A stretch of DNA of 39,833 nt from an uncultured Methanosarcinales archaeon (GTDB lineage Archaea > Nanobdellota > Nanobdellia > Woesearchaeales > CAZPJY01), in NCBI GenBank assembly GCA_964587045.1, contig CAZPJY010000018.1, positions 1 through 39,833 of the forward strand. The letters are read 5' to 3'. Positions 1 through 39,833 of this stretch are shown one piece after another (position 1 is the first letter of the stretch; every line of letters starts with the position of its first letter). A model generated the notes under the pieces. That model worked only from the letters and a program-made list of their open reading frames with translations, did not search any database and had not been told where the DNA came from. A program made the translations under genes and the position numbers.

Positions 1-179
1 TCCACGAGCCACCACACGCCGCAGCCTCCAAGCGTTATCAGCTTCAGGATCCCGAGACCGATGTGGCCCATGATGAACCTATCAACGCCGAGGGAGCCGA
101 ACAGTATTGACATGACCAGCACAAGAACCCAATTGACTTTCTTATCCTTATTGCGACTAGTGTCCGCTTTCTTAGCCAT
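1..179 (-). CDS. TM2 domain membrane protein (3'-truncated by window edge)
   Basis: Manual translation from ATG at 179: MAKKADTSRNKDKKVNWVLVLVMSILFGSLGVDRFIMGHIGLGILKLITLGGCGVWWLV. It contains the TM2 signature GxLGxDRF..G..GLG..KL.TLGG.G.WW. Not in the ORF track because it runs off the edge. Confidence 0.85.
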   Translation of the reverse strand, partial: MAKKADTSRNKDKKVNWVLVLVMSILFGSLGVDRFIMGHIGLGILKLITLGGCGVWWLV

Positions 180-205
180 AATCCGCGATACCGTTATTTT
201 CTTAT

Positions 206-1546
206 TTAAACCTTTCGCGGCAGGAGGTAGAGAATGACGTCGCCGACGTTCGTTCCGGTCTCGCCTGTCATGATCAGCGAGCCGCCAGCCTTGGCAAACA
301 AGGTGTTGGTGTCGAAGAATTCTATAGCGGTGCTGACTTCCTGCTCAGGAATCCTCGGGACCATGGTGCAGTCCACCATCGCCCCTGCCACGTCGCGGAT
401 GAAATCGGAGCCGTCGGTGCCGACAGACGCGCACAGCCAGTCGTTTGGGTAGCCTCTCATCTCCTTCAACGTTACGGCTGCGTAGTGCTGGTTCCTCCCG
501 CCCTTGCCGTGGCTCTCGGGTATGATCACAGTGGTCTCGCCTCCTATGAGCACTGCCTCAACTGACTGGTACTTGCCCTGCTTTATCTCACCTGCGCGCT
601 GCCGGGCCATCCCGGCCGCGTCGCCCTTCTGTGTCGAGGTTATTATGTGGGCTGCGAAGTTCAGTCCTTCTGCTGCGTCAGCCATGGCGTTGAGGGCCTG
701 CTTCACGTCGCTGATGATGTAATTGGCGCAGTTTTCAAGCTTCCCAGGCGTGTCCGGGATCTCGCCGGAATCCCCCTTCTTGAGGTGTTTGATCACAGAT
801 TGAGGGGCGGATCCGAGCAGGTCGTACTTTTCAAGCACTCCCAAAGCGTCACCGAAAGTGGTGGAGTCAGTTGCTGTAGGGCCTGATGCTATTGCGTTGA
901 GATCATTCCCGATCACATCAGATATGATCAGGGTCAGGACGGTCGCCGGAGCGAAGAACTTTCCCAGCCTGCCCCCTTTCAGCCTTGATAGGTGCCTGCG
1001 CACAATGTTTATCTCGTGGATCTCAGCCCCGCAGGAGAGCAGCTTCCTGGTCAGGCCCTGGGCGTCTGCGAGGCTCACTCCGTCAACAGGGGCAGGCATC
1101 AGAGCCGAGCCCCCTCCTGATAAAAGGCAGAGGACGATGTCGTCTGCTCCTATGGAGTGGCGCTCCTTGAGCCCGAATATCTCGGATACGCCTTCCATCC
1201 CCCTCTCGTCGGGGACCGGGTGGCCTGCGAGGTTGACCTTGACCTTGCTGGTCTGATACGAGCCGCCTTTGGTGTTGACCACTCCCGCCTCGATGTTCTC
1301 CGGTCTGACGATGCGCTCTACTTCGACTGCCATCGCGCCAGAGGCCTTGCCTCCGCCCACGACGAATATCCTTCCGTTTGCGGCGTACTCGTCATTCCGG
1401 ACCCTCAGCACTCTCGAAGTTGCGTCGTAGAGGAGGGTGGATTCCATTACCGAACGCGGCAGCACCGAGATGAGGCCGGCTTCGATGATCGCGACAGCGG
1501 CCTTGCGAAGCTCGCTCGTCGACAGCTCATCGCTGTTCTTGATCAT
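206..1546 (-). CDS. Glycerate 2-kinase (DUF4147/MOFRL family)
   Basis: Motifs GGGKAS, GHPVPD, LLSGGGSAL, KGGRL, SDVIG, IASGPT, GGETTV, GGRNQ, GTDGSD and TGTNVGD. Confidence 0.92.
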   Translation of the reverse strand: MIKNSDELSTSELRKAAVAIIEAGLISVLPRSVMESTLLYDATSRVLRVRNDEYAANGRIFVVGGGKASGAMAVEVERIVRPENIEAGVVNTKGGSYQTSKVKVNLAGHPVPDERGMEGVSEIFGLKERHSIGADDIVLCLLSGGGSALMPAPVDGVSLADAQGLTRKLLSCGAEIHEINIVRRHLSRLKGGRLGKFFAPATVLTLIISDVIGNDLNAIASGPTATDSTTFGDALGVLEKYDLLGSAPQSVIKHLKKGDSGEIPDTPGKLENCANYIISDVKQALNAMADAAEGLNFAAHIITSTQKGDAAGMARQRAGEIKQGKYQSVEAVLIGGETTVIIPESHGKGGRNQHYAAVTLKEMRGYPNDWLCASVGTDGSDFIRDVAGAMVDCTMVPRIPEQEVSTAIEFFDTNTLFAKAGGSLIMTGETGTNVGDVILYLLPRKV

Positions 1547-1705
1547 GAGCCAACTTGGGAGAGGATGCTATAAATAATTTCCGAAAGGCTTACCCAGCAT
1601 ACGTAACCGCGGTGGAGCTGATAGCAGAAAGGAGGATTGTCTTGGATCAAGGCCCTTGCCCCAGGACTGTCTTCCTCGATTGAGTGCCACTCCCCTACAA
1701 GGGAG

Positions 1706-2722
1706 TCAGTTGAAGCCTTCCAGAGTGAGGACCACGTCGCGAGCCATGCTGAACTGGTCAATCCTCTTCTTGTTGGAGTGAGGGAGCCTTTGGCGCAGGT
1801 AGTTCTCCTGCCTGCCTTGCTCGTCAATGAAGGTGTAGTTGGCCAAGCGCTCGAACTGCCTTTTCAGGTAGGGCTTCTTGAGCAGGTCTTGGTTGAGGAT
1901 GCGCTCAATCCTGATCTGGTACGGCACGCGGACGTGCCTGTCCCCGACGCGTCTTACCTCCTCGGAGAAGGCGACCCTACCCCATATGTAATTCATCATG
2001 GGCTGCCTCAAGAACTCAATCCGCTTTTCCACGCTTTGCCTTGCGTCATCGCTCTTTGGGAGCCTCACGTCCATGCTCCTTACCTTGTGGTAGGGGCTCT
2101 CGTTTAGGCTGTGGAGGGTCAGGAGAGCGTAGGTGGACTCGTAGCCCTGCATAAGGTAGTTGAGCATGTTGGCGAGCGGTCCGTTGTCATGGGCGCGCAT
2201 AGGGTGGTAATATGTCTTGCCGTCTTTGGCTATTACTTTTATCCTGTCGTGATCCCTCTCGAACTCCGCAGACAGCGTGTTTTTTTCAAAGTCAATTACA
2301 GAATAGTTTTCTGTGAAGTAGAAGCCCTCATGACAGACCATCTTCTCCCTTATCAGGTTGTCCAGTCCGAGTGATGAGGGGTCCAAGGCCTTCTTCAGGA
2401 GGAGCATTTTGTCAGTCAATAGCTGATCTGAGAACACATCGCTGATTCTGAACTCCGCAACGACCTTCTTGGGATTTCGGAGGTACGGCTTGTACTTCAT
2501 GCTGATGCCTGCTTTTACGGTTGCGGTGAAAAGCGAGGTGTCCTTCTTGGCTGATATGACATAGTCGAGCGAGAGCGGCTCATTCATGGGAACGCCTGTT
2601 CGGGATAGCTTGTCAGCGAGCTCTGACGCCTCGCTGCTTGCAGCTAGGGATATGAAAGGTGACAGGAGAACAGCAGAACCGAAAATCTTGATGAAGTCTC
2701 TTCTGTGCATGTTGTCGCTCAC
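1706..2722 (-). CDS. Hypothetical exported protein with twin-arginine-like signal
   Basis: 338 aa ORF. N-terminus HRRDFIKIFGSAVLLSPFISLAA; start is GTG 2722 or ATG 2710. TATA-like TTTTATAAA upstream. Confidence 0.65.
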   Translation of the reverse strand: MSDNMHRRDFIKIFGSAVLLSPFISLAASSEASELADKLSRTGVPMNEPLSLDYVISAKKDTSLFTATVKAGISMKYKPYLRNPKKVVAEFRISDVFSDQLLTDKMLLLKKALDPSSLGLDNLIREKMVCHEGFYFTENYSVIDFEKNTLSAEFERDHDRIKVIAKDGKTYYHPMRAHDNGPLANMLNYLMQGYESTYALLTLHSLNESPYHKVRSMDVRLPKSDDARQSVEKRIEFLRQPMMNYIWGRVAFSEEVRRVGDRHVRVPYQIRIERILNQDLLKKPYLKRQFERLANYTFIDEQGRQENYLRQRLPHSNKKRIDQFSMARDVVLTLEGFN

Positions 2723-2826
2723 AACCCTGGGTTCCTAACGGGATTTATAAAAAGGTTTCGCAATCAGATTATTGACCGATGTTTTCCACTATATAGTAGT
2801 TAATTTAGTAAGTTTTTTAAATAGAG

Positions 2827-3591
2827 GTGCAAATCACCAACGGCATGAAATTCGAACCAGACCCGTTCCTCGCCAAGTACATCTTACAAAGTGATGTAAA
2901 ATTGAAGGGTTCCATAACCAAGATGGACCTCTCACTGAGATTCAAAAAGAAGCACGACGACCTGTCGCTGATCCAGCGCCTCCTGTACTCAAACGAAATC
3001 GAGGTGCTGAAAAAGAAAGACGACCGGATGTGGGGCAGGGCCGGAGACATCGGCTCATTCCACCTAAAGGTGGCATACAGAAAATATGATGACAGCACTG
3101 TAGCGCGACTTCAACTCCGGTCCGAAGAAGAGGGCGTAAGCAGGTTCATGAAGATGCTCAACCAGTACGCATCAGCCTATGAGGGAGAGAACTTTTACGC
3201 TCCCACAGGGGAAAGCATGCCAATCCAGGAGGTACTGCCCAACTTTAATTATCTTTCTTTCCTCCGTTTGAGAAGTGTTGATACAGAAAAATGGGGTGTC
3301 GCAAAGGTTCTCCTTTGCGACGACAAGATCAAAAAACAAACCAAGTTCGACAAACCGAAGTTTTTCGCATTGTTCGGAGAAAAGGGGCTTCCCTCAGACA
3401 AAGTAAAAATGACCAGGTCAATGGTCTACTACAAATTAAACAGCGAGAAAAACCGGTACAAATTCAAAATTAGCAAAGAACCGGGTTGGTTTACCAATCT
3501 CGAAATGAAATGCTACACAATAGATGACCACTCACCCTTAATCAAGCTACTGGAAGTGATGAGGGACTATTGCCCAGACGGACCAAAATGA
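2827..3591 (+). CDS. Hypothetical Lys-rich protein
   Basis: 254 aa ORF, visibly more AT-rich than its neighbours. ATGA overlap with the downstream HAD gene. Start uncertain. Confidence 0.65.
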   Translation: MQITNGMKFEPDPFLAKYILQSDVKLKGSITKMDLSLRFKKKHDDLSLIQRLLYSNEIEVLKKKDDRMWGRAGDIGSFHLKVAYRKYDDSTVARLQLRSEEEGVSRFMKMLNQYASAYEGENFYAPTGESMPIQEVLPNFNYLSFLRLRSVDTEKWGVAKVLLCDDKIKKQTKFDKPKFFALFGEKGLPSDKVKMTRSMVYYKLNSEKNRYKFKISKEPGWFTNLEMKCYTIDDHSPLIKLLEVMRDYCPDGPK

Positions 3592-4211
3592 GATATGAAG
3601 CGGCGATATTCGACCTGGACGGCACGCTCGTCGACACCAAGCCCGACTACCGCTACACTCTCGTGAGGATGGTCCTGGGTTCTTTTGGCATGGACGCAAA
3701 GGATGAGGTCATAGACCTCTTCTGGTACGGCACCCACCGCAACGGCATCATCAGCTCAGAATTCAAGCTGGAGCCGTCAGATTTCTGGAGGATTTACCAA
3801 AAATACGAGACGCCGCAGTTGAGGTCCCGCTACATCCAAGCGTACTCGGATGTCGGCTCTCTTAGGGAGCTCAAAGGGATGGGAATCCCCATAGGAGTGG
3901 TTACCAGCGCGCGGCGCGACATCGCGGAGCTCGAGCTGGCCCTGGTGGGCCGCGAACTGGTTGACGAGCTGGTGCTGACGAGAGCTGAAGAGGGATCCAT
4001 AAGCAAGCCCAACCCCCACGGCCTGCAGGTCTGCATGGAAAGACTTGGCACGCGCGACACGCCCTACGTCGGCAACGCTGACGAGGATATCATCATGGCC
4101 AAGTGTGAGGGAATAGACTCTATAAACATAGACAGGGGAGAGGTGGCCCTCACACAGAAGCCCAAAATGAGGATCAGGAGCCTCGACCAGCTACTGCATT
4201 TCTACCGTTGA
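3588..4211 (+). CDS. HAD-superfamily hydrolase (phosphoglycolate phosphatase-like)
   Basis: Motif I IFDLDGTLVDT, motif II VVTS, motif III KPNP, motif IV-like YVGNADED. ATG at 3588 overlaps the upstream stop. Confidence 0.9.
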   Translation: MRYEAAIFDLDGTLVDTKPDYRYTLVRMVLGSFGMDAKDEVIDLFWYGTHRNGIISSEFKLEPSDFWRIYQKYETPQLRSRYIQAYSDVGSLRELKGMGIPIGVVTSARRDIAELELALVGRELVDELVLTRAEEGSISKPNPHGLQVCMERLGTRDTPYVGNADEDIIMAKCEGIDSINIDRGEVALTQKPKMRIRSLDQLLHFYR

Positions 4212-4941
4212 AGCGCCTGTAGCCGTCCCTCTCGATCTCTTCCAGGAGCTGGAGCCCTCCTGATTCGACGATCCTCCCGTCGTACATCACGTGGACGTGG
4301 TCCGGCCTGAGGTAGTTGAGGATGCGCTGGTAGTGGGTGATCACCAGGACCGACATGTCAGGGCGCTCATGCTTGGCCCTCTTGACCTCGCAGGTGACGA
4401 TCCTCAGCGCGTCGACATCAAGGCCTGAGTCCGTCTCGTCGAGGATGGCGAGCTTGGGCTCGAGCACGCTCATCTGCAGCATCTCAGATTTCTTCCGCTC
4501 GCCGCCTGAGAAGTTGACGTTCAGCGAGCGCTTGAGGAAGCCGTCTGCCACCTCGAGCTGCTGGGCCTTCTCCTGAAGCTCGCGGTGGAACTGGACCGCC
4601 GAGCCCTTGTAGCCGTGGGACTCTGCCGACGTGCGCAGGAAGCGCTCTATTGGAACGCCGGGCACGTCTTCGGGATGCTGGAAAGACAGGAACATGCCGA
4701 GCCTCGCCCTCTCGTCGGGGCTCATGCCGAGAACGTCCTTTCCGCCGTACGTGATGGAGCCGCCTGTGACCTCGTAGTCCGGGTGGCCCATTATGGCGTA
4801 GCTAAGGGTGCTCTTGCCAGAGCCGTTCGGCCCCATCAGGGCGTGGAACTCTCCCTGCTTTATCACCAGATTGATGCCTTTTAGTATCTCCTTGCCTTTC
4901 ACGGCAACTCTCAAATCCTTTATCTTCAGCTCCAAACCCAT
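4174..4941 (-). CDS. sufC: Fe-S cluster assembly ATPase SufC
   Basis: Walker A GPNGSGKST, FSGGERKK signature, LDETDSGLDVDAL, ITHYQRILNY. GGTGA ribosome-binding site before ATG 4941. Confidence 0.95.
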   Translation of the reverse strand: MGLELKIKDLRVAVKGKEILKGINLVIKQGEFHALMGPNGSGKSTLSYAIMGHPDYEVTGGSITYGGKDVLGMSPDERARLGMFLSFQHPEDVPGVPIERFLRTSAESHGYKGSAVQFHRELQEKAQQLEVADGFLKRSLNVNFSGGERKKSEMLQMSVLEPKLAILDETDSGLDVDALRIVTCEVKRAKHERPDMSVLVITHYQRILNYLRPDHVHVMYDGRIVESGGLQLLEEIERDGYRRFNGRNAVAGRGS

Positions 4942-4946
4942 TCTTA

Positions 4947-6122
4947 TCACCTTAGGATCTTGATAGCGTCGGCCAGGCCGCCTATCAGCGCGTCGACGTC
5001 GGCCTTGTTGTTGTAAAGGTACAATGAAACGCGGTTGGTGCCGCTGAGCCCCAGCTTGGCCACGAGCGGAGCCGCACAGTGATGGCCTGACCTGATGCTG
5101 ATGTTCCTCTGAGCGAGCAGCGTCGCCACGTCGTGGTACGAAGCGCCCTCGACATCGAACGAGATGATGCCGTTGGCCTGCTTCGGCCCCAGAAGGGTCA
5201 CACCGTCGAGACCGCTTAGCCCGTCCCTTGCGTACCTGGCAAGCTCGTCCTCAATGCGTCCCACCAGGGCCATGCTGATTCTTGATAGGTATCTCACAGC
5301 CTCCGCAAAGCCCGCAGCGCCGGCTATGTTGGGAGTGCCTGCCTCGAACCTGACAGGCATGGGCCCCCATGCGGCGCCGTATGAGGTCACGTCCCCGACC
5401 ATCCCGCCTCCCGTCTGGTAAGGGGCCATTGACTCCCACACCTCGGGCCTGGCCCAGAGCGCGCCTATCCCTGTTGGCCCGAGCATCTTGTGGGCTGAGA
5501 ACGCGAGCATGTCTATGCCAAGCGCCTTGACGTCGACGGGCCTGTGTGCCACCAGCTGAGCGCCGTCCACGAGCACCGCCGCGCCGCTTTCGTGCGCCGT
5601 CCTGGCTATGCTCTTTATGTCTGGCCTGACGCCTAGCACGTTTGACATCCCGCTTACCGCGACCAGCCGGGTCTTTGGGGTTATGTATCGGGACGGGTCC
5701 TTGAGGTTGCCTTCGGAGTCGATGTCGACGACCTTCAGCCTCAGCCCCTTGGCCTTCGCCGCCTGCTGCCATGGGATCAGGTTGGAATGGTGCTCGAGCA
5801 TCGTGCTCACCACCTCATCGCCTTTCGAGAAGGGGAAGGAGCTCGCTGCGAGGTTTATGCTCTCAGTCGCGCCCTTGGTGAAGACCAGGTCCTCGGGCCG
5901 CGCGTTGATGAACCGGGCCACGGTTTTCCTGGCGTCCTCGTACAGCCCAGTGGCCTTCTGGGAGAGCGGGTACGCCGCTCGGTGGACGTTTGCGTACGAT
6001 TCCCTGTAGACGCGTGAGACAGCCTCTATGACCTGGGCCGGCTTTTGGGACGTCGAGGCGGAGTCCAGGTAAACCAGGCCTTTCACGTTCTGGAATATGG
6101 GAAAGTCGCTCCTCAAGTCCAT
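4947..6122 (-). CDS. sufS: Cysteine desulfurase SufS
   Basis: YLDSASTSQKP, EHHSN, DGAQ, FSAHKMLGPTG (PLP Lys), FEAGTP and RSGHHCA (group II catalytic Cys). Likely start MDLRSDFP at 6122 after GGAGGTG. Confidence 0.93.
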   Translation of the reverse strand: MDLRSDFPIFQNVKGLVYLDSASTSQKPAQVIEAVSRVYRESYANVHRAAYPLSQKATGLYEDARKTVARFINARPEDLVFTKGATESINLAASSFPFSKGDEVVSTMLEHHSNLIPWQQAAKAKGLRLKVVDIDSEGNLKDPSRYITPKTRLVAVSGMSNVLGVRPDIKSIARTAHESGAAVLVDGAQLVAHRPVDVKALGIDMLAFSAHKMLGPTGIGALWARPEVWESMAPYQTGGGMVGDVTSYGAAWGPMPVRFEAGTPNIAGAAGFAEAVRYLSRISMALVGRIEDELARYARDGLSGLDGVTLLGPKQANGIISFDVEGASYHDVATLLAQRNISIRSGHHCAAPLVAKLGLSGTNRVSLYLYNNKADVDALIGGLADAIKILR

Positions 6123-7093
6123 CCCAGGCCACCTCCCAGTATCTTTTCGAGCTCCAAGTTTCCGATCTTGGACAGCAGGTCCGTTGCCGCGCCTTTCCTG
6201 ATCAGGCTGACCGCCTCGTCGCCTGCAATGCCCCTGCTCTCGATGTAGAACAGCTGCTCCCTGCTGGGCCTTGAGATGGCCACTGCGTGGCTGCACTTCA
6301 CCTCATCGTTGTGTATCTCCAGGTCGGGCACTGCCTTGACTCTCGCGCCGTCGGACAGTATCAGGCTCTCGTGCCTTTGGAAGCCTTCTGAGCCGAATGC
6401 GTCCTGCCCTATGTTTATGAGGCCCCTGAATATCCCTTGGGCCGACCCGCCGAGCACGTACCTGCCTGTGATGCCTGAATTCGTCCGCCTGGCCTGGTTG
6501 TACATCCTGACGTGGTTCTCGAGCTTGGATGCGCCCTCCTTTACTCCGAGCAGCAGGCTACGCGCGCTTGAGCCCTCGCCCGATAGGTAGGTCGTCTCCT
6601 CGCTTATGGATGTGCCCGAGCCTGTGTCGACGTGGGCCCAGGTGATCTTCGCGTCCTCTTCGAGCCTCGCCGCGCGCTTGCTTATGAAGAGCGAATGCTC
6701 TCCTGAGTGGAGGACTCCGACATGAAGCCTTGCGCCCCTGCCGACGAATATCTCCAGGTACTGGGAGTGGAATGCCCTGCCCCCGCTCCTGAGCAGGAGG
6801 GTTGCGCTGATGCCGGGGGCGACGTCGACGAGCACCGACTCCACAGCATCCGTGTCGCCTGAGAAGGGCAGCTCGTAGAACCCGTCCCGCGCGAGGCGGA
6901 CCAGGACCCCTGTGTTCCTCTGTTCGTAGTGGAATTTCGAGATCGCATCGTCGCTCGGTATCAGAGTGCCCAGCCTTGGGTCGTCGAGGGGGAAGAAGAC
7001 CTCGTTGTCGATCGCGGGGTGGTCGAACGAGCCTGCTACCTCGGGCAGCTTCACATTGTCCTTCAGGCTCTGTATCCCGAGGGAGTAGTTCAT
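6113..7093 (-). CDS. sufD: SufD family Fe-S assembly protein
   Basis: C-terminal FRGLINI, PDLEIHNDEVKCSHA and LFYIESRGI. Lies between sufB and sufS. Confidence 0.85.
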   Translation of the reverse strand: MNYSLGIQSLKDNVKLPEVAGSFDHPAIDNEVFFPLDDPRLGTLIPSDDAISKFHYEQRNTGVLVRLARDGFYELPFSGDTDAVESVLVDVAPGISATLLLRSGGRAFHSQYLEIFVGRGARLHVGVLHSGEHSLFISKRAARLEEDAKITWAHVDTGSGTSISEETTYLSGEGSSARSLLLGVKEGASKLENHVRMYNQARRTNSGITGRYVLGGSAQGIFRGLINIGQDAFGSEGFQRHESLILSDGARVKAVPDLEIHNDEVKCSHAVAISRPSREQLFYIESRGIAGDEAVSLIRKGAATDLLSKIGNLELEKILGGGLGWT

Positions 7094-8487
7094 CCTAGGC
7101 TCCCCTCGATCTCCAGTTCGATGAGCTTGTTCAGCTCGACGGCGTATTCTAGGGGGAGCTGCTTGACTATGGGCTCGATGAAGCCGAGCACTATCATCTT
7201 GGTCGCCTCCTCCTCGGTCATCCCGCGCGACTGCAGGTAGAAAATCTTTTCCTGGCTAATCTTTCCGGTCGTGGCCTCATGCGCTATCGTGCATGTCGGG
7301 TTGTCGGCTATGATGCCGGGGTAGGTGACGGACTGCGAGAGGTTGTCCATCATGAGGGCGTCGCAGTTGACCGAAACGTTGGCGTTGTCTGCGCTCCTGG
7401 TGATATGGACCAGCCCCCTGTAGCCGGCAATCCCGCCCCCTGAGGATATCGACTTGGACTGGATGGTGGAGGAGGTGTCCTTCCCGACGTGTACGGACTT
7501 GGCGCCCACGTCTTGGTGCTGGCCTGGCCCCGCGTAAGCTATGCCCAGCGAAGAGGACGCGGACCTGTCCCCTTTGAGGATGGATGTTGGGTAAAGCATG
7601 GTGGTGCCTGATCCCAGGTTGCCGGAGACCCACTCGATGATGCCGTCTTCGTCGACGACAGCGCGCTTGGTGTTCAGGTTGTAGGTGTTGCGGCTCCAGT
7701 TCTCGACGCTGGAGTAACGGGCGCGTGCCCCCTTCTTGACTATGATTTCGACGCAGCCCGCGTGAAGCGAGCTCGCGTCGTAGAGCGGCGCAGAGCACCC
7801 CTCTATGTAGTGTACCTCCGCGCCCTCGTCCACGATTATCAGGGTGTGCTCGAACTGGCCGGCACGTTTGGCGTTCATGCGGAAGTAGGACTGAAGCGGC
7901 TTTCCGACCTTCACTCCCTTCGGCACGTAGATGAAGGTGCCTCCGCTCCAGACAGCAGCGTGGAGCATGGTGAACTTGTGCAGCGTGACCGGGACAGCCT
8001 TCTTCATGAAGTGCTCCCTCACCAGGCTCTCATGTTCCTTCAGCGCGACATCCATATCGAGGAAGATGACCCCCTTGTCCTTCAGTTCTTTCAGGATCGA
8101 GTGGTAAATCACGTCGGATTCGTACTGGGCCCCGACGCCTGAGAGCTCCTCCTGTTCTGCCTTGGGTATCCCAAGCCTGTCGAAGGTCTGCTTGATGTCC
8201 GGCGGGACGTCCTCCCACCTGGTCGCGTTGCCTTGCGCGTTGGGCCGCATGAAATACCTGATTTTCGCCAGATCGAGCTTCGAGAGGTCAGGCCCCCACT
8301 TGGGCACCTCAGTGGCCTGGAAGTGGCTTAGGGCTTTTAGCCTGAGCTCAAGCATCCATGCCGGCTCGCTCTTCTGCTTGGATATCTCCCTGACCACTTT
8401 TTCGGTTAGCCCTTCGCCTGCGTCGAACTGCAGGTCCTCAGCATTGGCCCTGTCATACAGTTCCCTGTTCGGAGCTTGCACTGACAT
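7090..8487 (-). CDS. sufB: Fe-S cluster assembly protein SufB
   Basis: GVGAQYESD, WSGGTFIYVPKG, GQFEHTLII, YIEGCSAP, HEATTGKI, FYLQSRG and LPLEYAVELN. Confidence 0.96.
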   Translation of the reverse strand: MSVQAPNRELYDRANAEDLQFDAGEGLTEKVVREISKQKSEPAWMLELRLKALSHFQATEVPKWGPDLSKLDLAKIRYFMRPNAQGNATRWEDVPPDIKQTFDRLGIPKAEQEELSGVGAQYESDVIYHSILKELKDKGVIFLDMDVALKEHESLVREHFMKKAVPVTLHKFTMLHAAVWSGGTFIYVPKGVKVGKPLQSYFRMNAKRAGQFEHTLIIVDEGAEVHYIEGCSAPLYDASSLHAGCVEIIVKKGARARYSSVENWSRNTYNLNTKRAVVDEDGIIEWVSGNLGSGTTMLYPTSILKGDRSASSSLGIAYAGPGQHQDVGAKSVHVGKDTSSTIQSKSISSGGGIAGYRGLVHITRSADNANVSVNCDALMMDNLSQSVTYPGIIADNPTCTIAHEATTGKISQEKIFYLQSRGMTEEEATKMIVLGFIEPIVKQLPLEYAVELNKLIELEIEGSLG

Positions 8488-8642
8488 GGGAGTTAACGAT
8501 AGTTAATTTGTTTATAAAATCTTGGTTTAATGGAAAAAAACCATTTTCTTCCCGTAAATACCTCAAATGCGCCTGCCAACCCATATATATCGATTGTGAC
8601 TACCTTTTAATATAACCTCAGAATCGCGGAGGAGGAAGAAAA

Positions 8643-9539
8643 ATGGAAAACAGCTTGTATATAATAGGTGTTGGAGAGGATATCAACCTCGACGACCTCA
8701 AGGGCGTTGCTTCCCAGATGGGAAAGGTCAATTGTATTGAGATAGGGTCGCTCATCAAGCACCTGGACAGGAAGGACGTCCTCAGGCGACTCCACGTCGA
8801 CCCAAGCTATGAAAACCTTACCGCGATGATATCAGCGGATATCCATTATGCAAGGCTGCGCCGCAAGGGTGACAAGAGTCGCCTCGCAGCCGCTATCAGG
8901 GACCTCAACTTCTCCGCAGAGGACATTTCAGACTACCTCTCGGTCGAGATGGGTGAGGCGTCGGGCAAGATAAAGAAGAAGGTCGAGGAAAAGATGGGCA
9001 AGGCCGTCCAGAAAGCCCGAATAACAGACAGGTTCACGCTCGACTTCATAACAGCCGACCTATTCGAGAATCTCGACGAAGAGAGGATAATCTCCAGGGG
9101 CGCCGGCAGGGACCCGGATTACGACGGCCTCACAGAGCAGTACCTGGACAACCTCCATGGGATCTACATAAAGGAGGGGCAAAAGGACGAAAACTACTGG
9201 TCTGACATGGCAGAGATAGTCGAGAGGCGGTTCACTGACGGTTTCAGAGCGTATGCCATTAAGGAAAATGAGAGGGAATCCAAATGGTATGGCGGGATCT
9301 ACAGGAGGTTCTTCCAAGGCTGCCACCCAGTCGAAGTCGGTTTCAAGGCCGCATTTGGCGCGTTCATCGGCGCCATCCCCTCGAGGAGACCGGCCATAAT
9401 GATTGGCGCAGCGGTGCTTGCGGGCATAATCTCCTCGCTATGTGCAATCGAGCCGTGGCAGGACAGGACCGGGTTCAGAAAAGAGATCAACGCCTGCCAA
9501 AAAGCTCTCAATTCACAATACAAGACCAGAACAGGGTGA
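8643..9539 (+). CDS. Hypothetical protein with C-terminal hydrophobic segments
   Basis: 298 aa ORF with GGAGG RBS and two hydrophobic stretches near the C-terminus. No recognised motif. Confidence 0.65.
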   Translation: MENSLYIIGVGEDINLDDLKGVASQMGKVNCIEIGSLIKHLDRKDVLRRLHVDPSYENLTAMISADIHYARLRRKGDKSRLAAAIRDLNFSAEDISDYLSVEMGEASGKIKKKVEEKMGKAVQKARITDRFTLDFITADLFENLDEERIISRGAGRDPDYDGLTEQYLDNLHGIYIKEGQKDENYWSDMAEIVERRFTDGFRAYAIKENERESKWYGGIYRRFFQGCHPVEVGFKAAFGAFIGAIPSRRPAIMIGAAVLAGIISSLCAIEPWQDRTGFRKEINACQKALNSQYKTRTG

Positions 9540-9544
9540 AAATC

Positions 9545-10294
9545 ATGACCATAGACGATTTGCTGAAAAAAGGCAAGGCCAAGCTGGATGAGGGCTTGGA
9601 AAAGGCCAGAGCATACCTAAGCGAGCTCGAGAAGAAGTCCGACGAGGGCAAGCTCGACGAAGAGCTCATTGAGAAGGGAACTCAGGCGATGATCGGCCTC
9701 GGCGAGCTGACCAAGAAGGCCCTGGCAAGCGCTGCGAAAGCAGGAGTCAAGACCGGCGCCGAGATAGCCGCATACGGAGTCGCAGGCACCGCAGAGCGCA
9801 AGAGCAGGAAGGCACGCGCCGTCATCAGGGAAGGTGTGGAAATCAGCAAGGAAAAGTACGCGGCAATCAAGGATGACTTCCTCGCGCACTCAGCAGACGA
9901 GGACGGGAAAGTGGACGCAGAGAGGGCCGGAAGCTACCTTGGGGGCATGACTGCCAAGGGGGTTGAGAGCTTCGTCAAGTTCGTGGTCGACTACTCTGCG
10001 ACCTTCAAGCGCGACCCGGCGAAACCCGCGACCCTTGAGGACCGCGAGATGGGCAGGTACGGTAGGGTAGGCTCAGCCCTCGAGGAGCATGTCGAAAAGC
10101 TCTCGTGGCTCGACGTCCAGCGCTGCAAGAACCTCATGAGGAAGATAGAATACGGGGTCAAGGACGATGAAGTCCGCGACCAGGTGATAAGGACCGTGTG
10201 CGAGCTTGCGATAAGGGACAAGGAGACCCTGAAAGGCTTCTACGAGAAATCAGGCAACCCGTTCGCGGTGAGCTGGGTGGAAAAGAACATCTAG
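9545..10294 (+). CDS. Hypothetical helical protein
   Basis: Likely start MTIDDLLKK at 9545 after GGGTGA. Lys/Glu/Ala-rich. Confidence 0.65.
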   Translation: MTIDDLLKKGKAKLDEGLEKARAYLSELEKKSDEGKLDEELIEKGTQAMIGLGELTKKALASAAKAGVKTGAEIAAYGVAGTAERKSRKARAVIREGVEISKEKYAAIKDDFLAHSADEDGKVDAERAGSYLGGMTAKGVESFVKFVVDYSATFKRDPAKPATLEDREMGRYGRVGSALEEHVEKLSWLDVQRCKNLMRKIEYGVKDDEVRDQVIRTVCELAIRDKETLKGFYEKSGNPFAVSWVEKNI

Positions 10295-10656
10295 AACTCG
10301 TCGGCCTCTTTGAGCAGCTGCTCGGTGGTCTTCTCGGCCTCGTCAGCCTTTACCACCTTGTCGTCCTGCCCGCAGTAGGGGCAGCGCAGCACTACCTGAG
10401 AATCCTCCTTGTGCCAGAACTTGAACTTGCATCGCTGGCACAGGTACCGCGTGGAGTTCGACTTGTCTTTCGGCTCCTCCTTTGGCTCCGGCTTGGACTT
10501 CTCCCCTGTGAAGAGCGCGGAGTTCTCCTTTGCGTAGCACTGCGGGCAGATCATGTCCGTGCCGTTCTTGGAGTAGCGCAGGTCCTTGACCTTCACCTTG
10601 GCCTTGCAGCGAATGCATGTGACGTCAGTCTCGAAGCTTCCCATGCCCACTACCAT
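10291..10656 (-). CDS. Double zinc-ribbon protein
   Basis: Four CxxC pairs: CIRC, CPQC, CQRC and CPYC. Confidence 0.75.
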   Translation of the reverse strand: MVVGMGSFETDVTCIRCKAKVKVKDLRYSKNGTDMICPQCYAKENSALFTGEKSKPEPKEEPKDKSNSTRYLCQRCKFKFWHKEDSQVVLRCPYCGQDDKVVKADEAEKTTEQLLKEADEF

Positions 10657-10677
10657 ACGGGCACTGATATATTAAGT

Positions 10678-11205
10678 TTACCCCTTGAGCAGCAGGTGCT
10701 TGTTGCTCTGGTAGAAGTCCTCGATGGAGTGCGGTTTCCACCAGCCTTCAAGCAGCGGCCTTTCGATGTGTTCAGGCATGTGGAAGGGCACGTTGCCGGG
10801 GCTCAGGTGTCCACCCTCAGAATTCTTGCTCCTTATCTCAACCAGGTGATCGCCCGAGAAGGTCTTCCCAAGCCTGATGACAGAACGTCTTATGGCTATG
10901 TCCTGCAGGTGAGTGGAATCGTTTTCCTGTATCGTGTAGTCAAGTCCGGATGCCACGTTGCTGACGTTGTTGTCGTAGACGTCCGATGCTCGGTTTATTA
11001 GGTCGTCCAGCACGCCAGGGTCGGATTTGAAGAACTCATAGTAGGCGTCTTCGTAGATGGCACATGCGACCAGCCAATCAATTGGCTTACCTGCCCAGAT
11101 GTGGGCCAGCTTCCAGTTGCCTGCGCCGTATGTCCTGTCGAACTCCTCATGCTTGGAGTCCCGCTTTTTTCCGAAGTATCCGGGCCTGGGACCAACTTTC
11201 CACAT
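10678..11205 (-). CDS. Hypothetical protein
   Basis: 175 aa ORF starting 6 bp downstream of the eIF2-gamma gene. Aromatic/acidic motifs YEDAY, HLQDIAIRR, SPGNVPFH and EDFYQSNK. Confidence 0.7.
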   Translation of the reverse strand: MWKVGPRPGYFGKKRDSKHEEFDRTYGAGNWKLAHIWAGKPIDWLVACAIYEDAYYEFFKSDPGVLDDLINRASDVYDNNVSNVASGLDYTIQENDSTHLQDIAIRRSVIRLGKTFSGDHLVEIRSKNSEGGHLSPGNVPFHMPEHIERPLLEGWWKPHSIEDFYQSNKHLLLKG

Positions 11206-11211
11206 GGGACA

Positions 11212-12438
11212 TCACTTGATGATTCCAAAGCCGATCAGCCTGAACCTCGTGCCCACCCTCCTTGAGATGGTGACGCGCGCCCCCTTCTCCGCGCACACCG
11301 GCAATTTTAGGTTGCAGTGGAACGCGTCCTTTTCCAGGTTGTCGACTATGCCCACAGTTGACGCTGAGTTGACGTTGAGCATCAGCGGCTCCCCGAGCTT
11401 GATGGGCTCGACGTCCGTGTCCTCCACAGCTCCGACGACCCGCTCCAGCAGCTCGGCCTTGAGCTTGAAGTCCGACCATACAGGGGGCAGGGTTTCGACA
11501 TGTCCCACGACGTTGCCGGTCAGCTGGTCGCTCTTCACGATGGAAGGGTCCAGCTGGGTGAGCACGCCTATGCTCCCGCCCGGCCCTGCTTGGGTGAGCG
11601 GGTTCCCGCCAGAGATGATGCTTACTATCTTGGTCTGGATGGGCTTGTGGGCCAGCTGGTTGGCCTCCTGGTAAACCCTGCCGGGCCGCAGCTCAATCTC
11701 GTCTCCCTTCTTGAGCTTGCCTGCGATGAGGGCCCCGCCCAGGACACCTCCTTTGAGCTCCTTGATCTTGGTGCCTGGCTTGTTGATGTCGAAGGACCTT
11801 GCGACGAGCATGATAGGGTTTGCCTTCGAGTCCCTCTTGGGAGTGGGTATGTATTTTTGTATGGCGTCGATGAGCAGGTCGATGTTCACTCCCTGCTGGG
11901 CGGATATCGGGATTATGGGCGCGTCGGCGAACTCAGTCCCCTTGAGGAACTCCTTGATCTGGTCGAAGTTCTTGACGGCCTCCTCCTTGGTGACCAGATC
12001 GATCTTGTTCTGCACGACGATGACGTTCTTGATGCCGGCTATGCCCAGCGCCATGAGGTGCTCGCGTGTCTGGGGCTGCGGGCATTTCTCGTTCGCCGCT
12101 ATGAGAAGCAAGGCCCCGTCCATTATGGTTGAGCCTGAGAGCATCGTGGCCATCAGGCTCTCGTGGCCGGGGGCGTCGACGAAGCTGACGGTCCTGACCT
12201 CTTCTGTGTCTCCCATGCAGATCATGCACTTCTTGTGCGTGGTCCACTTCTCAGGAGCCTTGCACTTCTTGCACGCCCTGATGGTCGCGTCCGCGTAGCC
12301 CAGCCTTATGGTGATACCCCGCTTGAGCTCTTCAGAATGTGTGTCTGTCCACTTGCCTGAAAGCCTCTCTGTAAGGGTGGTCTTCCCGTGGTCGACGTGA
12401 CCGACGAGTCCTATGTTCACCTCGGGCTGCTTGCTCAT
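11212..12438 (-). CDS. eif2g: Translation initiation factor 2 gamma subunit (aIF2-gamma)
   Basis: QPEVNIGLVGHVDHGKTT, RGITIRLGYA, Zn-knuckle CKKC/CMIC, DAPGHE, PQPQTREH, NKID and RSFDINKPG. Confidence 0.97.
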   Translation of the reverse strand: MSKQPEVNIGLVGHVDHGKTTLTERLSGKWTDTHSEELKRGITIRLGYADATIRACKKCKAPEKWTTHKKCMICMGDTEEVRTVSFVDAPGHESLMATMLSGSTIMDGALLLIAANEKCPQPQTREHLMALGIAGIKNVIVVQNKIDLVTKEEAVKNFDQIKEFLKGTEFADAPIIPISAQQGVNIDLLIDAIQKYIPTPKRDSKANPIMLVARSFDINKPGTKIKELKGGVLGGALIAGKLKKGDEIELRPGRVYQEANQLAHKPIQTKIVSIISGGNPLTQAGPGGSIGVLTQLDPSIVKSDQLTGNVVGHVETLPPVWSDFKLKAELLERVVGAVEDTDVEPIKLGEPLMLNVNSASTVGIVDNLEKDAFHCNLKLPVCAEKGARVTISRRVGTRFRLIGFGIIK

Positions 12439-12860
12439 TTAGACTTCTCCTCAGCAGGTTTCTCTTCTGTGGGTTTTGCCTTGTCCCCGGCGGGCTCTCC
12501 CAGCTGCGCCTTTCCGTGCTTGGTGATCGCCAGGTTGATCTGCGCGATCTTGGCGTGCACTGTGTTGCCGGCCATCGTCTTCCTCTTCCTGATGCCTGCG
12601 TCCTGGATCTTCAGGCCTGCGGTCTTAACGGACAGTATGCGCTTGCGTCCGGTTCCAGTTACGTCCCTTCGCATCGGGAAGCCTGACTTGTCGCTCCCCC
12701 CGGTTATCTTGAACTCGTAGCCGGTGAGGTCTATTGCTTCGCCCTTGACTGTGTCACCTATGCTTTTGCCAAGGAACGGCTTGGCCGCATCGTCCTTCAC
12801 TTCCTTTTGGAAGCTCTTGCCGGTTTTTGGGTCTGATAGCACGAGCTTGAATTCTGCCAT
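12435..12860 (-). CDS. rps6e: 30S ribosomal protein eS6 (S6e)
   Basis: MAEFKLVLSDPKTGKS, ITGGSDKSGFPMR and RKRKT..GN...IAQINL. ATG at 12860 after GGAGGT. ATGA overlap with eif2g, the usual archaeal pairing. Confidence 0.95.
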   Translation of the reverse strand: MAEFKLVLSDPKTGKSFQKEVKDDAAKPFLGKSIGDTVKGEAIDLTGYEFKITGGSDKSGFPMRRDVTGTGRKRILSVKTAGLKIQDAGIRKRKTMAGNTVHAKIAQINLAITKHGKAQLGEPAGDKAKPTEEKPAEEKSK

Positions 12861-12966
12861 ATTGATACCTCCGATACACCTACGGAGAACTTCAGCCCCA
12901 TTTAAAAACTTTGTGCCTGCGGCTCGCATCAAAAAATATTTAAGTTTGCGCACCCACAGGCCGTTC

Positions 12967-13296
12967 ATGAGCGAATTCCACAAAGCATTGAGCAAAGCCC
13001 TTGACAAGGAATCCGATCCGATGGAGCGCGTCAAGGTGTTGACAGAACACTTGACTGACCTGAACAGGGAGTTCAAGATAACCAGCGATCTGCACGAAAG
13101 GCTCGGGGAATACTACCGTATCCTGACGCACGCAAAGGACAGCATGTATGTCATGAGGGACGTTAGGGAAGTGAGCCAGATCGAGCATAGGGAAAAGGTG
13201 ATTAAGGAAGCGGTAATGCGCGCCCATGACCTGGTCCCTGAGATTGAGCGGCTTATCAGGAAGGACATAAGCGCAGACCACCGTCTCCTGAAGTAA
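12967..13296 (+). CDS. Hypothetical helical protein
   Basis: MSEFHKALSK... downstream of a TATA-like TATTTAAG. The longer ORF call overlaps rps6e. Confidence 0.6.
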   Translation: MSEFHKALSKALDKESDPMERVKVLTEHLTDLNREFKITSDLHERLGEYYRILTHAKDSMYVMRDVREVSQIEHREKVIKEAVMRAHDLVPEIERLIRKDISADHRLLK

Positions 13297-13330
13297 AACT
13301 ATATATAGTCAGTGAGGTTCTCGCAAGGTC

Positions 13331-14269
13331 ATGAACTTCCAGGACCTGTCAAAGATAGAGAGCGCGAAGGGCTACCTGGACATGGCCTTCGTCGCCGGGA
13401 GGAAGAAGGCGTCGGAGATGCGGGCTGCCAAGCTGCAGGGCTCTCGGCTGACCAAGTCGCGGAGGATCGAGACGGACCGGGTCAAGGTCATGGGCAAGGT
13501 CGCCTCGAGCAACCTGGCCGGCATCGTCGAGCGCTTCCCGAGGCTTGACGACCTGCCCCAGTTCTACAACCAGCTCGTACGGCTCACCCTGGAGTACGAC
13601 AAGGTCAAGGTGGCGCTGTCCCACGTGAGGTGGACGTCTGACAAGATCAAGGAGCTCGCGCACCTCACCGAGAGGAGGATCGTCAGCTGCGTCGAGGTCG
13701 CCCGCGTTAACAAGTTCCGGCGGGAGTTCTCGGGCCGGCTGTCATCCCTGCTCGGCGGAATCAAGAAGGACCTGGAGGTGTTAGAGGAGGCGCGTAAGGT
13801 CATGAAGCGGTACCCCACCATAAAGACCGGGCTCAAGACCGTGGCGATAGCGGGCTTCCCAAACGTGGGCAAGACAACACTGCTCTCCAAGCTCACTGGC
13901 TCGACGCCCGACATCAAGCCCTACGCCTTCACCACCAAGGGGCTGAACGTGGGCTACAGGAAGGAGGGCCACCACCGCGTCCAGTACGTCGACACTCCCG
14001 GGACCCTGAACCGGTTCGACAGGATGAACGCGATCGAAAAGATAGCCCACCTCGCTATCAAGCTGGTGGCTGAGAAGGTGATCTACGTCTTCGACCCGAC
14101 CGAGCCCTACCCGCTCGACCAGCAGCTCAAGCTTTACAAGAAAACGTTAGAGCTTGGCAAGCCGGTGGCCTGCTACGTCTCGAAGTCAGACGTCGTCAGC
14201 AGGGGAGCGCTCGACCTCTTTGTAAAGAAGCTTCCGAAAGGGTCGACTTGCGATGCTGAAGAATTATGA
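13331..14269 (+). CDS. NOG1-family GTP-binding protein
   Basis: N-terminal helical domain with FPRLDDLPQFY; G1 GFPNVGKT, YAFTTKGL, G3 DTPG and G4-like SKSD. Confidence 0.9.
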   Translation: MNFQDLSKIESAKGYLDMAFVAGRKKASEMRAAKLQGSRLTKSRRIETDRVKVMGKVASSNLAGIVERFPRLDDLPQFYNQLVRLTLEYDKVKVALSHVRWTSDKIKELAHLTERRIVSCVEVARVNKFRREFSGRLSSLLGGIKKDLEVLEEARKVMKRYPTIKTGLKTVAIAGFPNVGKTTLLSKLTGSTPDIKPYAFTTKGLNVGYRKEGHHRVQYVDTPGTLNRFDRMNAIEKIAHLAIKLVAEKVIYVFDPTEPYPLDQQLKLYKKTLELGKPVACYVSKSDVVSRGALDLFVKKLPKGSTCDAEEL

Positions 14270-14788
14270 GGCTTTCTGGACCTCGATCGAGCATCCGCAG
14301 GGGAACTTGTGCGATGCGCGCTCGAGAGCTGTCTTGGCGATTTTTAGGTGCTGCTTGTCCACGCGGATCTGCGCGATGATCTGGTTCTTCTTGACCTGCG
14401 CTGCGATTCCTATCGGCTTGCCGAATGACATCTTCATGCCTGTGCTCATTCGGTCCGCGCCCGCGCCTGACGCCAGCGGGTTTTCCCGCAGCACGTGGTG
14501 GGGGTATATCCTGAGCTTGTAGTGGTATCCGACCTTGCCAAGGTTCTTTTCCAGCAGCCTGTTGCTGCTCTGCCTCGCCGCCTCGATCGCGTTGTGCCTA
14601 AGCTGCACAGCGGCGAGCGCCCTGAGCACTACTGTCGTGTCGAAGTCCTTCTTCGGGTCGCCCATGTCGTACCTGACCACCTTGGAGTTGGGAGTGGCCC
14701 TGATGAAGGACTTCTTCTTGAACTTGCTCTTGCGCGTGTAAGGCCTCTCGATTCTCCTGTATGAGACGCCTTTTCTCAATCTTGCCAT
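14264..14788 (-). CDS. rpl10e: 50S ribosomal protein uL16 (L10e)
   Basis: RPYTR, QLRHNAIEAAR and YPHHVLREN...GAGADRMSTGMKMSFGKPIG. Confidence 0.96.
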   Translation of the reverse strand: MARLRKGVSYRRIERPYTRKSKFKKKSFIRATPNSKVVRYDMGDPKKDFDTTVVLRALAAVQLRHNAIEAARQSSNRLLEKNLGKVGYHYKLRIYPHHVLRENPLASGAGADRMSTGMKMSFGKPIGIAAQVKKNQIIAQIRVDKQHLKIAKTALERASHKFPCGCSIEVQKAS

Positions 14789-14968
14789 GGACGCGTGGAA
14801 ATAATACGCGGTTTAAAAAGATTGTGGTTTATCTTGTGACAGTGTCCGGAAATTGTTTTTCTGTTGTTCTCGAGTTGTCGAGCCTGATTTTTAGAAAAGT
14901 TTATAAAGTAGGAGAGTCATGTGAATAGGTAACTTAAGGTTATTAATCGTATAAAAGAGGTGAATTGC

Positions 14969-15496
14969 ATGGGGAAGAGAGGTAGTCTAAGTCTTTCTAT
15001 TAACGCGATAGTCGTGCTAATCCTCGCCATCACCATGCTGGGTCTCGGTCTGGGCTTCATGAGGAGCTCGTTTGGTGGTGTCACCGAGCAGTTCGGCCAG
15101 GTTACCGACGAGATGAAACAGCAGATGATTGAGCGGATGAAGGACAATGTCGATGACGCAATGCTGAACGCGTATGAGATCAACATGAAGCCGAGCGATG
15201 AACGCTTTTTGTACTTGGCTATCAAGAACACTGATGACACTACTGGGGGAGTCAACTTCCAACTTGTGCCGACAGGAACTGACCCTGTTGTTGACACTTC
15301 AGGTAATGGGGTCACGACCATCACTATTGAATTCTTCCAAGACATGCTTGTCGGACCATCAAGCATCGATGTGTTCCCATTGAAGGTCACGACTACCGGC
15401 GCAGCGAGCGGAACGTACAAAGCATCATACACATTGCAGGACGACAGCGGTTCCGACATTAAGCAGCTGCAGTTCTATATCATCGTGTCAGCATGA
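14969..15496 (+). CDS. Class III signal peptide (pilin-like) protein
   Basis: MGKRG/SLSLSINAIVVLILAITMLGLGLGF followed by an amphipathic helix and a beta-rich domain. GAGGTGA RBS before ATG 14969. Confidence 0.8.
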   Translation: MGKRGSLSLSINAIVVLILAITMLGLGLGFMRSSFGGVTEQFGQVTDEMKQQMIERMKDNVDDAMLNAYEINMKPSDERFLYLAIKNTDDTTGGVNFQLVPTGTDPVVDTSGNGVTTITIEFFQDMLVGPSSIDVFPLKVTTTGAASGTYKASYTLQDDSGSDIKQLQFYIIVSA

Positions 15497-15506
15497 GGTG
15501 GTTGAA

Positions 15507-15728
15507 ATGAAGAAAAGACTAACCCAAACCGAAGAATTCGAGGTTATGAAACTCGTGCTCGACAAGTTCCTGTGGCTGGGTTTCGGCATCATGGCGTACG
15601 GCCTGTGGGCGATGGTTTCCGGAGCCATGCAGAGCCTGCTCAGGGGACTGGCGGTGATGATCGCTGGCGCAATCGTGCTGGTGCTTTTCATGATGCTGAT
15701 CCTCAAGGAGTACGAGGTCATAAAATAG
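15507..15728 (+). CDS. Small two-TM membrane protein
   Basis: MKKRLTQTEEFEVMKLVLDKFLWLGFGIMAYG... with two hydrophobic helices. GAGGTG RBS. Confidence 0.75.
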   Translation: MKKRLTQTEEFEVMKLVLDKFLWLGFGIMAYGLWAMVSGAMQSLLRGLAVMIAGAIVLVLFMMLILKEYEVIK

Positions 15729-15766
15729 AAACATTTTTATTCTCTTCTTCTTCTGATTTATCCACG

Positions 15767-17206
15767 ATGAGACGCTATGTTGCAGTCTTTGGATTGTTGC
15801 TGATTCTCCTACTCCTCGTCGCTTCCGGATGCTCCAAAAAGAACATCGAGTGCGAGACCAAGGCAGACTGTTCCCAAGGCGCTTGCTACACTGCGCGGTG
15901 CATAGACAACAAATGCATCAAGGCGTGGGACGACGACTGCTGCGGAAACAACAAGTGCGAGGAGAGCGAGAGCATGTGCTCATGCAGCGCAGACTGCGGC
16001 AGGTGCGAGGCCCCGCCCGGGACCGAGTTCACGTACCTAAGCTACCAGTGCATCGATGACGAATGCCTCATCGACACCAAACAGAGCTCTGAAAAGACCA
16101 TAACAGAGACCAAGGACTTCGGCAGGTTCAATGCCATCTTCACCCTGAACTACAGGGAGCCGCTCAACGTCAGGACCACCCCTATCACCGCGACGTTCGA
16201 GCTGCTCAGCGTGGACGCCAACGTCGAAAAGCCGACCATATCCAAGATCCAGATCATCGGGACTATTGACAGAAAGGAGATCGTGTTCGCAGAAAAAGAC
16301 GTGAACCGCCCGATGTGGAACGTCGGCGACAAGGTGAGCGTCGATATACCAATAACCTACGACTTCTCAGAGACCCCTGAGCTCGAGATCGACCTTGCGT
16401 TCAAGGTCTTCTACGAGGACACCTTCATCAGGGACGAGCCGCTGGTCGAGCAGAACGAATACCTAAAAAAGGTGCGCTCACAGTTCATCCTGGTCGACCC
16501 TGGGAGGGACTACGAGTGCGAGCCGGACCAGTGCGACGACGGCAACCCGTGCTCTACCGACTTCTGCATCGAGGGCACGATGATTTGCGACCATACCTAC
16601 TCGAACGGCTGCTGCGGCAACTACCAGTGTGAGACCGGCGAGAGCAAGTGCAACTGCCCGTCGGACTGCGGGACGTGCGGTGCTGAAGTCACAGACTTCC
16701 TGGCCTACGGGTGCTACAAGAACAACTGCGTTGTTATGGAAAAGGAGGGGGTGGTGGAGAGCCAGACCATCTCCAACACCAAATCTTTCGGGCAGTTCAT
16801 CCTCATACTGAAATCATACATTGAGCAGCCGTTCAACATCAACAAGGCCAACTTCACCCAGCAGATAATCATGGAGAGCATCGAAGCGGACAACCTGGTC
16901 CCCCCGGTGATCATCACCAGGCTCTCCTTACTTTCTGGGGACAAGGAGATCGGAGAGATCTCGCCCAACGAGCCCCTTTATTTCATCAGCGACACCATGA
17001 GCGTCGACATACCCATAACCCTGAGCATTGTGACTTACCAAGAGGAGCTGGCAACGACGCTTCGCGTGTACTACCAGTACGTGCTCAGCGAGAGGACGAA
17101 CGAAAAGGACATCAACGGCGACTACATCTATGAGGACGTCACTTACAGGGACTTCAAGGACGTCCCGTTCAAGGAGAAGGTGTCATTCATCAAACCGGTT
17201 GCGTGA
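15767..17206 (+). CDS. Cys-rich putative lipoprotein with internal duplication
   Basis: MRRYVAVFGLLLILLLLVASG/C lipobox. Two Cys-rich modules (CCGN..CE..ES.C.C..DCG.C), each followed by a similar beta-rich domain. Confidence 0.8.
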   Translation: MRRYVAVFGLLLILLLLVASGCSKKNIECETKADCSQGACYTARCIDNKCIKAWDDDCCGNNKCEESESMCSCSADCGRCEAPPGTEFTYLSYQCIDDECLIDTKQSSEKTITETKDFGRFNAIFTLNYREPLNVRTTPITATFELLSVDANVEKPTISKIQIIGTIDRKEIVFAEKDVNRPMWNVGDKVSVDIPITYDFSETPELEIDLAFKVFYEDTFIRDEPLVEQNEYLKKVRSQFILVDPGRDYECEPDQCDDGNPCSTDFCIEGTMICDHTYSNGCCGNYQCETGESKCNCPSDCGTCGAEVTDFLAYGCYKNNCVVMEKEGVVESQTISNTKSFGQFILILKSYIEQPFNINKANFTQQIIMESIEADNLVPPVIITRLSLLSGDKEIGEISPNEPLYFISDTMSVDIPITLSIVTYQEELATTLRVYYQYVLSERTNEKDINGDYIYEDVTYRDFKDVPFKEKVSFIKPVA

Positions 17207-17208
17207 AC

Positions 17209-17772
17209 ATGAACAAGAAGGCCATCCAGCTCAGCGTGAACTTCGTAGTGGTGCTCATAATAGCGGTAGTGGTGTTCGGCATGGGACTCACTTTCGCGTA
17301 CAACCTTCTGGGCCAGGCCAACACCATGAAGCAGGACCTCGACAGGGAGACCCAGCTACAGATAGAGGCGCTGCTGGACGAGGGGCTGCCTGTCGCCATC
17401 CCTCTCAACAGGAAGACGGTCCGGTTGGGAAAGACCGGCATAATTGGCCTCGGCATCAACAACCGCCTGGGCCATGAGGAGGACTTCACCATAACCATCG
17501 AAGCATCTGCGGCATTCGACGACGAAAAGCAGGACATAACACCCCTGCCGCAGGACAACTGGTGGGTGACCCACACCCAGGAGGTCTTCGTGGAGAACAA
17601 CAAGTACCAAAAGATCCCTCTCGCGTTCATAACCCAAAAGACATTGATACCCTCGGGGCCCTCAACCAAGTTCGGACTCTACATCTTCGACGTGAGAGTC
17701 ACGTACAACGACCCAGTAGAAGGAACGACGACATACGGAAACGTCCAGAAGGTCTACTTGGAGGTCATATGA
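17209..17772 (+). CDS. Class III signal peptide (pilin-like) protein
   Basis: MNKKA/IQLSVNFVVVLIIAVVVFGMGL; same architecture as 14969..15496. Confidence 0.8.
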   Translation: MNKKAIQLSVNFVVVLIIAVVVFGMGLTFAYNLLGQANTMKQDLDRETQLQIEALLDEGLPVAIPLNRKTVRLGKTGIIGLGINNRLGHEEDFTITIEASAAFDDEKQDITPLPQDNWWVTHTQEVFVENNKYQKIPLAFITQKTLIPSGPSTKFGLYIFDVRVTYNDPVEGTTTYGNVQKVYLEVI

Positions 17773-18422
17773 AGCCCGTTCACCATCTCCCGGAGCGCAG
17801 CCTCCGGATCCTTGACCTCTGTTACGCCTGAGGCCAGAAGCACTCCCTTGGCGCCCAGCTCCAAGGCCTTTCTTATGTCAACGGAATTCTTCACCCCCGC
17901 GCCGCACAGCACTGGGATGTCTGCTACCTTGTGGACCGCGGCCACAGCCCCCCTGACTATGTCGGGCTGCGCGGTCGAGACTGAGATGTCTCCGCCGATT
18001 AGCTCTGGAGGCTCAATTGCGATGTGGTCTGCCTCGAGGGACGCGACGGCCTGGCTCACCTGCACGTTGTTGGAGCAGACTATGGTCTTGAGGCCTGCCT
18101 GCTTTGCCATGTCTATCGCAAGCTCCAGGAAGTCCAGGCGCATGGGCCTCTCGGAATGGTTGAGCAGCGTGCCGTAAGCGCCTGCCTCCGCTACGCAGGT
18201 CGCGGTTATCCTGCCTGTGTTCTTGCCCATGCCGATGCTGTCGATGTGCTGCGCGTACACAGGTATCTCGACGGCCTGGGCAATCCTGAAGATGTCAGGC
18301 GTCTGAACCGCGACGGCTATCGGCGCCCCGGTGTCCTTTGCTACGCGCTCATGCATCTTGGCCAGCGCGAGGCCCTTTTCCCCAATCGTGGATGCGTACG
18401 TCTTAAAGTTGACCACTATCAT
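17754..18422 (-). CDS. tpiA: Triosephosphate isomerase, archaeal type
   Basis: VNFKTY, YAQHID, LLNHSE, IEPPELIGG, LCGAGV and GVLLASGV; 222 aa, the short archaeal form. Confidence 0.95.
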   Translation of the reverse strand: MIVVNFKTYASTIGEKGLALAKMHERVAKDTGAPIAVAVQTPDIFRIAQAVEIPVYAQHIDSIGMGKNTGRITATCVAEAGAYGTLLNHSERPMRLDFLELAIDMAKQAGLKTIVCSNNVQVSQAVASLEADHIAIEPPELIGGDISVSTAQPDIVRGAVAAVHKVADIPVLCGAGVKNSVDIRKALELGAKGVLLASGVTEVKDPEAALREMVNGLHMTSK

Positions 18423-19446
18423 TTTTCTTCCTCTTCGAGAGCGTTATTATTATGATTGCCAGCAGCACCAGTACCGGAGTCGCTATGAGCAGCTGCCAGT
18501 TGAATTCCCTCTCCTCCTGTTCGGCGTTGTATGAGAGGTTGGACAATTCCTCCTGGTTCCCCTCTGTAGGCACGCCCAGCGCGAAGCCTGAGAAGCCGGT
18601 GATGTAGGCGTAAACTATCTTGTTCTCTGTGTCGACAGTGCTCGGCAGCGCCGTCCACGAGTCGCCGTCGAAGTGTATGATCGCAAGCTCGGTCTCGTCG
18701 AGCCCTGAAGGCAGGCTTGCCGGGCTGTAGTGCATGGATATCTTCAGCGGAGGGACAAACGTCGTGCCCTCAGGCGAGAAGTCGTAGTAGCCGGAGAGGA
18801 AGAAGAAGTCCGAGGTCGCTGTCGGGAAGCTCTCGGGCTCGACTGCGATGCTCTGTATCGGGCCTGACGGGTTGGTCGCCCTCACCGTTCGCGGCACTTC
18901 GAGCTCCACTATACCGTCCGCTGACTCAAGCGTCATCTCCTCCTCAGGCGGGATCGATATCTCAGCCCTGAATTCCTTGACAATCTTGCCGGAGCCGCCC
19001 ACGCCCTCGAACTTGATGTCTATCGGCCCGTTTCCCCCAGGAAAGCATATGAAGTGCGGGTACTGCGATATGGAAATCGAACCGGCTTCGAAGGCCTTCA
19101 CCTTATCCCCCACCAGGAACGCGTTGTAAAGCGTGCCGTCTTCAATGCTGTTCCTGATTATGGGGTTGAGTGTGGGGTTGGAGGCCACCTCCTCAGCGTA
19201 GTTGAGGTCCACGAAGCAGGCCTCGTCAAAGCCATCAGGCAGGTGGAATGTTTTTACCGTGATCTTGCCGTAGTCGCGTATGACCTCTTTTACGGAGTCC
19301 TTTACCGTGTTTTCAAATGTGATGGTCTCTGCCGTGGCGGTCTGCTCCCCCAGGTTCTGGATGCCTTGGTATCCGAACACGAGCAGAAGGACCGCGAGGA
19401 TGGCAAGGAGTGCGAGGAGAAGAGGCTGTCCTTGTGCTTTTCGCAT
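18403..19446 (-). CDS. Class III signal-like membrane protein with C-terminal TM anchor
   Basis: MRKA/QGQPLLLALLAILAVLLLVFG; beta-domain ending WTALPSTVDTENKIVYAYITGFSGFAL; C-terminal TM followed by KRKK. Confidence 0.7.
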   Translation of the reverse strand: MRKAQGQPLLLALLAILAVLLLVFGYQGIQNLGEQTATAETITFENTVKDSVKEVIRDYGKITVKTFHLPDGFDEACFVDLNYAEEVASNPTLNPIIRNSIEDGTLYNAFLVGDKVKAFEAGSISISQYPHFICFPGGNGPIDIKFEGVGGSGKIVKEFRAEISIPPEEEMTLESADGIVELEVPRTVRATNPSGPIQSIAVEPESFPTATSDFFFLSGYYDFSPEGTTFVPPLKISMHYSPASLPSGLDETELAIIHFDGDSWTALPSTVDTENKIVYAYITGFSGFALGVPTEGNQEELSNLSYNAEQEEREFNWQLLIATPVLVLLAIIIITLSKRKKNDSGQL

Positions 19447-19488
19447 GGCCTAGCTCTACTCTTATTCCTATATATAATTTGCGAAAAG

Positions 19489-19827
19489 TCACGCGTTGTA
19501 GTAGTTGTAGAATGCGAAGGCTAGGAGAACGATCCCGGTTATTATGGTCGCTGTCCACAGCGCTGTCCGCATGGCCTTCTTTCCCTTGCGGTCGAGTATC
19601 CAGCCGAACCACGTGCCGAGTAGGGCGTAGAAGGCGATGTTGATGGGCAGGAAGTACTTGAGAGAGTCAGCGTTGAGCGCGGCCAGGAGGCTTGGCGACC
19701 AGAGATTGGCCACAATGTAGAGCGCGACCACCGGCACCATGAAGATGTACAGCCGGATGAGCATGCTCAGCCCGCATAGCGCGCCCAGAACTGCCCCCTT
19801 CTGCCATCCCTTCAGACGGTTCCACAT
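19489..19827 (-). CDS. Small multi-pass membrane protein
   Basis: 112 aa with 3-4 hydrophobic segments. TATA-like TTAATATA upstream. Confidence 0.65.
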   Translation of the reverse strand: MWNRLKGWQKGAVLGALCGLSMLIRLYIFMVPVVALYIVANLWSPSLLAALNADSLKYFLPINIAFYALLGTWFGWILDRKGKKAMRTALWTATIITGIVLLAFAFYNYYNA

Positions 19828-19861
19828 GAGGCTGGGGCTAAGCCGAACAACTATATTAAGC

Positions 19862-21514
19862 TTATGGGCAGGCGCTGTATTCGCTCCAGTATCCAGCCCC
19901 CAACGCGTACTTCTCGTTGATGGATATGAGCTCCCTCGCCACCTCTGAGAGCAGGGCTGATGATATGGCGCGGTCCTCGTCAGCAGGCCTGTTGGTCATT
20001 GCCTTGATCGAGCTCTCCAGCTCGGACGGGGAGAGCTGGGTCTTGGATGAGCGCAGCACCGCCGGAGCATCGATGAGTGGGGGGAACAGGCCGCACTCCC
20101 TGTTCTTCTCGAAGTATTCCAGGTTGGTCTGGACCTTTTCCGACGCGGCCTGGTAGGCTGCCTCAGCGTCGGTCGTGACCTCGACGCATCTCACGTTGCC
20201 TGCGCTGATCGTGACAGGCACCGCGCCTTCAGAGCACCGGATGTCGAGGTAGTCCTCGTCGGGCTTGAGGTACTCGTCAGATGAGACGCACACGCTCACC
20301 TCGAAGCCTTTCAGGTGGATGTCCCTGACCACCCTCATGAGCAGCCTCTGGGCCTGTTCGAGGTGCTGGCGGGCGTCTTCAAGCTGGTCGAGGGCTTCGT
20401 CTAGTATCATGTCTCCTCTGAGCCTGTCCATTGGGTCCCTGACATCGAATTCCCCTGCTTGTCCGAGGGATTCCCCTGCCTGGGCCAGGATGCTCGCTGC
20501 TGTCATGGCGCTCCCTGACATGTCGTCGAGGTAGACGTCCAACATGCCGGTATCGCCTCCCTCCTGCTCCACCGATGCCAGGACGCAGTCGGTCCTGCGC
20601 TCTGCGTTCCTCATGCGGTCGACGAGCTCCTTGAGCGAGGTCAGCGCGCTCTTTGCGACCGCCACCCTCACCGAGAAGTGGATGGAGGCCGTCGCGCTGT
20701 CGACGAGGCTTAATAGGTCGTCCGGTTTGCCTGCCCATCCTTCGACTTCTAGGTGTGACAGCTCGTCAGCGTGGGCCTGCAGCTCTGAAGCGATCAGGGC
20801 GGCCTCTTCCCAGGAGAGGTCGTCGTTCATCTGCACTCTCCCTTGCGCCATCTGCAGGTAGGCCTGCTCCATTGCTATCCTCTCTGAGGCTATGGCCCTG
20901 GCGTTGTTCCTGACGGTCGTCGTGAATTCCTCGCAGTCGCCGTCGCAGGCTGCCAGGTCTGTGGTGCTGCGCTGGTAGGCGCGCAGGTTCTTTTCCAGGC
21001 CCGCCTTTGCAGCCTCGTAGCTCGAGAGCGCTGTCCTGTACTCCTTCCTGCCTGTTCGGAAGTCGGAGTCCGGCAGGTCGCGCTGCTTGTACAGGTGAAC
21101 GGCCTTCACAGCGACGATGGCGACGCGGGAGAGGTAAGAGTCGAGGTCTGAGAGGGGGAGCTGCGAGAGCCTCAGGATATCGGCGCGCGTCATGCGCGCC
21201 AGCGTCTCCCTCTTCTCCACTGAGAGCTGGCTGAAGAGCGGGAGGGAGCTGTAGAAAAGCGCCATCACGCGGAAGCGCGAAAGCGGCAGGTCCATGAACA
21301 GGTCCCTTTCCTGCTTGGGCACAGAGAGGATGTCTGCGAGGTGGTCTTCTGAGAGCGCCATCAGCTTGGCTCCCTCAGGGAGGGGATAGCTTTCGATGAT
21401 CCGCCTCTGCTCCTCATAAAGGTTGGGCTCCTGGCTCTCGAAAGTTATCGGCAGCTGTGCTTTTGCGAGCGGCAGCAGCAGCAGGAGCACAAGTATCGTG
21501 GCGGCCCTCCTCAT
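19862..21514 (-). CDS. Secreted, mostly alpha-helical hypothetical protein
   Basis: Signal peptide MRRAATILVLLLLLPLAKA; long helical/coiled-coil body; scattered Cys pairs. Confidence 0.75.
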   Translation of the reverse strand: MRRAATILVLLLLLPLAKAQLPITFESQEPNLYEEQRRIIESYPLPEGAKLMALSEDHLADILSVPKQERDLFMDLPLSRFRVMALFYSSLPLFSQLSVEKRETLARMTRADILRLSQLPLSDLDSYLSRVAIVAVKAVHLYKQRDLPDSDFRTGRKEYRTALSSYEAAKAGLEKNLRAYQRSTTDLAACDGDCEEFTTTVRNNARAIASERIAMEQAYLQMAQGRVQMNDDLSWEEAALIASELQAHADELSHLEVEGWAGKPDDLLSLVDSATASIHFSVRVAVAKSALTSLKELVDRMRNAERRTDCVLASVEQEGGDTGMLDVYLDDMSGSAMTAASILAQAGESLGQAGEFDVRDPMDRLRGDMILDEALDQLEDARQHLEQAQRLLMRVVRDIHLKGFEVSVCVSSDEYLKPDEDYLDIRCSEGAVPVTISAGNVRCVEVTTDAEAAYQAASEKVQTNLEYFEKNRECGLFPPLIDAPAVLRSSKTQLSPSELESSIKAMTNRPADEDRAISSALLSEVARELISINEKYALGAGYWSEYSACP

Positions 21515-21824
21515 GGGGTATTAGAATGCACACTCTTATTTAAGCGTTATTATCGAGAAAAGAAAAAAGAAAATAATGCTCCCCTCACAACAGGAAGCTT
21601 TAACGTCTTCACACAACGGGGTTAAGATAGCTCATATTGTTTATAAAGATACTTTTTTTCAGCGTTTTTTAGTCCTTGTAAAAAGCTTAAGAAACTTTAT
21701 AGAGCATAAATAGGCTCATTAAAACTTTATAGGGGTAGAATAGTTGCTATTTCAATAAAAAGAGGTTTATTTGGGCTTTTTTGTAAAAGAAATATTTTTA
21801 TACTTGATGATGATACCATCTCTC

Positions 21825-22517
21825 ATGGAGGCATGGCGTGTTTTTATCGTCGGTATTCTGCTAGTCGTGATGCTTCCGGCGGCCGGCGCAGCGACGATTT
21901 ACGGCCGCATCTACGACCTCACCCTGAGCCCGCTCGAGGATGTCATAATAGACATCAACTCGACTCCCGAGCAGCACTGGGTCTCCAAGGACGGCGCCTA
22001 CTCGTTCCTCGTCGAGCCCGGCACTTACGGGCTGGTCGCCACCTACATAGACAACAACGAGGTCTCGCTGTCTGCGAGGGAGGATGTGACGGTCTACGGC
22101 GACGGCATCTTCGTCGTCGACCTCGTCATGGCGCCTGACCTGTCCGAGGACTTCTCAATGCTGAACGAGTCTTCGGCCTCGCTGGTGCTGCCTGAAGGGG
22201 GTGGGATCAGCAGCGGCGCCTGGCGCGTCCTCCTTTACACGGGCATCGGCGTGCTTGTGGTCGGAGCGGTCCTGCTCGTCGTGTACTACCTGGCGCCCAA
22301 GAAGAAGCAGGCAGAGGAGCCAGTGGCAGACCCGACAGGCGCGCAGATATTGGAGTTCCTCAAGCAAAACGACAGGCGCGCGACGCAAAAGGAGATAAGG
22401 TCCAGCATCCCCATGTCCGAAGCCAAGATCAGCCTGGTCATCTCAGAGCTCGAGTCTCAGGGAAGGGTGAAGAAGATAAAGAAAGGGCGCGGGAACATCA
22501 TCGTGCTGGTGCGTTGA
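21825..22517 (+). CDS. Membrane-anchored winged-HTH regulator with extracellular carboxypeptidase-regulatory-like domain (COG2512-like)
   Basis: Signal peptide, then ATIYGRIYD...GAYSFLVEPGTY beta-sandwich, one TM, then cytoplasmic RATQKEIRSSIPMSEAKISLVISELESQGRVKKIKKGRGNII wHTH. Confidence 0.85.
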   Translation: MEAWRVFIVGILLVVMLPAAGAATIYGRIYDLTLSPLEDVIIDINSTPEQHWVSKDGAYSFLVEPGTYGLVATYIDNNEVSLSAREDVTVYGDGIFVVDLVMAPDLSEDFSMLNESSASLVLPEGGGISSGAWRVLLYTGIGVLVVGAVLLVVYYLAPKKKQAEEPVADPTGAQILEFLKQNDRRATQKEIRSSIPMSEAKISLVISELESQGRVKKIKKGRGNIIVLVR

Positions 22518-23268
22518 CCCTCTCAGCCTCCTGGGCCAGCGCGATTCCGCCGATGACCTCAGGCATGATGACCTTGTTCGCCCCCACCTGCAGGAGCTTC
22601 TTCTTGAACCGCTCGAAGTTCGCCCTGGCGATGATGTAGACGTTTGGGTTGAGCTCCCTAGCGACTATTATCTCCAGGACGTTCTCCCCGTCGTGGCCCA
22701 GGCACGTGACGAGAGCCTTGGCGCGCTCTATGCCCGCCTCGATCAGGGACTCCTTTTCCAAAGCGTCCAGCTCGAGCGTGGTGATCCCCATCTCGTTTAG
22801 CTTCTGCACCTTTTCCGGGCTCCTTTCGACGACGACGACGTCGTGGCCCTGGCGCGCGAGCTCCTTTGCCACGTTGCCGCCGACGCGTCCACCTCCGCAA
22901 ATTATGTAGTGATCGTTGAGACCGCTGACCTTGACCATCTTTCGGACCTCCCTCATGGCTTTCTTCAGTTTGCCTTCGTATATTATGTTGATTATCGTGT
23001 AGATTATGTAGATGTTCAGGACGGCGCCGATTATGCTGAACAGGAAGAACAGCGGGACGTTCGATGTGACGTCGTCGAGAGAAATGTGAGTGATGATCGA
23101 GAGCGAGCGGTAGATGGCCTCGCGGAAGTTGTTGGTTTCGTCGTTGATGATGAGCGCTCCCAGCAGCACGAGGATTATCAGGAGCACGATGGTGATGGCG
23201 ACCTTCTGGAAGTTCCTGTAGTACTCCTCGTCCTCTGGTATGGTGAACTTGAACGACGGTAGTTTCAT
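22498..23268 (-). CDS. 2-TM channel-like protein with TrkA-N/RCK domain (MthK-like), non-canonical filter
   Basis: Two TMs flanking a pore-helix-like AIYRSLSIITHISLDD, then HYIICGGGRVG, AGIERAKALV, ARELNP..YIIARA and GANKVIMPE. Confidence 0.85.
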   Translation of the reverse strand: MKLPSFKFTIPEDEEYYRNFQKVAITIVLLIILVLLGALIINDETNNFREAIYRSLSIITHISLDDVTSNVPLFFLFSIIGAVLNIYIIYTIINIIYEGKLKKAMREVRKMVKVSGLNDHYIICGGGRVGGNVAKELARQGHDVVVVERSPEKVQKLNEMGITTLELDALEKESLIEAGIERAKALVTCLGHDGENVLEIIVARELNPNVYIIARANFERFKKKLLQVGANKVIMPEVIGGIALAQEAERVNAPAR

Positions 23269-24692
23269 CTTGTATCAGCTGGGCTGCGTGGTTTAAATAC
23301 TTTTGCCTGCTCGGAGACCTGGGCGGCCTTCTCCTGCAGCTCCAGCTCCTTCCTTTGCAGGCGTTTCTTGTGCTCCTCAAGCCTCGATTCCTTCTCAGCG
23401 AGGTTTTTTTCTTTTGCGCCGAGCTCCTCCTCCCTCTTGGCGTGGGTGCCGAGCTCGTCCCGCAGGGTGTTGCGCTTCTGCTCGAGCGAGGCGATCTGCG
23501 CCTGCACCTTGTTCTTGTGCGAGTCCAGCTCCTCGTGCTTGGCCCGGACCTCGGAATGCAGCTTTTCTGCCTCCTCGTGCAGCCTGTGGATCCTGCCCTC
23601 TTTTTTCTTGACCTCTTTTAGCTCGAGCTCCCTTGCGATGAGCTCCTTTTCCTTCCTGCCCACTTCCTGCTCGCGCCGGAACAGCTGGGAATCTTTGGCG
23701 TCGAGCTCTATCTCCTTCCTCTCCAGCACCTCCTCGCGCTCCTCGAGGTTGATCATGAAATGCTTGTTGAACTCCGCGATCTTCTCGGTCTGCTCCTTGT
23801 GCTTGCCGAGGGTCTCTGAGAGCCTCAGCTCCTCTTCGCGCAGCCGGTTGAGCTTCTCGTCCCACAGGGTCTGCTCCTCTTTTAGGGCTTTCAGGCGCCT
23901 GTCGATTTCCTCGCGCTCCTGATCCAGGCCCTGCTCTGCCACCTTGGAGGTGGCCTCCTCGTTGTGCATCGCGGCCTCGAGGTCGCGCATCTTGACTATG
24001 CCTGCGTCGACTTCAACCCCCTTGGCCCTGAGGCGCTCCTGGGCAGACTCAAGCTGCTCTGCCCTGAGCCTCTGGGCTTCGCGGATCTTTGCCAGCTCCC
24101 GCTCGTGGATCAGGAGGGTGTGCCTCTGGTTGGTTAGCGCCTGCGCCTTTGCCTCGAGCTCTGCCTCGTACCTGAGCAGCTGGCGCTCCTTGGCGCGGAT
24201 TATGCGCTCGTAGTGCTTCATGGCCTCGAGCCTTCCTGAGTGGCTCCTTCGTTCCTCTGCGAGCTCCTCCTTGAGGACCCTGATGTACTTGCTCTCGTCG
24301 TCGAGCTTCACGCGCCGCTCCTCGAGCTTCGCCTCCTTGGCTGCGAGCTCGCTGGACCTGCTCCTGATGTGGACCTCCTGGTCCTGGACCTGCATCTCCC
24401 GTTTTTTCAGCTCCCGCTCCCTGACCTTGATGTCTTGCGGGGGCACCACGTACTGGACGGGCCGGGATGAGAGCTGGCGCTGCTTTTCCGCCTCGAGCAT
24501 CGTGCCCAATTGCGCGGGGTCGAAGTGGTAGCCCTTGGCCTTGACATCATCCAGAAACCGCAGCCAGTCCTGGTGCTCCCACCTGCAGTTGTGCCTGGCC
24601 ACGAAGCCTTGCAACATGCCGCTAGCCTTGAACTGCGCAAGCGCGTCAGGTGTCGGCATTATCCTGATTAGATCGTCTTTTGTAGTTTCCAC
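23265..24692 (-). CDS. Long coiled-coil protein with small N-terminal globular domain
   Basis: About 380 aa of E/K/R-rich heptads. GTG start after a GGGGA RBS. ATGA overlap with the channel gene. Confidence 0.8.
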   Translation of the reverse strand: METTKDDLIRIMPTPDALAQFKASGMLQGFVARHNCRWEHQDWLRFLDDVKAKGYHFDPAQLGTMLEAEKQRQLSSRPVQYVVPPQDIKVRERELKKREMQVQDQEVHIRSRSSELAAKEAKLEERRVKLDDESKYIRVLKEELAEERRSHSGRLEAMKHYERIIRAKERQLLRYEAELEAKAQALTNQRHTLLIHERELAKIREAQRLRAEQLESAQERLRAKGVEVDAGIVKMRDLEAAMHNEEATSKVAEQGLDQEREEIDRRLKALKEEQTLWDEKLNRLREEELRLSETLGKHKEQTEKIAEFNKHFMINLEEREEVLERKEIELDAKDSQLFRREQEVGRKEKELIARELELKEVKKKEGRIHRLHEEAEKLHSEVRAKHEELDSHKNKVQAQIASLEQKRNTLRDELGTHAKREEELGAKEKNLAEKESRLEEHKKRLQRKELELQEKAAQVSEQAKVFKPRSPADTR

Positions 24693-24757
24693 TATTCCCC
24701 GTCAATAATCTGGAAGCGGCTTATAAAATAATTTGTGAGCATTAGGGAATGGTAAGC

Positions 24758-25624
24758 TCATAGGACCGCTTTCATGCTCTGGATCGAGACCTCGAGCATC
24801 CTGTCGTCGGGCTCGCGCGTGGTGATGCCCTGGAGGGCGAGGCCCGGGGCGATCAGCGCCTTCACAACCGGATTGGTGGAGAACTTGGCTGACAGGCGCA
24901 GCACCTCGTATGAGGCCCCCATGACCACGGGGAGCAGGAGCAGCCTCAGGCCGAAGTTTACCGCGAGCGAGTCGCTCGTTATGAACGTGAATACCAGGAC
25001 GGAGATGATGAGTATTATCAGTATGAAGCTGGTGCCGCAGCGCGGGTGCCTCGTCGAGCACTTCTTTGCGTTCTTGACTGTCAGTTCGAGTTTCTTTTCG
25101 TGGCAGTTGACCACCTTGTGCTCTGCGCCGTGGTACTGGAAGAGGCGTTTGACGTCCTTCATGCGCGAGATGGCCGCCAGGTAGATCACGAACATCACCA
25201 CCCTGAAGAAGCCGTCCGCGAGGTGGAAGAGGAAGGTGCCCTCGTCCGCGACGAGGGATGAGAGCAGGATGGGCACTCCCATGAAGATGACGACCGCAAA
25301 CAGCAGCGAGAGCAGGATGACGCCGACGATCTCCCAGGTGGAGAGCTGCTCTTCCTCCTCTTCGACCGCCTCGTTGGCTGAGTAGGTCAGCTCCTGCATG
25401 CCGATGATGAAGACCTCGAGGAACTTGATGAAACCCCTGATGATGGGGATGTTCAGCAGCTTGTTGCGGTCCGCTAGGGATACGAACCTGCGCGTCTTGA
25501 CCGTGACCTTCCCGCTGGGCGTCCTGACTGCGGTTGCGATGCGGTCCGGCGCCTTCATCATGACGCCTTCGATGACAGCCTGCCCCCCTATCAGGGGCTC
25601 GTCATCAAAAGAAGGTCTTGCCAT
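24758..25624 (-). CDS. DUF1385 membrane protein
   Basis: IGGQAVIEGVMM, FQYHGAEHK, HPRCGTSF and LQGITTREPD. Confidence 0.92.
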   Translation of the reverse strand: MARPSFDDEPLIGGQAVIEGVMMKAPDRIATAVRTPSGKVTVKTRRFVSLADRNKLLNIPIIRGFIKFLEVFIIGMQELTYSANEAVEEEEEQLSTWEIVGVILLSLLFAVVIFMGVPILLSSLVADEGTFLFHLADGFFRVVMFVIYLAAISRMKDVKRLFQYHGAEHKVVNCHEKKLELTVKNAKKCSTRHPRCGTSFILIILIISVLVFTFITSDSLAVNFGLRLLLLPVVMGASYEVLRLSAKFSTNPVVKALIAPGLALQGITTREPDDRMLEVSIQSMKAVL

Positions 25625-25698
25625 GGGTTAAGGATTAACGACATTGTATTAAAAGGTTATGGAAAAATAGAAAAACCAGTTCTGGCAGAACTTGGCTA

Positions 25699-26802
25699 TT
25701 GAGACTCCACTACAACATCTATCCGGAAGCGCTGGACATCATCAGAAGTGCGGGGCTGGACAGCAGAGTCGACGAGTTGAGTAGGTCAGACGGGCTGCAA
25801 TACATCGTCGGCGCTACCTACACAAGCGACATAGTGGAAAGCGTCAGCGACCTCAAGGGGAGGGGATACTATGACCGTTTTCCCGAGGAGCTCAAGGATC
25901 TTTACAAGCAGGTCATGAACGGTATGGTTAGCAGGCCGGAAGAGTACAGCTGGACCGTCAGACGACAGGCAGGGGAAGAGCGCGTGCCGTGCGAGCTCGA
26001 GGACATGCTCCTCTTCTCAGGCGACATCGCATCCATGATACTCGGGCCATTGGAGATGTGGGACCATGGCAAGCTCGGATTCTCAGGCCCGATCGAGCAG
26101 GTGTCTGTCACCGGGGCGTACATCAAGATGAGGTCCAACGAGATCCTGCCCAAGAGGGGCTACGTCTGGGAGAGGAGGATGGGCGACGGCTCAGTGATCG
26201 TCAGCGAGATTACCGGCGACATGCACGCTGACATGCGCATCTTCCAGACCGACATCGCGCCGTACCCGACCAAGGACCCTTTCGGCCTTCCGGTCAGGAT
26301 GAGGCCTGTAACAGATGAGGACCAAAAGGTCGTGGCTGCTTACCACACGACCGAGGGAATGCTTTTTATTGCGACCCTCAAGTACATCGAGCAGTGCGGC
26401 ATCAGCTCAGACGTCCTGGCCGACGGAGCCAAGGAATTCATCTCCTGGGCAAGGTCGCTTGGCCAGAGCGGAGGCACCTGCACTGAGCATTTCGGCGGTT
26501 TCGACCAGGAGCCATGGAGCTTCTTTTACACCTACAAGTGGCCCCTGCCCCAGCTCGGGGAGGGGGTCAGGAGCGGCTTCAACCTCGTTAGCGCGGGAGA
26601 CATATCCTACGGCGTCTTCGTCGACTCTGAGGACCTGGTCATATCCTACAAGGACAAGGTGTGTGCAAGGTTCGTTCCCGAGGACGCAGACCATCTGCTG
26701 AGGGGGCTAATGCACCAGTGCGCGAAAGGGCTGGGCAGGACCTCTGCTAAGCAGCTGCTGTCGATACTCGAGTACTGGTTTGGGAAAAGTTATTATAGTT
26801 AA
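25699..26802 (+). CDS. Hypothetical cytoplasmic protein
   Basis: 367 aa ORF with coding-like codon bias and a TTG start. No recognised motif. Confidence 0.7.
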   Translation: MRLHYNIYPEALDIIRSAGLDSRVDELSRSDGLQYIVGATYTSDIVESVSDLKGRGYYDRFPEELKDLYKQVMNGMVSRPEEYSWTVRRQAGEERVPCELEDMLLFSGDIASMILGPLEMWDHGKLGFSGPIEQVSVTGAYIKMRSNEILPKRGYVWERRMGDGSVIVSEITGDMHADMRIFQTDIAPYPTKDPFGLPVRMRPVTDEDQKVVAAYHTTEGMLFIATLKYIEQCGISSDVLADGAKEFISWARSLGQSGGTCTEHFGGFDQEPWSFFYTYKWPLPQLGEGVRSGFNLVSAGDISYGVFVDSEDLVISYKDKVCARFVPEDADHLLRGLMHQCAKGLGRTSAKQLLSILEYWFGKSYYS

Positions 26803-26822
26803 GGTTCAGTCAAGGCCCTTGC

Positions 26823-27416
26823 ATGAAGCAGTACATAATCCCGTTTGCAGTGTACCTCTTCCTCGGGCCTCTGCTGACGTGGCTGGGCCTCGATCCGAGG
26901 TGGGCTTACGCTGCGAAGACCCTGGTTTCCCTCGGGCTTATTGTGTATTACAGGAAGGATTACAGGTTCAGGTTCAGGTGGGACTGGCTGGCTGTCGGCG
27001 CAGGCGTGCTGATCTTCCTGTTCTGGGTGGGGCTTGAGGGCTCATACCCGCTGATCGGCCGGACCTATGAGCTTGCGCCGACGACCTGGTACGTTATCGT
27101 CAGGCTCATCGGCGCGATCGCCCTCGCCCCTGTCATCGAGGAGTTCTTCACCCGCGGCTTCCTGATGAGGATGCTGATCATGCACGACTGGGAGAAGGTG
27201 CCGATTGGCAGGTACACCCTCATGTCGTTCGTTGTCACTATCTTGTTCTTCGGATTCTCTCACCCGCGGTGGCTGCCCGGGCTGCTCACCGGTTACGTCT
27301 TGAATCTCCTCCTCTATAAACGGCGCGACCTTGGCGCTTGCGTCTTGGCTCACGGCGTGGCGAATCTGCTTTTGGCTGCTTATGTCATCGGCTTTGGGGC
27401 CTGGCAGTTCTGGTAG
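26823..27416 (+). CDS. CPBP (type II CAAX/Abi) intramembrane glutamic protease, resembling the PEP-CTERM-associated CAAX subfamily
   Basis: Intact motifs EEFFTRG (EExxxR), FGFSH (FxxxH) and HGVAN (HxxxN). N-terminal PFAVYL...YAAKT...GVLIFLFWVGL pattern recalls TIGR03008 (recognised by eye, not searched). Confidence 0.9.
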   Translation: MKQYIIPFAVYLFLGPLLTWLGLDPRWAYAAKTLVSLGLIVYYRKDYRFRFRWDWLAVGAGVLIFLFWVGLEGSYPLIGRTYELAPTTWYVIVRLIGAIALAPVIEEFFTRGFLMRMLIMHDWEKVPIGRYTLMSFVVTILFFGFSHPRWLPGLLTGYVLNLLLYKRRDLGACVLAHGVANLLLAAYVIGFGAWQFW

Positions 27417-27577
27417 ATATATTTACTGAAAATTTTAAGAAATACTATTGTTATAAAGGGATGACTACTGAAAAAGGGAAATATTTATATAGGTATTAAT
27501 CATCACCTAGTGAAAGATAGGGGGTGTCAGTGATATATTACGTTGTGACAATCTACCCAAAGTTATGACGTGGGGAG

Positions 27578-27605
27578 TTTGGGACAACTACGCAGTGGTG
27601 ACAAA
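27578..27605. promoter_or_regulatory. Palindromic operator-like site upstream of BRE/TATA
   Basis: TTTG-GGAC-AACT-ACGC-AGTG-GTGA-CAAA, followed by ACCGCAAGG TTTTTATAAA. Confidence 0.55.
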
Positions 27606-27677
27606 ACCGCAAGGTTTTTATAAAGAACCTGACTACCCCAATTGAAAATTATGTTAACATAATTGGAGGGAAAGACA

Positions 27678-28166
27678 ATGAAGAAAGCAATCGGAATCTC
27701 AGCTGTGCTCGTGCTGCTGCTTGCAAGCGCTGCCATGGCTGTTGATATGGTGATAACTCCGCAGCTAATACACCTCGATTATACTGACTCAAAAGACGTG
27801 ACAGTCTGCGTGTATAAGGCGGATGGCTCACCATACGCTAACCTGGCTTTGAGCATCACTGCACAGTGCCAAGATCTCAATGGTGATGAGGTTTGCAGCC
27901 CAGCAGAAGATGGCAATGCCGCAGCGATTTTCAACGCTGCTGTGAAGACATCCCCAACTGATGCAAATGGTTGCGGTGAGGTAACACTGACCACAAATAA
28001 CGCTCAAGGCGGAACCTTTGCGTATCATGTCAACAGCATGACTGGCGCTGGCGCTTATGTCGACGAGGAAGCTGGACTCGCTTACATACCCGAGTTCACC
28101 ACAGTCGGTGCTGCTCTCGTCCTGCTCGGTGCAGGTGCGATGGTTCTGCGAAAGAAGAGGAAGTAA
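27678..28166 (+). CDS. PEF-CTERM protein 1 (Ig-like/Big_1-like passenger)
   Basis: Signal MKKAIGISAVLVLLLASAAMA; TDANGCGEVTLTT; tail YIPEFTTVGAALVLLGAGAMVLRKKRK. Confidence 0.88.
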   Translation: MKKAIGISAVLVLLLASAAMAVDMVITPQLIHLDYTDSKDVTVCVYKADGSPYANLALSITAQCQDLNGDEVCSPAEDGNAAAIFNAAVKTSPTDANGCGEVTLTTNNAQGGTFAYHVNSMTGAGAYVDEEAGLAYIPEFTTVGAALVLLGAGAMVLRKKRK

Positions 28167-28190
28167 TTCCTCACATTTTTTTCTGTTTTT
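28157..28190 (+). terminator. Stop-overlapping hairpin plus T-run
   Basis: GAGGAA-GTAA-TTCCTC followed by T-tracts. Confidence 0.45.
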
Positions 28191-28210
28191 CAAATAGGGG
28201 GGTGTGAAGT

Positions 28211-28555
28211 GTGAAGATAGTTGGGCTAATGTTTCTATTATCTATAGTGTTGGCTCTATCGGCAGCTGCCTCATTTTGCGTCGACTGCGCAGGAGGATGC
28301 ATGTACCCGATGGACGCCGCCGGAAACGTTCTCGGACCATCACAGGATTGCCCGCCCATTCCTAATTGTGTCTGCCAAGAGGTAGTACCTGTCGGCGGCA
28401 ATCCGAGCTCAGGCTATGTTGAACCTCAGACTCCTGGCGTGTACTGGGAGGGTCAGTGTGTAATCGACGAGCCTGACATTCCCGAGTTCACACTCATAGG
28501 TGCCGGACTTGCGATGCTCGGCGCCGGTATCATAATCTGGAGGAGGACAAAATGA
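28211..28555 (+). CDS. PEF-CTERM protein 2 (small Cys-rich)
   Basis: Signal peptide; tail DIPEFTLIGAGLAMLGAGIIIWRRTK. Confidence 0.88.
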   Translation: MKIVGLMFLLSIVLALSAAASFCVDCAGGCMYPMDAAGNVLGPSQDCPPIPNCVCQEVVPVGGNPSSGYVEPQTPGVYWEGQCVIDEPDIPEFTLIGAGLAMLGAGIIIWRRTK

Positions 28556-29025
28556 AAGGTATGCTTAGTCTCATAATATTTATCTTGATGGCAGGCATGG
28601 CCTTGGCGGCACCTGTGAAGATCACTGGTGCGGGTGAGGCGTATGGCCACCATGGCTCATGCGGCTCATGGAATGGCTGCGGCAATGCGGAGACCTGCGC
28701 CCAGTGGGCGTGTGAAATCAACGGATTCGGTACAGCCGTCTCTTATGTTGCGACCAATTGCTTCGCGCTAAGTGACAAGGACTGCCAGCTTTTCAGCGAA
28801 AAGGACAGTGTCGATTGCGGTTGGGATATGAACTGCGACGTCCCTGTTGTGACCGATATATGGTGTGACGACGGCTCGTACAGCGGCTACTGCTTCGCTG
28901 AACTGCCACCTCAGGAGAATGCGCCTGAGGGCGATGGAGATATTCCTGAGTTCACAGCGATCGGCGCTGGACTTGCGATGCTCGGCGCAGCTGGTTTCAT
29001 CGCGATTAGGAAGAAATTATATTAA
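28552..29025 (+). CDS. PEF-CTERM protein 3 (Cys-rich)
   Basis: Signal peptide; HHGSCGSWNGCGNAETCAQWAC; tail DIPEFTAIGAGLAMLGAAGFIAIRKKLY. Confidence 0.88.
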   Translation: MKGMLSLIIFILMAGMALAAPVKITGAGEAYGHHGSCGSWNGCGNAETCAQWACEINGFGTAVSYVATNCFALSDKDCQLFSEKDSVDCGWDMNCDVPVVTDIWCDDGSYSGYCFAELPPQENAPEGDGDIPEFTAIGAGLAMLGAAGFIAIRKKLY

Positions 29026-29039
29026 TAGGGGGTGTAAGA

Positions 29040-29987
29040 ATGAAACGATTGATGATTGTATTGCTATTACTCATCATGGCGACGAGTGTCTTGGCAGAGA
29101 CTGTGGTCGATGTGACCATTACAGATCCGCAGGACAGTGACGTAACGTGCGCTGATGAGATCTGTGTTTACGGATTTGCGACAGCTGTCGGTGGAGGCGG
29201 CGAGCTCGATGTCATCTTCGTTATGGACACGTCAGGCAGTATGGGCTGGAATGATCCATCAGAATACCGAAAGATCGGGGCAAAAGCGCTTATAGACGTT
29301 CTTCCCGAAGGGACCCAAGTTGCTATCGCTGTTGAGGATTTCGATTCATGGGCTACAGTCGTGCTTCCTTTCACTGATGACCATGCTGCGGCGAAGGCTG
29401 CGATTGATGCCCTTGATGCCGCCGGCGGCACTGATATCGGCTACGCCCTTGAGGTTGCGAATAGTTATATGATCGCAAATGGAAGGGTCGGAGCTGCACA
29501 TGTGGAGATCCTCTTCACCGATGGGGACGACTCCTCCAACACAGCGACTCCAGCGGCCACTGCTGCTGCGAACAGCATAGTCATCCATACCATGGGCCTT
29601 GGAAGTGGTGTGAACGCCGCAAAGCTGCAGGCAATCGCTGATACGACCGGCGGCACATACACGTATGTCGATGACCCGGCAAACCTGCCCAACGTCTTCC
29701 CGGCGCTTTCGCTCACAAACATTGTTGGCGTTACGGTGAACGGGAATGCGGCGACGCTGTACCCGAATGGAAATTTCGAGTATTGCTGGCTGCCACTCTC
29801 TTTCGGGCCGAACACGATCATTGCGGAAGCCACTGCAACTGACCAGACGACTGGCTTCGATGAGATAACTGTTGAGCGTACCGATATTTGCGGTGAGCCT
29901 GGTGACATACCAGAGTTTACCGTAATTGGTGCAGGACTCGCGCTGCTGGGCGCAGCTGGTTTTATCGCGTTCAAGAAGAGGAAGTAA
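29040..29987 (+). CDS. PEF-CTERM protein 4 (vWA domain)
   Basis: MIDAS DTSGSM, GGTDIG, FTDG and LQAIADTTGGTY; tail DIPEFTVIGAGLALLGAAGFIAFKKRK. Confidence 0.92.
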   Translation: MKRLMIVLLLLIMATSVLAETVVDVTITDPQDSDVTCADEICVYGFATAVGGGGELDVIFVMDTSGSMGWNDPSEYRKIGAKALIDVLPEGTQVAIAVEDFDSWATVVLPFTDDHAAAKAAIDALDAAGGTDIGYALEVANSYMIANGRVGAAHVEILFTDGDDSSNTATPAATAAANSIVIHTMGLGSGVNAAKLQAIADTTGGTYTYVDDPANLPNVFPALSLTNIVGVTVNGNAATLYPNGNFEYCWLPLSFGPNTIIAEATATDQTTGFDEITVERTDICGEPGDIPEFTVIGAGLALLGAAGFIAFKKRK

Positions 29988-30011
29988 TTCCTCAAATTTT
30001 TCAATTTTTTT
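29978..30011 (+). terminator. Stop-overlapping hairpin plus T-run
   Basis: Identical GAGGAA-GTAA-TTCCTC followed by T-tracts. Confidence 0.45.
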
Positions 30012-30021
30012 GGGTGATAAA

Positions 30022-30588
30022 ATGAAACAGGGAATGCTGTTAATTATGCTGATAATGTTGTCTTCAGTAGCTGCAGGAGGAGAATTAGCTTTATTTGTCC
30101 CGCAATGTACCCTTCCTGGGGTAAACGTGGCACACAATCCGGGCGCCTCCATCGTCGTCTGTGACGATCCGCAGGACTCGACGTGCGAGCAGGACTTCGC
30201 GACCCTTTGCCCGGTAGGCTATGACCTATGCACTGCAGACCAGTACAACGCCGGGAACGACAACTGGGACGGTACGGTAACCGAGCGGATGCTCGGCGAG
30301 ATCCACTGCCGGGGCCAAAATATAGATTCGGGCGCTGGGCATTACTCCATCTGGACCAAGGATGTACCTTATAGTGTCGATGTGCCTGATAACGATATAG
30401 CTGGCTCTTCCATCCCAGGGGTTTGCGAGTCTAACTACGGCTGCAACGAGCAGTGGTACTACGCACTCTGCTGCGCAGAGGACGTGCCTGAAGATGATGG
30501 CGGTGACATTCCTGAGTTCACAGCCATAGGGGCAGGCCTGGCTTTGCTTGGTGCTGCGGGCTTAGTGGCTTTCAGGAAGAGGAAGTAA
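30022..30588 (+). CDS. PEF-CTERM protein 5 (Cys-rich)
   Basis: Start MKQGMLLIML after GGGTGA; tail DIPEFTAIGAGLALLGAAGLVAFRKRK. Confidence 0.88.
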   Translation: MKQGMLLIMLIMLSSVAAGGELALFVPQCTLPGVNVAHNPGASIVVCDDPQDSTCEQDFATLCPVGYDLCTADQYNAGNDNWDGTVTERMLGEIHCRGQNIDSGAGHYSIWTKDVPYSVDVPDNDIAGSSIPGVCESNYGCNEQWYYALCCAEDVPEDDGGDIPEFTAIGAGLALLGAAGLVAFRKRK

Positions 30589-30610
30589 CGAAAGGTTTTT
30601 ATATTCTTTT

Positions 30611-30627
30611 TTACTTCTTAGTAGTAA
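30611..30627. promoter_or_regulatory. Palindrome just downstream of a TATA-like box
   Basis: TTACTTCTTAGTAGTAA, 15/17 identical to 35524..35540; preceded by CGAAAGG TTTTTATA. Confidence 0.55.
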
Positions 30628-30693
30628 ATTATTACTTAAGGGTAATTATTATAAAGAAACGGAAGATCCACAAGACCTTCCAAAGGTGAGAAA

Positions 30694-31161
30694 ATGAACA
30701 AAAGCATTGTATATGTCATGCTGATTACACTTCTAGCATCAATAGCAACCGCCACACCTGGAGCTATTTGGACCACAGATGCTGCTGGCGTGCCTCAGGA
30801 TCAGAACATCTACGCACCTGGCCAGTGGGTCTACATCAAGGCTGCAAACCTTGAAGCGAGCGCAACATGCCCGTATGAAATCATCGATGTCGGCCAAGGC
30901 AACCTTGCTATATTCAACGGTGATGTTACAACAGACAGCAATGGTGACATCATCACGCCTCAGTTCGTCTTTGACACCACTAGTGCTGATGACGGCGTTT
31001 ACAAGGTTGAGGTCACATGCCCTGGTGCAGGGAAGAAGTCGGACAACTTCAAGGTCGAAGGGGCTGACGACGGCGACGGTGATGTTCCCGAGTTCACGAC
31101 CATCGGTGCTGCTCTTGCCCTTGCAGGTGCTGGCTTCGTGGTGTGGCGAAGAAAGCGGTAA
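30694..31161 (+). CDS. PEF-CTERM protein 6 (beta-sandwich-like)
   Basis: Signal peptide; GAIWTT...NIYAPGQWVYI; tail DVPEFTTIGAALALAGAGFVVWRRKR. Confidence 0.88.
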   Translation: MNKSIVYVMLITLLASIATATPGAIWTTDAAGVPQDQNIYAPGQWVYIKAANLEASATCPYEIIDVGQGNLAIFNGDVTTDSNGDIITPQFVFDTTSADDGVYKVEVTCPGAGKKSDNFKVEGADDGDGDVPEFTTIGAALALAGAGFVVWRRKR

Positions 31162-31195
31162 ACCATTTTTTTTAACTTTCTAACAACTTCTAATT

Positions 31196-31223
31196 CTTGA
31201 TACCACTCATTAGTGACTTCAAA
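31196..31223. promoter_or_regulatory. Palindromic operator-like site upstream of BRE/TATA
   Basis: CTTG-ATAC-CACT-CATT-AGTG-ACTT-CAAA, followed by ATAGCAAGGC TTTTAAATA. Confidence 0.65.
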
Positions 31224-31321
31224 ATAGCAAGGCTTTTAAATAACCTATTTCTCACCCCCTGTTACATCAGGATTAATTTTTTTGATTCATAAGCAAACCA
31301 TTCGAATGGAGGAATAAGAAA

Positions 31322-31978
31322 ATGATGAAGATTTTGGTAACAGCGATGATGCTCGTCCTACTGGCGGGCATGGTGTCTGCAGCGGATGTTGTTTTACTGC
31401 AGGAGGATTTCGAGACAGGATATGACGGGTGGACTGTCTTCGGCGGCGATGGCGTCTTTGACGTTACAACCGATGATAGTTACAGCTACAGGCGAAGCTG
31501 CCCTGGAGATTTCTCCGCGTGCGGAGGCGACGGTAAGAATGATTATTTCGAGGCTGAGGATGATGCTGGGATTAAAGTACAGATTGATGCTTCCCAGTGC
31601 TCTCAGGATGCTGTCGTGACCTTCTGGACAAGGACCAGAAGTGCGGGCTCTGGCGACGATGCCACATTCTCTTACAGCCTTACTGGTTTAGGGCAGGAGA
31701 AGTATTGGCTAAGATTAGTCGAGCGCCGAGGAGACAGCTGGGTACAGTATGCTGAGACCATACCCGGTTCGGCCGGTACCACGTTCTATGCAGCGTTCTG
31801 GCTGAATGACGGTGAAGGCGACTATGGCCTATTCGACGACATCGAAGTGACCTGCGCGATCAGCGATGACGGCGGAGATCCTGGACAGCCAGGAGATGAC
31901 ATCCCAGAGTTCACGACCATCGGTGCTGCGCTGGCTCTTGCCGGTGCTGGATTTGTCATCTGGCGAAAGAAGCGATAA
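31322..31978 (+). CDS. PEF-CTERM protein 7 (MAM/CBM-like jelly-roll)
   Basis: LLQEDFETGYDGWT...FDDIEV; tail DIPEFTTIGAALALAGAGFVIWRKKR. Confidence 0.88.
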   Translation: MMKILVTAMMLVLLAGMVSAADVVLLQEDFETGYDGWTVFGGDGVFDVTTDDSYSYRRSCPGDFSACGGDGKNDYFEAEDDAGIKVQIDASQCSQDAVVTFWTRTRSAGSGDDATFSYSLTGLGQEKYWLRLVERRGDSWVQYAETIPGSAGTTFYAAFWLNDGEGDYGLFDDIEVTCAISDDGGDPGQPGDDIPEFTTIGAALALAGAGFVIWRKKR

Positions 31979-32011
31979 ATAAGATTTTTCTTTTTTTAAT
32001 CTTCCTTTCTC

Positions 32012-32039
32012 TTTGATACCACTCAGTAGTGACTTCAAA
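32012..32039. promoter_or_regulatory. Palindromic operator-like site upstream of BRE/TATA
   Basis: TTTG-ATAC-CACT-CAGT-AGTG-ACTT-CAAA, 26/28 identical to 31196..31223, followed by CTCGAAAGG TTTAATAA. Confidence 0.65.
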
Positions 32040-32121
32040 CTCGAAAGGTTTAATAATAAGTTAATTTCAACCACCCAGAAAGCTTCGGTTTTAACATATT
32101 TCGGAATATGGAGGAAATAAA

Positions 32122-32679
32122 ATGAATAAGATTTTTGTAACAGCTTTGATGCTTGTCCTGATGGCAGGTATAGTGTCCGCGTGCCCTCCGCAAGGTCTCA
32201 CCTGTCCGGCTGGGACTGTTGAGGTGTACGGGGCTTCAGTAGCGGATGAGAAAGGAGCGGGCAACTCTGCCTGGGCAGTGGGAGCTCCTGACAACGCTTG
32301 GGCGACAATCTACAACTTCGCAGGCAATTACATCACCCTGGATATGGGTGCTGACGTGGTTGATTTGGTCGGCGTTGACCTGGAGATGTTCGGCGACTCA
32401 AGTTCAGAGAGCGTCAATATCTACGTCTCACAGAACCCGACCAGCGGCTTCGAGTGGGCAGGCGACCTCACCAATGAGGGTGTCGTCAACTTTCATGCCA
32501 CAAGCTATGATACCATCAGATATGTGAAGGTCGTCAATCCAAGCTACAGCAAATACGTCGAAGTCGACGCTGTGAAGGGATGCGCGAATGAGCAGGAGGA
32601 TGTTCCTGAGTTCACGACCCTAGGCGCTGCGCTGGCTCTTGCAGGTGCTGGATTCGTCGTCTGGCGAAAGAAGAAATAA
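32122..32679 (+). CDS. PEF-CTERM protein 8 (galactose-binding-like jelly-roll)
   Basis: AVGAPD...GNYITLDMG...IRYVKV...EVDAV; tail DVPEFTTLGAALALAGAGFVVWRKKK. Confidence 0.88.
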   Translation: MNKIFVTALMLVLMAGIVSACPPQGLTCPAGTVEVYGASVADEKGAGNSAWAVGAPDNAWATIYNFAGNYITLDMGADVVDLVGVDLEMFGDSSSESVNIYVSQNPTSGFEWAGDLTNEGVVNFHATSYDTIRYVKVVNPSYSKYVEVDAVKGCANEQEDVPEFTTLGAALALAGAGFVVWRKKK

Positions 32680-32824
32680 ATTCCCTTTTGTTTTTACTAA
32701 TTCTTTTTTATCTTATCACCATTCTCCAAGATACCTTTTTATATAAGTTTGAGCAAGCATCCCACGAAATGCCAATATCCTGTTCTTAGCAGGAGTTATT
32801 TGTCACGGGCATGGAGGAGAAAAT

Positions 32825-33238
32825 ATGAGACATGTTGTTTTATCTGCTTTGACACTGATTTTATTCGCTAACTTTGTTGTTGGGTCTATCGGTGCGCCCA
32901 CATGCGATCCAACCGCGTGCGAAGCGCTTTCGAATTCTTGTGCAGTCCGCTACTGCGTTCCAGTAGCGGTCGGGGTTGGTATGGTATGCGGGGGAAACTA
33001 TATGGAGTTGGGAACACCCTGCTCTGATGATGGTAATGAATGTACTGTCGGGATGTGCCTTGACGCCCAGTGCCTGGCCGAAGTCGCCGTCCAGGATGGC
33101 ACTCCATGCTCATCGGGCTCCTGCGTGCAGGGGCAATGCATACCGGACGAACCTGATATTCCCGAGTTCACCGCGATCAGTGCGGGAGTCGCACTGCTGG
33201 GCGCTGCAGGTTTTATAGCGCTGAAACGCTGGAAATAA
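32825..33238 (+). CDS. PEF-CTERM protein 9 (Cys-rich, CxDDGNxCT repeat)
   Basis: GTPCSDDGNECTVGMC...DGTPCSSGSCVQGQC; tail DIPEFTAISAGVALLGAAGFIALKRWK. Confidence 0.88.
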   Translation: MRHVVLSALTLILFANFVVGSIGAPTCDPTACEALSNSCAVRYCVPVAVGVGMVCGGNYMELGTPCSDDGNECTVGMCLDAQCLAEVAVQDGTPCSSGSCVQGQCIPDEPDIPEFTAISAGVALLGAAGFIALKRWK

Positions 33239-33464
33239 TTCCTTTTTAAATTTTTTTAACTTTCTTTTTAATGGGTATAGTTTCTATCACATAAATATTT
33301 ATTTATACTCAAAATCATGTAATTTTTTTCGGGGGGTAGGTATGACCTTAAGCAACCGACTAACATTATTGTAGATTTGTCTCAAAAAGTCGAATCTCGT
33401 TACTGCAGCAAACATCAAACCTCCATTCTATAAGAAAAGATATAAGAAAACAAAGGTGGAAAAC

Positions 33465-34103
33465 ATGAAAAAACTATTAGTGCTATTAGTGGCAATGGTG
33501 CTACTCGCGACAATGGCTAGCGCGACAGTGATGGATGATTTCTTGGACATCGGCAATGCAGCTGATGAGGCCGTGCATAACGCTGCCGGTTGGGGGGCTG
33601 TGAGCGGCGGTTTCTATGGGGATTATGACCGCAGTGACTCAATTGATGATGAGGGCGCTGGCGTTCAGAAGGACATCAGGGTCGTGTGGGATGTAGGCTG
33701 CGCTGATCAAACCAACACGGCATCGTTCGACCTGAACGCAGGCGCGAATACCGCGGTCGGCATCGTGTTCAGGTCGCTGGACGGCATCAGCGGCGCTGAC
33801 AGCTATGAGGTCTATGCGAACGGCAACTATGTGGGGACTTACCCTGAGGACGGCTATGTTGTGAGCGAGATATGGAACACTGTTGGATTCCAGCTTCCGA
33901 TGCCCATGACAGGCATCATACACGTAGAGATCGTTGCTATCGACCCGGCGTGGGGCTCCTGCAGCTCATGGGGCCAGGTCGCGATGAGCTGGTCTTATCT
34001 TGTGTATAAACAGGGAGATATCCCAGAATTCACCACCATCGGTGCGGCCCTCGCTTTGCTTGGAGCTGCCGGATTCGTCGCAATCAAGAAGAGAAAGCAG
34101 TAA
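33465..34103 (+). CDS. PEF-CTERM protein 10
   Basis: Signal MKKLLVLLVAMVLLATMASA; tail DIPEFTTIGAALALLGAAGFVAIKKRKQ. Confidence 0.88.
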   Translation: MKKLLVLLVAMVLLATMASATVMDDFLDIGNAADEAVHNAAGWGAVSGGFYGDYDRSDSIDDEGAGVQKDIRVVWDVGCADQTNTASFDLNAGANTAVGIVFRSLDGISGADSYEVYANGNYVGTYPEDGYVVSEIWNTVGFQLPMPMTGIIHVEIVAIDPAWGSCSSWGQVAMSWSYLVYKQGDIPEFTTIGAALALLGAAGFVAIKKRKQ

Positions 34104-34125
34104 TCCCTACCAGGAGTTGACGACG

Positions 34126-35451
34126 ATGAAAACGATAGTGTACATTCTGTTGGTGCTATTCTGTATGGGATTCGCATCAGCGGCAACGATAAGCATCGAT
34201 GAGGATGGCGGAGATGCCAACACGTACAAGGGGACGCTTGATTACATGGATCCGAGCGTCAATGTCGAATTCGACTATCCGTACAGCCATCAGCATAGGC
34301 TCACAGGGACAATTACCGCCGAAGGGCTCAAGCCTGATTTCACGTACCAGGTCAAGCTCATGGGCAAGCCAACATGCCTGTACGGGGCCAGCGGAGACGA
34401 CGATGCCAACGAATACCTCGGCTATGCAGGAAGATGGACCTGCGCGGACTGCGGAGGCACTGCGCTCTCAAGGAACCGTAATGACGCACAGTATCTCGCA
34501 AACAGTTACTATAAGGGTGATGGGTCAGAGTGCATACAGGGATACTTGGTGTTCGACTATTTCACCACTGATAGCGGGGGTGACATGTCAGGCAAGGTGG
34601 TACTGTCCGACAGCAGCTACCACGTACTCTGGTGCAACGGAGGAGTGTGCGGCACATCAGTTAATAGCTTTCTTGTCGATGGGCTTTGCGCCCCGGGAGA
34701 TGTGGAAGGCCAGATAGAGAGAGGCTCATGCGGCTCTCTCATCCTCAATCCGGGCACATATGAGGCTGTCATCGCCCTCACTGAAGAGTCTTTCCACCAG
34801 GGTGACTGGGCGACCGTCCTCAAGAAGGACATCGAGTTCGAGATAACCGACGGTGTCGTGGAACCGCCAGTGTGTGACCAGGAACTCGACTACATCAACA
34901 TCGGTGATCCGGCGAGCGAGGACGGCCATGACCTGCAGGGCTGGAGTGATGTGAACGGCAATTGGGTTCCAGGTGCTTCGACCTACGGCTACGGGCCTGC
35001 TGATCAGACCTTCAGGCTGTTGATGGGCTCTGGGGATGGCTGCGGCGACGCGTTCAGGGAAGCTTATCTGAGCTTCGATGTCGGAACGAATGTGGCATAT
35101 TCGCTCGAGTTCGAGCACCTGGATGGGAGTCAGCCTGACGAGTTCGAGGTGTATGTGTGGTACAATGAGGCCTGGGAGCCCATCGGCACGTATTACCAGG
35201 CGAGCATAACCGAAGACTGGGTCACCACTTCCTTTGACCTGCCGGCGGGCATGACCGGACAGATCGATGTCATGCTCTACTTGATTTCGCCGCAGGTAGG
35301 ATGGTGCATGGACTGGGGCCAGACTGGTTTCAGCTGGGCGAAGGTCTACGGGTGCACACAGCAAGAGGACATACCCGAGTTCACTACCATCGGCGCTGGT
35401 CTTGCACTGCTGGGCGCTGCAGGTTTCGTGGCCTTGAGAAGGAAGAAATAA
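34126..35451 (+). CDS. PEF-CTERM protein 11 (two-domain; C-domain paralogous to protein 10)
   Basis: Start MKTIVYILLV after CAGGAG; tail DIPEFTTIGAGLALLGAAGFVALRRKK. Confidence 0.88.
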   Translation: MKTIVYILLVLFCMGFASAATISIDEDGGDANTYKGTLDYMDPSVNVEFDYPYSHQHRLTGTITAEGLKPDFTYQVKLMGKPTCLYGASGDDDANEYLGYAGRWTCADCGGTALSRNRNDAQYLANSYYKGDGSECIQGYLVFDYFTTDSGGDMSGKVVLSDSSYHVLWCNGGVCGTSVNSFLVDGLCAPGDVEGQIERGSCGSLILNPGTYEAVIALTEESFHQGDWATVLKKDIEFEITDGVVEPPVCDQELDYINIGDPASEDGHDLQGWSDVNGNWVPGASTYGYGPADQTFRLLMGSGDGCGDAFREAYLSFDVGTNVAYSLEFEHLDGSQPDEFEVYVWYNEAWEPIGTYYQASITEDWVTTSFDLPAGMTGQIDVMLYLISPQVGWCMDWGQTGFSWAKVYGCTQQEDIPEFTTIGAGLALLGAAGFVALRRKK

Positions 35452-35523
35452 ATTTTTTTTATCTCTTTTCCTTATTTTAACCACTATTTAGTAATTATAA
35501 TAGGAAGATTTATATATTATTAT

Positions 35524-35540
35524 TTACTACTAAGTAGTAA
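35524..35540. promoter_or_regulatory. Palindrome between TATA box and start codon
   Basis: TTACTACT-A-AGTAGTAA, a perfect inverted repeat. TTTATATA at 35509; ATG at 35542. Confidence 0.6.
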
Positions 35541-35541
35541 C

Positions 35542-36045
35542 ATGAAGATATTTGCTCTATCGCTGATGATATTGGTCATGCTAAGCCTAGCTTCTGCCGC
35601 AGACCCTGTAGTCATGCCCTACAACTGCGCTGGCTTCGGCCAGAACGAGTTTGACGTCGGAGATGACATCTGCGTCTACGGCACAGGCTTCTCAGAAGGT
35701 CAGGAGTACGACATCCACATCGTGGAGGATCAAGGGGCCTACAACGCAGGGGACAGCCCCACCATAGTAGCGACCAAGACAGTCCAGACCTCTGGATTCG
35801 TGCTGGGCTTGACCAAGCTCTGGACAGCTGTCAAGGCAGGATTCTACGACCTTTTCGTCGACTCAGACCAGGACTCACAGTATTCGGAAGGCGACAGCGT
35901 CAACATCGGCGAGGGTCCTGGGGTAACAGTTAGAGGCGACGATACTGAAGACCCGCCGCAGCCCGAGGTCCCCGAGTTCTCGACAGTGACCGCACTCCTC
36001 GCTCTGATAGGAGCAGGTATAATCATAAGGAGGAAATCAGGATGA
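35542..36045 (+). CDS. PEF-CTERM protein 12 (divergent tail)
   Basis: Signal peptide; tail EVPEFSTVTALLALIGAGIIIRRKSG. Confidence 0.85.
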   Translation: MKIFALSLMILVMLSLASAADPVVMPYNCAGFGQNEFDVGDDICVYGTGFSEGQEYDIHIVEDQGAYNAGDSPTIVATKTVQTSGFVLGLTKLWTAVKAGFYDLFVDSDQDSQYSEGDSVNIGEGPGVTVRGDDTEDPPQPEVPEFSTVTALLALIGAGIIIRRKSG

Positions 36046-36773
36046 AAGCCGCCCTCCTTATACCAATAATGTTCATACTGGCAGCTATCTCAGTTTACGG
36101 CAACGCTGCCTGCTATAACGACCAAGGCCAGCCTTTCTGCTCGCCGCAGGACAGTTTTTGCGAGTACAGGAACGGAGCTGCTGAAGCCTCGGATGCTGAC
36201 GGCGACGGCTGGACTGACAGCTGCGACGCCTTCGCCCAGGACGCGTCCGAATGGATCGACCTGGACGCGGACGGCTGCGGCCACAACGCAGACATAGACG
36301 ACCTGGATGCAGCTGAGACCAGCGGATGCGACGATTCAGGGGATGAAGGCGCAAACGAAGAGATTGGAGATGATGAGCCTGGCGACGATGCAGCAGGCGA
36401 TGAGACGCCTGCACCAGTCTTCCAAGCCAGCAACACAGGAGGCCACCATTTCAAGGCTCCTGAATTCCCGCCTGAGCACCCGTCAGAGCCTCCACAGGAG
36501 CAGGTAGGGCAAGGTCCGGCAGAGGAGCCGCAAGAGCAGCTGCCACAGGAGCAGCCTGAGGAACCTGCTCCTGAGCAGCCCCAGGAAGAGGAAGGGATTG
36601 GACCAGCTGTCGTTCCAGTTGTGTCTGAGCCTCCCAGAGAGCCTCCGTTCCCCTTGGCAGTGGTGCTCGCGATGACCCTCTTTGCGGTCTCGATCTTCAA
36701 GACCCTCCCCCCGTTCAAGGAGCCGCTGAAAAACCCTACCTTCGGACAGGCTGTCAAGCACTTCCTCTTCTAG
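36042..36773 (+). CDS. Membrane-anchored protein with thrombospondin type 3-like Ca-binding repeats and Pro/Glu stalk
   Basis: Signal peptide; DADGDGWTDSCDAF...WIDLDADGCGHNADIDD; PEQPQEE stalk; TM PLAVVLAMTLFAVSIF. No terminal PEF tail. Confidence 0.75.
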   Translation: MKAALLIPIMFILAAISVYGNAACYNDQGQPFCSPQDSFCEYRNGAAEASDADGDGWTDSCDAFAQDASEWIDLDADGCGHNADIDDLDAAETSGCDDSGDEGANEEIGDDEPGDDAAGDETPAPVFQASNTGGHHFKAPEFPPEHPSEPPQEQVGQGPAEEPQEQLPQEQPEEPAPEQPQEEEGIGPAVVPVVSEPPREPPFPLAVVLAMTLFAVSIFKTLPPFKEPLKNPTFGQAVKHFLF

Positions 36774-36809
36774 AAACCTTTATATAGCATCCTCTTTTCG
36801 CGTTTATGA

Positions 36810-37850
36810 ATGGATAACGTCTACGCTGTCCTGATGGCTGGAGGGTCAGGGATACGCTTCTGGCCCATGTCCAGGAAGCTGCGGCCCAAGCAGTGCCTGG
36901 CAATAACGGGCAACAATCCTATGGTAGTCGAGACCAAGCTCAGGCTGGCCAAGCTGGTGCCGGACACCAGAATCTTCATATCCACGCGGGAGGAGCTCTA
37001 CAAGCCCCTGAAAACGCTTCTGCCTTCTGTCAGGAGGTTCATCCTGGAGCCGGAGGCCAAGGACACCGCTGCGGCGCTAGGCCTCGCCTGCGCCTACATC
37101 GGGAAGAAGGACACAGAGGCAGTGATTGTTGCTCTGCCCTCAGACCACGACATCAAGCCGGCCAGGAAGTTCGTCGCGACCTTGAAGAGGGCCATCCAGA
37201 CCGCCAGGCAGGGGTACCTGGTGACTGTGGGCATACCCCCTTCGAGGCCTGAGACAGGATACGGCTACATAGCTCCGGGCAAGGCCTTGGGGAAAGGGGC
37301 AGCGAAGGTCGCAAAGTTCGTCGAGAAGCCTGACCTGGACAGGTGCAAGGGCTACTTGAGGCAGGGCTACCTCTGGAACGGCGGGATACTGGTCTTCCGC
37401 TACGACTCCATGATGGAGGCTTTCGCCAAGTTCATGCCCAAGCTGCACAAGGGAATACTGGCCATCCAGCAGTCCATAGACACGCGCTCGGAGGGCAAGA
37501 CCCTGGAGAGGGTGTTCTCCAGCCTCAAGAAGATCTCCATTGACTACGGCGTGCTGGAAAAGGCCCAGAATGTGGCTGTCGTGCGTGCGGACTTCTCTTG
37601 GGACGACGTCGGCGGGTGGGCCGCGATGGAGCGGATTCTCCCCAAGGACGGCAAGGGCAACGCGTCCAAGGGCACAATAACAGGGCTTGAGAGCTCCGGC
37701 AACATAGTCGTGACAGACAAGAAGGTGGCGATGGTCGGCATCAGGGACCTTGTCGTGGTGGAAACGAAAGACGCGATCCTGATCTGCCCAAAAAGCCGTC
37801 TGGGCGAGATGAAGAAGCTCCATAAGAGGCTGCCTTCGAAGTATACCTGA
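36810..37850 (+). CDS. manC: Mannose-1-phosphate guanylyltransferase
   Basis: MAGGSGIRFWPMSR...PKQ, LPSDH, PETGYGYI, FVEKP, WNGG, SIDYGVLEK and WDDVG. Confidence 0.92.
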   Translation: MDNVYAVLMAGGSGIRFWPMSRKLRPKQCLAITGNNPMVVETKLRLAKLVPDTRIFISTREELYKPLKTLLPSVRRFILEPEAKDTAAALGLACAYIGKKDTEAVIVALPSDHDIKPARKFVATLKRAIQTARQGYLVTVGIPPSRPETGYGYIAPGKALGKGAAKVAKFVEKPDLDRCKGYLRQGYLWNGGILVFRYDSMMEAFAKFMPKLHKGILAIQQSIDTRSEGKTLERVFSSLKKISIDYGVLEKAQNVAVVRADFSWDDVGGWAAMERILPKDGKGNASKGTITGLESSGNIVVTDKKVAMVGIRDLVVVETKDAILICPKSRLGEMKKLHKRLPSKYT

Positions 37851-37879
37851 TTCTCGACCGAAACATTTATAAAGATTTA

Positions 37880-37895
37880 GTCACTACATAGTGAC
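37880..37895. promoter_or_regulatory. Palindrome downstream of a TATA-like box, upstream of the LamG gene
   Basis: GTCACTA-CA-TAGTGAC, a perfect inverted repeat. TTTATAAA at 37866. Confidence 0.6.
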
Positions 37896-37979
37896 AATAA
37901 AATTGGTTTAGTGTCTTGACTTATCGACGATTATCAGGATTCGCCCCAACAATAAATTTTTATACCTGAAGGCACCCAG

Positions 37980-39833
37980 ATGAAACGAATGAAATGGTAT
38001 AGGGACCTCATAGAGAGGTACCCTGAGCATGCCTCAGTAATAGGAATAGTGTTATTCCTAGCGGTAGCGACGTATCTGTTCGCTTTTCCGCCCATAACCG
38101 GCTATGTGGTGTTCGAGCCGACAATCGCCAATGGGACCGTTTTCACTTCAAAGGATCTTACATTTACTTGTAATGCTTCTTCTGATCAAATCCTAATTAA
38201 TGTTACTGGAATAATAACTGACGATGTTGGACAAAATCGTACTGAAACAGTCTCTGTGGGTAGCCTCTATTCAAATGCTGAATTAGATTTTAAAAACATT
38301 CCAAATGGCGACTTCTCCTTTGCCTGCCGGGCCTGTACAAGCTCAACATGCGACGAAAGCGCACCGAGCACCTTCACGAATACATATGCAATAACCGGAG
38401 CTCAAGATTTGCCTGTGGTGAACGTGACTTTTGACAATCCCATCAACCCGTTAAAAGACTACAGCCTAGCCAATCACATCTTCTCATCCGTGAATACCCC
38501 ACTTATCGATGATAGGACGGTGTGCAAATGGTACGGATGTGCAAATTTCACGCTCGAAGGGAATGATTACATCCAAAGCGTGATCAAGGTCCCCTGGACA
38601 AATGGGATCGCAATAAGCTATTGGGTCAAGCATGCTACTGAGCCAACCTCAGCCAACGGGCAGCATCACCTTCAGATAGGCAACTCGACCACTATCGACT
38701 CGAATTGGAAGACCATCTGGGACTCAGGTTATGGGGCTGGCCTCGTGGCGCAATTCAAGACATCCGGCGGTGAGGCGACGGTATCCACCTCAGAGGATCA
38801 CGGAACTTCCTCATGGCACCATTATTTCTTCCAGTATGATTCCACAACAGGGAGGACGGAGATATGGAAGGATGGAGTCCTCAAAGAGTTAAAAATCGAC
38901 CCCCAAGGATCCCTGAACGCCCTTGCAAATGAATGGGTAAGGCTAGGAACAGGGAGATACGGAGATTTTGAGGGTTTGATGGATGAAGTCCTGATTTGGA
39001 ACAGGGGGAATTTAACAGAATCTGAGATCACAGCTTTGTATGAGGATAAGAAGCTCGGCACACCGCCAGACCTGGATTTGTATGCAGGCCAGGTGTCATA
39101 TGCCCTTCCTTATGATTTCTCGAGCGACACTAACCAGTTGGACATGTCCGGAAACCTTGAGATAAATATCACTGTTGCTAACGCAGGATTGAATCCCTCA
39201 TCACCTTTCACTACCAGGCTTTACATTGACGGTCAGGAGGTTTGCTCGGACCGTTTTTCGCTTGGGCAGTTTGATGAGATAACGATGAATTGCGATTGGG
39301 CAATAACTCCTGGCTGGCATCAGGGATACGTGATGGTTGATGCGGACAATGAGATTGACGAGGATGCATATGAAGGTGGGGATGAGAGCAACAATAGAAA
39401 GGAGATAATAATCCCCCTGGTGGACCACCCGAGGTTCTGGTTCAACAGCACTGAGTGGGATACTGCGCTTGCCCCTTGGTTTTCTGACAGTAACAACGCA
39501 ATTGGTTACAAAAGCTATGATTGGTATCACTCATTTATTGCAGACGATTTCAATCCTGGCTGGGATGCCGCCGATGTTGACCCGCGAGCGAAGAAGGGAT
39601 ATGAGAATGCTCTCAACTGCTACATAAATAACTACAATAATGCTGAAGCTTGCGAACGGGCGAGGAACCATCTCGAAGGCTGGCTCAACAGCGGATTTGA
39701 CTACACAACAGTTTCGGTCCAGTCATTGCATGAGATAATCTATGTGGGAGCGATTTATGACCTGATGTTCCCCAATCTAACACAAAGCGAAGCTGAGCTG
39801 TACAGTGAGGAATTGGCCCAGACATGCCTTGAC
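37980..39833 (+). CDS. Large surface protein (partial): N-terminal TM, LamG domain, CARDB domain, heparinase II/III-N/DUF4962-like helical domain
   Basis: Manual translation from ATG 37980 is open to the window end. TM followed by ITGYVV; WHHYFFQYD...IWKDG...FEGLMDEVLIWNR..LTESEITALY (LamG); NITVANAG...VMVDADNEIDE...ESNN (CARDB); HPRFWF...GAIYDLMFPNLT. Many N-x-S/T sequons. Confidence 0.8.
   Translation, partial: MKRMKWYRDLIERYPEHASVIGIVLFLAVATYLFAFPPITGYVVFEPTIANGTVFTSKDLTFTCNASSDQILINVTGIITDDVGQNRTETVSVGSLYSNAELDFKNIPNGDFSFACRACTSSTCDESAPSTFTNTYAITGAQDLPVVNVTFDNPINPLKDYSLANHIFSSVNTPLIDDRTVCKWYGCANFTLEGNDYIQSVIKVPWTNGIAISYWVKHATEPTSANGQHHLQIGNSTTIDSNWKTIWDSGYGAGLVAQFKTSGGEATVSTSEDHGTSSWHHYFFQYDSTTGRTEIWKDGVLKELKIDPQGSLNALANEWVRLGTGRYGDFEGLMDEVLIWNRGNLTESEITALYEDKKLGTPPDLDLYAGQVSYALPYDFSSDTNQLDMSGNLEINITVANAGLNPSSPFTTRLYIDGQEVCSDRFSLGQFDEITMNCDWAITPGWHQGYVMVDADNEIDEDAYEGGDESNNRKEIIIPLVDHPRFWFNSTEWDTALAPWFSDSNNAIGYKSYDWYHSFIADDFNPGWDAADVDPRAKKGYENALNCYINNYNNAEACERARNHLEGWLNSGFDYTTVSVQSLHEIIYVGAIYDLMFPNLTQSEAELYSEELAQTCLD

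Follow-up and report, generated by a model that had tools for sequence, protein, structure and literature searches.

The window, the 39,833-nucleotide stretch of archaeal DNA analysed here (genome G000), probably holds the cargo array and the accessory protease of a two-enzyme, XrtE-like protein-sorting system, the sortase of which is encoded on another contig of the genome, C50. A CPBP protease with intact motifs was found at the head of 12 co-oriented genes whose products all end in a PEF motif, a transmembrane (TM) stretch and a basic cluster, as the preliminary description had stated. Since the genome also encodes a sortase-type exosortase, the CPBP protease most likely acts as a helper, rather than being a new sortase that works alone. 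The Woesearchaeales exosortase together with the PEF tails is a new variant of a known sorting system, and not a sortase-free one.

The gene array and its C-terminal tails

The protease gene (26823-27416, plus strand) heads 12 consecutive genes for secreted proteins on the same strand (27678-36045), all with a signal-peptide-like N-terminus as judged by eye. The probable starts at 27678, 30022, 33465 and 34126 lie later than those of the longest open reading frames. An AT-rich intergenic region of 261 bp (27417-27677, plus strand) separates the protease from PEF gene 1 and may carry the array's own promoter, for which a T/A-rich box near 27616 is a candidate; the sigma-70 scan does not cover archaeal promoters. 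PEF gene 1 (27678-28166, 162 aa), with a weak Ig-like (Big_1) match, was the most conserved cargo, being 70-75% identical to genes in G021, G217 and G156 and 35-44% to those of L114-L116, L120 and L121, and in relatives its orthologues adjoin CPBP or exosortase. It is followed by gene 2 (28211-28555, 114 aa, 7 Cys), gene 3 (28552-29025, 157 aa, 10 Cys), gene 4 (29040-29987, 315 aa), which contains a von Willebrand A domain (PF00092, 67.2 bits, cut-off 23.8), and gene 5 (30022-30588, 188 aa, 10 Cys). Weak matches below the cut-offs were obtained for gene 6 (30694-31161, 155 aa; PGS-family Ig-like), gene 7 (31322-31978, 218 aa; choice-of-anchor J) and gene 8 (32122-32679, 185 aa; F5/8 type C). 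The remaining members are gene 9 (32825-33238, 137 aa, 12 Cys), gene 10 (33465-34103, 212 aa), gene 11 (34126-35451, 441 aa, 13 Cys) and gene 12 (35542-36045, 167 aa); a domain common to genes 10 and 11 (32% over 167 aa) is also present in PEF proteins of relatives. The stop of gene 12 is overlapped by a gene for a 13th secreted protein, acidic and Pro-rich (36042-36773, plus strand), with a C-terminal hydrophobic stretch but no PEF tail. Profile searches with this protein gave no family match, and its membership of the array is uncertain.

All 12 tails consist of [DEY][IV]PEF, a hydrophobic stretch, a K/R cluster and the stop, with 24-26 residues from the Pro to the stop. Cys was present in none of the 12, in line with the earlier remark that they lack the invariant Cys of myxosortase targets. 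The tail profile matched only 15 places in the 1.6-Mb genome and 12 of these are the consecutive array genes, so the array is not due to chance. Recent tandem amplification of one cassette was ruled out as its origin, because the tail DNA averages only 68% identity. The earlier PEF-CTERM label fits the tripartite architecture, but not the established model: the best tail scored 14.2 bits with TIGR03024 against a cut-off of 23 and none passed, so the tails represent a PEF variant and not model-grade PEF-CTERM. No other tail family (PGF-type etc.) that the exosortase could serve was found in the genome by a simple regular-expression search.

The CPBP protease and the exosortase on contig C50

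The 197-aa protein was identified as a CPBP intramembrane glutamic protease by PF02517 (49.3 bits, cut-off 22.4) and is the sole PF02517 gene in a genome-wide profile search. Its motifs are intact (EEFFTR with E106, E107 and R111; FGFSH with H147; HGVAN with H177 and N181), and E106, E107, H147, H177 and N181 did not vary in any of the 66 homologues aligned. A score of 116.2 bits against a cut-off of 81.05 makes it a member of TIGR03008 (pepcterm_CAAX), as had been guessed, a family tied by its NCBIfam name to PEP-CTERM systems. As in the bacterial PEP-CTERM/exosortase systems, the protease is accompanied by an exosortase; the archaeal clade is, however, separated from the sampled bacterial XrtE-type sequences (SH-like support 100, FastTree) and goes with PEF signals, not PEP ones. 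The closest named homologues were from Woesearchaeota/Nanoarchaeota, which agrees with the proposed DPANN placement. Myxosortases (MrtX, MrtC, MrtJ, MrtS and the archaeal MrtA) have the same CPBP motifs and presumably the same CPBP fold, and likewise occur in tandem with tailed genes, but the G000 protease scored far below their cut-offs (Mrt_core 23.2 against 100, MrtJ 33.3 against 75, MrtS 18.7 against 130). Furthermore, the Cys absent from the G000 tails is required in the substrate for MrtX cleavage, as described in the available part of PMC11980579, and myxosortase signals are presented in the text seen of bioRxiv 2023.06.07.544157 as orphans without an exosortase, whereas G000 has one.

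The AF2 model of the protease had a pLDDT of 95.9. Among 48,161 chains the best fold matches were SpdC (Z 7.6, rmsd 4.1, 130 aligned; a Z below 8 is weak for a helical bundle) and MmRce1, with a low Z of 5.7 (rmsd 4.5, 161 aligned); a Foldseek search of the PDB gave nothing at E ≤ 0.001. By analogy, the CPBP protein might be a non-catalytic partner of the exosortase, to whose Cys it would present lipid or substrate in the way that SpdC serves SagB and LnsB serves LnsA, a Cys-His enzyme. SpdC and LnsB work without the CPBP motif residues (portions of bioRxiv 2020.05.21.109470 and PMC13559823), SpdC was the best structural match, and a fusion to an exosortase, as in XrtE below, would suit a complex. 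This role is nevertheless unlikely: the motif residues are invariant in the 66 homologues, whereas the LnsB positions are poorly conserved (same portion of PMC13559823), the Z value is weak and the CPBP and exosortase genes often lie far apart.

No exosortase was found in the window, as stated previously, but an exosortase-family gene is present on contig C50 (G000:C50:3-971, minus strand). It was recognised by PF09721 (68.9 bits, cut-off 25.7) and TIGR04178 (55.9, cut-off 23) and its triad is intact (Cys239, Arg286, His307). The gene is cut by the end of its contig, and a search for the missing last residues did not locate them elsewhere. Among full-length relatives, however, the closest stop within about 30 residues, and the genome has only one CPBP, so the gene counts as separate from CPBP. 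P0001, a close relative of full length, is 50% identical to it. In a quick tree it falls in a 7-member clade (SH-aLRT 99), all members of which have CPBP and PEF tails. ArtC and XrtE were on long branches in this tree, which therefore gives no basis for naming a donor or a sister group. The archaeosortase C/PEF-CTERM system (TIGR03762/TIGR03024) likewise has PEF-TM-basic tails on small, often clustered secreted proteins. G000 differs in that, besides its tails being below the TIGR03024 cut-off, ArtC (TIGR03762) was not found across the 50-contig assembly by a search that detects ArtC in ArtC genomes. In NCBIfam 20.0 this Woesearchaeales exosortase group is modelled no further than the family signature and the PEF variant is unmodelled.

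Another close counterpart is XrtE (TIGR04162, VPEID-CTERM), in which an exosortase and a TIGR03008-type CPBP likewise serve a tripartite C-terminal signal. The G000 exosortase and CPBP match opposite halves of TIGR04162 (48-291 and 328-514 of 516), with 55.9 and 85.9 bits, both below the cut-off of 150. XrtE fusions were the nearest bacterial relatives found, and they received 81-102 bits from the Woesearchaeales exosortase profile, compared with 35-41 for ArtC. In G138 the genes for the two enzymes overlap by four bases. All 20 long CPBP homologues were of 535-596 aa; 17 contained both PF09721 and PF02517 and six were named exosortase E/protease. Fusions of EpsH and CAAX proteases had already been noted (PMC1569441, in the part available). 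XrtE is one fused chain with a VPEID signal, whereas G000 has two separate genes on different contigs and [IV]PEF tails, the host is archaeal, and both enzymes form archaeal groups of their own in trees. Profile-profile comparison of exosortase and CPBP detected no homology, as expected, and congruence of their trees was not significant (13 genomes, Mantel r 0.22, p 0.16).

Distribution of the components

Among 301 genomes of the same order, CPBP was found in 20, an exosortase-family gene in 57 and PEF tails in 37. Related genomes are not independent in these counts, and some of the genomes had themselves supplied tails for the PEF profile (A5). The 37 remain from 40 after exclusion of G072, G232 and G274 (best E above 1e-4); G209, matched by the first tail profile, was rejected as it has no PEF motif and was absent from the later tail search. 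All three components occur together in 18 genomes, and exosortase and PEF tails were each present in 19 of the 20 CPBP genomes. Among exosortase genomes, tails were found in 18 of 19 with CPBP compared to 12 of 38 without it, and 27 of the 57 had no PEF match. The 12 with PEF and exosortase and no CPBP include G020, G073 and G125 (95-96% complete, 4-10 contigs), in which the exosortase has PEF genes next to it or no more than 13 kb away. An exosortase-type sorting system with the PEF variant is thus placed in 30 of the 301 Woesearchaeales genomes sampled, or roughly one in ten. Host-dependent archaea such as these are thought to use surface proteins for attachment.

No exosortase was detectable, lineage-specific profile included, in seven of the 37 PEF genomes (G075, G079, G160, G188, G191, G221, G283), two of which are rated 97-100% complete; six also have no CPBP. 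The deeper lineage-specific search covered nine exosortase-negative genomes and recovered one gene, in G266, cut by a contig end; weak matches in G221 and G075 were rejected as unrelated membrane proteins.

These counts bear on the reading in the preliminary description that CPBP itself sorts and anchors. In that case CPBP would be a myxosortase-like enzyme for a Cys-free signal and the C50 exosortase would serve other substrates. In G000 the array adjoins CPBP and not the exosortase, CPBP-PEF adjacency was also found in G061, G090 and G217, nearly all CPBP genomes have tails, and G188 (unpublished, 91% complete) is the one genome with CPBP and genuine PEF tails in which no exosortase was found. 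MrtX is an example of a CPBP with a sortase role (PMC11980579, in the part at hand). The reading is very improbable all the same: 18 of the 37 PEF genomes do not have this CPBP, the exosortase, with its intact triad in G000, covers more of them (30 against 19), the myxosortase scores are low, the tails have no Cys, and the simple regular-expression search of the genome gave no other tail family for the exosortase. An ArtC-like archaeosortase elsewhere in the genome that tracks with PEF tails had been named as evidence against it; this is largely what was found, with better PEF coverage than CPBP, except that the enzyme is not ArtC.

A second sample of 141 genomes was drawn from the order around a Methanosarcinales bin; 74 of them had PEF tails, 55 ArtC (54 PEF-positive) and only five this CPBP (all PEF-positive). 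Canonical PEF systems therefore mostly run without CPBP. Two archaeal groups that are distant from each other both have CPBP next to PEF genes, and a PEF gene directly adjoins CPBP at 18 of 41 archaeal GTDB loci, counted by eye; on GTDB contigs a single-protein scan gave nothing and an alignment scan gave the matches. The same CPBP clade also lies by canonical PEF genes, and at L104 and L109 ArtC is no more than about 6 kb away. At the ANME-1 loci L087 and L090 no exosortase adjoins CPBP (the neighbours tested were MutS-like or without assignment), and both genomes have exosortase-family genes elsewhere. Adjacency in two distant groups and the matches to the XrtE halves indicate that the CPBP-PEF link is real. 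TIGR03008 stays beside PEF cargo whether the sortase is ArtC or of the Woesearchaeales type, yet is absent from most PEF systems.

Proposed roles of the two enzymes

In the two-enzyme system the cargo would be exported and then held in the membrane by its PEF-TM-basic tail. The C50 exosortase, through Cys239, Arg286 and His307, would cut on the outer face, at or near PEF, and leave the mature cargo lipid-anchored by a chemistry like that of ArtA of Haloferax. The TIGR03008 protease is predicted to be an active intramembrane protease and, from its association with the exosortase, an optional partner of it. An accessory role, as suggested earlier, is supported by sequence data, namely co-occurrence, gene neighbourhood and the XrtE fusion; dedicated tail clearance, the other part of that suggestion, is a tentative proposal, in which CPBP could quite possibly degrade the released TM-basic stub. 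Such clearance would matter most for large arrays. From the K/R-rich loops of CPBP (42-55, 106-132, 164-172), its catalytic Glu pair is predicted to point towards the cytoplasm and away from PEF. No account of the role of an exosortase-associated CPBP was found in the literature consulted, and the split, compact genes are a cleaner test bed for it than the XrtE fusion.

Alternatively, CPBP could cut the tail first and the exosortase only transfer the product to lipid, both being needed where they co-occur. The XrtE fusion, the invariant catalytic residues and the frequent CPBP-PEF adjacency at GTDB loci would fit, but the G000 exosortase retains its Cys, CPBP is missing in the 12 PEF and exosortase genomes of the order and in 69 of the 74 Methanosarcinales-centred PEF genomes, and the proteolytic activity of ArtA depends on its conserved residues (PMC6098224, in the part seen); a division of labour in this strict form is decidedly unlikely. 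The related proposal that CPBP cuts the Cys-free PEF tail, the exosortase being kept for lipid transfer or turned into a scaffold, is also rather unlikely. If true, it would be the first case of a CPBP with a cysteine-less signal as its target, exosortase-type sorting would split into separable cleavage and anchoring reactions, and the debate on exo/archaeosortases as possible one-step transpeptidases would be affected. Both proposals draw on two of the 28 aligned exosortases, those of G138 and G200, in which Ser replaces the catalytic Cys. Each of these has a CPBP no more than about 2 kb away.

A sortase gene outside the window

The preliminary description, which saw no archaeosortase or exosortase gene in the window, had left open that its CPBP protease (26823-27416, + strand) is itself the sorting enzyme, and had proposed a genome-wide search. 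An exosortase-family gene was found on another contig, C50, of the source genome G000 (1.6 Mb in 50 contigs, rated 100% complete; the window is its contig C18). Positions 3-758 of C50 matched PF09721 with 68.9 bits (cut-off 25.7). The ORF of 323 aa (G000:C50:3-971, minus strand) extends past the end of this 2.9-kb contig, has the catalytic triad C239, R286 and H307, and scored over the TIGR04178 cut-off. A sortase gene thus exists outside the window, and the CPBP protease acting alone as the PEF sortase, as its position before the array might suggest, is very improbable. The CPBP/PEF locus is real and is a variant of a known sorting system, not a CPBP-only one. The C50 exosortase probably sorts the twelve PEF proteins, with the CPBP protease as an optional active partner.

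The nearest named subfamily of the C50 exosortase, below cut-off, was the N-terminal half of XrtE (TIGR04162), the bacterial exosortase E/protease fusion of VPEID-CTERM. ArtC (TIGR03762), the sortase assigned to PEF-CTERM, was not among the matches, and a TIGR03762 search of G000 gave no match; the same search was positive in ArtC genomes. Since the CPBP protease matched the C-terminal half of XrtE (85.9 bits), each of the two proteins corresponds to one half of a bacterial fusion, a single chain in XrtE but separate genes in G000. All 20 long homologues of the protease were 535-596 aa; 17 had both Pfam domains and six were named exosortase E/protease. Nine Acidobacteriaceae loci carried the fusion. 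EpsH-CAAX fusions are already noted in PMC1569441, and PEF-CTERM is named together with archaeosortase in PMC5244752; the portion of PMC6098224 available describes no DPANN system. In the literature searched by keyword, no paper named TIGR03008, or exosortase together with VPEID; TIGR03008, XrtE and PEF-CTERM may be covered further in Haft, Payne and Selengut 2012, which lay outside that search.

The nearest named homologues of both proteins were from Woesearchaeota/Nanoarchaeota. Archaeal CPBPs separated from the sampled bacterial fusions (FastTree, support 100). In a quick tree the G000 exosortase fell in a seven-member clade (SH-aLRT 99) whose members all have CPBP and PEF; with ArtC and XrtE on long branches, that tree does not fix how these two relate to the Woesearchaeales exosortases. 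Congruence of the exosortase and CPBP trees was not significant.

Upstream of the exosortase, C50 encodes a 107-aa membrane protein (L001:937-1260) and a larger protein (L001:1297-2256), neither with a family over cut-off; their order is kept in G021, G217 and G290, genomes of the same order. The exosortases of G138 (L067:3466-4896) and G200 (L069:5960-7333) have Ser for the catalytic Cys (SSG versus CSG) and another Cys four residues upstream; in both cases a TIGR03008 protein and a PEF protein are encoded close by.

The CPBP protease

The protease was the only PF02517 match in G000. Its motifs EEFFTR, FGFSH and HGVAN, and the twelve co-oriented PEF-tailed genes 3' of it, agreed with what had been read from the sequence. 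Of the two family assignments proposed for scoring, TIGR03008 was supported (116.2 bits, cut-off 81.05) and myxosortase was not, with scores far below the cut-offs. All 66 aligned homologues have E106, E107, H147, H177 and N181 unchanged, and this conservation speaks for an active enzyme. Judging by its K/R-rich loops, the protease may have the Glu pair towards the cytoplasmic side. With an AF2 model (pLDDT 95.9), structure search placed SpdC and MmRce1 as the top two, Z modest in both, and Foldseek gave no significant match. A non-catalytic partner, SpdC- or LnsB-like as far as the sources seen in part describe these, would suit the SpdC match and not the invariant residues; it is unlikely, and is partly compatible with an exosortase assisted by the protease.

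Distribution and neighbourhoods

The profile covered 301 genomes of the same order, at least 80% complete, mostly fragmented and with kin counted as if independent. TIGR03008 CPBP was found in 20 genomes and the exosortase family in 56, a count including some other short subfamilies, plus G266, whose gene is interrupted by a contig end. A tail profile built from genomes within the counted set (A5) gave 37 PEF-positive genomes (E <= 1e-4) of 40 listed; by eye the tails were terminal in 20 of 20 regions checked, and also at further inspected loci. CPBP, exosortase and PEF occurred together in 18 genomes (two unpublished, G104 and G277), PEF and exosortase without CPBP in 12 (one unpublished, G168), and PEF and CPBP without exosortase only in the unpublished G188. 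PEF was alone in six and exosortase in 26, and CPBP lacked PEF in one (G235). By these tallies CPBP is nearly confined to genomes with both exosortase and PEF; it is absent from half of the PEF genomes. Assembly gaps are a plausible cause of the seven PEF genomes without detectable exosortase, because the exosortase gene runs into a contig end in G000 and likewise in G266, and because an ArtC match is also lacking in 20 of the 74 PEF genomes of the second sample below. Real PEF arrays with no exosortase found occur at L054 (G075; five tandem genes), L060 (G191) and L053 (G079), in genomes rated 94-100% complete; PF02517 had no match in G075 and G191.

PEF genes are direct neighbours of CPBP in G000, G061, G090 and G217, and of the exosortase in G020 and G125; in G156 they lie on both sides of the exosortase. 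The exosortase and CPBP genes of G138 share 4 bases, and a PEF gene follows at a distance of about 2 kb. Among 41 archaeal GTDB loci, counted by eye with often short flanks and possibly duplicating some of these genomes, a PEF gene lay within the fetched flank in 25 and directly beside CPBP in 18. Among the PEF-linked loci are some of ANME-2 type and some from Argoarchaeum, whose tails are of canonical type; in two (L104, L109) ArtC over cut-off is encoded no more than about 6 kb away. Seven ANME-1-type loci (L087-L093) had no PEF gene nearby. Five records titled Methanosarcinales (L115-L117, L120, L121) carry CPBP and PEF tails of Woesearchaeales type, through either mislabelling or transfer.

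In a second sample, 141 genomes of the order around the Methanosarcinales bin of L104, PEF was found in 74, ArtC in 55 and both in 54, leaving 20 PEF genomes without an ArtC match. CPBP was found in five, all with PEF and three with ArtC; with PEF in 74 and CPBP in only five, the canonical PEF system does not need CPBP. A first cut made by CPBP is quite unlikely beside these counts. Instead, with the exosortase sorting the PEF proteins, CPBP would most likely remove the released stub. PGF tails are cut by ArtA, whose substrates end up lipid-anchored (PMC6098224, in part), and one-step transpeptidation by exo/archaeosortases is treated as an open question in the part of bioRxiv 2023.06.07.544157 available.

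A second, degenerate CPBP-like family, with EE..R retained, the FxxxH His lost and no TIGR03008 membership, lies directly upstream of PEF genes at L057:2465-3154 (G266) and L079:1477-2151 (G079), both PF02517-positive; L064:5940-6536 (G090) possibly belongs to it.

Tails, cargo and flanking genes

Each of the twelve genes has a signal-peptide-like start, and their tail consensus is DIPEFTTIGAGLALLGAAGFVAxRKKK. The PEF-CTERM label held for this PEF-TM-basic architecture and not by score, the tails being below the TIGR03024 cut-off. Cys is absent from all twelve tails, as the preliminary description had it; MrtX requires a substrate Cys (PMC11980579, in part). The cargo proteins are small and acidic, and many are rich in Cys; one has a VWA domain, and most are without a Pfam or NCBIfam match. 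The first gene (27678-28166) stands out by its conservation, with 70-75% identity in three relatives; it usually adjoins CPBP or exosortase, and may encode a core component or the main surface protein.

A tail-profile search of G000 found three further places: an intact PEF gene (C9:952-1551), and lone tails at C28:16549-16788 and C2:83961-84095, which have no in-frame start codon or signal peptide and are probably gene remnants. In G188, a long ORF (L141:6090-8000) continues for about 100 residues beyond a PEF-TM-basic signal, which resembles in this the internal signal described for ArtA in PMC6098224 (in part).

Within 26823-37850, GC3 is 0.81 in two genes, CPBP and a mannose-1-phosphate guanylyltransferase-like gene further downstream, versus 0.50-0.67 in the twelve PEF genes; T-rich spacers come after most of the latter. 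Directly upstream of CPBP, on the same strand with a 20-bp gap, is a 367-aa ORF (25699-26802) with no match in Pfam or NCBIfam; an ORF alike in appearance adjoins CPBP on the opposite strand in G290. At 37991-39833 a long, secreted-looking ORF of lower GC extends past the contig end.
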